From positions 17,732,001-17,796,000 of the forward strand of contig OZ024748.1 in NCBI GenBank assembly GCA_964016885.1: DNA of 64,000 nt. Direction: 5' to 3'. A program made the translations under genes and the position numbers. Source of the stretch: Eledone cirrhosa. Taxonomy: Eukaryota. Shown here in pieces: positions 1-64,000 of the stretch. The notes under the pieces were generated by a model. It was not told the DNA's origin and did no database searches. It worked only from the letters and a program-made list of their open reading frames with translations. How positions within the stretch are numbered: the stretch's first letter is position 1; each line of letters opens with the position of its first letter.

Positions 1-137
1 TCGAGAATAACAAATGTTTTGATAATCCAAAATACAGAAAGCATGCTTTGCTAACATTTTTGTTCATATTCTAAGGATAATTTATATATACATACCACTT
101 GCGCTTTTCAAAACCCTTTTTATTCATTATTTTCCTT

Positions 138-989
138 AGCCGTACAATATAATTGAATAAACAAGAGAGATGAACACTAATATAAACATACATGTGTTCG
201 AATCGTAAGGACCAAATTTGCTAGGGTGAAAAAATACTAACTACAGCAATATGGTTTGTTATCCTTAACATTAAATATTAAATTAAGAAAAATTAAGAAA
301 AATAACAGACCTATATTGGGCAAATTTGGTCCTTACGATTCGAACACATGTATGTTTATATTAGTGTTCATCTCTCTTGTTTATTCAATTATATTGTACG
401 GCTCGGAAAAGCTTTTTTCTTAGAGCTATTTAATTGTAAGGGACTACTCTGAGTTCTTAACTCAATATATATTTGTCGGCTCCATCGTGTAGAGCTAATT
501 TTTAATGTCCTGTCAGCCAGGCTGCTATTTTTAGCGGCAGGGAATTTCAAGGCAAACTGGGTTCCGAATGACACGTGTGATAATTCATAGCGCACACAAT
601 TCATTCTCTAATATTTTTAGAAGTGAAAGGATCACTAATTTCTCAACAACTACTGAGGAGCAGAGAAACGTGAGAACTTCACTTAATAAGATGTTGCGAA
701 ACAGTCTCCAATACTGTCTAGTTGTTACCAGGCATTTTGCCCAATATAGGTCTGTTATTTTTTTTATTTTTCTTAATTTAATATTTAAAGTTAAGGATAA
801 CAAACCATATTGCTGTAGTTAGTATTTTTTCACCCTAGCAAATTTGGTCCTTACGATTCGAACACATGTATGTTTATATTAGTGTTCATCTCTCTTGTTT
901 ATTCAATTATATTGTACGGCTCGGAAAAGCTTTTTTCTTAGAGCTATTTAATTGTAAGAGACTACTCTGAGTTCTTAACTCAATATATA
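138..989 (+). mobile_element. Non-coding HHR element, 518-nt unit (1.3 tandem copies plus inverted 5' arm); retrozyme/non-autonomous PLE-like
   Basis: 320-471 is repeated directly at 838-989 (period 518). 138-324 is the reverse complement of 736-921. The element ends in (TA)n and contains a canonical HHR. Confidence 0.75.
645..726 (+). ncRNA. Canonical type I hammerhead ribozyme
   Basis: Stem I AACAACTA/TAGTTGTT (8 bp); CTGAGGA core; stem II GCAG/TTGC with a long loop; GAAA; stem III ACAGT/ACTGT; GTC cleavage triplet (cut after C718). Confidence 0.88.
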
Positions 990-1002
990 TATATATACAT
1001 AT

Positions 1003-1116
1003 AATTGTTTCTACTTTTGGCACAAGGCCAGCAATTAACCAGTACATTACTGGTACTTTATTTTATCAACCTGGTAAGGATGAAAGGCAAAGTTAACCTG
1101 GACGGGATTTGAACTC
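1003..1116 (-). mobile_element. tRNA-derived SINE fragment
   Basis: Matches the recurrent family (B-box GAGTTCAAATCC, GCCTTTCATCC..AAAATAAAGTACCAGT, TGGCCTTGTGCC tail). Confidence 0.8.
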
Positions 1117-1764
1117 TATATACATATAATGATTTCTCAACAGTCAACAATGGTATTAATATTCCTTATATTATATTCAATGATTCCAAACGCAGTATTT
1201 TATCATTTGGGTCCCCCCTCCCCCCAGTTTACTTTGTGTTCATTTCTCATTCAGTTTGTTTATTGTCTTTAGAATATGTGAGTGTGAGTATGAGTATGTA
1301 AGAGTGTGTGTGGCTCTATGGCTGTTTATGTGTGTTTGTGTGCATATATATTTTCCTCTGTGTACTTGTGTATGTGTACTGTGTACTTGTGTATGTATAT
1401 GTGTGTGTGTGTGTGTGTTTATATGTGTAAGTGTGTATATGTGTTTATATATGTATGTGTTTATATGTGTGTGTGTATGTGTTTATATATGTATGTGTTT
1501 AAATGTGTGTGTGTATGTGTTTTACACTGTGTTTATGTATGCGTTTATATGTGTATGCGTTTATATATGTATGAGTTTATATATGTATGTGTTTATATAT
1601 GTATGTGTGTATGTATGTGTTTATATATGTATGTGTTTATATATGTATGTGTGTATGTATGTGTTTATATATGTGTTTGTCCTCTGTATTTGTATGTCAG
1701 TCTGTGTCTTTGTTGACTTTCATTTCTTATGCATTTTATTATTATTATCATTGTCATCAATAAT

Positions 1765-2002
1765 AGTGGTGGTCGTGGTAGTAGTAATAGTAGTAGTAGC
1801 AGCAGTAGTAGTAGCAGCAGCAGCAGTAGTAGCAGCAGCAGCAGCAGTAGTAGTAGTAGCAGCAGCAGTAGTAGTAGCAGCAGTAGTAGTAGTAGTAGTA
1901 GCAGCAGCTGTAGTAGCAGCAGCAGTAGTAGTAGCAGTAGTAGTAGTAGTAGTAGCAGCAGCTGTAGTAGCAGCAGCAGTAGTAGTAGTAGTAGTAGTAG
2001 TG
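1765..2002. repeat. (AGT/AGC)n trinucleotide microsatellite, preceded by a TG/TA tract at ~1270-1680
   Basis: Direct reading. Confidence 0.95.
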
Positions 2003-2532
2003 CTATAAATGCCATTGCCTTAATCCAATTTTTTCATCTCGTTAAATTTTCATTTATCGACAGAGATAATGATGTCTTATTTATTTGGGAAATATATTTA
2101 CAGAAAAACAATATGAAGCCAATCACAAGGAAAATATCATAAACACTATGTGTGTGTGTGTGTGTGTGTGTGTGATTTGATATGTATATGTATAAGTATG
2201 TATGTTTGTGTGTGTATATATATATGTGTGTGTTGATAAGTAAATGTATAAGTATGTATGTTTGTGTGTGTATATATGTGTGTGATTTGATATGTATATG
2301 TATAAGTATGTATATTTGTGTGTATATATAAAAGCCAATTTTGTCACATGAAAGTTTAATCATGGAAAATTCCTCTTTATATACACAATGTGTTTTCCAA
2401 ACAATTTCATAGAAAGACAAATCATACACACCCATAGATTATTACTTCTGTTAGTCTAGACAAATGTTTGCCAAATTGTAAATTCACATGATACCATTTG
2501 AGGTGACTTGGAGCTAAAATATGGGTCATTAA

Positions 2533-2753
2533 CCCTTTAGAATTTAAACCAGCCATATCCAGGCAGAATGCTCTCACCTTTTTCTATTCAAACCGGCCAT
2601 AACTGGCCACTCATACTGATATAGAGGTATTTTTCTCAAAATAAATAATATCAAAATCTCATAGATTCGATATTATGTGAGATAATTATGTGAGATAAAG
2701 CCTTTAACATGAAAATATAATAGTATATATAGAGTAATGTAAATGCTAAAGGG
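2533..2753. mobile_element. piggyBac-like MITE
   Basis: TTAA-CCCTTTAG...CTAAAGGG-TTAA termini. Related copies at ~19270-19500, 27011-27233, 27295-27495 and 28258-28614. Confidence 0.75.
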
Positions 2754-3797
2754 TTAAAGATATATGCTTGTTTTTGATTGGTTGATTAGAAATATGGCTC
2801 TTCCAGCATCTCTCCCTCAGCATCCTCCAGAGAAATGCCTTCTCTATTCTGTCCACCAGGGCCGTGGGGTGGCTAGTGTGTGGGCCCCCATTTGCCCATA
2901 ATAGTGAGAGATGGGGAGAGCTAGGGAGACAGAGGCACTGACTGTGAGAGTTTGGTTCCTTTGTGTTCGGATCTGGTGTACATGTATATGTTTCATGGAC
3001 ACACACACTCAGGTGTGTGATGGATTCTTACTCTATCTATTTTAACATCATATATCTATCTATGTGAAGGTGTGTGGCTGAGTGGTTAGAGAATTGGATT
3101 CATAATCGTGAGGTTGTGAGTTTGATTCCTGGACCAGGTGATGCGTTATAGCCTTGAGCAAGACACTTTATTTCGCGTTGTTCCTTCTACCTGGAGTTGC
3201 AACCGATAGATAGTATTAGCAATTGGAAAGACCAACAGAAACATTGTTTCCTCGGTCCGATTTGACAAAAGTCAATTGACTGTCATATCTATCTATTTTA
3301 ACGTAACATATCTATTTTAACATCATATATCTGTCTATTTTAACATCATATATCTATCTATTTTAGCATCATATATCTATCTAACTAACCAGATCGTGTT
3401 TGGCAAAGATATCAGAAATCTTCAGAAAATCCTTGTATGTGTTATCTCTGATTGTTTTTAGAGCAGTAACTGTTTAAAAAATATGTTCTGAGAATTTTTA
3501 AAGCAAGTAATATATAAATCCAATTTATATATTGTTGCCTGTGGAATCCTCTTCCAGTTTCCTGTTTTACTGACCACTTGGTAAAAATTCAAAAGCAACA
3601 TTATTTGCCATTTTCTCCTTCCCTGGAATTGTTTTCTCTGTCTTGTCCTTTCCCTTCTCATGTAGTCCCTTGCATTTTAGTGGCTTTATTGCCTTGCTTG
3701 CGGGGAGCAAATTAAAAAAAAAGAATAATCTTTTTGGTACCAAACCACCTGAAACTGCCCTTCATTCTAGAACATTAACTTCTGAACTCACCTCACT

Positions 3798-4005
3798 TGG
3801 CAGCATCGGTAGAGCGTCAGACACTATGCTTTGCCATATAGAGTTATGCACCTTTATAGTCTTAGTTCAAATCCCGCCAAGGTTAGCTTTGCCTTTGATC
3901 CTTACGAGGTCTATAAAATAAAGCACCAGTAATGCACTGGGGTCGATTTAATCAACTTTCCCTTTCCCAGAAAATTATTGGTCTTGTGCCTAAAGCAGAT
4001 CCATT
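3798..4005 (+). mobile_element. tRNA-derived SINE
   Basis: A-box TGGCAGCATCGG, B-box GTTCAAATCC and the family body. Other copies at ~23239-23422, 29416-29638, 36051-36235, 37000-37178, 41021-41240, 42575-42757, 43851-44040 and 62921-63110. Confidence 0.8.
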
Positions 4006-4584
4006 ATTTTAAGGAATTATATTTACCACTGTTCATTTTCATTTTTTTATAAATAGAAATCATCAGGGTTGTGCTTGCATTCTTTTTCAATTTTCTCCCA
4101 TTTTTTACTCTTTATGAAGTATATATAAATAATGAAAGGAGCTGATCATCAGAACTGACCAAGGAAACCATGTTTTATGAAAATCAACCAATAGTTAATA
4201 AAGTTATTAAACATTTTAAATAGGGAGTTTCCTTCCACCCACATGGTATATAAAGGGAAAAGGGCTGATTGTCAAATCAGACTGAGGAAACCATATTTCC
4301 ATTGGTCATTCCATTAATTATATTATCTGCTAGTTACAACTTCAAGCAGAAACAGCAATGTGAAATCAAATATTTTGCTTAAGAACACAACACAACACAT
4401 TGCCTAATGTCCAGAGACCAAACACATGACTACATAATAAATAATGAATAAATAATAAATAACAGACTTTTATTTTAAATAGTACTATTATGATTATATA
4501 TATATATATAGATAGATAGATAGACGTTGATTGATGATGATGATGATGATATATATATTTATATATATACAAATATATATAAAT

Positions 4585-4633
<49 letters not shown>

Positions 4634-4667
4634 AATATATATACACACAAACACACACACACACATA

Positions 4668-4714
<47 letters not shown>

Positions 4715-5140
4715 GATTTTCTCTTCAAGAGTTTCGAAAGAGATGGGAAATGTAAAAAGGTAAAAATTATACAAATCACACCCAAGACCACTAAAACTAA
4801 AATTGCTTGCACAAATACCTAAACAATTCCAAGACTTTATATTTTATAGAAGTTTTATTCACTGGTATATGATAAAGTATATATCTAATCACACCAAACC
4901 AAACCAGACCAAACAATATGTTGCTGCTAATTTGATTAATACACAAATAATATACACCTAGAAACGTCTCTAACATACATACACTAACAAAAAAAGAGAG
5001 CAAAATAGAAAAAACAAAATGTCCGCCTATATATATTTTTTTCATAGCTATTGGGTAAATTTTACTTTCTCCACTTGTCATTGCTGGCATCTAAGGGGAT
5101 CATAAAATACATAATGAACAGGAATATAATGGCTGTAAAT

Positions 5141-5760
5141 TGAGAGAGAGAGGAAGGAGAGAGGGCGAAGGGGGTGAACGTGAGAGGGTGAGAGAGAGAC
5201 AGAGGAAGGAGAGAGGGCGAAGGGAGTGAACGTGAGAGGGTGAGAGAGAGACAGAGGAAGGAGAGAGGGATTGAGGGAGAGAGGGGAGGTGAGAGGAGAG
5301 AGACAGAAAGATGAAGGTGAGAGGAGAGAGACACAGACAGAGGAAGGAGAGAGGGACTGAAGGAGAGTGAGAAGGGGGTGAGAGGAGAGAGACAGAGGAA
5401 GGAGAAAGGAACTGAGGGAAAGAGAGGGGCTGAGAGGAGAGACAGAGAGAGGAAGGAGAGAGGGACTGAGTGAAAGAGAGAGGGGGTGGGAGACAGGAGA
5501 TAGAAGGGAGGGTGAGAGGAGAGAGACAGACAGAGGAAGGTGAGAGGGGTGAGAGGAGAGGGACACAGACAGAAGAGAGAGGGATGAGGGAGAGAGACAG
5601 AGAGAGAGGCAGGTGAGAGGGGTGAGACACAGACAGACAGAAGAGAGAGGGAATAGGGGAGAGACACAGATAAAGAGGGGTGAAGGGGAGAAGGAGAGGT
5701 GAGACAGACAGACGTAGGTGAGGGGGGTAAACACAGACAGTGAGAAGACAGGGAGAGAGT
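5141..5760. repeat. GA-rich degenerate minisatellite
   Basis: GAGAGGAAGGAGAGAGGG-type units. Similar tracts at 52740-53290 and 63700-64000. Confidence 0.9.
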
Positions 5761-6051
5761 AAAGATGGAGGAAAAGAAACTAAATGAAAGTTAATAAAAA
5801 CATATAACAAAAATAAAATAAAACGAAACAAAGATAATATAGTGAAAAAAAATAATAAATAAGTAAGAGAAAAGTTTTTTATTAATTTCCAACAATACTT
5901 GAGAATAAAATAAGAGATGTTGGCAAAGAAATGTGTAATTGAGAAATTACACAAACATAGTTACACATACACACACGTGTGTGTGTATGTGTGTATATAT
6001 TTGTATATATATATAGAGAGAGATAATTATATTTATACAATCATTATCACG

Positions 6052-6088
<37 letters not shown>

Positions 6089-6191
6089 TAAATATATAAT
6101 CTTATAATTGCTACATATATCGGTTTCAACACACATTTTCAGATAAAGAATCTTGCTAAACAAATTCAGAAATGAAATATATATATATATG

Positions 6192-6243
<52 letters not shown>

Positions 6244-6319
6244 CATTACATATATGTTTATGTATATTTATATATATATATATATATATATAAATATACA
6301 TAAACATATATGTAATGAT

Positions 6320-6365
<46 letters not shown>

Positions 6366-6639
6366 TGTATATATTTACATAAATATATATATATATATAT
6401 ATTTATTTATATAAATATATATGTATATATTTATATATATATATGTATATATTTATATATATATATATATTCATATATATATATATATTCATATATATAT
6501 ATATATATATTCATATATATATATATATATTCATATATATATATATTCATATATATATGTATATATTTATTCATATATATATGTATATATTTATTCATAT
6601 ATATATATGTATATATTTATTCATATATATATATGAATA

Positions 6640-6670
<31 letters not shown>

Positions 6671-6764
6671 TTATTTATCTTTATATAATCTTATATATGT
6701 ATATGTGCATATATATATATCTAACACATGTTATCGTGGAAAGTGGGCGTTAAACGACAATGAT

Positions 6765-6796
<32 letters not shown>

Positions 6797-7269
6797 CACA
6801 ATTATATATATATAATTATATATATATATTTATATAATCTTATATACGTATATGTGTGTGTGTGTCATTATTATGTTCTTTAGTTATCAGGTGACATGAG
6901 ACATAAATGTAATGTTAAGTAATTCTTCATCTTACATCAATGTTAAGTAATTCTTCATCTTACATCAATATTTACACTACAAATATTTTCGCTTATTGTT
7001 ATATTTCTATATATTTTTTATTCTATATATTTTTTATATATATACATATTAATTTCCACCATTTATTCATTGTGTGTATAGCGAGGGAAAATAGATATTA
7101 AATTATATATATGTATATATATAGCATATATGTATATACATACATATATTAATTCAAAATATTAACAAAAATAGACATTCGTGTGATCAAGTATATTTTA
7201 TTATACATATTTCAGAGGTACTCAGCTATCTTATGGTTAAGATCTTATGGTTAAGATTCAGTCATGACT

Positions 7270-8763
7270 GAATTTTAACCATCTACTAAGTCAGGGTATA
7301 TCATGCATCATCTTATTTTATCTGATGAGGACATACTGTTGAATCTTAACCATCTACTAAGTCAGGGTATATCATGCATCATCTTATTTTATCTGATGAG
7401 GACATACTGTTGAATCTTAACCATCTACTAAGTCAGGGCATGTCATGCATCATCTTATTTTATCTGATGAGGACATACTGTTGAATCTTAACCATCTACT
7501 AAGTCAGGGCATGTCATGCATCATCTTATTTTATCTGATGAGGACATACTGTTGAATCTTAACCATCTACTAAGTCAGGGTATGTCATGCATCATCTTAT
7601 TTTATCTGATGAGGACATACTGTTGAATCTTAACCATCTACTAAGTCAGGGTATATCATGCATCATCTTATTTTATCTGATGAGGACATACTGTTGAATC
7701 TTAACCATCTACTAAGTCAGGGTATATCATGCATCATCTTATTTTATCTGATGAGGACATGCTGTTGAATCTTAACCATCTACTAAGTCAGGGTATATCA
7801 TGCATCATCTTATTTTATCTGATGAGGACATACTGTTGAATCTTAACCATCTACTAAGTCAGGGTATATCATGCATCATCTTATTTTATCTGATGAGGAC
7901 ATACTGTTGAATCTTAACCATCTACTAAGTCAGGGCATGTCATGCATCATCTTATTTTATCTGATGAGGACATACTGTTGAATCTTAACCATCTACTAAG
8001 TCAGGGTATATCATGCATCATCTTATTTTATCTGATGAGGACATACTGTTGAATCTTAACCATCTACTAAGTCAGGGTATATCATGCATCATCTTATTTT
8101 ATCTGATGAGGACATACTGTTGAATCTTAACCATCTACTAAGTCAGGGTATATCATGCATCATCTTATTTTATCTGATGAGGACATACTGTTGAATCTTA
8201 ACCATCTACTAAGTCAGGGTATATCATGCATCATCTTATTTTATCTGATGAGGACATACTGTTGAATCTTAACCATCTACTAAGTCAGGGTATATCATGC
8301 ATCATCTTATTTTATCTGATGAGGACATACTGTTGAATCTTAACCATCTACTAAGTCAGGGCATGTCATGCATCATCTTATTTTATCTGATGAGGACATA
8401 CTGTTGAATCTTAACCATCTACTAAGTCAGGGTATATCATGCATCATCTTATTTTATCTGATGAGGACATACTGTTGAATCTTAACCATCTACTAAGTCA
8501 GGGTATATCATGCATCATCTTATTTTATCTGATGAGGACATACTGTTGAATCTTAACCATCTACTAAGTCAGGGTATATCATGCATCATCTTATTTTATC
8601 TGATGAGGACATACTGTTGAATCTTAACCATCTACTAAGTCAGGGTATATCATGCATCATCTTATTTTATCTGATGAGGACATACTGTTGAATCTTAACC
8701 ATCTACTAAGTCAGAGTATGTCATGCATCATCTTATTTTATCTGATGAGGACGTACTGTTGAA
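7270..8763 (+). repeat. Tandem array, 21 x 71 bp, each unit carrying the 5' half of a hammerhead
   Basis: TCTGATGAGG recurs at 7321, 7392, 7463 ... 8741 (20 intervals of 71). Variants GGGTATATC/GGGCATGTC. Confidence 0.95.
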
Positions 8764-8800
8764 GATAGCTCAGTACCTCTAAAATATGTATAATAAAATA
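8734..8800 (+). ncRNA. Minimal hammerhead with G12A change (probably inactive copy)
   Basis: TATTTTAT CTGATGA ...GTACTG/CAGTAC... AAAA TATGTA TA ATAAAATA. The inverted arm (C7213) retains GAAA. Confidence 0.65.
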
Positions 8801-8942
8801 TACTTGATCACACAAATGTCTATTTTTGTTAATATTTTGAATTAATATTAATAACTCCGGGAAACCATTTTTTGTTGAGTGCTTCCAATCTATTGTAAAA
8901 CTCATTCTTTGATTTATTCATTGAACCTTGTTTAACCTTTAA

Positions 8943-8992
<50 letters not shown>

Positions 8993-9231
8993 TCATCATC
9001 ATTTTACATCCCCTTTTCCCTGCTTGCAAGGGTGGGACATATATATATATATATATATATAAAGAATTAATATCTAGTAACATATATACATACAGATGCA
9101 TATCAATGCTAGCAAATATATAGGTTTTGTCTTAGTAACTTTGTGGTTCAATGCATGGGGTTGCAGAACAATAATATGAGAGACGTAAAATAAGAAAATT
9201 ATTATAAAATTAACTTACTTACTAAAATATC

Positions 9232-9313
9232 ACTTCCAACTAATTAGTTTCTGGAATGGAATAAATATATTTTCCGAAGAAGATACGGAGAAGCATTCCG
9301 TCGTCAGGGAAGT
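9232..9313 (-). ncRNA. Hammerhead ribozyme (copy of 10252-10333)
   Basis: Reverse complement of the 10252 motif. Confidence 0.8.
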
Positions 9314-9763
9314 CTATTCTCATCTAAGTATCCAGGCAAAGCATGGACACTGGAAACTTATTAAAAAATAATTCAGTGGATAGAAAATAGCAAAGCGTGG
9401 ACTGAATTCCTAGCCATTGAGAAAATCACTGCCTCTGCGTCGGTGGCAAATTCAAAAATAATCAATCACGTGACATCGAGGTCAATCAGTGGAAAGTGGT
9501 TGCTAATAAGACAGCGGCCTGCCTGCTACCATAGCAGCAGTCATGGCCAATATTGCTCGACAAATAATTTGGAGATAATTATAAAGAATTAATATCCAGT
9601 AACATATATACATACAGATGCATATCAATTCTAGCAAATATATAGGTTTTGTCTTAGTAACTTTGTGGTTCAATGCATGGGGTTGCAGAACAATAACATG
9701 AGAGACGTAAAATAAGAAAATTATAAAATTAACTTACTTATATATATATATATATAAAATATC

Positions 9764-9845
9764 ACTTCCAACTAATTAGTTTCTGGAATGGAATAAATAT
9801 ATTTTCCGAAGAAGATACAGAGAAGCATTCCGTCGTCAGGGAAGT
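9764..9845 (-). ncRNA. Hammerhead ribozyme (second tandem copy)
   Basis: Reverse complement of the 10252 motif, one unit away from the 9232 copy. Confidence 0.8.
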
Positions 9846-10251
9846 CTATTCTCATCTAAGTATCCAGGCAAAGCGTTGCAACCCCATGCATTGAACCACA
9901 AAGTTACTAAGACAAAACCTATATATTTGCTAGCATTGATATGCATATGTATGTATATATGTTACTAGATATTAATTCTTTATAATTATCTCCAAATTAT
10001 TTGTCGAGCAATATTGGCCATGACTGCTGCTATGGTAGCAGGCAGGCCGCTGTCTTATTAGCAAACCACTTTCCACTGATTGACCTCGATGTCACGTGAT
10101 TGATTCTTTTTGAATTTGCCACCGACGCAGAGGCAGTGATTTTCTCAATGGCTAGGAATTCAGTCCACGCTTTGCTATTTTCTATCCACTGAATTATTTT
10201 TTAATAAGTTTCCAGTGTCCACGCTTTGCCTGGATACTTAGATGAGAATAG

Positions 10252-10333
10252 ACTTCCCTGACGACGGAATGCTTCTCCGTATCTTCTTCGGAAAATATAT
10301 TTATTCCATTCCAGAAACTAATTAGTTGGAAGT
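10252..10333 (+). ncRNA. Type I hammerhead ribozyme with long loop 2
   Basis: Stem I ACTTCC/GGAAGT; CTGACGA; stem II GGAATG/CATTCC; GAAA; palindromic CTAATTAG; GTT cleavage triplet. Confidence 0.8.
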
Positions 10334-10413
10334 GATATTTTAGTAAGTAAGTTAATTTTATAATTTTCTTATTTTACGTCTCTCATATATATATATATAT
10401 ATGTAAAATATAT

Positions 10414-10649
10414 AACGTAAAATTGGGATTATACTAAGGTATATCCTAATGTTTGTTGAGTGAGATGGAAGCCTGTCAGAGTATTGCTTAAAGCTTTCTC
10501 TGCTAATGTATTAAATATATACATATATATATATATATATGTATATATTTAATACATTAGCAGAGAAAGCTTTAAGCAATACTCTGACAGGCTTCCATCT
10601 CACTCAACAAACATTAGGATATACCTTAGTATAATCCCAATTTTACGTT
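10414..10649. repeat. Near-perfect palindrome centred on (TA)n
   Basis: AACGTAAAATTGGG...CCCAATTTTACGTT arms of ~105 bp. Confidence 0.9.
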
Positions 10650-11149
10650 TGGGGTGCTAACTATATGTATTTTGCGGATAGCCAGTTGTATTATTTTATG
10701 TGAGAAATAATTAAAATACATCTCCCTTTCCAAACAATTGTTTCATTATAAGTTTTCTACAAGTTGGAAAAATCTGTCCAAGTTATGTAGAAGCCTACAC
10801 ATAGTCCGTAGGAATATATGCAGGTGGTATATATATGTATATATATATGTATGTATGTATTATAAAATTGTAAGGTAAAGTAAAAGAAATAGGTTGTAGA
10901 AATTCTCCCTCTTAAGGCGAGTTTCAATCTTGTAATTCTGAAAACAGTCTTGGTTCATTGAAGTTTTGGCCAGTCCCTATATTTAAGAAGCAAGTCCCAA
11001 TATAGATAGACTTCATGTCAAACTCTCTACTGTTAGTTGACACACACATATTACATAAGTGTAGCTTTTACAAAGGTTTATCTTAACTGCAAAATCTCCT
11101 GTTATAAAGCATTTAAGCACTTAACTATTTTAAATTACATATACATGTC

Positions 11150-11235
11150 TTCTGCTGCTGCTGCTACTACTACTACTACTACTGCTGCTGCTACTGCTGC
11201 TGCTGCTACTGCTGCTACTACTACTGCTGCTGCTG

Positions 11236-11273
<38 letters not shown>

Positions 11274-11663
11274 ACTAATACTACTGCTGCTGCTGCTACT
11301 ACTACTACTACAACTACTACTACTGCTGCTGCTGCTGCTACTACTACTACTACTACTAACAACAACAACAATAATATTAATACAACCAACATTGCTAGTG
11401 CAACCACCATGACTATTACCACTACTACTACGACGACTACTACTACTACAACCACTACTACTATTACTACAACTACCGTTACTACCACTACCACCACCAC
11501 TACTACTACTACCACCACTTCTACGACGACTACTACAACCACTACCATTATTACTACAACTACCGTTACTACCACTACCACCAACACTACTACTACTACT
11601 ACCACCACTACTTCTACGACTACTACTACAACCACTACTACTATTACTACCACTACCACCACC

Positions 11664-11716
<53 letters not shown>

Positions 11717-11910
11717 CACCACTACTTCTACAACTACAACTACCATTACTACCACTACCACCACCACTACTTCTACGACTACTACTACAACCGCTACTAC
11801 TACAACTACCGTTACTACCACTACCACCACCACTACTACTACTACCACCACCACTACTTCTACGACTACTACTACTACCACCACCACCACCACTACTGCT
11901 ACTACAACAT
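11150..11910. repeat. (GCT/ACT/ACC)n trinucleotide array
   Basis: Direct reading; source of the poly-T and poly-V ORFs. Confidence 0.95.
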
Positions 11911-12287
11911 TACCTTTACCTTTAATGATTTCTCTGTAATAGATTCCAAAACAAGAATATGAAACAACAAACAAAAATAGAAATAATTTTAGAGAGAGGA
12001 AATAGTTTGAGATAATAAATTAAACCCTTGTGTGTGTGCATATATATATATATATATATGTGTGTGTGTATATATATGTATATATATATGTGTGTGTGTA
12101 TATATGTGTGTGTGTGTATATATGTGCATGTGTATGTATGTGTGTGTGTATATATGTGTGTGTATATATGTGTGTGTGTATATATGTGTGTGTGTGTGAG
12201 TGTATCATATATATATATGTATACATATATATGTATATATATTTGTGTGTATGTATGTGTATGTATATATATGTATACATAAATATA

Positions 12288-12331
<44 letters not shown>

Positions 12332-12371
12332 CATAAATATATGTGTATGTATATATATATATATATATGTA

Positions 12372-12402
<31 letters not shown>

Positions 12403-12420
12403 CTTCGAAAAGATAAAAAA

Positions 12421-13870
12421 GATAAAAAAACGGAAGTGTTTGCATCCTGCCAGCACCGCTTCCGACACCCCTTCCAAAACTTTAAACCCAATATATAACA
12501 ATGTCAGACTTGAACCCATCACCACTTCTAACACCACACCTCAAGGGCATGCCTTACACCACTACACCACACTCTCTGATCCACCCTTCCCTCAACACAA
12601 ATCATTCTATCTATCTATAACTTTATACCCTAGAAATATCCCTATAAACACCAACTTTTAATATAATTACTTTCAATTACTTATAATTATATAGGGATTG
12701 AAATATAATACAGTCTATATAAACTTTAAATACTAGATACAGCAGTGAATTATATATGCAATTGTAATTAAATGTATGGAGTAATAACATCAGATATATA
12801 TAGGATTAATTTATTAACATAAGGGATCTGTCTAACTTATATGTAGGGTGGTGCAATGAATTATATATGAGTTATATATGCATGTATAACTTGATGGATA
12901 GATTAATGACATTGTAAATGAGGGATGTATTTGTCTACCCAAGAGATGTATTTGATTTTGTCATGCAAACAGCCGTACGCTGCTCCATAACTTACCAGGG
13001 GTTATGTAGACAAAATTCTAATAGGTCCCTGATATGTTTTGAGAGTAGACTGTATTTACAGTGAACTTTGATATAAAGATATAGCACTTTGTATGGGAAA
13101 TTCAATTATAGCGCTATATAATAAAGAGTAATCAACTTCCTATAGATACCTGTAATACATTATGATAGAGTAGACTGTATTTAAAATTGAAAATTAGATA
13201 TAAATATATAACCTTTTATATAAGAGACTCAATTGAGGCACCATATAATGTATGTTAGAACAATGAATTTAGTTATGAGAATCAGCTAGTTACCTGCCCT
13301 TACACATTAACTCCCCTTAATTACACACCTACCTCCGGGTAATAAACCACTGTAAATGCTCGCAGCAGAAAGAACCTATTCTATAAATATGGATTAAATA
13401 ACAATGAGCCTCAATACACTACAATAATTTAATGCATCAAACATTCAATACGGAATCATCGTACCTTATGTGATGGATGTAAAAACCATATCTTCCTTTT
13501 TCTGATGGTGAAAATGGTGGTGGATGCGAAAACTATAACTTTCTTTTTCTTTTTCTGCACACATACTTTTTTGATCTATACAAAAAATACCCTACCACTA
13601 CAACCACCATAATACTCTTGCTTACCCGCTTAAAGTGCTTGCATTAAATGTAACACCTTGCCACACATTAATCGCATATAAATGAAACACACTTGCATGC
13701 TCCATGTGTAACTAACGCATACACTACCTACTAGATCTGATTATCAAACTATCCTCTTACATTATCTGTGTTGTCTGCCGCATGTATTTTAATTTTAATT
13801 TTGATTTTGATTTTAAATTTGGATTGCTGTACAAATATAGTATAGTATAATATATGTCACTCCAGTGTAC
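12421..13870 (+). mobile_element. 5'-truncated PLE remnant (C-terminal codons plus long 3' UTR)
   Basis: [25 protein letters not shown] resembles NRRTDLFSICLHKFHRTF in the 58411-58668 ORF. The UTR matches 43575-43635 and resembles 32520-33660, both in reverse. Confidence 0.6.
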
Positions 13871-13917
13871 ATCAATATATATATATATGTATCTGTATGT
13901 CTCTTGCGTTGGATAGG

Positions 13918-14293
13918 AAGTTAAATAAAAAGTCAAATGTTTAAAATTTAGCTTCGTTTATTACTGCTATATATATTTCAGTGACAGCCATCTTTGGCTG
14001 TGACCTCTTCAGGCAGTCTGAATTAGTGTGGTATAGACAAGTACATATGTTGTTTAGGTGTATAATTTTGTCAATACTCTGATATGCCCAGTTCCTGGTT
14101 GGGTTGTTATTTCACTGGGGAACTGGAATCATATGATTCCAGTTCCTCAGTGAAATAACAACATATGTACTTGTCTATACCACACTAATTCAGACTGCCT
14201 GAAGAGGTCACAGCCAAAGATGGCTGTCACTGAAATATATATAGCAGTAATAAACGAAGCTAAATTTTAAACATTTGACTTTTTATTTAACTT
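13918..14293. mobile_element. Fold-back element with inverted minimal HHR pair
   Basis: Arms 13918-14053 and 14158-14293, with a nested hairpin at ~14102-14162. Confidence 0.8.
14194..14248 (+). ncRNA. Minimal type I hammerhead (antisense copy at 13963-14017)
   Basis: ACTGC CTGAAGA GGTCACAGCCA-AAGA-TGGCTGTCACT GAAA TATATA TA GCAGT. Confidence 0.85.
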
Positions 14294-14919
14294 TATTTTA
14301 CATTACTCCGGAGTAACCAAACCAACCTGCGCACTTCGTCGAGTGCTCCAGCCTGCATACTGAGGTGTTGGTATACAACCAACATATACTCAAAATCTAG
14401 ATATATATATATTTATATATATATATATATATATAATTTATATATATATATCTATATATATATATATATATAATTTATATATATATATATATATATATAT
14501 ATGCGTATGTGCATATATATGTTTGTGTATATATACATACATATATATATATGTGTGTATGTGTGCGGAGAGAGTGAGAGAGAGAAATAGTGAGTGAAAG
14601 TGACAAGAACTTCAAAGTAACAAAACCAAAAATAAAAACACAAAACACACTGCATTCATTTGCATTGCGAAAGGCATGAATATTTTAACAAGAAAATACT
14701 AAAAGAGTCTTTGAATGAATATTTCAACATCCATCTGCAACAAGATAGATGCCTATCTTATGCAATACTTGCTAGAACCTTACTGCACAGTGTTGTAGAG
14801 AACAAATAGAAAGCTAACTTCCATAATAGATTCCTATTTCACGACTTATGTAACGGTAACGGTAATTTTGGGAGAATTCTCTGACATATTCTGAAATTTA
14901 TGGCATACTTTCTCGACTA

Positions 14920-14926
14920 TATATAC

Positions 14927-14966
<40 letters not shown>

Positions 14967-14976
14967 ATATATATAC

Positions 14977-15037
<61 letters not shown>

Positions 15038-15040
15038 CAT

Positions 15041-15072
<32 letters not shown>

Positions 15073-15126
15073 ATACATATTTATATACATATATATATAC
15101 ACATACATATACATATATATACATAC

Positions 15127-15189
<63 letters not shown>

Positions 15190-15369
15190 TATACATATAT
15201 ATACATACATACATATATATATATATATACATACATACATATATATACATACATACATATATATATATACATACATATATATATATACATACATACATAT
15301 ATATATATATACATACATATATATATACATATATATCTACATATATATATACATACATATATATATACA

Positions 15370-15409
<40 letters not shown>

Positions 15410-15617
15410 CATATATACATACTTATATATATACATACTTATATATATACATACTTATATATATACATACTTATATATATACATACTTATATATATACAT
15501 ACTTATATATATACATACTTATATATATACATACTTATATATATACATACTTATATATATACATACATATATATATACATACATATATATATATACATAC
15601 ATATATATATATACATA

Positions 15618-15671
<54 letters not shown>

Positions 15672-15693
15672 CATACATATATATATACATACA

Positions 15694-15733
<40 letters not shown>

Positions 15734-15746
15734 CATACATATATAT

Positions 15747-15786
<40 letters not shown>

Positions 15787-16054
15787 GTATATATATATAC
15801 ATACATGTATATATATACACATACATGTATATATATATACATACATGTATATATATATACATATATGTATATATATATACATACATGTATATATATATAT
15901 ACATACATGTATATATATATATACATACATGTATATATATATACATACATGTATATATATATACATACATGTATATATATATGCATACATGTATATATAT
16001 ATATATATACATACATACATGTATATATATACATACATACATGTATATATATAT

Positions 16055-16107
<53 letters not shown>

Positions 16108-16123
16108 TACATACTCAGACACT

Positions 16124-16155
<32 letters not shown>

Positions 16156-16205
16156 CACACACACATATATATATATATATACACACACACATACATATAT
16201 ATACT
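14920..16205. repeat. (TA)n/(TACA)n compound microsatellite
   Basis: Direct reading. Comparable tracts at ~6180-6830, 12030-12400, 46180-47460, 48830-49330 and 53350-53745. Confidence 0.95.
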
Positions 16206-19200
16206 CGCACACATATTTTCATGTTTTAACTCAATGTTTGTTTATTTTAAAGGTTTTTGTACAGGTTTTTTTTTGCGTTTGTTTGTTTGGGGATGGTTTA
16301 TTTGTATGTATGTATGTTTGTTAGGGGATGGTTTATTTGTATGTATGTATGTATGTATGTATGTATGTTTGTTTGTTTGGGGATGGTTTATTTGTATGTA
16401 TGTATGTATGTATGTATGTATGTTTGTTTGGGGATGGTTTATTTGTATGTATGTTTGTTTGTTTGTCTTATTTTGTGAAATATTTTCTGATGCGATACGT
16501 GCCATTTTCGGCAGCCACAAAGATCAATGCATATGTAAATTTACATGCACATTGCATTGCAAATCATTTGAAGCAGAATGACACATCGATAATGTGATAA
16601 AGCCTTGCATTTATCACTGTAATCCCTCATCATGCAGTGGTGATAATGGTGTTGGTGGTGGTGGAGGTGGTGGCGGTGATGATGGTTGTGTTGGTGGTGA
16701 TGATGGTTGTATTGGGGGTAATGATGGTGGTGGTGGTGGTGGTCGTCGTGGTGGTGGACGTGTTTGTAGGTGGTGGGGTAATTGTTTTTGTTGTTGAAAA
16801 TGAAAAATGCTATTAAATTGCCACCTTTTATAAAATGTCAGTTGTTTGAACTGATGAATTCTCCTCTCTAAATATCCTAACCAATCCCCGTTACCAAATG
16901 AAAGATTGGTGGATCAAGCTGATAAGGAGGTGATGTGGAGTTTCTTTGTGAGGATGCTGGGTTTACTAGCAAAAGCAGCCAAATCTCCCTTGAATCCTTT
17001 TCTTAACTCTTTCATAACAAACACACATACACACACATGCATCAACCACAGAGACACACACACACATACATCAACCACAAAGTCACACACACACAGATGT
17101 ATCAACCACACACACACACACACTCACGCATCAACCACAGAGTCACACACACACACACAAATACATACACATGCACCAACCAAGAGACAAACAAAGGCCC
17201 ATCTGGAACTCATAAAAAGTGCATGTATAGTACATAGAATAATGTACAAATATCAGGAAAATGAACAGTGTATGAGTCATGGAATACATGTGTGCGTGTG
17301 TATATAGGGGCGGTATCAGGTGTTGTTATGAAAGAGGATGTATAAACATGACAAATTTGTTTAAATATATAGTTTTACTTCACTTCATTTAAAAGGTAAA
17401 AGAATATATGTATATTATGCGACGTTCGATTACAAAGTGACAAGTTGTTTCAGGATGTACATACCAGTATAGGTTGTAGTAAGCTCGCAGTGTAAGGGAG
17501 CTGCGTTGTTGTTGAAGTGCTGATGGAAGAATTGCTGTTAGGTTCTTGTTGACAGGCCTGTATCAGTTTACTAAGTGCTACATCTCACCACTTGCTTAAG
17601 CAGGTCAAAGTGATGCTTCGCTTCCAAGTTACCAGAGTTCACTAACCAAAAGAAGAAATTATCTTTTGCTTTCACCTCAAGCTGACCAGCCCCTCCAGAT
17701 GGCAGATGCCAACTCAGATATACAGATATAAGAGAAAAAGCAGCTTGATGTCATTCAAAAGTGTGAATAGATTTTGCTACATATCTGCCATAGACATATG
17801 TTTGTATTGCCTGAAGAAGATACATCGACCACACACATAGACACAAACACACACCAACCACACATACACACTCATCCATGCACCAACCTCAGAGACATAC
17901 ACATACATGCACCAACCACAGACACACGCAAAGGCCCGTCTACCATAGACATATATTTGTATTGCCAGAAGAAGATAGGTCAAAAATATGAAAAATACTT
18001 GCTTCATTTTGACAAATTAACACCCAACAGATGATGTCTCCTATAAGCCAACGGCTGCTGCACAATCTGAAGCAATTATTTTCCTGTAGTGAATCTCAAC
18101 TTTAAGCCAGACCCCTTGAATTCAAAACTATTAAAATATAAACTACCTTATAATTTGAACTTGTGCATTTAACTCTTTTGATTCCAGATTTCTAATAAAA
18201 GACACAGCCTCTTATTTTCAATTAATTTTAAAAATGATAAAAGATTTGAAAGCATTTATTAATATAGTTAATTTTCTTGTTATTAGGCTGGTATTTGGAG
18301 CATAACATAACAAAAGGTATTATATAAAATTATAATGGAAACAATTTAGCCCTTTTCATTATTATATTTCTAATAAAATCCAGCCAAAATAATCCAGAAT
18401 TTGGAGAGATTTAGTAATATAACTTTCTCATTATTAAGCTGGTATTTGGAACATAACAATGATTGTTACATAAAAATATAATAGAATTTCTTTAGATAGC
18501 TATAAATTTTTAGCCTTTTTCATTACTATGTTTCTAATGAAAGTCTGCCTATATTTTCAAATAGTTATGAAAATATTCATAAATTTGGTGGCATTTAGTA
18601 CTATAACTAACTTTCTCATTGGTAAAATGGTGTTTGAAACTTAAAGTTTCTTATATAAAATTATGAGTGAAGGTTTTTAGATAAACATTTTAGCCATTTC
18701 ATTACAATATTTCTAATGTAAAAATAATCTAGAATTTGGAGAGATTTAGTAATATAACTAACTTTCTCATTATGATGGGGTCATATTATATATATGATCC
18801 GAATAACAAGGTTCCAAAGCTCATTCACTTACTGAGTAGGGCTGAACTCATCAGATTGGACCAAGGAAACAATGTTTCCATAGGTCTTTCCAATTGTTTA
18901 ATACTATTTGCTGGTCACAACTCCTGGCAAAATATGCATGTGTTAGTGGTTAGAGAGTTAGATTCACAATCAGGAGATTGCGAGTTTGATGCATTATGTC
19001 CTTGAGCAAGACGTTTTATTTCATGTTGCTCCTTCTGCCAGTACTATACACAAGGTTGTAATTTATTTCATTTTTTATTTTAGTTTCAGAAAAAATGTGG
19101 GGGGAGGGATTTTACACAAAGAAATACTCTACTTTATGTATAAGAAATTATTTATTTGTAATAAGTCTATTCCTTGGCTTAATGGTTAAAAGCACCTCGC

Positions 19201-20740
19201 CTGTATTTAGGAGATATAGGGTTTGTTTCTTTATAGTAGCAAATGGCAACTTCTTTTTTTATCTTTTAAGGGTCTTCACTCTTTAGCATTTACATTACTC
19301 TATATATACTACTGTATTTTTGTGGTAAAGACTTTACCTCAAATAATATCTCATATAATAACAAATCTATGAGATTTTGATATTATTTATTTTGAGAACC
19401 ATACCTTAACATCAGTATAAGTGACCAGTTACAGCCGGTTTGAACAGAAAAAGGTGAGAGAATTATTTCCGGATACGGCCGGTTTAAAGTCCAACCCATA
19501 CAAAGTAGTAGTAGTAGTAGCAGTACTAGTACTAAACATGTATGTGTTATTTAAAAAAAAGAACGATGTTGGTAAGTGTTTAAAAGATTATTAACTTACT
19601 GACAATGTCTATGGTGTAAACTAAACATTGATATCGGAAAACACATAGCATGCAGCCATTTTATTCTTCATCTGTAATATTCTAAAATAAAGATATTCAC
19701 AAGATGTGAGCAGGAGAGCAGGACAAACATTAGATTTACAAGCATCAAGTAATAAATCTGCAAAATGGGCAGCCATGAAATAATATATATATTATAGCCT
19801 GGAGATGAAAAACAAATGAGAAATAAGAATATCACAATCCATTGCTTTCCTTCTGTTAAGAGGAAAAACTATAAAAAGTAAAAGCCACTAACAAGATGTG
19901 ATGGCAAATTAAAACTGAAACAACATTGTAAACAAAATAGAGAAAGAGAAAGAAAGTGGAGAAGAGATCATAGGTGCAGTATGCAGTAATATTTGAAGAG
20001 TATTGTCAAATCTAAATTAATACGAAAATATGGTTGTAAATAGTTATCTGTTTCTGCTGTTTTCAAGATGTAATAACAAATTATATGAAGTAATAAATAT
20101 ATGACATCTTAGATTTCAAAAGTCTGTGCTAAAAGAGGGGAGAAAAACTGAATAAATCAAATATCTGTTTCAATGAATTGTCGTTAATAATATATGAATT
20201 TTCAGTTAATATTAACCATGATTTTATTGATTAACAAATAGAGGCTGCATTATCTCAAAGCATGCTGCATTGATTATCAAACGGTAACTAGAAGACAAAA
20301 AAGTATCTTCTTTATAACAATAGATTATTGAAAATGCAAAATATTAAATACATATAAATGATCATATATGTATGTATATATGTGTGTGTGTGTGTATGTA
20401 TATATATATATAGAGAGGTATATATATATATGTATGTATGTATGTATGTATATATATATATATATATATATGTATGGATGTATGTATATAGATATGTATG
20501 TGTATACATATATATATATATATACATGCATGTATATTTATACAAATATTGATTGATGCTCATGAACATCTAAGCATCTGAAAATATATGTGCTCATGCC
20601 TACACACACACACACACATATATATATACAAAGAGAGTGAGATTTTGTGTTTCTATATCTTCCTCTCTCTATATATATATAATACATGCATATGTATGTA
20701 TATACATGCTTATAAACATAAATGTACATTTATCTATCTA

Positions 20741-20787
<47 letters not shown>

Positions 20788-22097
20788 CAAACATATGTAA
20801 ATACATACATGTGCACCCAACCAGATATACCATACCAATCCATACAATATATATTTCTAAACATAAATCCATGTGTATCTATATATGTATCCTATATATC
20901 TTTTGCTTTCTATATATATATATATTATAAATATGTACGTACAAACAAACCTATATATACTATACTATACCATACCATACTATACTTATAAACATAAACG
21001 TATGTGCATCTATCTATTTATCTGCCCCCTTGATATCAAGTATGGTTATTGCACGATATAACATTATTAATAATTATCAATTAATGCTATCATGCATTGC
21101 CTGTGCATGAAGATTTCTTTTAAAGTGAGGAAAGACTGTGCACTGAGCCAATCCCACTCTCTCAGTGACAGTAGCTATAACCTGAAAAGAAGAAAAGATC
21201 AACATCATTGGTAACTACTGAGCCGCAGGTTTTATGTCGGAGTTACCCCAGTTTCCTGAGTTGCCTTCTCCTAGAAGAATGCCCTGACAAAGGCTAGGGG
21301 TCCTTCACTCCCAGTGGTTTAACCATGCGATCGGGTATCCAGCCTGATTATTTCTATGTCCCCGCGCATATATATATATATATACATATGTATACATGTA
21401 TATACTTATATACATACACACATATATACACATGCATATACATATTTACCCATTTTTGGATTGCCGTTACCTCTTATGAGTTCAACCATCCTTTGTCAAA
21501 ATTTGTTTTTTGTCCTGCAGGTTGTCCAAAATCACCCTCCTCACCAAGTAAACTTGGTGGGTTGCCGGTTTAGTTGCTGACAACTCAACCATGCGACAGG
21601 TTGTACTGGGTTACATGTTACCAGTAGCACTCAAGAATGACCCAACATATACACCAATATATGCTATACAATACCAAACCATATCATGCCATACTATACT
21701 TGTAACCATAAATGCGTGTGTATACGTAAAACCTATATAAAAACGGTCAGATCAAAGTATATTGATGGTCTGCCAAAATCTTTATAAGTTTGATTCCCAA
21801 TCTTCTCCAAAAAAAATCAACACCATTTTGTTAAGAATGGTAAGATTCTTCTATTCCTGCCTTTTAAATGTTCTGACCCCATTCAACTTCATTGATTAAC
21901 CATGACATTCCTCATTACCTAGCTTTATTTTAAACTCTAATTTCTAATGACAGATTTGTCACTTTGGCTAAAGATTTTCCAAGATGGCTGTTTGGCCGTT
22001 TCTTGTAGAATTCATATTATTCAAAAATGAATTAATTTTTGATAGAAGTAGTTTGAAAATCATGGTTTTATTACTATTATTATCAGCATTATTGTTG

Positions 22098-22130
<33 letters not shown>

Positions 22131-23589
22131 GGGCAGTGGCTTGAAAGAAATGTTAACATTTCAAGGAAAATTGGTTTAACCTTCTTCCTACCAAACCACT
22201 TCAAACTACTCTTGCTTCTACAATACACAACTGTTTATTCCAAAGTGCTTATATTTATCTGAAAACCTTCCATCATGATTTTCTGTGAAATCTTTCAAGT
22301 TATATTCCAAACACCAGCTTAAGAATGAGAATGCTAGCTATATTACTAAGTCCTTCCAAAATTTGTTTAAATATTTTCAAGATAATCTGAAAATCATAAG
22401 TGGTGCCTTTCATTATAAACATGGTAATGAAAGGGTTAAGTTCTGGATGTTTAAATTCTGAGTTCACATGCTACCAAGGTCTACTTAGCCTTTCATTCTT
22501 TCAGGGATAATAATGAAACCACAATTCTCAATGCCAATGTGACCCTCTAGCCTTCCAGCTGCCAATTCTAGATGTTCCTCTAAATAAAGAGAAGAAGAGT
22601 TGGGAGGATGTTTTTATCTGTACATATACAGGGTACCCGACCTCCCATGGGTACATGCTGAAGCATATAAACAATATGCCCCCACACCCCCCACTGCAAG
22701 GTGGTCGTGGAGGTGCCACGGCAAAAAAGCACCCAGCCCACACTGTAAAGTGGACGTGTAGGCGCCACGAAAAAGCACCCAGCACTCACTGTAAATGAGG
22801 TTGGTGTTAGGAAGGGCATCCAGCTGTAGAAATCAAGCCAGATCAGTTCCTGTATGAGCAAGGCATGGTCAGCCGACCAGACACTGCACACAACAGGACA
22901 ACCCGTCTAACCCATGCTAGCGTGGAAGAACGGACGTAAAACGGTGATGATGATGATATCAACATGGGCTCTTGAAACTTTGACAGTAGTGAATTGGTAG
23001 AATCTCTAGGGTGGTGTACAATATGTTTTTCACCATATTTGACCCAGCTTCTTACATATGTTACAAGATCAATTCCTATCAAAGTCAGCTTTGGTTTTCA
23101 TCATTCCTAGATCATTAAAATAAAGTACCAGTCAAATACTGGTGGTGATATAATTGAGATGCCCCACCCCCCACCCCCTATCAAATTGTTCTTTGTGTCT
23201 AAATTAGAAAGTATTAACATTAATATCATCTGAGGGGAGTGGATTGGCAGTATCAGTAAATAGTCAGACATCATGCTTTGCAGCATGGAGTTATGGACCT
23301 TTACATTCTGAGTTCAAATCCCACCGAGGTTAGCTTAGCCTTTCATCCTTACAGAGTGAATAAAATAAAATACCAGTAATGCACTGGGGTGTTGCTGGCC
23401 TTGTGCCAAAAGTAGAAACATTATCATGATTAATATTATTGACAAGGCAGTAGATTGGAATAATCATGAGTTTGTTGGATGAAATGATTTGTTCCATCTT
23501 TTACATTCACTATGAGTTTTATTTGTGTATGTGTGTATATATATATATATACACATATATATATATATACATACATATAACATATATAT

Positions 23590-23755
<166 letters not shown>

Positions 23756-23756
23756 T

Positions 23757-24023
23757 GATGAAATCGAAAATGCAAATGGAGTCTTATTTTTTTTTAAATA
23801 TATATATTTATTTGGTTCCTTTACCGGTTTCGCAGTTTTTCTGCTTTTCAAAAGTAGAGTGGAGATGGAGGGTCTGTGGTTTTTCACACATCTGAGAAAA
23901 CCACAGACCCTCCATCTCAACTCTACTTTTGAAAAGCAGAAGAACTGCGAAACTGGTAAAGAAACCAAATAAATATATATATTTAAAAAAAAATAAGACT
24001 CCATTTGCATTTTCGATTTCATC
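23757..24023. mobile_element. Fold-back element with inverted U3:A8 hammerheads
   Basis: Arms of ~130 bp around a ~10-nt spacer near 23890. Confidence 0.8.
23926..23961 (+). ncRNA. Minimal hammerhead, U3:A8 core variant (antisense copy at 23819-23854)
   Basis: CTT TTGAAAA GCAG-AAGAA-CTGC GAAA C(C/T)GG TA AAG. Confidence 0.6.
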
Positions 24024-24118
24024 TTTTTTTCCTTATACTTTCACTCGTGTAGGACACCTCGGTTATTTTTCATTTTATAAAAAAAACCTCACTTTCTAAT
24101 ATATATATATATATATAT

Positions 24119-24722
24119 GGTGGCTGCCAACTCGTTTTCGAGTACGGCCACTACTTTATATCCATGTAGGAGAACCCCTACCGATGCGCTGAACGAGTGT
24201 GACTTTTTAGTCCAGCCAGCGACTTGAAAACTCTGGTACAAACACTACACTTGTGACAATTACTGACACATAGTGCTGGGCCCATGGTACCATGTGACGA
24301 CAATTGCAGAGAGATCTCCAGATATAAAGCAATGCCTGTGCCGTGAAGCTTTTATAGTGAGCAAAGGCACTGCACAAAGCCAGTCCCACTCTCTTAACCA
24401 AGATGATATTTACCAAAAAGAAGAACAAGTCAACATCATTGGATACCATCAGGGTTGCAGGTGTTATATCAGAGTTTTCCTTCTCCTAGAATTCTGCCTT
24501 GACAAAGGCTAAGGGGTCATCCCTCCCGGTGATTTTGGATGGCCATTGACTCTTAAGAGCTCCTTTGCCCTTTGACAGGTTTTGTTTTTAGTCCTGCAGG
24601 ATGTCCAAAGTCACCCTCCTCACCAAGAAACCTTGGTGGGGTTGCCAGTTTAGTCGCCAACGACCCGACCATGGGACAGGTTGTACTGGGATACATGTTA
24701 CCAGTAGCACCAACTGGTGACC
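24119..24722 (-). mobile_element. RTE-derived non-autonomous (bipartite) element
   Basis: Carries CTAGGAGAAGGAAAACTCTGA, a motif I recall from RTE 5' UTRs. Flanked by (TA)n. Partial or older copies at 47924-48213 (+) and ~21090-21643 (-). Confidence 0.6.
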
Positions 24723-24877
24723 TGACATATATATATATACACATATATATATATACATATAATATATATAAATATATATATATACACACATATATATATA
24801 TATATGTATATATAAAGGAATGAACGTAAGTTGATAACCTTGGTTTTTTTGTAATATTGTATGTATATAATATATAC

Positions 24878-24910
<33 letters not shown>

Positions 24911-25227
24911 CAAATAAACATATGTGTATATTATGGATAAGGAGAAAGAGAGGAAAAGAACATAAAGTTAGGAATGCGAAAACAACCTTTGTTAAAGAAA
25001 TTAGTAATTAGCCACAACAATACTGAAGATATTTACTCAGACATTGAGAATCATTTTGACCATTATTCATTGGTTCCACTGTTGTAGAAGCCACTTTATT
25101 ACAGCTACTAATGGCCATCCCTCTTGAAATATAATACAATAATATACCAGCCTCTGAATACCTATTAAGAAAAGTGAGAATTATTTCTCCAATCATTTAT
25201 TGTTAAATTAAATACGCTTGTTTGTAG

Positions 25228-25266
<39 letters not shown>

Positions 25267-25911
25267 CACCCATATATATACATACATATATTTATATATG
25301 CATATATGTACATACATACATATGTATATATACATATATACACACATATATACACACATGTATACATATATATGTGTGTGTATATATATAAATGCACACA
25401 CACACATATATATATACCCATACACACATACCATACATATGAATATATATACACACACATATATATATATATACATATTTATATATATATATATATACAC
25501 ACACACATACACATATGTATATATTTACATATACATACATACGTGTGTGTGTGTGTATATATATATATACACACACACATGTATGTAAATATAGATTAAG
25601 CATAGTACATCTGTGGTGAGTTTTCCTTGTGTTCTTTTTGTATGCATTTCTGAATATTACATCTTTTTATATCTATATATATGTGTATATATGTATATAT
25701 AAGTTGTTGTCACACTTTGTATATTTTCTGTTTAATTAGAAAATATTTTGGAGGTAGGTGAGGGGTATCTTTATGAGGGTGGAGGGGTGACTTTGGTAGA
25801 AGAAAAAAAAAACAACAAACAATTATATGGACGAAAAAAAATTGCAGCCATTTTGTTTCGGGTTTTTTACGGTTTTTCTTTATATTTAAAAAAAAAGCAA
25901 AGAAAAAAAAC

Positions 25912-25954
<43 letters not shown>

Positions 25955-26283
25955 CGGAATAACAAAAATTCAGACATTTTCTTTTTGTTCTTTGTGTAGT
26001 TTTTTTACAAACAAGAAAAAAATATAATTTCATGAAGAAAAAAAAAAAAAAAATGAATGAAATTAAAAAAAAAATTCGGCCATTTTGTTTTGGGGAAATT
26101 TTTATTGTTGTTGTTATTTTTCTGTAGGTTCCAAACGATTTCCAAGTTAGCGTTTCGTCTAGAATTGGCTTCTGTTTGATTGATGGTGCATCAGTAGAAA
26201 TAAAGCAGTGAAGCATTATGGGAAAGATAGTTTTACCGGTTATTTACAACACGATTTATTGACCTGGAACATATTTACTTGGG

Positions 26284-26483
26284 NNNNNNNNNNNNNNNNN
26301 NNNNNNNNNNNNNNNNNNNNNNNNNNNNNNNNNNNNNNNNNNNNNNNNNNNNNNNNNNNNNNNNNNNNNNNNNNNNNNNNNNNNNNNNNNNNNNNNNNNN
26401 NNNNNNNNNNNNNNNNNNNNNNNNNNNNNNNNNNNNNNNNNNNNNNNNNNNNNNNNNNNNNNNNNNNNNNNNNNNNNNNNNNN
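26284..26483. other. Assembly gap (200 N)
   Basis: Run of N. Confidence 1.
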
Positions 26484-29007
26484 CCACCACTACAACAACA
26501 ACAACCACTACTACAACAACAGCCCCCACCACAACAACAAGCATCACCACTACAACGGCCACCACCACTACAACGGCCACCACCACTACAACAACAACAA
26601 CCACCACCACTACAACCACCACCACTACAATCATAGGCCTTAAATAGGGTGGTCATGCCAGGAATGTCTTTCATCATAGATCTTCTTGATTAAGTTTGGT
26701 CTGTGAGATAACCAGTTATACATACCATTTGAGGGAGTTTCTATGTGGTCTTTCATCCTGCTAGAAATATCAGTGAAATCTTCCAACAAATTACTCTCAA
26801 TCATTTTAACATTTAACATTCGGTAACGATTTAGAAAATATTTTTAAAATAAGCTTCTTAATTCAAATGTTTACAGTATCGCTATTAGTGGACAGATTGT
26901 TGTGAAAATTTACAGTATTAAAGTAAACACTTTATTTGTTAATGAAATGCAGTCATAGTGTTGTTTCATACTTTACAAATAATGCAGTTTCATGTGATAC
27001 GCGGCATAAACCCTTTAGCATTTAAACCGGCCATATCTGGCCTAAATTCTCTCACCTCTTTCTGTTCAGACTGGCTTTAAGCAGCTGCTCATACTGATGT
27101 CAAGGTATTGTTCTCAAAATAAGTAACATCAAAATCTCATAGACTCGATAATATGTGAGGTAATTATGTGACGTAAAACACGTTACCATGAAAATAAAAT
27201 AGTATATATAGAGTAATGTAAATGCTAAAGGGTCAAGAGTTATGAATAGACAAAAAGACACTTTATATAACATAATCCTAAACATACGCCTCAACCCTTT
27301 AGCACTTAAACCAGTTGAATCTGGCCAGAATTCTCTCACCTCATTCTGTTCGAACTGGCCATAAGTAGCAACTCATATTTATGTTAAGGTATTGTTCTCA
27401 AAATAAATAATATCAAAATCTAATATATTCAATATTATGTGAGATAATTATGTGAAATAAAGTGTTTACTGTGAAAATACAATAGTAAATACAGATTAAG
27501 TTTGGTCTGTGAGATAACGAGTTACAAGGCTCTATATGTTTGTTTGATCTGCCTCCAAATTACACACCTGAGCCCTTTTGATACCAACCCAGCTCTGATA
27601 CCAAAACCAGCTCTGGTTCTATGAAACACAGCCATCTATCTGGGTTCCTGCTTAAAATCTTCCACCATAGTCTTCTACAAAACCATGTGTTAAATTGCAG
27701 TGATGTATTTGTTTTGCAAGGTTTTTGATGGGAAATCGTCTGTTGAAACAGATATTGGGGAGGGTCATATTGTCCAGGAGGGTCATATTGTCCAGGAGGG
27801 TCATATTGTCCTAATATTGCCAAAAAGTAGTAAAACACACTCACTATTTGGTTTGGTTTTCGCTTCAGTATATTTTTATATTTTTATAGATAATTTAGCT
27901 GGCAATCAATGTTTATTAACCAAGAGTTAAAAAATATAAATATAAATATAATTTCTTTCGTCACACATATCTGTGACATCTTCAGTGATATCATTGTGTT
28001 TCATCCTGTTGTATTCCTGTAACATTTTTTTCTTTTTTTTTTTTTTTCTCTCTTTTATTCTTTTTTTTTTTCTTTTTGTTCTCTTACCAATAAAGTAATA
28101 ATATTAAATCTGGCTCTGGTTCTATGACACAAAACCACCCATTTTCAAGGGTTCCTATTTATATTAATATCTTACACCATAGTTTCTGCTATATAAGAAT
28201 TATTTCTGATTTAGGTAGAAGGCCAACAATTTTTGGAGGAAACAGGAAAGTTGATTTACCCTTTAGCATTTACATTCGTCTGTATTTACTATTGTATTTT
28301 TGTGGTAAAGGCTTTATCTTACATAATTAGCTCATGTAACATTTATATTACTCTATATTTACTATTGTATTTTTGTGGTAAAGGCTTTATCTTACATAAT
28401 TAGCTCATGTAACATTTACATTCGTCTGTATTTACTATTGTATTTTTGTGGTAAAGGCTTTATCTTACATAATTAGCTCACATAATATCGAATCTATGAG
28501 ATTTTGATATTATTTATTTTGAGAACAATTTCTTAACATCAGTATGAATGGACCATTTGAACAAAAAGAGGTGAGAGAATTCTGGCCAGATACAGCTGGT
28601 TAAAATACTAAAGGGTTAAATCAACCCCATAATGATGAAATGCAAAGCTAACCTTGGCAGGATTTGAACTCTGAACATAAAAAGATATAACAAATGCCAC
28701 AAAACATGTTGTCCTACACTCTACTGATATAGCCAATCTGCCACCCTTTTCTGCTATATAATTAATAAAATAATCAATAGTTTTAGTAAATCCTTCAAAA
28801 TCACAGACTAAACACTTCATCACAAGGCTATATGTCTTCATGTTAGACATAACAGAGCGTAATTGGTCAAAAGTTTGATTTCCAGCTCAGAGTTGTGTCA
28901 CTGAACATGACATTTTATTTTACATTGTTCCAGTACTTTCAGATGACAAAAATAAATTGTAGCTGTGATTCAAACCTCCCTGAGTATTAAGACATGGTGG
29001 GTAGACA

Positions 29008-29670
29008 TGTCTGTTGAATACTCAGCCACTTACAAAATAATACAAAATGGACTATACTTGTAATTCAAAGGACCAGTCTTGTCACATACACTGTCACACT
29101 GAATCTCCCTGAGAATAACATTAAAGGTACCCATGTCTGTGGATTACTCAGCCACTTACAAAATAATACAAGATGGACTGTACCTGTAATACAAAGGACC
29201 AGTCTTGTCATATACTGTATCACACTGACTCTCCCTGAGAATAACATTAAAGGTACCCATATCTGTGGAATACTCAAACACTTATACAATAATATAAGAT
29301 GGACTGTACTGTAATACAAAGGACCAGTCATGTCATATGCTGTGTCATGCTGAATCTCCCTGAGAATTACAATACAGGTACGCATATCTGTGAAATGTTC
29401 AGCCACTTACACAATAATGATTTCTACTTTAGGCACAAGGCCAGCAATTTTTTGGTTGGAAGGGAAAGTCGATTAAATCAACCCCAGTGCATTACTGGTA
29501 CTTCATATTATCGACCCCGTAAGGATGAAAGACAAAGCTAACCTCAGCAGAATTTGAACTCAGAACGTAAAGGGCAATAACTCTATGCTGCAAAGCATGG
29601 CGTCCAACCCTCTACTGATACTGCCAATCCACTGCCCTACTTACACAATGATATAAGGTGGACTACAACC
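29008..29670. repeat. ~125-bp tandem repeat (3+ copies) interrupted by a SINE
   Basis: CTCAGCCACTTACAAAATAAT-like units recur at 29021, 29147, ~29272 and ~29398. Confidence 0.85.
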
Positions 29671-30222
29671 TGTCTTGTCACATTGCTCTAAACTACTCAA
29701 CTGACAAAAGAATGAAGTGTAGTTGTGATTCAAAACTTGTTTTGTTCATTTCATTATGTCAGAATGTCCTGTTGATCAAACTATTGAAATACTCATCGTC
29801 AGACTCGACAGAGGTCCATTAGACATTTCAAGCAATCACTAAGTTTGAAGAGAACAAATTATTTGAAACAATTTTTTTTTCAAATATAAAAGGAAAAAGC
29901 TGGTTTAAAATAGAAACTTTTATCTTTTCTAATTTTTTTTTTTTTTTGACTCAGTAAAAGTTTCTTCAAAAACAATAAAAAGAGCTGAAGGAAAGTTTTC
30001 CAAAGAGAAAAATCTTCCAAAGAGAAAAATGATCTCTTTGATTTCGGATTCCTCACATTCTCTTAGCCATTTTTTTTCCATTCCCACCATGGTATTCTAT
30101 ATAAATGGTTCTTTTTTGTGGCTCTCAATAGAATTGTTTACAGTATTATGTCAAAAACAATATATATATATATGTGTGTGTGTGTATATTATATATATTA
30201 TATATATATATTTATATATATA

Positions 30223-30268
<46 letters not shown>

Positions 30269-30269
30269 G

Positions 30270-31070
30270 GAAAAATTTGAACAGGGACAAAACAGAGAGG
30301 CAGTACAACGAATGTTTATTAATTTCACGCTCTGGAGAGTGGGGTGTTGGTGGGGGACGACGTTTCGGGCATAAGCCCTTCCTCAGGTGAGAAGTGTGTG
30401 GGAACAGAGTTCAAAGGGTGTGAGGGGAGTGGTGGAGAGACATATAGCGAAAGGAAACGGTGCGAATGAAAAAATAAAAAATAAAGATAAAAATAAAAAT
30501 AAAGCATGATCAAAATACAAGGAATGAGATAAATTTAAAAATAAAGGCATGATCAAAATAAACTGAAATTAAAAGGGGGGTAAACAGGTGGTGGAAGGGT
30601 GTGGGGTGTGTAGGGGTGGTGGCGGGTGGAGTGGGGAGTGGGAGACGGGGTGTTCGAGCAGGGAGGACTGAAGGTGGTGTGTGTGTGTAGGTGTGCGTGT
30701 GTGTGTGTGTATGTGAAAGTAAGGGTTGGGGGAAGAACGGAGTTGCATGTTCAGGAAGAGGTGTGTGTGCAGGGGGGGGGGGTCGGAATGTCTGTGCGTG
30801 TGTGGATAGAGGGGGGGAGAGGAATCAGGAGGCTGAGGGTGTAAATGTGTGGTGGAAAGCACGTGTGTGTGGGGTTTAAGCGTGTTGTGGGTGTAGGTGG
30901 CGTGTGGAGAAAAAAATTGTTGGGGGGTGTGTGTGTGTGGGTGAGTTATATAGGTGATTACGTAAGAGGATGTTTGAAAAGTTGGTAAATTCCGAAGATG
31001 TTTAGTGGATTGGTTGTCGGTCAATTTCTGCGTGTGGGTATTCCATGAAGCGATGGTCGGAAGAGGGGGG
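30270..31070 (-). mobile_element. PLE 3' remnant with HHR at 30356-30389
   Basis: CTGAGGA A GGGC-TTAT-GCCC GAAA CG TC on the - strand (weak stem I). Flanked by (TA)n. Confidence 0.55.
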
Positions 31071-31102
31071 AGATATATATATATTAACCACTAAGCCATG
31101 TG

Positions 31103-31155
<53 letters not shown>

Positions 31156-31844
31156 AGGCACATGGCTTAGTGGTTAGAGCATTGGCCTTGCAACCGAAAG
31201 GTTGTGAGTTCAATTCTCAGACCAGGTGATGTGTTGTTTCCTTGAGCAAGACACTTTATTTCATATTGCTCCAGCTTACTCAGCTGTAGAAATGAGGTGC
31301 AAAGTGGTCGTGTAGGTGCCACGGCAAAAAAGCACCCAGCACTCACTGTAAATGAGGTTGGTGTTAGGAGGGGCATCCAGCTGGAGAAGTCAAGCCAGAA
31401 TCAGTTCCCGTCCCACCCATACAAGCAGGAAAAGTGGACATGAAATGATGATATATATACATACATATATATATATTATATATTTATATATATATATTAT
31501 ATATTTATATATACATATATACAGCGTGGACTGTCTGGCGGGTTTTCTACAGCTGGATGCCCTTCCTAACACCAACCACATTTACAGTGTGGGGCTGGGA
31601 GGTTTTTACCGTGTTGCCTACACGGCCACATTTACAGCGTGGACTGTGTGTTTTTTGTCGTGACACCTACACGAATATATTTATATATATATATATTTAT
31701 ATATCATCATCATCATCGTTTAACGTCCATCTTCCACGCATGGGTATATTATATATTTATATATATATATATTATATATTATATATTTCGTTTCTGAATT
31801 TGTTTAGCAAGATTCTTTATCTGAAATCGTGTGTTGAAACCGAT

Positions 31845-32272
31845 ATTGTTATACTTTGGGAGGGTCATGTTGCCAATAAGAAACACACGCACCAGTTGCT
31901 TTCACTTCAATTTATTATATATTTATAAATTTATAAATTTACAAATCTACAAATTTATAAATTTCTGGTTGGTTGGTTGGTTCCACAACCAGATAGTTGT
32001 TTATATATAGTCATAGTCCTTTCGTCACACATTCTGTGACCTCTTCAGTGACTGGGGATTCCTTTCTTTGTTTCTGTGCCTTTCCTTTCTTCTGTCCTAC
32101 GCCAATTTTGAAACAAAAACAACTATCTGGTTGTGGAACCAACCAACCAACCAGAAATTTATAAATTTGTAGATTTGTAAATTTATAAATTTATAAATAT
32201 ATAATAAATTGAAGTGAAAGCAACTGGTGCGTGTGTTTCTTATTGGCAACATGACCCTCCCAAAGTATAACA
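31845..32272. mobile_element. Fold-back element with HHR at 32009-32053 (-)
   Basis: Arms 31845-32002 and ~32115-32272. AGTCA CTGAAGA G GTCACA..TGTGAC GAAA GGAC TA TGACT. Confidence 0.75.
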
Positions 32273-32519
32273 ATATATTATATATTTATATATATATATT
32301 ATATATTTATATATATATATTATATATTTATATATATATATTATATATTTATATATATATATTATATATTTATATATATAATATATATATTATATATATT
32401 TATATATATATATTATATATTTATATATATATATATTATATATTTACATATATAAATAAATAAATAAATAAATAAATAGATATATAAATAAATTATATAT
32501 AAATAAATAAATAGATATA

Positions 32520-33660
32520 TAAATAAATTATACAATTATCAAAGTTATGTTCAAATCATTTAATAGCTGACAATCGTTTCTTCCAAACTCTCGTTTGGAG
32601 TCATCGGAGCATTATCAATGTTTCCACATATAATTACCCTCCTACTGAACAATAATATAGATACATATAAATTGATGTTGTGAGCAACAGTTTCGTATTT
32701 ACAGGGTGGAATGGATGTGACATATATTTTACGAGAATTGTAAAATAATTGTACAAACATTCAAGTTCAAATCAAAATTAAAATTAAAATCAAAAGCACG
32801 GAGTGGAATACATGCAACAGTTAAAACAAGGGAATAGTCCAAATATTAAAGAGGCATTGAGGAAGCAGTTTTGAGAAAGGAAGAGTGCGATAACAAATCA
32901 TATGCAGGCGTGTGGATAGTGTGATTGCGTAAGTCATATACATGAGATAGAGACAAGCAAAGCTATTATGCATATATAGATGAATAAATACTGCAGTTGA
33001 AGCAAATATGTTAATGTATTAGAGTTTATGGTGGATGTTGAATGTTGATGATGTTCGAATTAATGTGTGTTGAGAAACAGAGTTTTTGCAGACTTTTCCA
33101 TGACATATGTTGAATTAAATTTTAGTTAATGTTTGTATTGAGTGTTTTAAGTTAGTTAGAGCAATGGATTGTAAATTAGTCTTAATGAATTCATATTCAT
33201 AGACTATATTTGATCAACCGTTAAATTTTCAATCGTTAATTTCCGGAAGTGAATAAGGGGAGCTAATGCATAAGGAGAGGTAACTAACTAATTAAGTTCA
33301 ATTCAGTTATTAAAATTCTTTGTTCTAATACCCAATATAATGTGATACCATTGGATCTCTGTTACATAACCCTGTATATTTATGCCTGATTTTAAATACA
33401 GTGTATTCTACTATCATACATTAAAGGTTTCTTTAGATTGTTATCTATTCATTACTGGACAAGGTATATGTTATGAAGGATTATACAGCTGTTAATATGT
33501 CATAATAAATATGCTATATGTGTAATAATATAATCCCTGTAAATAATATATGCTCTGTAAAACAACTGATGTTCATACATTGAGCTATTTCTCTTACTGG
33601 TAATAAGGTAATTAAGAAATTACTGACCTTCCTGTTTATAGTTGTTTATACTATATACAT
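32520..33660 (-). mobile_element. PLE 3' UTR remnant with HHR at 32561-32614 (CCGATGA core)
   Basis: GCT CCGATGA CTCCAAAC-GAGA-GTTTGGAA GAAA CGATTG TC AGC; homologous to 43252-43300. Confidence 0.65.
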
Positions 33661-33678
33661 AACTATAAATAGTATTAT

Positions 33679-33718
<40 letters not shown>

Positions 33719-33723
<5 letters not shown>

Positions 33724-34025
33724 GGAGGTGAGTTTTATTGTAGTACAATAAAGCAATGCAGATATCGGATAAGAAGCACTCTACAGTTTGTAGGACTGGA
33801 GTATGCATAATATAAGATCAAAAGATGGTTAAAGGAGTTCCATATATTTTATTATGCGCATTTCAAAAACAAACATCATCATGCAATAATATTTGTGTTT
33901 TCATCAGATAAAACAGGAGAACATGATATGAAGGCTAAAAAACACTTGTGGATAGTGCAGTTTTAAATCAACATATCCATAATAATATATGGAACTCCTT
34001 TAACCATCTTTTGATCTTATATTAT
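33719..34025 (-). mobile_element. PLE 3' terminus with HHR (33847-33913) and a short inverted arm
   Basis: Near-identical to the reverse complement of 59630-59890; (TA)n flanks. Confidence 0.85.
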
Positions 34026-34223
34026 ATATATATATATATATATATTATGGTTGGTGTTAGGAAGGGCATCCAACTGTAGAAAACCTGCCAGACAGTCCTA
34101 TGCGAGCAAGACAATCACTCTTGCCTCAAGTGGGACTACCCCCATCCAAACCCATGCAAGCGTGGAACACGGACGTTAAACGTTGATGATGATGATGATG
34201 ATGATATATGTGTGTGTGTATAG

Positions 34224-34259
<36 letters not shown>

Positions 34260-34701
34260 ATAGTACAGTAGTATATATACATATATATATTATATATTTA
34301 TATATATATATATATATATGTGTGTGTAGTACAGTAGTATATATATATACATATATATATATAACGTTGAAAGAGGTAGAAGGCTAAACAATGCAAATTG
34401 GACTTTAAGATGAGGTAACAAAAAGTAAAGTTACCTGGTAAGCTTTGATTTGTTTATTGTTGTTGTTGTTTTCTGTTCAATATTTTGGGACCTAAAAGTC
34501 CCTTCTTCAGGGTTTAAGGAACTTTCCAAATTTCCTTTCTTTGGGATTAAATTTTGATTTTGATTAAAAATGTTTCTAAGTCATTTTCAAGCGTTTTTCA
34601 CTCTTCACGAGAATGACATTTACTGCCAATATAGTATTTCGCGGAATCAATTTTCTTTTTTCTATGAGATGTTTAGTTTCTGTGCCTTTTGGTTTGTCTT
34701 T

Positions 34702-35345
34702 TTATGTTAGGTACTGTGTGCTGAGTGCAAATCTATTATCTGTTTGCGGGTTGTGTCTAAATATGAGCAAGGCTTCCTTAATTCTTAAATTTCCCACATT
34801 TCTATCACTGGCTTTAATCGTAACGGTAATATGTTTGGTGATGTTTCTACATTTGTCAATGTATTATTTAAATGAGGATGTGTGTGTTTTGAGGCGTTCT
34901 TTAATGCAAGTGTGGAGTGCTTGAGTCGTGCAACCAATGTAGAACTCCTTACATTTGCTGCATTCAATCCAGTATACCATATGTGTCTGCTGGCATATAC
35001 CTGTATTGCAGATAGGGCAGTTTGTCAGCGAGCATTGATTATTTTTGTCTCTTGATTGCTTTTTAGACAGATATCCACGCAGTGAGGGGCCGGAGTGTGC
35101 TAACTGTATGTCCAGTCCTTCTTTGTGGATAGCTCTGCGGATAGCTGTTGTTATGCTTCTGCTGAAATTTGATAATTTCATGAAGCAGGTGTTAGAGGAG
35201 GTTTATGTCTGTGGCACCTTCGGTTCTTAAGTTGATTCATTGTGGATGTTGGGTATCTGTTCGTCTTCAGTACATCCATAAAGTGTGCAGTGTAAGTGAT
35301 CTGATCTTCTGTCTTGCTACATTTATTGACCATGTGATTTGCATC
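34702..35345 (-). pseudogene. Penelope-like element ORF remnant (RT thumb, Cys-rich linker, GIY-YIG endonuclease)
   Basis: ...LKTNRYP..., CSLTNCPIC, VYWIECSKCKEFYIGCT, LRIKEALLIFRHNP. Frameshift near 35180 and an in-frame TAA at 34864. Degenerate HHR downstream at 34477-34515. Confidence 0.85.
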
Positions 35346-35585
35346 TAGAAAGTTCCCCTCTGAGGTACAAGTCCACGCAAAGTTGTTTGTGGAAGGACAG
35401 CAGTCGCCCATGCATACCAGTCTCCCCACTCTTCGTCACCAATGTTGTCCAAGGGAAAGGCTATGGCCAACTACAGCTTGGTACAAGTGACATCACAACT
35501 TATTTCTACAGCTGATTAAGAATTTAACTTCATGGCAAACATAAGTCTGGATTAAAAATATAATGTATAATATAATAATATAATG

Positions 35586-35619
<34 letters not shown>

Positions 35620-35621
<2 letters not shown>

Positions 35622-35916
35622 TGTTATACTTGGGGAGGGTCATATTGTTGTAATAATATTGCCAGAAATAATAACAGACCACACTCACTGTTTGGTTGGT
35701 TTTTGCTTCTGTATCTTTTATATCTCCACAGTTAATTTATTTGGCAATGAACATTTATCATTGACTGACCACCTGTTAAAAATACAGATATAAATATATA
35801 TATAGTCTATCAAAGTTCTTTCATTGCACATCTACAACATCATCAGTGGTACTATTATGTTTCTTCCTGTTGTATTGTATGTCTACACCATTTTTATTTT
35901 TATTTATTTATTTGAT

Positions 35917-35953
<37 letters not shown>

Positions 35954-36049
35954 CTGTTGATAGCCAAATAAATTAACTATGGAGATATAAAAGATACAGA
36001 AGCGAAAACCAACCAAACAGTGAGTGTGTTCTGTTATTATTTCTGGCAA
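35620..36049. mobile_element. Fold-back element of the GGGAGGGTCAT family with HHR at 35808-35851 (-)
   Basis: Arms ~35659-35745 and 35962-36049. CTGATGA T GTTGTA-GATG-TGCAAT GAAA GAAC TT. Confidence 0.65.
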
Positions 36050-36337
36050 TGGTGGATTGGCAGTATCGGTAGATGGTCGGACGTCATGCTTTGACGCATA
36101 GAGTTACGGCCCTTTCCATTCTGAGTTCAAATCCCGCCGAGGTCAACTTTGCTTTTCATCCTTACGGGGGGTCGATAAAATAAAGTACCAGTAATGTACT
36201 GGGTAATTGCTGGCCTTGTGCCAAAAGTAGAAAGAATTATTACAATATGACCCTCCCCAAGTATAACAATATTTGTTTCGACATGATTTCATATCAAAAA
36301 CCTTGCAGAACAAATTCATATATATATATATAATCAT

Positions 36338-36470
36338 CATTTTACGTCCACTTTTCCCTGCTTGCAAGAGTGGGACAGGTCCTATTCAGCATCTCTCCAT
36401 TCATCACGGTCCTTCGTCATCTCCTCTGTTAGCTTAAGCGATCTGAGGTCAGCTCTCACTGCCTCTGCTC
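36338..36470 (-). mobile_element. RTE LINE extreme 3' end
   Basis: Translates to EAVRADLRSLKLTEEMTKDRDEWR, similar to the 50301-51080 C-terminus, followed by an (ATG)n tail. A similar piece lies at ~37590-37750. Confidence 0.65.
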
Positions 36471-37204
36471 ATGATTTTTTTTTATGTATGATATATATGT
36501 TTGTTTTTTTTTAACCCAGACTTTTGTTTGCCATGAAGTGAACTTCTTAACCAGGCAGCTATGGCTGCAGAATATTTTATAAAAAAAAAGATAAAATGAG
36601 AAATAGAAGCCTAATGATTTTAATCAATAAGTTTAGATCGATTGGACGTGTTGAAATGTCTGTAGTTGCTCTTTTGCTTTAGAAATTGAAAACTGAGTGT
36701 GTCTGATAAGAAGATTAGATAAGACATGAGACACGCAGAGCAATATTTTACTGGATCGAATTACAGGGAATTTATTGGATTTTGTTTGAAAACAGAAGTA
36801 TTTTCATGTTTCAACAACTTCCTCCTACTCCTCTTCATTCTACTTGTCACAATCTAGATAGAATAGCAGATGGTAGAATCAATAAGTTATATATTCTGTC
36901 TTACTGGTTAAGGTGTTCAAGTCACTATCCTAAGGCTATGAGTTCAATTCCCAGACCATTATGTTCTTGAGAAAGACACTTCATTTCAAATTGATTTTCA
37001 TTTGGCAGTATCGGTAGACAGTCGGACGCCATGCTTTCCAGAATAGTTACATCCCTTTACGATCTGAGTTCAAATCCCGCCGAGGTTGACTTTGCCTTTC
37101 ATCCTTATGGGGTCAATAAAATAAAGTACCAGTAATGCACTGAGTAATTGCTGGCCTTGTGCCTAAATTAGAAACAGTTATTAAGCTGTAAACCATATCA
37201 TTAA

Positions 37205-37468
37205 CCTGTTGACTGCTGCATATATTTTACACAGCTACAGTTACTGTGCAGGGTTATTTTCAGTAAAATGACTATTTTTTTAAACAAACATTTATTAACA
37301 ACACATATCTGAATGATTGACAAATGTCACATCAATAAACTAGTAATCACATCTAGCTTTGACATTATGAAATGTTGTAAACAAGTTCATAACTTTGAAG
37401 TTATGAACTGTTGGAAAAGAGTTCAAACATGTTAGGACAAGTTATCTCGTCTACGGTGCTGAAGAGGT
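37205..37468. mobile_element. Possible piggyBac-like MITE
   Basis: TTAA-CCT...AGG-TTAA termini; the terminal inverted repeat is otherwise degenerate. Confidence 0.4.
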
Positions 37469-38325
37469 TAAAACATCCAAGAAACCTCATGTGATTGGCA
37501 ATCTCAAAGAAAATCAGCTAAACCTACATAGGTGTGTGATGTAACAACAACATAAGAGGGTGTTGTGCTTTACTTGAAGCATTGTGGCCTCATCATCTTC
37601 TTTACATCCATTTTTCCCTGCTTGCATGGGTTGGATGGGTCCTTCTCAGCATGGCATCTCTCCATTCATCGTGTTCCTTCATCATCTCCTCTGTGAGTCT
37701 CAGCAACTTGAGGTCAGCTCACACAATTTCTGCCCAGGTCTTTCTTCTGTAAAATATAGAAAATATTGGTTTCTGATTTAGTGATCTTGATGGTCTGCAA
37801 AGAAGGTAGAATTTATATTTATAATAGAGTAAATATAAAACTTGATTCATTCATTTTCTTACAACATGGAGATACTGTTTCAGCTGAGCAAATATTCATT
37901 GAGTCTCTTCAGAGATATAATTGTTTCTACTTTGGGCACAAGGCCATCAATTATCCCAGTGCATTACTGGTACTTTATTTTATCGACCCCGTAATGATGA
38001 AAGGCAAAGTTAACCTCGACGGGTTTTAAGAAAATAAAACAATTGACTTATGTGTGTATATATATCTTATGAATGAAACAGTTCTAATCCTGTAAAAGTC
38101 ATTGTTATAATAAAATAAAGATGCCTATGCTGTGCTGAATAGCACCCGTCCCACCCTTGCAAGCAGGGAAAAGCGGACGTAAAATGATGATGATGATGAT
38201 GATGATATATATATATATAGTAATAATAATAAATTTGAAGAGTAAAATCCAAAGAGGGCTCGATAAGGATAAATATATATCAAATATATAAGAACCGTAG
38301 AGCAAATATTTAATCTGTTATTTTA

Positions 38326-38380
<55 letters not shown>

Positions 38381-38649
38381 CTGTTTTAACGGCTGTTCTA
38401 GCGATCAGTTTTATCATTTTTATATGTATTCAATATATGTGTGTGTGTGTATGTGTATATGTGTGTGTGTGTGGTTTGTGTCACATTAAACAATATACAG
38501 CACTAATGTTCTTTCAACAATTTTTTTACTATATATGCACACACACATATATTTAAATAAAATACCACACACATGAATATATATAAATATGATACCACAC
38601 ATATAAATATATATAAATATGATACCACACACATATATAAATATTATAC

Positions 38650-38682
<33 letters not shown>

Positions 38683-38795
38683 TAATATGATACCACACAC
38701 ACACATATATATAAATATGATACCACACATATATAAATATATATAAATATGATACTACACACATATAAATATATATATATATATAAATATTATAC

Positions 38796-38857
<62 letters not shown>

Positions 38858-39265
38858 TGATACCAAACACTTACATATATATATATATAAATATGATAGC
38901 ACACACATATAAATATAATACAATCCTGCTAATTGTAAATAACAAAACAACTCTAGTATATTATCCAATAAAAAACAGCACACTTAACTTACACAAGGCG
39001 TATATTTGCAGACATATTTTTTTCTTTGAAATATATTCTTTTAAGTAGATTTTCATGTTTGAGATAAAGTTTTACGGAAGCTACAAGCAATGAATTCAAA
39101 TATATTTTAACAGTGAATAATATTTCTTTGTCTGGAAGAAAATAGTTTTCTTTGTTTTTAAAAACTCATGGTTCTTCTTCTCTTATCTTTATGAGCTCAA
39201 CACAACGCAACTGTTGTCAGTGTTGTTGTTGTCATCATCATCATTATTACTATTATTATTATTAT

Positions 39266-39306
<41 letters not shown>

Positions 39307-39691
39307 CTAGTAGTAGTAGTAGTAGTAGTAGTATTAATATTGATGGTGGTGGATTTGGTAGAATTGTTAGAGCTGTGACCAAAATAGTTTGTGATATTTT
39401 TAGTAATAACCTTCTACATTCTGAGTTCAAATCCTGCTAAGTTCACCTTTGCCTTTCATCCTTCCATGGTCAATAAATGGCTGACTCCAAAATGGTTGAC
39501 TAAATATACACGTTTTTTTTTCCTCAAATTTTTTTCATGTTTCTTCCTCTTCTCACTATAACTTTCTGTTTCATTTTTTTATTTCTCGTTCTGTCTTCCA
39601 ATGAAAGAGTGGTGTCCAACACGTTAAGACTCTTTTCTTACCATATCAAGCATTAAACTAGTATATTTCTTCATTGTACTGTGTTGTTTGT

Positions 39692-39970
39692 GGAGGCACG
39701 TGGCCTAGTGGTAAGGGTGTTGGACTTACGATCATAATGTCGTGGGTTTGATTCCCGGGCTGTGTGTTGTGTTCTTGAGCAAAATACTTCATTTCACATT
39801 GCTCCAGTATACTTAGCTGAAAATTAGTACCAGCAAAAGGTGAGGGTTTAACCATGCGATGGACTGGCGTCCTGTCCGCAGGGGAGTCTTGTACTCTCAG
39901 TCGCTTCATGCCATGAAACTGGGATAAACACCTGCCAAATGACTCTTCTGGCTTAAGACAGACTTTAGAC
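39692..39970 (+). mobile_element. tRNA-derived SINE with a Meta-domain-like body
   Basis: A-box TGGCCTAGTGG, B-box GGTTTGATTCC, GCGATGGACTGGCGTCC...GTCGCTTCATGCCATGAAACTGGGATAA. Second copy at 42873-43152 (-). Confidence 0.75.
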
Positions 39971-40147
39971 TGTGGTGTTTGCTTTGTTGTTTCCATTTAC
40001 TTTTTGCATACATACATATATATACATATATTTACATATATATATACATATACATTCTAAACCCATGCTAGCATGGAAGATAGATGTTAAACGATGATGA
40101 TGATGATGATGATGATTCTACAGGTGGTATGGTGGTAATTTTGTTAG

Positions 40148-40189
<42 letters not shown>

Positions 40190-40673
40190 CATACAATATA
40201 TCTTTAGATATACAAAATTCACATAGATGTATGTATACAGCTATGCCGAAGCTAAATTTTAATTCTACTTTTAAGTTGAGCCAAACTTATACAGCTTCAT
40301 ATGCAAATGAGGCTAATCAGCCCATTTACACAGGCAAAAAAATGTTTTCACCTGTTTCAAGCTCCAGCAGAGAGCTAGAGCTCGAAATGTATAGACAATT
40401 ATCCTCCACTACTTCTGCTTGAATCCACTAGATGGTGCTGGCCATCAGCGTTCTCTTCATAGCTGGGCATTCAAAATGTTTATTTATTAAAAATACCTTA
40501 TATCTTTAGACATATGAAATTTACATGCATGTATTTATACAGCTATGCCGAAACTAAATGTCAAATTTATATATATATTAACTTGATTAAAATAACAAGA
40601 AAGATGAACAGACCTTTTCAAAACTTAATTTTTAATTTTTAATTCTTTTTAATTCTTTTTAATTGTAATATTC

Positions 40674-40721
40674 AACATTTGATAAGATGGTTCACACTGA
40701 TACATCGAAACCGGTTATATT
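40674..40721 (+). ncRNA. Minimal hammerhead, U3:A8 core variant
   Basis: AACAT TTGATAA GATG...CATC GAAA CCGG TT ATATT, within a degraded fold-back at ~40567-40930. Confidence 0.55.
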
Positions 40722-42000
40722 TTATATATTCTATATACATTATAAAACTCCTTTTTTTTAAAGAATTGTTCCTCTCATTTTTTCAATAATGTCATTATTT
40801 CCAATTCCACCTTTTCTCTATAACCCCTGTTTTGTATAGAACCTTACTCCCTTTTCAAATATACATATATATATATATATATATAGTCTTGTCTTCTCTT
40901 TGTTAATTTTCCTAAGTTTATTATATATACATTTACTGAGTTCAAATCCCGTTAACTTTTAATTGACTTCCCCTCCCCCTAAATTGCTAGCCTTGTGCCT
41001 AAATCAGAAATCATATATTAGGGCAGTGGATTGGCCATAAGGATAGAGTGTCAGACACCATACTTTGCAGCATAGAGTCATAGCCCATTACATTCTGATT
41101 TCAAATCCCACCAAAGTTAGCTTTGCCTTTCATTCATCCTTACAGGGTCGATAAAATAAAGCACCAGTAACGTACTGGGGTCGATTTAATCGATTTTCCC
41201 CTACCTTCAAATTACTGGCCTTGTGCCTATACTAGAAATCATTATATATACATTTATATATATATTTTTTTAAATATATATATATATGTATATGTATTGG
41301 CTGTTTTTCCATCCATGTAAAAACACATACATACACACTCACACACACCCATACATATATACGAACACACATAAATACATATATACACATTCATATATAT
41401 ATATATATATATCTTGGATAAAATGTGTGCATTATTTTCCCCACTTAATAGTTTTGTTTACGAATATTTTCCGAACTTTAAATAAAATGATAACGAATCT
41501 CAAATGTGTTAAAATATTTTGGTTTTCATTCCTTCTCTTTTGCTTTTTTACAATGAAATGTTATGGAGAATAAGAGAGGAGAGAGGAAAAACACAGAAGG
41601 AACTTTTAAAAAATATCGCAAAATATAGACAGCTACGTTTCTTAGACACTTATTGTGTTGTTGCTGTTGTTGTGGTGGTGGTGATGGTGGTGGTTGTGGT
41701 GGTGGTGGTGGTTTGTTTTGTTTTTGTGTTAATGGAATTAAGCCATGTATTATATATATATATATATATATATAGTAATAATAAAAAATGTATATATATA
41801 TATCATCATCCTCATCATCATATATATATATATGTATTTATGTGTGGGTGGGTGTATATATATGCATGTGTACATACCTGTGTGAATGTATGAAAAAAAG
41901 AGAGATATATAGATATACAGGCAGGTAGATAAATAGGGTGAGAATGAGACATTGAAATGTTTGTACAGTATATATTTTCTAATGTATTTTTTATTTTGTA

Positions 42001-42065
<65 letters not shown>

Positions 42066-43150
42066 TTGTGTGTGTGTTATATTTAAATGTACTTGATATA
42101 CCTGAATCTCCATGATAGGAGAATTAGCTAGGAAACAATAACACCAGTGTTTGTTTCATTGCTAGCAATATAAAGGAGAACCTCAAGAGTAGCAGAACTG
42201 TAACAACAATAACCACAACAATAACCACAACAGCAACAAGAAGAGGTAGAGTAAACAGCCAACGGATAAACAACACACTAATGACGCTTACAACAACATC
42301 AACAACAACAATAGCCAATCAACAAGGACATTATAGAAAGCAAAGCAGTTGATAAGGGGATCATGAAGGAGAGCCACCACTTCTGTGGTTTCAGTGGTTG
42401 GGAGGGGTGAAATGATTACATTTAGGAGACTGGGGTACATAACTAGAAAAAAGGGGTTCATATTGTAGGGTTGGTCTAGGGTGCTAAATACCTTGGTCCT
42501 GGTGCTTTATCTGGAAATGGCCAAAGATGACTTGGGACTAAACAATATCAATAATATAATGTCTTTAGATAAATAATTGTTTCTATTTTAGGCACAAGGC
42601 CAGCAATTACCCAGTTCATTACTGGTACTTTATTTTTTCGACCCCGTAAGGATGAAAGGCAAAGTCAACCTCGGCGGGATTTGAACTCAGATCGTAAAGG
42701 GACATAACTATGCTGGAAAGTATGGCGTCCGACCCTCTACCAATACTGCCAATCCACAAATAATGCTTTAAATTTCTTGATGAATGGATGCTATAAATGT
42801 GCCTTGCCTTGGACCCTGTAAGTTCTGATTGAGATGTAAGGGTGTCGTTGTGACATATATATATATATATAAAAGTCTAAAGTCTGTCTTAAGCCAGAAG
42901 GCTCATTTTGCCAGTGCTTATCCGGGTTCCATGGCATGAAGCGACTGAGAGTACAAGACTCCCCCGGGACAGGACACCAGTCCATCGCAGGGTTAAACCC
43001 CCAGCTATTGCTGGTACTCGTTTTTAGCTGAGTATACTGGAACAACATGAAATGAAGTGTTTTGTTCAAGAACACAACATGCAATCCAGGAATTGAACCC
43101 ACAACTTTATGATCGTAAGTCCAAATCGCTTACCACTAGGCCACGTGCCT

Positions 43151-43218
<68 letters not shown>

Positions 43219-43251
43219 TACATGAATCAAAGTTCTGTTCAAATCATTTAT

Positions 43252-43300
43252 TCGCTTACAATTGTTTCTTCCAAACCGAGGTTTGGAGTCTTCAGAGCAA
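43252..43300 (-). ncRNA. Minimal type I hammerhead at the end of a PLE 3' UTR remnant (43213-43680)
   Basis: TTGCT CTGAAGA CTCCAAACCTCGGTTTGGAA GAAA CAATTG TA AGCGA. Confidence 0.85.
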
Positions 43301-44863
43301 TTTTTCAATGATTGTTTACATACGTGACCTCCTTTTCAACACAAGAGACATACAGAAACATATGTACATATTGATGCACAGTGGGTTGACATCCATTATA
43401 ATATTTAAGCATGGCAGTTTACATTCAAAGATTAAAGTCATATTAAAAGAAAATTACAACAAATTTAAGTTATAATACAACATTGGCAGTTTACGAAGAT
43501 GATGCAGGAGGATAGTTAGAAGTAGTTAGTTACACGTGGGGCATGCACGTGTGTCCTATTTATATAGGATTATAGTGCGGTAAGGTGTTATATGGAATAT
43601 AAGCACTTTAAGCGGGCAATTAAGAGTATTATTTAGTATATACATAATTAAGAGTATTATTTAGTATATACATAGCCATAAATAGTATCCTTAATACTAT
43701 ATATATATATATACTCATACACCCGTGCACACACACACATATTTCATTATATATGTATGTATACACACACACACACACTCATATATGTATATCTATATTT
43801 TCTATTGTCTTCGCAATAATTGAAAAAAACAAATGATGGGTTAAATAAATAATTGTTTCTACTTTTGGCACAAGGCCAGCAATTACCCAGTGCATTACTG
43901 GTACTTTATTTTATTGACCCATAAGGATGAAAGGCAAAGTTAACCTCGGCGGGATTTGAACTCAGAATGGAAAAGGCCGTAACTCCATGCTGGAAAGCAT
44001 GGCGTCCGACCCTCTACCGATACTGCCAATCCAGTGCCCTTATTAAATAAATAATGTAATCTTTGTTTTTGTTTTTGTTTTATATAAATACAACATCAAT
44101 AGAAGAGATGGCTGGAAACTTTGGAGTGAAGCATAGAAGGTAAAGTTGTAGAAAACTTAGATGTCACTAGATAAGGGTGGGAGGTGGGGGTGGTGGTGGA
44201 GGAGGAGGATGGGGAGGAAGAAGAAAAATGAGTGGAAGAAGAAAAGGAGGAATGAGAAGGAAGAGGAAGAAGCAGCAGAAGAATGAGTGGAAGAAGAAGA
44301 AGAGGAGGAGTGATAATGATACAAGATACCAAAACTAGTGAATGGGGATGTGTGGGGGTGACAGAGGCAAAATCATGACATTGTTGTTGTTATCAATATC
44401 ATTATCATAACATCTAAAACAATGAACAAATACAACTGTAAATATTGGAATCTTTAAAGTAAAATAATAAAACAAAACAAAACAAAGATACAAAGACACA
44501 AAGACACAAACAAAACAAAACAAAGATATAAAGACACAAAGACACAAACAAAACAAAACAAAGATACAAAGACACAAAGACACAAACAAAACAAATAAAC
44601 ATGAAACATCCGGCTTCAATAAGAGATTAATGATATTTGTAGTATTAGAGAAGATAAAGAGAAAAGACAAAAGAAAATCTGGTTCTTTTTAAAACTTACA
44701 CATTTGAAAGTAATCTCTTGCCAAAATTTTATAAAAGTTGACGCATTAACAACCTAAAATAAGTATAGAAAAACATAGAAACGAAGAATTTTAAATAATT
44801 TGGAGACACGTTTTGGCAAAAAATACAAAAGTTAATAATAATACAAAATATAATAATAATAAT

Positions 44864-46012
44864 AATTGTTTCTACTTTTGGCACAAGGCCAGAAATTACC
44901 CAGTGCATTACTGGTACTTTATTTTATCGACCCCGTAAGGATGAAAGGCAAAGTTAACCTCGGTGGGATTTGAACTCAAAATGGCATGGGTCGTAACTCT
45001 ATGCGTCAAAGCATGGCGTCCGACTCTCTGCCTATACTGCCAATCCACCGCCTTTAATAATTGTTTTTACTTTAGGCACAAGGCCAGCAATTACCCAGTA
45101 CATTACAGGTACTTTATTTTATTGACCTCGTAAGGATGAAAGGCAAAGTTAACTAATAATAATTAAAATAATTGTTTCTACTTTAGGCACAAGGCCAGCA
45201 ATTACCCAGTGCATTACTGGTACTTTATTTTATCGACCCCGTAAGGATGAAAGGCAAAGTCAACCTCGGTGGGATTTGAACTCAGACCATAAAGGGACGT
45301 AACTCTGCTGCAAATCACGGTGTCCGAACCTCCACTGATACTGCCAATCCACCACCCTATAATAATAATAATGGTTTCTTATATAGGCACAAGGCCAGCA
45401 ATTTGAGGTGAAGGGGAAACTCGATTAAATCAACCCCAGTGCATTACTGGTACTTTATTTTATCAACCCTGTAAGGATGAAAGACAAAATTCACCTCAGC
45501 ACTATTTGAACTCAGAATGTAAAGTGCCATAACTCTATGGCCCTAAGCATGTCCGACACTCTACCGATTCCGCCAATAATAATAATGGTTTCTGATTTAG
45601 GCACAAGGCCAGCAATTTGGTGAGGAGGGAAAAGTCGATTAAATCAACGCCAGTGCGTTACTGGTACTTTATTTTATCAACCCCCATAAAGATGGATGAA
45701 AGGCAAAGTTAACTTTGGTGGGATTTGAAATCAGACTGTAAAGGGCCACAACTCTATGCTGCAAAACATGGTGTCTGACGCTCTACCGATTACTGCCAAT
45801 CCACTGCCCTAATATAATGATTTCTGATTTAGGCTAGGCACAAGGCCAGCAATTTGGGGGGGAGGGGAAGTCGATTAAATGGAACCCAGTGCGTTACTGG
45901 TACTTTATTTTATCAATCCCTGTAAGGATGGCAGGCAAAACTCACGATGGCAAAACTCACGTAAAGGGCCATAGTTCTATGCCACGAAGTATGGTGTCTG
46001 ACATTCTACTGA
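44864..46012 (-). mobile_element. Stack of six head-to-tail tRNA-derived SINEs
   Basis: GGCACAAGGCCAG tail motif at ~44881, 45075, 45186, 45386, 45600 and 45837, with (AAT)n spacers. Confidence 0.9.
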
Positions 46013-46224
46013 TTATTCCCTGACCACTTCCCTCTCTAGAGGTGAAGCTAAGTAAAGTAGTGTGACTTGCTCAAGGATACACACATATATATAAATGTAG
46101 AGTGGCATGTAATGGTTGCAACTATTGAAATTTTAAAATATTTAATCCAATCACACTAAGTTGGATGAGTTGAATTGTTATATACACACAGACACATGTA
46201 TATATACATATATATATATATGTA

Positions 46225-46283
<59 letters not shown>

Positions 46284-47411
46284 ATATATATATATGTATA
46301 TGTGTATATATATATGTCTGTGTGTATATGTATGTATATGTGTATATATATATATATATAAATATGTGTGTGTGTGTGTATATATATGTATGTGTATATA
46401 TATACATGTGTATATATATGTGTGTGTGTGTATGTATATGTGTGTGTATATATATGTATATGTGTATATATATATATGTGTGTGTGTGTGTATATATATG
46501 TATATGTGTATATATATATATATGTGTGTGTATATATATATATGTATATGTGTATATATATATGTGTGTGTGTGTATATATATGTATATGTGTATATATA
46601 TATATATATGTGTGTGTGTATATATATATGTATATGTGTATATATATATGTGTGTATATATATGTATATGTGTATATATATATGTGTGTATATATATGTA
46701 TATGTGTATATGTATGTGTGTGTGTGTGTATATATATATGTATATGTGTATATATATAAGTGTGTGTGTGTATATGTATATGTGTATATATATGTATATG
46801 TGTATATATATGTGTGTATATATATATATATGTGTGTATATATATGTATATGTGTATATATATGTGTGTGTGTGTGTATATATATATGTATATGTGTATA
46901 TATATATGTGTGTGTATATATATGTATATGTGTATATATATATATGTGTGTGTATATATATGTATATGTGTATATATATATATGTGTGTGTATATATATA
47001 TATGTATATGTGTATATATATGTGTGTGTGTGTATATATATGTATATGTGTATATATATGTGTGTGTATATATATATATATATGTATATGTGTATATATA
47101 TATATGTGTGTGCGTATATATATATATGTATATGTGTATATATATGTGTGTGTGTATATATATGTATATGTGTATATATATATATGTATGCGTGTATATA
47201 TATATGTATGTGTGTATATATATATATATGTATATGAGTATATATATGTATATATATATGTATATGTATATATATATATGTGTGTATATATATATGTAAA
47301 TGTGTATATGTATATATATTTATATATATGTATATGTATTTATATGTGTATATATGTATATGTATATATGTATGTATATGTATATGTAGATATGTATGTG
47401 TTTATGTATAA

Positions 47412-47464
<53 letters not shown>

Positions 47465-47564
47465 GAGGTTATATTTAATTTGTTGGGATTCAACAAGCTT
47501 AAAAATGTTTATAACTGATTTAAAGCACTCAACAGTTAGTGGAGTAAATACACAATATATTAAT

Positions 47565-47915
47565 AAATGGAAACTATATTTATAAAACCATAATTATTTT
47601 ATTATACATATTTCAAGGGCAACCAAGGCAAATTATGGTGCGCTTTCATCAGATAAAATACAGATTTGTATTATAAATAAATATTGACATAACCCGGAAA
47701 AAAGACAACCTTAACTAGCTAAGAAGCTCCAACCGTTAAGGTTGTCTTTTTTTCCGGGTATGTCAATATATATTTATAAAACAAATCTGTATTTTATCTG
47801 ATGAAAGCGCACCATAATTTGCCTTGGTTGCCCTTGAAATATGTATAATAAAATAAATATGGTTTTATAAATATAGTTTCCATTTATAAATATGGTTTTA
47901 TAAATATAGTTTCCA
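47565..47915. mobile_element. Fold-back with inverted HHR pair (47595-47660 -, 47790-47855 +)
   Basis: TATTTTAT CTGATGA AAGCGCACCA...TGGTTGCCCTT GAAA TATGTA TA ATAAAATA. Confidence 0.85.
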
Positions 47916-48227
47916 TTTGTAAATATCATCTTGGTTAAGAGAGTGGGACTGGCTTTGTGCAGTGCCTTTGCTCACTATAAAAGCTTCATGGCACAGGCAT
48001 TGCTTTATATCTGGAGATCTCTCTGCACTTGTTGTCACATGGTACCATGGGCCCAGCACTATGTGTCAATAATTGTCACAAGTGTAGTGTTTGTACCAGA
48101 GTTTCCAAGTCGCTGGCTGGACTAAAAAGTCATACTCGTTCAGTGCATCGGTAGCGGTTCTCCTACATGGATATAAAGTAGTGGCCTTACTCGAAAACGA
48201 GTTGGCAGCCACCATATATATGTATAA

Positions 48228-48304
<77 letters not shown>

Positions 48305-48348
48305 TATATAAAGTAAAAATATTTTCGAAACCGCGAGTGGGTTTAAAA

Positions 48349-48560
48349 TTATTAGAAATGTAAGCTATCGCCGTATTTTCACTAAAGAAATTAAGGAAAT
48401 TATTTAGCCTGATAGTGGGGTTAAGAACCCTCGGAGAAATGGAAAAAGATGAGTATTGACGTACTCATCTTTTTCCATTTTTGCGAGGGTTCTTAACCCC
48501 ACTATCAGGCTAAATAATTTCTTTAATTTCTTTAGTCAAAATACGCTTACATTTCTAATA
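48349..48560. repeat. Fold-back inverted repeat without a canonical HHR core
   Basis: Arms pair around the centre at ~48458. CTGATAG is followed by a hairpin, but the core is not intact. Confidence 0.8.
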
Positions 48561-48853
48561 TATAAATATATGTATAAGTGTATATATATATATATAAATA
48601 TATGTATAAGTGTGTATATATATGTGTGTGTGTGTGTGTGTTTGGCATTAATCATTCAGGACTGCTTGCTATCAGCTGTGGGGTTTGTAAATAGGTTAAA
48701 AGTTCTTGTTGATAAACTTTTGTTTCTAAACTTCATTTTCTGTCAAATGTTATATATGGGACAGCTTGACTCAACTAACAGATGTCTGATGGTAGACAGA
48801 TACAGATAGAAACACACATACACACCATCTATATATATGTATACATGCATAAG

Positions 48854-48950
<97 letters not shown>

Positions 48951-49060
48951 ATCTATACATATCCATCTGTTTATATTTGTGTGGCATATATACAATTCTT
49001 TATATATATATATATGTATATATATATATGTATATGTATATATATGTATATGTATATATT

Positions 49061-49106
<46 letters not shown>

Positions 49107-49113
49107 TATACAC

Positions 49114-49145
<32 letters not shown>

Positions 49146-49178
49146 CCATTTGTCTATATTTGTGTGGTATACATACAA

Positions 49179-49285
<107 letters not shown>

Positions 49286-49298
49286 TGTATATATATAG

Positions 49299-49331
<33 letters not shown>

Positions 49332-49373
49332 TAGATAAATATACACGGGTGTGTATGAATGTGTATAGAAGAT

Positions 49374-49792
49374 TATATTAATAAAAGGAATTCCAACTTT
49401 GTCTGATTTACTCGTTTTATTTACAATCCTTTAAAATTTATAATGGTATTAGAATGAAATAGTATGGTAGAATATTAAATTCTAAGTGTTAATTGAACAA
49501 GTACTTTCATGCTTTCGCAATCTTCAGGTTCATAATGTGTGGTGACAGTCATGTTTGCAATTTTCAACCAATCAGTTGAAAATTTCAACTGTAAACAGTT
49601 GAAAATTGCAAACTTGACTGTCACCACACATTATGAACCTGAAGATTACGAAAGCATGAAAGTACTTGTTCAATTAACACTTAGAATTTAATATTCTACC
49701 ATACTATTTCATTCTAATACCATTATAAATTTTAAAGGATTGTAAATAAAACGAGTAAATCAGACAAAGTTGGAATTCCTTTTATTAATATA
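49374..49792. mobile_element. Fold-back with inverted HHR pair (49494-49532 -, 49634-49672 +)
   Basis: TGAAC CTGAAGA TTGC-GAAA-GCAT GAAA GTAC TT GTTCA; arms of ~200 bp. Confidence 0.85.
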
Positions 49793-49916
49793 TATATATA
49801 TATACATGTATGTATATATGTATATGTATATATTCATATATATATATATGCATACATACATACATATACTTACAGACACACATAAACATACCCAAACATA
49901 CATACATATATATATA

Positions 49917-49959
<43 letters not shown>

Positions 49960-50067
49960 AATGAATAATAACAGGTAGACATCATAAAAAGGTAATTTAT
50001 TCCGTGTGCTTACAAATGTTTCCACGGTGGTACTACAGCCATTACTACATCTTGGGTAATCCTATAC

Positions 50068-50123
<56 letters not shown>

Positions 50124-50146
50124 GAGATAAATATATATATAGAGAG

Positions 50147-50210
<64 letters not shown>

Positions 50211-50212
<2 letters not shown>

Positions 50213-51080
50213 CCTTAAAATTAACCTGGCTAAGACTAAAGTTCTAGTTTGTAGGAAAGAAAATAAGGCGGCGGTCCCATCGGGGAAATGGCCATGCTCA
50301 GTGTGTAGGAAAGGCGTAGGTAGAAACTCCATTTTATGTCCCAAATGCAAAGTATGGGTGCATAAAAGATGTAGTGGGATCACAGGTAAGCTAACTAAGA
50401 ACATAGATTTTACATGTGGCTGGTGCTCTGGTGCAATAAGTAGCAGCAAGTGCCCACAAAATACTAGCTCCTTCAACTGCGCAGAGGGTTCTATAGAAAT
50501 AGTGGACAGCTTCCGTTATCTGGGTGACAAAATCAGCAGTGGGGGAGGGTGCTCTGAAAGTACAGTAGCTAGAGTCAGAACTGGATGGAAAAAGTTCAGA
50601 GAGCTTATACCACTATTAGCCGCTAGAGGGTTCTCCCTAAAAATGAAAGGCAGGTTATACGATGCCTGCATACGAACAGCAATGCTGCATGGCAGTGAGA
50701 CCTGGGCATTGTGTGCAGAGGATATACGCAGACTAGAGAGGAACGAAGCTTGCATGCTCCGCTGGATGTGCAATAGTAATATACGTGAACGGCAAAGCAT
50801 AAACGAACTAAGGAAAAAATTAGAAATAAGAGGGATCAGATGTTGTTTACTCGAGAGAAGGCTACGTTGGTACGGTCACGTGATGCGCATGAAAGACGAC
50901 AGCTGTATAACAAAGTGCAGGGCAATAAAGATAGACGGTAGCCACGGAGTAGGCAGACCCAGAAAAACATGGGACGAGCTGATAAATTCCGACCTCACAC
51001 GCTTACACCTCTCCAAGACAATGTCACTGGACCGAGACCTTTGGCGGTACTCAGTAATAGAGAAGACCCGCCTTACCTAA
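50211..51080 (+). CDS. 5'-truncated RTE-clade LINE ORF (C-terminal RT/thumb with inserted PHD-like zinc finger)
   Basis: GLKINLAKTKV, CSVC..C..C..WVHKRC..C..C, FRYLG, LHGSETW, RRLRWYGHVMR, GRPRKTW; no stop codon over 870 nt. Confidence 0.92.
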
Positions 51081-51590
51081 ATACAAAGTAAAAACCTACT
51101 ACAGTCAGTAGGCATCTCTATCAAAACACACCCCCGTCCCACCACCTCCACCCCACCCACACCGCCCCTTTCAATGTAAAGTTATGTTGGTCCCACAACA
51201 TCCAGGCCGAAACAAATGAGATCGTGTAGGTGTCACGACAAAAAACACACAGTCCACGCTGTAAATGTGGCCGTGTAGGCAACACGGTAAAAACCTCCCA
51301 GCCCCACACTGTAAATGTGGTTGGTGTTAGGAAGGGCATCCAGCTGTAGAAAACCCGCCAGACAGTCCACGCTGTAATGTGGCCGTGTAGGCAACACGGT
51401 AAAAACCTCCCAGCCCCACACTGTAAATGTGGTTGGTGTTAGGAAGGGCATCCAACTGTAGAAAACCCGCCAGACAGTCCTATGCGAGCAAGACAACCAC
51501 TCTTGCCTCAAGTGGGAAAACCCCCGTCCAAACCCATGCAAGCGTGGAACACGGACGCTAAACCTGATGATGATGATGATGATGATGATA
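51081..51590 (+). mobile_element. RTE 3' UTR/tail with a ~113-bp duplication, ending in (GAT)n
   Basis: The GTTGGTGTTAGGAAGGGCATCCAGCTGTAGAAA module also occurs at ~22770-22960, 31310-31450, 31520-31670, 34048-34203, 53985-54120, 54480-54800 and 56380-56585. Confidence 0.75.
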
Positions 51591-51643
51591 TATATAAATA
51601 TATATATATATATAAATATATAAATATATATATATATATAGAG

Positions 51644-51718
<75 letters not shown>

Positions 51719-51722
<4 letters not shown>

Positions 51723-52209
51723 AGTATGTATGTATACGTACATACATATATGTATACAGATGTACAGTAGCATGCACATATATATATACATATATATACA
51801 TACACATATACATACAGGTACACATACATATATGCACGTATCAGTTTAGGCTGCTCAGCCGTTAATTTTCATAAGGAAAGTATATACTTTCGAACGTTCA
51901 ACTATCTGGCAGAAGGGTATACGGTGCTGATGATAGCTAACAAGCTTGAAACTAGTACATCGTTCCTGTGTCAGTGTTGAACAAAAAGGTGACGTGGTTG
52001 CCTTAACACTGTATGGCATAAATTCAGGCTGTTCAGTTTGTTTACAAACGAACAAAGCGGCGTTATAATAAGCATCCGCTAAACTGATACGTGCATATAT
52101 GTATGTGTACCTGTATGTATATGTGTATGTATATATATGTATATATATATGTGCATGCTACTGTACGTCTGTATACATATATGTATGTACGTATACATAC
52201 ATACTTACA
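51719..52209. mobile_element. Fold-back element enclosing one HHR
   Basis: Arms ~51719-51848 and 52080-52209. Confidence 0.75.
51921..51963 (+). ncRNA. Minimal type I hammerhead (43 nt)
   Basis: ACGGTG CTGATGA TAGCT-AACA-AGCTT GAAA CTAG TA CATCGT. Confidence 0.85.
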
Positions 52210-52267
52210 TTTAAGTAAGTGCCGTACTAAGAGTGAGAAATGAAATTTCGTTTTCATTTTATTTCAA

Positions 52268-52395
<128 letters not shown>

Positions 52396-52398
52396 AAT

Positions 52399-52469
<71 letters not shown>

Positions 52470-54295
52470 TGCACACAGAGAGAGGATAGGCTTGTGAATG
52501 TGAAAGAGAAGTCATTCTATTTTGAGTGAAAGTTTCCAAACCATTTCTAATGTTGGTCAGCACTTATTGACCCACGCAGTCTGTGATGCAAAAACTCAAA
52601 CATCTTTAAGCTGAATGCAATCAGCCTTAGAGTAATTCTTGTAGAAATATAGAAGTGAATAAGGAAATGGTATTGACTGACAAGTGTGAAATCAGCTATA
52701 AATCAGTTATAACTGTTGGTGAGGATAGTACAGGGGGGAGGGAAGGGGGGGGTGACTGAGAGAGAGAGAGATGGTGGAGTGGGAAGGGGAAGAGAAGAGG
52801 GAGAGATTGGGATAGATAGAGCGAGGAGAGAGTATGATAGTTAGATAGAGAGGGTGAGATAGAGAGAAGGGGAGACGAGAGAGTGAGATTCAGAGATAGA
52901 GAGGATAGAGAGAGGAGAGTGAGATAGAGAGGATAGAGGGAGATGGAGAGAGGAGAGAGAGGAGAGATTGAGATAGAGAGGATAGGGTGAGATAGTGAAA
53001 GGAGAGAATAGGATAGAGAGAAGAGAAAGAGTGAGAGAGAGAGATAGTGAGATAGAGAGAGGAGAGAGTGAGATAGAGAGAGGATAGAGTGAGATAGAGA
53101 GAAGAGAGAGTGAGATAGAGAGAGGAGAGAGTGAGATAGAGAGAGGAGAGGGTGAGATATAGAGGATAGCGTGAGATAGAGAGAAGAGAGAGAGTGAGAT
53201 AGAGAGAGGAGAGAGTGCGATAGAGAGAAGAGAGAGTGAGATAGAGAGAGGAGAGAGAGAGTGAGATAGAGAGAGGAGAGAGAGAGTGAGACACATAACT
53301 GTATATGTAGTTTTGTATCTGACAGAGAATTTAAGAAAATGATACATAAAAATGTATGTATGTATGTATATATGTATGTGTGTGTGTGTGTATGTATGTT
53401 TGTATGTGTGTATATGTGTATGTATGTGTGTGTGGAAGGATATGTATGTATTTATGTGTGTATCTATGTATTTATGTATGTATATATGTATATATATATA
53501 TATATGTATGTAAGTGTGTATGTATTTATGTACATATGTATATATATATGTGTGTGTATGTATGTATTTATGTATGTGTATATATATGTGTATGTATGTG
53601 TGTCTGTATGTATTTATGTTCGTGTGTATATATGTATGTATGGATATGTATATTTGTATGTCTGTATTTATGTGTGTATGTCTGTATGTATGTATGTATG
53701 TATATATGTGTATGTATGTATGTATGTATGTGTATGTATATATGTATCATCATGGACATCTGTTTTCCCTGCTAGCAAGGATTGTATGAGTTGTCACAGA
53801 CCAAATCAATATTTAATAAAAACCACTGACCTCACAGATGTGCTGACAGCCACATTAGCTTACATACATTGCTGTACTTTGCACAATGTATTGAGTACAT
53901 TTTATTGTGGTGTCAGTGCTAGGAGGGGGTTATCATTTCTTTATATATATATAAATATATTTCTTTATCATTTCATTTCATTTCATTTTACGTCCGCTTT
54001 TTCCCTGCTTGCAAGGGTGGGACAGGAACTGATTTTGGCTTGATTTCTACAGCTGGATGCCCTTCCTAACACCAACCTCATTTACAGTGAGTGCTGGGTG
54101 CTTTTTTGCCGTGGCACCTCCACAACCATTTTGCAGTGGAATGATATGGACCTCAGTCCCTATCATCTCATTTCTACAGCTGAGTAAACTGAAGCAATGT
54201 GAAATAAAGTGTCTTGCTCAAGGAAACAACACATCACCCAGTCTGAGAATTGAACTCACTCCATATATATATATAGAGAGAGAGAGTAATAATAT

Positions 54296-54353
<58 letters not shown>

Positions 54354-54799
54354 ATAATAATAAATTTGAAAACTAAAATCCAAAGAGGGCTCGATAAGGG
54401 TGAAAGCAGCGATTCTCTCCTCTCTCTAATGATGCCAGTAGGGAAAGCAGATGTTAAATGATGATGATACATATCTATATCATCATCATCATCATCACCG
54501 TTTTACGTCCATCCTTCCACGCTAGCATGGATTAGACGGGTTGTCCTGTTGTGGGCAGTGTCCAGTCAGCTGACCTTGTCTTGCTCATACGGGAACTGAT
54601 TCTGGCTTGATTTCTACAGCTGGATGACCTTCCTAACGCCAACCTCATTTACAGTGAGTGCTGGGAGATTTTTTCTGTGGTGCCTACACGTCCACTTTAC
54701 AGTGTGGGCTGGGTGCCTTTTTCCGTAGCACCTCCACGACTACTTTGCAGTGGGAGGGGGGCATATTGTCTATATGCATCAGCTTAGGCTTGTTCCTGT

Positions 54800-55050
54800 G
54801 GGAAGTCGGGTCTTCTGTATTACTGCATGACACCAGAGTATTGGGTAAGGTTGGCTTTTATCACCTCATCCCAGGACTTTTTGGGTCTCCCCACTCCGCG
54901 ACATTCATCGATTTCTAGTGCTCTGCACCTTTTTATGCAGCTGTCATCCTTCGTACGCATCACATGTCCATACCAACACAACCTCCTCTTATGCTCAGCC
55001 TCTCTCTCAATTCGTTTATGCTTTGCCGTTCGCGTATTACACATCCGTTT
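54800..55050 (-). pseudogene. RTE LINE 3' ORF fragment
   Basis: RRLCWYGHVMRTKDDSCIKRC...GRPKKSWDE, paralogous to 50301-51080. Confidence 0.85.
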
Positions 55051-55068
55051 ATATATATATATATACAC

Positions 55069-55107
<39 letters not shown>

Positions 55108-55169
55108 ATACTTTGGGAGGGTCATGTTACCAATAAGAAACACACGCACCAGTTGCTTTCACTTCAATA

Positions 55170-55620
55170 TCTACTGCCTTGACTTCACCTTACTCATTAC
55201 AAAACATACCAATGAATATGTCATGTAGGATATTTTGGATTATAAGTTAAAAATTTAACCATATACAGCAAAGGATGCTCTCAAAGAATAGATTTTCTCT
55301 TATTGTTTTTTTTTTGTTTGTATACAACTCTGCTTTCATTACAACTTTTTGTACTTTAGCAAAACTGCCTGTTTTTTTACAGATTTGCAACGTGTATTGT
55401 CTTTAATCATTTGTATAACTACATCCTGTTCAGTGTTTTCCTTCATTATCAGCATAGTTTTATGTGTACACAGATTGCACTAAATATTCGTTTGCATTAA
55501 TTATTGAAGACGTCTGCTTATTTTGACAGGTTGGGGACAAATAATGTTCTTCTTTTACTTCCTCGCTGTATATTCTTAGCATAATTTCAAATCCCGAGCA
55601 ACGCCGGGTAAATCTGCTAG
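55170..55620 (+). mobile_element. Non-autonomous Helitron
   Basis: 5' A|TC start; subterminal hairpin CCCG-AGCAACGC-CGGG (55593-55608); CTAG|T end. Confidence 0.65.
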
Positions 55621-55768
55621 TATATAATAAGATAAATATGGTTTTATAAAGATAGTTTCCATTTATTAATATTATTGATATTATACTCCAGAAGAATCTT
55701 GTAGAGTGCTTCGAACCTGTTATAAACTAAATTTATTGAATAACCAACAAATTAAATAACTCATTGTT

Positions 55769-55802
<34 letters not shown>

Positions 55803-56606
55803 CACATTATATATAGATATATACATCTATATATTATATACATATATTTATATTATATACATATATATACATTATATATACATATATATACATTATATAT
55901 ACTTATATATATATACATATAATATATATACATATATGTACTTGTATATATATTTATACACACATACACACACACATATATATATATATATAGAAAGAGA
56001 GAGAGAGAGACATACAGAGGGACAGAGAAACAGAGAGAGAGAGAGAGGAAGTGATTTAACGATGCTATACACAATAAAAACTTTGTGAATGTCTTGAAAT
56101 TTCAACTGGAAAAAAGATGTTTTAAAGTATGGCTGCATCTGACGTAAATGTCTTCTGCACAAATTATGCAGGCCCTTTGGCATCATAGATCACTTCTACA
56201 ATGGCTAACATCTCTTTATCTCTCTATAGCTTGCTAGATATAACTATATATCTCTCTATCTTTCTATCTTACTCTATCTTAATACACATCTCTATATTTA
56301 CACCTCTCAAAGACAATGACACACGACCGTGACCTCTGGCGTCACGCAGCAATACAGAGTACCCGACCTCCCATGGGTGGACGTGTAGGCGCCACGAAAA
56401 AGCACCCAGCACTCACTGTAAATGAGGTTGGTGTTAGGAAGGGCATCCAGCTGTAGAAATCAAGCCAGATCAGTTCCTGTATGAGCAAGGCATGGTCAGC
56501 CGACCAGACACTGCCCACAACAGGACAACCCGTCTAACCCATGCTAGCGTGGAAGAACGGACGTAAAACGGTGATGATGATGGTGATATATACATGCATA
56601 TATATA

Positions 56607-56670
56607 TATGCTGACGATCTGGTTCTTATAGCAGAATCAGTAGAGGAGCTAGAAAATAAATTCTGGCTAT
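56607..56670 (+). pseudogene. Isolated non-LTR RT catalytic-motif fragment
   Basis: YADDLVLIAESVEELENKFWL, lying between (TA)n tracts. Confidence 0.8.
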
Positions 56671-56691
56671 CGAAATGCGATTCTCGCTGAA

Positions 56692-56725
<34 letters not shown>

Positions 56726-56732
<7 letters not shown>

Positions 56733-59700
56733 AGATCAAAAGATGGTTAAAGGAGTTCCATGTATTTTATTATGCGCATTTCAAAAACAAACATCATCAT
56801 GCAATAATATTTGTGTTTTCATCAGATAAAACAGGAGAACATGATATGAAGGCTAAAAAACACTTGTGGATAGTGCAGTTTTAAATCAACATATGAAAAG
56901 TGGTTTTAGATTGATGTGTGATATTGGGAAAAAAATATTTTATTTAGAGAGGGGGGGGGGGGGGTTGGAAAGGATGAAAAGGGAAGGAGATGAGAGGGAG
57001 AGATGGGTGATAGAGAGAAAGAGATAGTTTTTATAACTGAGAGGAGATATAGTTTTTACATAGAGAGGTTGAAAACCGTTGGAAGATACTGTATAAATTA
57101 AAAATTTTGAAAATTAGCGAAGGGAGGATAAGTGCGAGGAAAAAATATTTTATTTAGGGAGGGGGGGGAGGATGAAAAAAAAGGGGGAGGAGATGAGAGC
57201 GAAGGTGGAGAGGGAGAGATGGGTGATAGAGAGAAAGAGATAATTTTTATAACTGAGAAAAAGATATATTGTTTTAACATAGAGAGGTTGGGAACCGTTG
57301 GAAGATAATGTATAAATTAAAGGAATTTGAAAATTAACGAAGGGAAATTATGTATGAAGATAGAGAGAAAAAAATAATAATTGTGGATGAATATTCTAAC
57401 GTCAAAAAAAGAAATGTATGTATTGTGGCAATTTCAAAATTAACGAAGAGAAAAATTATTAAGGTTTGTGTGTAGAAGGATTTGAGAAAAATAATGTGAA
57501 GTTAAAGTTTGTATATTGGTTGAATTGATAATATATGCGAATAAAGAGTTAATATGTATTAATAATGAGTTCGTTGATGGGGAGAAAAAAATAATAAATT
57601 AAGGATGAAATTGAGATTAAAAAGATTTATGATAGAGAGAAAAAATAATAATGATTGCGGATGAATATTCTAACGTCAAAAAACAACAAATGTATATGTT
57701 ATGATTTTACAAGGTGAAGATAGAATGAGGGTAATGAGTAAATAAGTATTATAGAGTGTATAATGCCCTTTAAAGTAAAGTAGATGGGTATATTTTAAAG
57801 AGGTGTATGTTTATGTGCCTTTGAGAAAAGATTCTAAATTGATAAAGAATTGAATATTAACTGTATACTTTGTGAAAAGTTCTATGGAATTTATGCAGGC
57901 AGATAGAAAACAAATCTGTGCGTCTATTTATTATAGAATCTAGGTTAGAGATAATGGTAAATTTTTCATTTAGGCAGAGATTACAGATTTTAGATAGAGA
58001 GCTGTTCAAGTATGAGGATGCAGAAGAAATCTTCTTCCAAAAGATGGTATATTTAATGTTTTTTGTCTTTTAAGGACCATATGAGTTCTGAGAGAGCAGT
58101 GTTAGTTCTTTTAAGTTTGTATTTGAAAGATGAATGATGATTATAGAGACGAGCTTTAAAAGAGGTGGAAGTGGAGCCAAAATAGGTGACGGAATTGGTG
58201 CTAGTTATAATTTTACATTCATAAATTAAGTTTTTATCGAGACAATGGTTGTTGAGAGGACATTTATTTTTAATGCGGCAGTTGCAATTAGAGAGATTAT
58301 TAATGAGTGATCTAGTGTTATCTATAGAAGGAATTGGATTGGAGAAGTTATTTGCGATAGGAATAATAGTTTCTTGATTTAGAGTTGGATTATGAACATT
58401 TAGCGAAGTTGTGTTTGACGTTGTATTTGGGTTTACAGAACTCATATGGTCCTTAAAAGACAAAAACATTAAATATACCATCTTTTGGAAGAAGATTTCT
58501 TCTGCATCCTCATACTTGAACAGCTCTCTATCTAAAATCTGTAATCTCTGCCTAAATGAAAAATTTACCATTATCTCTAACCTAGATTCTATAATAAATA
58601 GACGCACAGATTTGTTTTCTATCTGCCTGCATAAATTCCATAGAACTTTTCACAAAGTATACAGTTAATATTCAATTCTTTATCAATTTAGAATCTTTTC
58701 TCAAAGGCACATATACATACACCTCTTTAAAATATACCCATCTACCTTACTTTAAAGGGCATTATACACTCTATAATACTTATTTACTCATTACCCTCAT
58801 TCTATCTTCACCTTGTAAAATCATAACATATACATTTGTTGTTTTTTGACGTTAGAATATTCATCCGCAATCATTATTATTTTTTCTCTCTATCATAAAT
58901 CTTTTTAATCTCAATTTCATCCTTAATTTATTATTTTTTTCTCCCCATCAACGAACTCATTATTAATACATATTAACTCTTTATTCGCATATATTATCAA
59001 TTCAACCAATATACAAACTTTAACTTCACATTATTTTTCTCAAATCCTTCTACACACAAACCTTAATAATTTTTCTCTTCGTTAATTTTGAAATTGCCAC
59101 AATACATACATTTCTTTTTATGACGTTAGAATATTCATCCACAATTATTATTTTTTTCTCTCTATCTTCATACATAATTTCCCTTCGTTAATTTTCAAAT
59201 TCCTTTAATTTATACATTATCTTCCAACGGTTCCCAACCTCTCTATGTTAAAACAATATATCTTTTTCTCAGTTATAAAAACTATCTCTTTCTCTCTATC
59301 ACCCATCTCTCCCTCTCCACCTTCACTCTCATCTCCTCCCCCTTTTTTTTCATCCTTTCCACCCCCCCTCCCTAAATAAAATATTTTTTCCTCGCACATA
59401 TCCTCCCTTCGTTAATTTTCAAAATTTTTAATTTATACAGTATCTTCCAACGGTTTTCAACCTCTCTATGTAAAAACTATATCTCCTCTCAGTTATAAAA
59501 ACTATCTCTTTCTCTCTATCACCCATCTCTCCCTCTCATCTCCTTCCCTTTTCATCCTTTCCAACCCCCCCCCCCTCTCTAAATAAAATATTTTTTTCCC
59601 AATATCACACATCAATCTAAAACCACTTTTCATATGTTGATTTAAAACTGCACTATCCACAAGTGTTTTTTAGCCTTCATATCATGTTCTCCTGTTTTAT

Positions 59701-59890
59701 CTGATGAAAACACAAATATTATTGCATGATGATGTTTGTTTTTGAAATGCGCATAATAAAATACATGGAACTCCTTTAACCATCTTTTGATCTTATATTA
59801 TGCATACTCCAGTCCTACAAACTGTAGAGTGCTTCTTATCCGATATCTGCATTGCTTTATTGTACTACAATAAAACTCACCTCCTACATA
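56726..59890. mobile_element. Inverted PLE insertion forming a 3.1-kb palindrome; HHRs at 56765-56831 (-) and 59695-59761 (+)
   Basis: Arms 56726-58090 and 58436-59800 are near-identical around a 345-bp spacer. TTTTAT CTGATGA...GAAA TGCGCA TA ATAAAA. Confidence 0.92.
57857..58435 (-). pseudogene. PLE GIY-YIG endonuclease domain (Naiad-like signature)
   Basis: CNCRIKNKCPLNNHCL, LIYEC..TYFGST, FKARLYNH, LSELIWSLK, CNLCLNEK, INRRTDLFSICLH. A +1 frameshift near 58060 is absent from the right arm. Confidence 0.85.
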
Positions 59891-60028
59891 TATATATATA
59901 TATATATATATCTTTCTCCCTCTCTCCAACCACAGTTGCTTCTTCATCTCTCTCTCCATGAAACAATAATTTTCATCTCATCAATGATGTTTCCCAAAAT
60001 TGGTTCTGATAAATCCTGGGGTTCTACT

Positions 60029-60068
<40 letters not shown>

Positions 60069-60254
60069 TACCATCATCATCATCATCATTACCATCATCA
60101 TCATCATCATGTGTCTGTCTTCCTTGCTGGCATAAGTTTGGACAGGTTATCAACCATCCAAGACTTGGCAAGTCAGAGGAATCTATCTTGTCTTGCTCAA
60201 ACAGTCCATATTTGGTATGGTTTCTATGATTCAATGTCTTAAGAATGGTTGGAT

Positions 60255-60812
60255 TCCTAATGCCAACCATCTTACAGAGTGTACTGGATGCATTATATAA
60301 TGGTACTAGCACTAATTCTTTACAGAGTGTACTAGGTGTATTTTATCATGGAACTTTGCAGTAAAGCCTTGGTGTATATTTTATCGTGACACCAACACTA
60401 CCAGTTTACAGAGTGTACTGGGTATATTTTACCAGGATACTAGCACTACCACTTTATAGAATGTATTGGGTGTATATATCATGACACCAACACTACCACT
60501 TTACAGAGTGTACTGGGTGTATTTTATCATGACACCAACACTACCATTTTACAGAGTATACTGGGTGTATTTTATCATGACACTAGCACAATCATCTTAC
60601 AGTGTATCCTGGGAGTATTTTATCATGTCACCAACACTACCACTTTATAGTGGGTACTAGGTGTATTTTATCATGACACCAGCACTACTACTTTATAGTG
60701 GGTACTGGGTGTATTTTATCATGACGCAAGCACTACTACTTTACAATGAGTACTAGGTGTATTTTATCATGACACCAGCACTACTACTTTACAATGTAAA
60801 CTGGGTGTATTC
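60255..60812. repeat. 48-bp minisatellite (~11 copies)
   Basis: ATGACAC recurs at 60481, 60529, 60577 and onward. Confidence 0.9.
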
Positions 60813-61390
60813 TATGGTGCTCAACAGTAGCTACATATTATTAAAATTAAGGTGATGGAGATTATCCATAAAATATAGATATGGGTTTCTTGATTTTTTG
60901 AAAATCATATAAGGGCTCCAAAGCAAAATAAGTTTTGGAAATAGTGATATGAGGAACCCCATATATTGATATTGCAGCATATGATAGCAGAATATTTCAA
61001 CTGAACAAATCCTATATAATCATCGAAGAAGACCTTAATGGTGACATCTTTCTATGGAGTGTGCTATACTATAATTAGAACAAGAATTTGAACAGGTGGA
61101 AGATTTTATTTTGAATAATAATTTATGAATATTTAATAGTATTTCTTCTCTTATGTTATCTATACAATGGAGTATAGGAATGTATATACCTGCATTGTCT
61201 TCTTCACACTAACAGCAATTGTTATTGGTCAGTTCACGATGAACTCTGTGGAAGTGAATTGGTTAATTCCTTATATATTCCATGTTGAACATTTTAAAGG
61301 TGCAAAAATGCTTCAAGGTGGAAAATACAGTTCATGAAAATTTAACACCAGAAAATATTTCCACAAAAGTTCCACCCTGAAAATAATTTT

Positions 61391-61757
61391 TTCTTCTTCT
61401 TCTTCTTCTTCTTCTTCTTCTTCTTCTTCTTCTTTTTCTTCTTTTTCTTCTTTTTCTTCTTCTTCTTCTTCTTCTTCTTCTTCTTCTTCTTCTTCTTCTT
61501 CTTCTTCTTCTTCTTCTTCTGCTTCTTCTTCTTCTGCTTCTTCTTATTCTTCTTCTTCTTCTTCTTCTTCTTCTTTTTCTTCTTCTTCTTCTTCTTCTTC
61601 TTCTTCTTCTGCTTCTTCTGCTTCTTCTTCTTCTTCTTCTTCTGCTTCTTCTTCTTCTTCTTCTTCTTCTGCTTATTCTTATTCTTCTTCTGCTTCTTCT
61701 TCTTCTTCTTCTTCTTCTTCTTCTTCTTCTTCTTCTTCTTCTTCTTTTTCTTCTTCT

Positions 61758-61796
<39 letters not shown>

Positions 61797-61799
61797 GCT

Positions 61800-61831
<32 letters not shown>

Positions 61832-62230
61832 TTCTTCTTCTTTTTCTTCTTCTTCTTCTTCTTTTTCTTCTGCTTCTTCTTCTTCTTCTTCTGCTTCTTC
61901 TTCTTCCTCTTCTTCTGCTTCTTCTTATTCTTCTTCTTCTTCTTCTTCTTCTTCTGCTTCTTCTTATTCTTCTTCTTCTTCTTCTTCTTCTTTTTCTTCC
62001 TCTTCTTCTTCTTCTTCCTCTTCTTCTTCTTCTGCTTCTTCTTCCTCTTCTTCTACTTCTTCTTCTGCTTCTTCTTCTTATTCTTCTTCTTCCCCTTCTT
62101 CTTCTTCTTCTTCGTCGTCGTCGTCGTCTTCTTCTTCTTCTTCTTCTTCTTCTTCTTCTTCTTCTTCTTCTTCTTCTTCTTCTTCGACTTTTTCTTCTTC
62201 TTCTTCTTCTTCTTCTTCTTCTTCTTCTTT
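61391..62230. repeat. (TTC)n triplet array, ~840 bp
   Basis: Direct reading. Confidence 0.97.
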
Positions 62231-63261
62231 CCAGGGAGGATCATAGGGGGTGGAGGTGCAGAGTCGTCCTCAAACACACCTTCCAGCTGGTCCTGTCAGA
62301 AGCAACTCTCTCCATTAATCCCACTGGATCCCCAAGACCAGCCAAGCTCATAGATGTTATCCAGCCATCTTACTTGGCAGTGTGTGTGTGTGTGTGGGGG
62401 GGGGGGTCTACTCCTGTATTTTCTCTTGGTTGGTTTTTGCCTGTAAAATCTATTCAGCCATTCTTTCTTCAGTTATTCTAACCACATGCCCTGAAAATTC
62501 CTCCTTTGAAAACTTGACCCCATCTCTGAAAAGAACATTAGGTTGACTTTGCCTTTCATCCTTACGGGGTCGATAAAATAAAGTACCAGTAATACAGTGG
62601 GTAATTGCTGGCCTTGTGCCTAAAGTAGAAACAATTATTACTGATATTCCTTTTCTTGACTTAGCTATGTTTGCTATAAAACACATTTATCTAAAGACCT
62701 TCCATCATCATTTTAATGTAAGAGTTTTAACCACAAACTTAATATTAAGAAATTTAGTCATATTACTAAATCTATGATTTTCAAAATTATTTGAAAATCA
62801 TAGGCTGTCATTCATTAGAAATAGGGTAACGAAAGGATTATATATATATATATATAAAAGAAAATGTTCGCTCTACATGGTTGAATACAATAAATGTAAT
62901 CTGAGTTTTTCGAATATTAATAATTGTTTCTACTTTAGGCACAAGGCCAGCAATTACCCAGTACATTACTGGTACTTTATTTTATCGACCCCGTAAGGAT
63001 GAAAGGCAAAGTCAACCTCGGCGGGATTTGAACTCAGATCGTAAAGGGACGTAACTATGCTGGAAAGCATGGCGTCCGACTCTCTACCGATACTGCCAAT
63101 CCACCGCCCTCGAATATTAATAATTGTTTCTACTTTAGGCACAAGGCCAGCAATTACCCAGAACATTCGATTTGTATTCAAACAAGCCTCAATGTTATAG
63201 CTATGTCAGTAGAATGAACCCTTCATTCTTGCTCTTATGTTGTATATATATATATATATAT

Positions 63262-63571
63262 ATAATATAAGATCGAAAGATGGTTAAAAGAGTTCCAAGT
63301 ATTTTATTATGCGCATTTCAAAAACAAATATCATCCTGGGATGATATCTGCATTTTCATCAGATAAAATAGGGATACATGATATGAAGCTTAAAAAACAC
63401 TTGTGAATAGTGAAGTTTTAAATCAACATATGAAATGAGCATAATAAAATACTTGGAACTCTTTTAACCATCTTTCGATCTTATATTATTTATACTCCAG
63501 TCCTACAAACTGTAGAGTGCTACTTATCCGATATTTGCTTTATTGTGCTACAATAAAACTCACCTCCTACA
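63262..63571. mobile_element. PLE 3' terminus fold-back with HHR at 63302-63368 (-)
   Basis: Diverged copy of the 33719/59630 family; (TA)n flanks. Confidence 0.85.
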
Positions 63572-64000
63572 TATATATATATATATATATGAGAATAAAT
63601 AAACCTTTGACATTCGACAATATCTGTGAATAGGAGTATTGACTGATGACACCACATAAAGAGACATTCAGTGGAGAAGAAGGAAGCTGATATCTCACTT
63701 TCTCTCTCTCTCATACACACACACTCTCTCTCTCTATCTATCTAATCTCTCTTTCTTCCTGTCTCTCTTTCTCTCTCTCCCTCTCTCTCTCTCTTTCTCA
63801 CTCCCTCCTTCCCTCCTCTCTCTTTCTTTCTCCATCTATCAATCTAATCTATCTTTCTCTCTCTCTTTCTCTCGCTCTCCCTCAACTCCTCTCCTTCGTT
63901 CCCTCACCCCCTCTCTCTCCCTCACCCACTGTCTCTCTCTCACTCCCTCACTCTCTCACTCTCTTTCTGGCTCCCTCACCCCCTCTCTTTACCCCTCCTC

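Follow-up and report, generated by a model that had tools for sequence, protein, structure and literature searches.

Introduction

Hammerhead ribozymes described for Penelope-like elements (PLEs) are of the dimer type and have a self-complementary stem III (PMC4209133), and PLE insertions typically contain inverted 5′-truncated copies and a one-sided tail (PMC8557442). For a purified PLE, tails were found to arise at internal start sites of the reverse transcriptase (RT) (PMC11167929). One PLE clade, Hydra, is marked by CxCx5C, CxxC and CxH motifs and targets (TA)n (PMC8557442). PLEs of Octopus vulgaris are abundant and recently active, and the accessible part of the report on them makes no mention of hammerheads (PMC13282606). 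The terminal repeats of PLEs are also thought to be the source of retrozymes, for which local growth by unequal crossover has been proposed (bioRxiv 10.64898/2026.07.22.740005). Transposon-derived minisatellites, finally, are common, with about 7276 in the human genome (PMC9659126).

Here we examine a 64,000-nucleotide stretch of the genome of Eledone cirrhosa (contig OZ024748.1, positions 17,732,001 to 17,796,000; hereafter the window), in which an inverted-repeat element encloses 21 tandem units, each containing half of a hammerhead. The PLE terminal repeat (pLTR) remnants described in PMC4209133 and PMC8557442 resemble this element in having a type I hammerhead with a long stem II and a tiny self-complementary stem III, motifs or half-motifs on opposite strands, an inverted 5′-truncated copy, a one-sided tail, a (TA)n-rich target and a high copy number. 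Unlike them, the array element has no open reading frame (ORF), carries a 21-unit internal array and has an intact ribozyme in neither arm, and its tail is about 94 bp (83–88 bp in neighbour elements) compared to the 30–40 bp described for PLEs. Non-LTR retrozymes and hammerhead satellites (newt satellite 2, SM-alpha and pDo500; PMC7229834) share with the array a head-to-tail arrangement and a likely PLE terminal origin. The retrozyme unit, however, holds a complete ribozyme and is cut into monomers and circles, whereas the array units have no GAAA, stem III or cleavage site, which makes self-processing impossible. The Schistosoma W-element satellites also include tandem repeats of incomplete or core-mutated hammerheads, but those are large multi-locus families with active members (PMC8490949), whereas the array occupies one locus and has the truncation built into its unit. 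As in other transposon-derived minisatellites, an internal piece of a transposable element (TE) has been amplified locally from a microhomology seed and displays linked variants; the array differs from those described in PMC9659126 in that its source is half a ribozyme and its host copy is palindromic. Among the articles listed in a literature search, none describes a tandem array made up of half-hammerhead units. We class the array as a transposon-derived minisatellite and no new kind of element.

Results

A tandem array of half-ribozyme units

The array spans 7269–8763 on the forward strand, with a period of 71 bp, 21.1 copies, 98% matches and 0% indels according to TRF, in which it has the top score among the matches listed (150 of 193). 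Every unit is exactly 71 bp long and consists of 45 nt of upstream sequence followed by the 8-nt 5′ strand of stem I (unit positions 46–53), CTGATGA (54–60), the 10-nt 5′ strand of stem II (61–70) and the start of loop II. Within 7146–8942, CTGATGA occurs 21 times on the forward strand (7322 to 8742), once per unit, and not at all on the reverse strand. GAAA is found inside the element only at 7213–7210 on the reverse strand and at 8861 in the tail. Retrozymes are defined as head-to-tail tandem repeats in which two or more neighbouring units each contain a whole type I hammerhead. The array has the head-to-tail arrangement but, for all its 21 CTGATGA motifs, no GAAA, and so falls outside this definition.

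The two ends of the array carry the same four nucleotides, TGAA (7269–7272 and 8760–8763), and the match extends neither way; a match of at least 4 nt is expected at about 2–3% of random breakpoint pairs within the element. The junction (8763 → 8693) lies in loop II, and the unit starts 4 nt from the axis of the inversion. The original prediction, made from the sequence, of 21 units of 71 bp joined at a TGAA microhomology thus describes the window accurately; it was also right about the stem I 5′ strand and CTGATGA in each unit, but took for the start of stem II what is the whole of its 10-nt 5′ strand. The label “satellite” given to the array overstates what is a single minisatellite locus of 1.5 kb, with no second array copy in the 64-kb window among the matches listed.

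Reads were compared for four of the 12 listed runs (X1, X4, X5 and X10) over 8689–8940. The array junction is absent among the joints listed for these four, where contigs can show presence but not absence and X10 is a RAD-seq run; given the contig caveat and the reduced representation of X10, the array is neither confirmed nor refuted by them. At most 0.49 of the sampled element words, less than half, occur in any one run, and there are no RNA runs among the listed runs that share element words. The absence of the junction from the listing fits an expansion specific to the sequenced individual, with a small chance of an artefact. An artefactual copy number would be in keeping with the unlisted junction, with the scaffolded state of the window (200 N) and with the difficulty that palindromic PLE insertions are described to cause for assemblers (PMC8557442). 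It is at odds with the uniform 71-bp units without indels and with the variants, which are linked substitutions in a nested arrangement of classes, two of them in agreement with ancestral states of the family. Errors of a consensus are not expected to take the form of linked, nested substitutions, and we regard an assembly origin of the copy number as quite improbable.

Anatomy of the element

The element is organized around a central palindrome (7247–7282) with 18-bp arms that contain one mismatch. Its axis, 7264|7265, is the head-to-head meeting point of two 5′-truncated copies, both of which read outward. The right copy leads through the array into the right inverted arm (8762–8848, forward strand). 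The left copy runs for 18 nt, skips 59 nt, repeats the junction once and continues from loop II into the left inverted arm (7146–7232, reverse strand). The repeated junction is a 14-bp duplication on the reverse strand (7233–7246; TRF 7228–7257, 14 bp × 2.1), which joins the unit start (equivalent to 8694–8702) to loop II (equivalent to 8762–8766). The left arm thereby comprises the end of loop II, the 3′ strand of stem II with one C>G change at 7223, GAAA, stem III, the cleavage triplet, the 3′ strand of stem I and downstream pLTR-like sequence; CTGATGA is absent, and the 5′ half of the ribozyme is wholly missing as a result of the 59-nt skip and the 14-bp duplication. The left arm has three further joins of these two sites, which brings to four the number that link the 5′ end of the copy to loop II at this locus.

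The arms differ at three of 87 sites, one of which is the first position of GAAA (G at 7213 on the reverse strand, A at 8781). The sole full-length type I hammerhead layout of the element, 8734–8800 on the forward strand, is composed of the last unit and the right arm and has the G12 to A change at 8781. It had been anticipated that only the last unit would enter the 3′ half, there with AAAA, and that the inverted arm would retain GAAA, and both are the case.

The element had been taken to end at 8849. Contigs of other family copies bridge this position, however (X1 record 3, 8792–8889; X5 record 13, 8775–8901), and the loose ends of the family behind 8936 enter (TA)n in three of four runs (X1, X5 and X10), which places the end near 8942 and leaves the element with a tail of about 94 bp on one side only (8849–8942, forward strand), followed by (TA)n-like sequence. 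The ten nucleotides of the left target flank (7136–7145) are identical to 8943–8952 and form a weak candidate target-site duplication that may be due to chance, as the (TACA)/(TA)n tract around them is of low complexity; the best match of a scripted flank comparison is 14 nt long and overlaps the arm. Joints at 8689 were considered as a fold-back hotspot and not accepted, being situated on the edge of the compared stretch.

The parent family in sequencing runs

The sequence around the last unit belongs to a dispersed high-copy repeat family. Over 8689–8940 it is represented by 2507 contigs in X1, 88 in X5, one in X4, a run labelled as a different organism, and 2646 reads in X10. The parent copies in these public reads have G at 8781 (871 of 886 X10 reads; 452822 of 452904 of the summed contig depth in X1), so the GAAA to AAAA change is almost absent from other copies. 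Only 32 of the 2646 X10 reads are at least 99% identical to this copy. TGAA at the unit start is the trait of a subfamily: most loose ends of the family before 8691 read otherwise, and one X5 contig has the upstream TGAC. Unit position 21 is A in all 21 units and mostly T in the family (94% of the X1 depth, 404 of 630 X10 reads), which points to a single founder. Because the unit corresponds to an inner stretch of a TE family with dispersed copies, and all units go back to one founder, the array qualifies as a TE-derived minisatellite. The data support its derivation from one half of a type I hammerhead within a retroelement remnant that has inverted repeats.

The family also contains a second go-back joint, 8795 → 8717 with two letters in between, at depths of 103 (X1) and 29 (X5). 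Its product would be a repeat of about 81 bp with the whole hammerhead core and only 3 nt of the 3′ strand of stem I, possibly a retrozyme-like derivative of the family elsewhere in the genome.

Affinity to Penelope-like elements

This copy contains no ORF for RT and a GIY-YIG endonuclease, and an endonuclease remnant is present only in a neighbour family. The window contains no ORF of the array family, whose status is deduced from shared anatomy: a hammerhead in the terminal repeat (with the GAAA layout in X4 record 9 and X10 reads), an inverted 5′-truncated copy with a one-sided tail and, as in the Hydra clade, insertion into (TA)n, apparent from the loose ends in three of four runs and from the flanks. 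By this analogy, the family is likely a PLE.

In a descriptor scan, the stem I of the array family recurs in six further motifs, which are spread over four other window elements, all of them with inverted repeats. The five window motifs compared share one stem II plan (three pairs, a pyrimidine-pyrimidine mismatch and more pairs) with differing sequences, and the stem III segments are self-complementary in all four motifs tested. The element at 56726–59889 is a palindromic PLE remnant with 1370-bp arms that are 98.8% alike, an 88-bp one-sided tail and hammerheads at 56825 (reverse strand) and 59701 (forward strand); short copies of its family are found at about 33721–34025 and 63257–63572. It shares stem I and the core with the array family and is flanked by (TA)n. 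Its GIY-YIG-like remnant has a Pfam E-value of 0.0079, below the cut-off, Atlas features of 0.95–0.96 and membership of a cluster in which 27% of members have GIY-YIG, and it carries the CxCx5C, CxxC and CxH motifs. This element would accordingly be a Hydra-clade PLE remnant by analogy to the described clade, and the PLE and Hydra membership of the array family is suggested by likeness to it. The tails of the two elements give no alignment above shuffles (49 of 500 as good).

The unit had also been assigned to the family of the ribozyme at 47790. Stems I and III and the core of the two are indeed alike (0 of 500 shuffles as good), but the relationship does not extend to stem II or to the downstream flank, where 374 and 370 of 500 shuffles, respectively, score equally, and upstream the two have just an 8-nt match in common (19 of 500). 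On sequence comparison, the 47790 element belongs to a cousin family, related yet separate, and is not the parent.

Several other features of the window were recorded. Short palindromic elements with hammerhead motifs are located at 47557–47893 (47652, reverse; 47798, forward), 13918–14293 (14012, reverse; 14199, forward) and about 31900–32220 (32048, reverse), the first with a 33-bp × 2.2 duplication in its arm. The stretch adjoining the array element, 9053–10386, contains nested inverted repeats of 310, 188, 122 and 113 bp (97–99%) and three CTGACGA motifs (9307 and 9839, reverse; 10258, forward) that fit the type I descriptor with a 6-bp stem I and a longer stem III. A second GIY-YIG-like ORF remnant at 34864–35202 (reverse strand; Pfam E-value 0.02, below the cut-off) has a different cysteine pattern and likely represents another PLE clade. 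A 289-aa open frame at 50211–51080 (forward strand) with a PHD-finger match (E 7.6e-6) probably represents the end of a LINE ORF. A SINE-like repeat of about 230 bp, which may resemble octopus SINEs, is present in clusters of diverged copies at 44870–46040 and 62540–63170. Pattern scans of metagenomes yielded 0 loci.

Growth of the array

T6, A27 and G67 are each confined to a single unit (1, 21 and 7, respectively), and A65 is present in units 1–20, with G65 in unit 21 only. A32 is found in 15 of the 21 units, and C29 in units 3, 4, 10 and 16, always together with G32 (GGGCATGTC, C29+G32; Fisher p 0.0025), just as the original prediction had reported for linked variants at scattered positions. 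The units therefore fall into three nested haplotypes, A32/A65, G32/A65 and C29/G32/A65. A family contig, X4 record 9 (8698–8810), departs from the last unit at just three sites, 8709, 8715 and 8781, which makes T29, G32 and G65 ancestral and C29, A32 and A65 derived, as read directly from this one contig of depth 2.3; the best 40 of 93 variant rows include no majority-level difference at the sites of positions 29, 32 and 65. Variation is lower in the interior than in the arms, with one private change in 1349 bp compared to three in 2 × 87 bp (p 0.005, or a conservative p 0.037 with all four interior variants counted), a contrast in age that presumes arms identical at insertion. The six-unit spacing of C29 units, which would be a sign of block duplication, is not significant (p 0.39).

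Five derived changes, those at 8715, 8753, 8781 and 8814 and the one at unit position 32, read as G>A in the sense of the ribozyme. Deaminase editing was considered for them and not accepted, their number being small and two of them being at CpG.

The alternative that all units were produced during insertion, by a PLE RT that jumped back to loop II about 20 times or by rolling-circle copying, draws on the position of the junction in a single-stranded loop with a 4-nt match that has a chance of about 2–3%, on the unit start being just 4 nt off the inversion axis and on the three additional joins of these two sites in the left arm. The unit start and loop II pair with a probability of up to 0.27 in a short fold, but of about 0.001 in the full copy, where a stable structure is not supported. 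A single template, moreover, would have produced identical units with scattered private errors and not three interspersed nested haplotypes; the same change in four non-adjacent units has a probability of about 1e-7 if the errors are independent, and A65 is in 20 units yet not in the terminal one. Jumping among different family transcripts would be expected to leave far greater divergence, considering how few X10 reads (32 of 2646) are at least 99% alike, and writing in one insertion also conflicts with the greater uniformity of the interior. We consider it improbable. The nested classes and the uniform interior argue for repeated unequal exchange or slippage and not for one-pass reverse transcription or a one-unit circle. 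Of the routes that the original prediction had offered, later unequal exchange is thus favoured, and RT jumping is plausible for the first duplication only: the junction site and the extra left-arm joins suit template switching, and the founding duplication alone may be RT-made.

A mobile or multi-locus satellite, in which the half-ribozyme array expanded elsewhere and was then carried here, or expanded at many loci, has precedents in tandem families seeded by PLE terminal sequences in other animals (bioRxiv 10.64898/2026.07.22.740005), and the other go-back junction of the family, 8795 → 8717, is found in two samples. Such a satellite would be expected to show a well-supported joint in the deeply covered X1, where none is among the joints listed. 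No second copy is among the matches listed for the 64-kb window, and the arms of the element are more diverged than the array interior. This origin, too, we hold to be doubtful. Minisatellites without CTGANGA are found in the window at 60377–60815 (48 bp × 9.2), 29006–29418 (126 bp × 3.3) and 28267–28480 (73 bp × 2.9). Since motif-free arrays are common here, the ribozyme is unnecessary for expansion.

We therefore think it probable that the array is a half-ribozyme minisatellite in an inverted-repeat, likely PLE, copy and that it grew at the DNA level after one founding duplication; it is predicted to be catalytically dead. In the model that we propose, the end of a PLE transcript with a type I hammerhead would have been reverse-transcribed into a (TA)n-rich site, leaving two 5′-truncated copies, one tailed and one tailless, joined head to head at 7264|7265. 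The joins between the 5′ end and loop II that strip the left copy of its ribozyme 5′ half, and the duplication of a 71-bp piece of the right copy via TGAA, may have been caused by RT template switching at insertion or by replication slippage in an unstable palindrome. The short array would then have gained point mutations and expanded over several rounds, in which each new unit combined the 5′ portion of a unit downstream with the 3′ portion of one upstream. This pattern of inheritance would confine T6 to unit 1 and the ancestral G65 to unit 21. Exchanges before or after position 32 would have generated the two main classes, C29 arising later on one of them. The present end point is an element in which the one full layout has G12A and an intact ribozyme is predicted on neither strand.

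State of the ribozyme

The terminal copy (8734–8800) has CUGANGA, an 8-bp stem I and a closed stem II, and lacks G12 of GAAA (A at 8781). A descriptor scan of 7146–8942 found no complete hammerhead on either strand; the left copy has no CTGATGA and the right copy no G12, so neither strand encodes an intact one. Focused Rfam scans gave no hammerhead match up to E 10, either here or at the intact 47790 motif, and a scan of the whole window gave just miRNA- and snoRNA-type chance matches among 150 of 317 rows. With Rfam silent at both loci, the identification as a ribozyme relies on descriptor and base pairing, and the Rfam hammerhead models appear insensitive to this variant. The G12A change is described to slow the hammerhead about 10^6-fold (PMC2553840), and the array and its terminal copy are predicted to be catalytically dead.

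A functional array is conceivable if its 21 CUGAUGA enzyme strands were to pair via stems I and II with the GAAA halves of the family and cleave them in trans. Two-piece hammerheads joined through stems I and II are an established format, and each unit has exactly the strand that such a ribozyme requires. In folding calculations of the two-strand complexes, computed without stem III, the half in the terminal unit forms a hammerhead-type complex at −9.2 kcal/mol. In 20 of the 21 units, however, A65 costs a stem II pair and the complex falls to −5.9 kcal/mol, which an alternative structure (−10.0 kcal/mol) outcompetes, and the 5′ half of the target itself competes in cis (−7.5 kcal/mol). Stem III, in addition, requires a dimer, signs of conservation are absent, and PLE hammerheads are described as weak in vitro (PMC4209133) or protein-dependent (PMC11167929). 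Trans-cleavage by array units is thus unlikely on modelling grounds, and we attach next to no credence to an array that works in this way.

Discussion

The array makes the growth of a minisatellite within a transposon remnant readable, as the order of events is recorded in six point variants. A more far-reaching reading, which we put forward tentatively and judge rather unlikely, is that the array is a missed retrozyme birth. The PLE RT would switch template at the hammerhead region, and the landing site would decide the outcome: landing in loop II would give a dead half-ribozyme seed, as at this locus, and landing past the cleavage site would give a repeat of the whole core, as in the 8795 → 8717 joint. 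If this reading were true, the family would give a direct view of the route from PLE terminal repeats to non-LTR retrozymes. Should the tandem junctions of the family be found to cluster at the ribozyme genome-wide, they would provide a testable mechanism for the proposed origin of animal retrozymes from Penelope terminal repeats.

What the first reader, a model, noticed from the sequence alone, without database searches (positions are those of the whole stretch)
9058..10389. Second ~522-nt hammerhead concatemer with three ribozyme copies
Seen: ~1.55 tandem units on - and ~1 inverted unit on +. Both orientations read through the same unit junction, and both outer ends lie in (TA)n. Each unit has an HHR with a long loop 2 and a palindromic CTAATTAG stem III. 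Inference: the two tandem HHRs (9764 and 9232) could release a ~530-nt monomer from a minus-strand transcript, so this locus could be an active source of circles.
Basis: partly seen in the sequence, partly recalled or inferred. Interest (0 to 1): 0.85.

Follow-up and report, generated by a model that had tools for sequence, protein, structure and literature searches.

The report
Twin-primed Penelope-type hammerhead retrozyme insertion
This is one insertion of a small non-coding repeat whose hammerhead-shaped RNA motif occurs about 2,500 times in the genome, and its two facing arms end at two different fixed points, which likely shows a Penelope-type enzyme copying one RNA from both cut DNA ends rather than a dedicated source of RNA circles.

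Summary
The anatomy is confirmed: an 819-nt minus arm (1.55 units of 522 nt) faces a 513-nt plus arm, with three type I hammerhead folds and (TA)n outside. The fold is real (covariation) but atypical: fixed GUU site, an extra base on each side of stem II, no Rfam hit. The locus is one of many young copies (2,542 exact motif copies; 12,847 with sister families). Arms have scattered 5' ends but two fixed 3' ends, 64 and 180 nt past the cut site. Head-to-head insertions pair one short with one long end in 46 of 47 resolved loci; a sister family and an autonomous Hydra-like Penelope element do the same. Both arms share one template lineage. Best reading: a non-autonomous Penelope-like element (non-LTR retrozyme) inserted by twin target-primed reverse transcription from an uncut or circular RNA. 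A 532-nt monomer is geometrically possible, but nothing marks this locus as a source: no RNA data, no daughters among 122 loci. Side finding: the sister family's long ends carry expanded (CT)n (256 versus 13), suggesting repeat addition at priming. Known kind; the strict end pairing and the stutter are new and testable.

The parts
9058..9876 (-). Long-end arm: u238-522 + u1-522; 5'-truncated at the junction, 3' end at u522 (long end, with the 116-nt tail) running into (TA)n
9877..10389 (+). Short-end arm: u415-522 + u1-406; 5'-truncated at the junction, 3' end at u406 (short end, no tail) running into (TA)n
9764..9845 (-). Type I hammerhead fold 1, predicted cut after 9770 (GUU)
9232..9313 (-). 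Type I hammerhead fold 2, predicted cut after 9238 (GUU)
10252..10333 (+). Type I hammerhead fold 3, predicted cut after 10327 (GUU)
9238..9769 (-). Would-be 532-nt monomer between the two tandem cut sites, with a private TA insert; release untested
9058..9173 (-). Tail u407-522 between the two fixed 3' ends; holds a predicted hairpin just before the long end
9876..9877 (.). Head-to-head junction of the two 5'-truncated arms
   Evidence: junction overlaps at other loci
9039..9060 (.). Left (TA)n flank
10386..10402 (.). Right (TA)n flank

Best explanation
The locus is one copy of a dispersed, young, non-coding 522-nt hammerhead repeat with two fixed 3' ends, and it was likely inserted in a single event by a Penelope-like reverse transcriptase/endonuclease that primed both cut ends of a (TA)n target on the same RNA, one at each fixed site. 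Shown: copy number, two fixed 3' ends, scattered 5' ends, one long plus one short end per inverted insertion, both arms from one sequence lineage, (TA)n flanks, the same pattern in an autonomous Penelope-like element of this genome. Inferred: a GIY-YIG endonuclease cuts both strands of (TA)n; one 3' end starts cDNA at u522, the other at u406; each cDNA runs a variable distance, through the hammerhead site and the unit junction, so the template was an uncut multimer or a religated circle (circle about 55%); the two cDNA 3' ends join by short homology to give the head-to-head junction (twin priming about 70%); when the second arm aborts, a single tandem arm results. The hammerhead is kept under selection but is likely slow (GUU, two-copy helix III), cutting only some transcripts. 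The enzyme that moves this family was not identified.
For: 2,542 exact 20-mers, control 0. In 94 loci taken in genome order, 139 of 157 arms end at u401-410 or u519-522 and 52 loci hold a head-to-head junction; 76 of 82 such ends in the first sample abut TA runs. End pairing: 20 of 21, replicated 15 of 15 in new loci, two of which are duplicates; pooled with duplicates dropped 46 long+short against 1 like pair, 9 more with one odd end, p 3e-13. Sister family (77% identical): 28 long+short against 2 like pairs, one doubtful. Autonomous 809-aa Hydra-like element: 14 of 15 two-orientation loci long+short, 1 unresolved. Opposite arms differ by 2.7%, tandem units by 2.5%, different loci by 7.3%; at lineage-diagnostic columns arms differ 0.04 against 0.33 for controls, 20 of 21 loci at 0.11 or less. 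Differences within a locus are 74% private (436 of 592) against 26% between loci. Junction overlap of 1 nt or more in 41 of 56. Hammerhead: 97.6% of cells paired, 31 two-sided changes, 0 of 500 shuffles as high. Literature: partial tandems, inverted 5'-truncated copy, tail at one end, (TA)n targets (PMC8557442, passages and Hydra section); two RT start sites and cutting of both strands in vitro (PMC11167929, main text); retrozymes as non-autonomous PLEs (bioRxiv 10.64898/2026.07.22.740005, parts 1-3).
Against: No autonomous element with DNA similarity to the unit among 85 RT/GIY-YIG loci examined; the one hit (L203) is a separate sister-family insertion. One locus (L087) has arms of different lineages. 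Shared lineage of arms could also come from one dominant source at a time, not one molecule. Some private letters are shared by neighbouring units in long arrays (L089), which a single pass round a circle does not explain. Target-site duplications cannot be read inside (TA)n. In vitro, PAc showed no difference in start site between the two strands and did not need its hammerhead (PMC11167929). Samples were anchored on the hammerhead motif, so read-through of the cut site is over-represented.
Confidence: 0.82

Rival explanations
1. This locus is itself an active source: a minus-strand transcript self-cleaves at both tandem sites and the 532-nt monomer is circularised and retrotransposed.
For: All three cores match the family's commonest state; two-copy helix III predicted at about 0.45; related animal retrozymes make abundant circles and work better as dimers (PMC7229834, passages).
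Against: No locus among 122 carries two of the six marker letters, none the TA insert; fold-back with the inverted arm and low stem I/II probabilities; GUU site; 8 of 9 Xenopus retrozyme dimers did not cleave in vitro (bioRxiv 10.64898/2026.07.22.740005, part 3). Only part of the subfamily (368 exact motif copies) was sampled.
Confidence: 0.12
2. The head-to-head structure arises by self-priming (fold-back) on an antisense template, as proposed for rotifer Penelope elements, not by two target-primed starts.
For: Some junctions sit in palindromes with overlaps of 11-35 nt; model stated in PMC3846280 (discussion passage).
Against: Most junctions join unrelated unit positions with overlaps of 0-5 nt; fold-back gives no reason for the second arm to stop at the other fixed end in 46 of 47 loci.
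Confidence: 0.1
3. The tandem units come from an uncut linear multimer transcribed from a tandem source locus or from template jumps, and no circle is involved; the hammerhead is then a slow or protein-assisted element with another role.
For: Unprocessed RNA was the main substrate for PAc (PMC11167929); GUU fixed in 2,542 against 11 other triplets; arrays of five or more units exist as possible sources; only 9 of 139 arms exceed two units.
Against: Within-array differences are mostly private, as expected if one monomer was copied repeatedly; the fold is conserved by compensatory changes across families 70-80% identical.
Confidence: 0.4
4. The duplication and inversion are an assembly artefact, a DNA-level rearrangement or two independent insertions side by side.
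For: No Logan contig piece listed spans the whole stretch (weak: short contigs).
Against: The same architecture with different breakpoints at 52 of 94 loci; arms differ at several positions; independent insertions would give about half like pairs, against 1 of 47.
Confidence: 0.03

Closest known systems
Metazoan non-LTR retrozymes (Cervera and de la Pena 2020, PMC7229834; Li, Clavereau and Pollet 2026, bioRxiv 10.64898/2026.07.22.740005)
   Same: Non-coding AT-rich tandem units, one type I hammerhead per unit, palindromic helix III, unit size inside the 51-972 bp range of the 2026 survey.
   Different: Larger than the 170-400 nt circles of the 2020 paper; mostly dispersed 1-2 unit insertions, over half inverted; fixed GUU and an extra A before G12. 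The word 'inverted' does not occur in PMC7229834. Circles not shown here.
EN+ Penelope-like elements (Penelope/Poseidon, Neptune, Hydra, Naiad): pseudo-LTRs, inverted 5'-truncated copy, optional tail (PMC8557442, PMC3846280)
   Same: 5' truncation, partial tandems, head-to-head inversion, tail at one end, (TA)n insertion sites, hammerhead upstream of the ends.
   Different: No ORF; tail is 116 nt rather than 30-40; pairing of tailed with untailed end is near-absolute here rather than 'optional' or 'often'; no sequence parent found.
PAc (Poseidon of Anolis) in vitro system (PMC11167929)
   Same: Two internal reverse-transcription start sites downstream of the hammerhead, AT-rich target, both strands cut and extended, template not cut at the hammerhead.
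   Different: There the start is not homologous to the target; here both ends fall on UA-alternating template stretches matching (TA)n. Coordinated use of the two sites in one event and repeat addition were not reported in the parts read.
L1 twin priming and priming slippage (twin priming recalled; A-tail expansion in PMC3415434, search listing only)
   Same: Two primers on one RNA give an inverted 5' segment; slippage at priming lengthens a terminal repeat.
   Different: In L1 the second start is variable and the arms do not overlap in template; here it is fixed and the arms overlap by up to a full unit.

Membership tests
Type I hammerhead ribozyme | Core CUGANGA ... GAAA ... UH with stems I, II, III | tested here: met
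   covariation in stems I and II and the loop-2 hairpin, (first try had a mis-registered structure and is void)
Type I hammerhead ribozyme | G10.1-C11.1 directly flanking the core | tested here: inconclusive
   G-C pair present in 143 of about 150 segments but with an invariant extra C before it and extra A after it (149 of 149); the 5' extra base is known in PLE hammerheads (PMC4209133), the 3' one I did not find in the parts read
Type I hammerhead ribozyme | NUH cleavage triplet | tested here: met
   GUU in 2,542 copies, other H in 11; GUC and AUC reported as most efficient, GUU cleavable (PMC9217987, passages)
Type I hammerhead ribozyme | Match to a curated Rfam hammerhead model | tested here: not met
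   no hammerhead family even at E 5
Type I hammerhead ribozyme | Self-cleavage; loop 1-loop 2 tertiary contact | not testable with these tools
   fold energy only: hammerhead-constrained -12.4 against MFE -14.8 kcal/mol
Non-LTR retrozyme | Non-coding tandem units each with a type I hammerhead, at least two in a row | tested here: met
   no credible ORF over the locus
Non-LTR retrozyme | Expressed as linear and circular monomers | not testable with these tools
   no RNA holder listed
Non-autonomous Penelope-like element | 5'-truncated partial tandems, inverted upstream copy, two 3' ends (tail), (TA)n sites | tested here: met
Non-autonomous Penelope-like element | Sequence similarity to the pseudo-LTR of an autonomous PLE | tested here: inconclusive
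   none among 85 loci of about eight ORF-bearing families, out of more than 10,000 GIY-YIG candidates and about 48,000 Hydra-like candidates
Non-autonomous Penelope-like element | Target-site duplication | not testable with these tools
   masked by (TA)n on both sides; empty-site attempt failed
Satellite DNA grown by unequal crossover | Long arrays at few loci with ragged ends | tested here: not met
   dispersed, two fixed ends, 9 of 139 arms over two units

The most novel reading that the evidence does not exclude
A Penelope-type reverse transcriptase acts as an asymmetric pair on one circular hammerhead RNA, starting at two fixed sites from the two cut strands, and at the long site it re-copies a 2-4 nt template stretch next to a hairpin many times before moving on, as telomerase does. 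The microsatellites around these elements would then be partly products, not only targets, and this 12,847-copy superfamily with its autonomous partners would be a direct maker of (CT)n(AT)n repeats in a microsatellite-rich genome.
Probability: 0.35. Interest if true: 0.82.

Novelty: new variant of a known kind. Interest (0 to 1): 0.55.

Why it matters
How Penelope-like elements, the sister group of telomerase, make their inverted repeats, one-sided tails and microsatellite bias is named as an open problem in PMC8557442. Here three families in one genome give a sharp rule (one long plus one short end per inverted insertion, both arms from one lineage) that separates twin priming from the published self-priming model, and a sister family shows terminal (CT)n growth that its internal junctions lack. 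A 522-nt RNA and several young intact ORFs in the same genome make both points directly testable. The locus itself is ordinary among its family.

Tried and rejected
RNA evidence: no RNA holder listed; three DNA-type contig sets of one sample were laid and tell nothing on ends, strand or circles. Rfam: no hit. A-to-I editing footprint: A>G 114 against T>C 148, p 0.76 overall; an excess in the score-picked set (30 against 19, p 0.009) did not replicate (11 against 28): rejected. 5' ends at the cut site: 4 of 157 against 2.4 expected, no pile-up, but sampling is biased against such ends; the apparent cluster came from duplicated loci. Longer TA tract at the long end in this family: no (medians 37.5 and 36.5, p 0.75). 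Empty-site comparison failed: the probe matched TA runs and the output was cut. Parent search: none found; L203 looked like a parent and proved a separate insertion. An antisense hammerhead in loop 2 was considered from the sequence and rejected (no GAAA). Monomer MFE fold does not give the hammerhead (z -0.34). Earlier findings: none. Paper searches for Penelope with twin priming, repeat addition, slippage and octopus with hammerhead listed no paper that, by title and abstract start, reports the end pairing or the CT growth; subscription papers and all supplements were not seen and may hold it.

Full report
Observation. The stretch is as described. Taking window 9579 to 9058 (minus strand) as unit u1-522, the minus arm 9876 to 9058 is u238-522 followed by u1-522 and the plus arm 9877 to about 10389 is u415-522 followed by u1-406. 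The arms meet at their 5'-truncated ends and their 3' ends run out into (TA)n. Three hammerhead folds have cores at 9839, 9307 (minus) and 10258 (plus), with predicted cuts after 9770, 9238 and 10327. The piece between the two tandem cuts is 532 nt and carries a private TA insert. The unit matches nowhere else in the window.

The ribozyme. Rfam gives no match and the isolated motif does not fold as a hammerhead by default (z -0.34; constrained fold -12.4 against -14.8 kcal/mol). The fold is nevertheless conserved: in 17 diverse copies (of 23 cluster representatives from 314 motifs; I left out junction chimeras and deleted forms, and added L203) 97.6% of cells pair, six pairs change on both sides and none of 500 shuffles reaches the covariation score (relatedness inflates such scores). 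It departs from the canon in three fixed ways: GUU at the cut site (2,542 copies against 11 with another base), an extra C before G10.1 and an extra A after C11.1 (149 of 149 segments). Helix III is a 10-nt palindrome that is predicted to pair between the two tandem copies (about 0.45) more than within one (0.03-0.18), the two-copy mode described for animal hammerheads (PMC4209133, parts 1-2 read). Activity is untested.

The family. The genome is 3.0 Gb; the host was not identified. A 20-mer of the motif occurs 2,542 times, reversed control 0, the window's subfamily marker 368 times, and an 18-mer shared with sister families 12,847 times. These count motifs, not insertions. In 94 loci taken in genome order (first places listed on C1, two samples, overlaps and duplicates dropped) 139 of 157 arms end at u401-410 or u519-522, 5' ends are spread over the unit, and 52 loci hold a head-to-head junction. 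The two ends lie 64 and 180 nt past the cut site, so neither is the cut site.

The end rule. In simple head-to-head loci one arm ends short and the other long: 20 of 21 in the first sample, 15 of 15 in a second sample fetched afterwards, two being duplicates, and 46 against 1 pooled with the score-picked loci, with 9 more loci having one odd end (p 3e-13). The window locus obeys it. A sister family of 539 nt, 77% identical, gave 28 long+short against two like pairs, one of them doubtful, among 54 loci examined (these were selected for having a long end, so only the other end is free). A very abundant autonomous element of this genome, 809 aa with DKT, CxCX5C and CxxC motifs as listed for the Hydra clade (no Pfam hit; weak similarity to an RT/GIY-YIG protein), has its own hammerhead, two ends about 90 nt apart and the same pairing in 14 of 15 two-orientation loci among 20 that I picked from 150 listed.

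One template. Opposite arms of a locus differ by 2.7% and tandem units by 2.5%, against 7.3% between loci. At 63 lineage-diagnostic columns arms differ 0.04 against 0.33 for controls; 13 of 21 loci show no difference and one (L087) is mixed. Several lineages show similar levels of private change (0.004-0.006 per site in the four main clusters), so mixing was probably possible. Within-locus differences are 74% private against 26% between loci, which fits repeated copying of one monomer, though some neighbours in L089 share private letters. Of 139 canonical arms 132 cross at least one cut site and 55 exceed one unit; this is inflated by anchoring on the motif, but it shows that uncut or religated RNA served as template. 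Junctions show 1 nt or more of overlap in 41 of 56 (BLAST overlap, no chance control).

Mechanism. Shown: two fixed ends, their pairing, shared lineage, (TA)n flanks, the same pattern in an ORF-bearing PLE. Inferred: a PLE endonuclease cuts both strands of (TA)n, each end primes on the same RNA at a different fixed site, both cDNAs run a variable way, and their ends join by short homology. This fits PAc, which cuts and extends both strands from two internal sites and uses uncut RNA (PMC11167929, parts 1-2 read), and the partial tandems, inverted copy and one-sided tail of PLEs (PMC8557442, passages and Hydra section; PMC3846280, passages). The self-priming model in PMC3846280 does not predict the pairing. 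Circle against linear multimer is open. No parent was found among 85 ORF-bearing loci; the single hit was a separate sister insertion.

Is this locus a source of circles? Nothing shows it. No RNA run is listed. None of 122 other loci carries two of the monomer's six marker letters, 18 carry one, and no fetched locus has the TA insert. A transcript entering from the right would fold back on the inverted arm. In Xenopus 8 of 9 tested dimers did not cleave (bioRxiv 10.64898/2026.07.22.740005, parts 1-3 read), while coral, mussel and axolotl retrozymes do give circles (PMC7229834, passages). Reads across the cut site cannot decide it, because ligation restores the genomic sequence.

Repeat growth at the long end. 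In the sister family the template has two CT units followed by ATAT at the long end. Internal junctions keep this (224 copies), but termini have three and a half or more CT units in 256 cases and the template length in 13 (termini with a single CT were not counted). Runs reach 45 units; in the 23 long ends not selected for CT, 20 have three or more extra units. The opposite flank holds a CT run in 2 of 48 loci and only 48 of 1,904 background TA tracts start after one, so a split compound target is unlikely; the three TC units at this family's short end never grew (0 of 82 termini). The likely cause is slippage at priming, next to a predicted hairpin, resembling telomerase repeat addition. Against it: TA runs at long and short ends of the window's own family are equal, and growth after insertion is not excluded. 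Slippage at priming is known for L1 (PMC3415434, listing only).

Comparison and novelty. It works like a non-autonomous Penelope-like element and meets the testable features of a non-LTR retrozyme; self-cleavage, circles and the parent are unshown. That link is in print (2026 preprint), as are the inversion and the one-sided tail. My searches listed nothing that reports the near-absolute pairing of ends, the shared template of the arms, the fixed GUU variant or CT growth for an EN+ PLE; subscription papers and supplements were not seen. An editing footprint was sought and rejected.

Verdict. Observation confirmed, interpretation partly supported. New variant of a known kind; interest 0.55, carried by the family-level rule and the repeat growth rather than by this locus.

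Noticed in passing
G000 sister family, e.g. L215-L244, L265-L294: 539-nt sister unit whose long ends carry (CT)n of up to 45 units between element and (AT)n, while internal junctions keep two: possible repeat addition at priming.
   Followed up: yes
window 56725-59801: Head-to-head insertion (98.8% arms of 1,370 nt) of the very abundant young Hydra-like PLE, with hammerheads at 56825 (-) and 59701 (+); further copies of that hammerhead at 63362 and 33907. About 48,000 candidates genome-wide.
   Followed up: partly
window 7269-8763: 21 copies of a 71-nt unit, 98% alike, each with a CUGAUGA core, enclosed by an 87-nt inverted repeat (7146-7232 and 8762-8848); high depth.
   Followed up: no
window 653, 14012/14199, 43295, 47652/47798, 51927: Other type I hammerhead families, two as facing pairs; 43295 and 51927 also have one unpaired base on each side of stem II.
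   Followed up: no
window 10393-10670: 140-nt-arm palindrome (93%) centred on a TA run, directly beside the locus.
   Followed up: no
window 34864-35202; L129-L143: GIY-YIG fragment that led to a young 860-aa RT/GIY-YIG PLE family with tandem and head-to-head copies and a variant core (CCGAAGA) upstream of its ORF.
   Followed up: partly
L195-L214: At least five more young PLE families with long open frames (Neptune-like by recalled motifs), candidates for the missing partner.
   Followed up: partly
L056, L058: The 5' end of the unit joins directly to a different repeat (in L056 another hammerhead family): nested insertion or a two-RNA event.
   Followed up: partly
unit u292-298: Loop-2 positions vary within single loci far more often than any other column (u293 in 18 cases); cause unknown.
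   Followed up: no
C1:142896272-142902387 (L277-L279): A sister-family insertion amplified with its flanks as a 1,547-bp tandem repeat.
   Followed up: no
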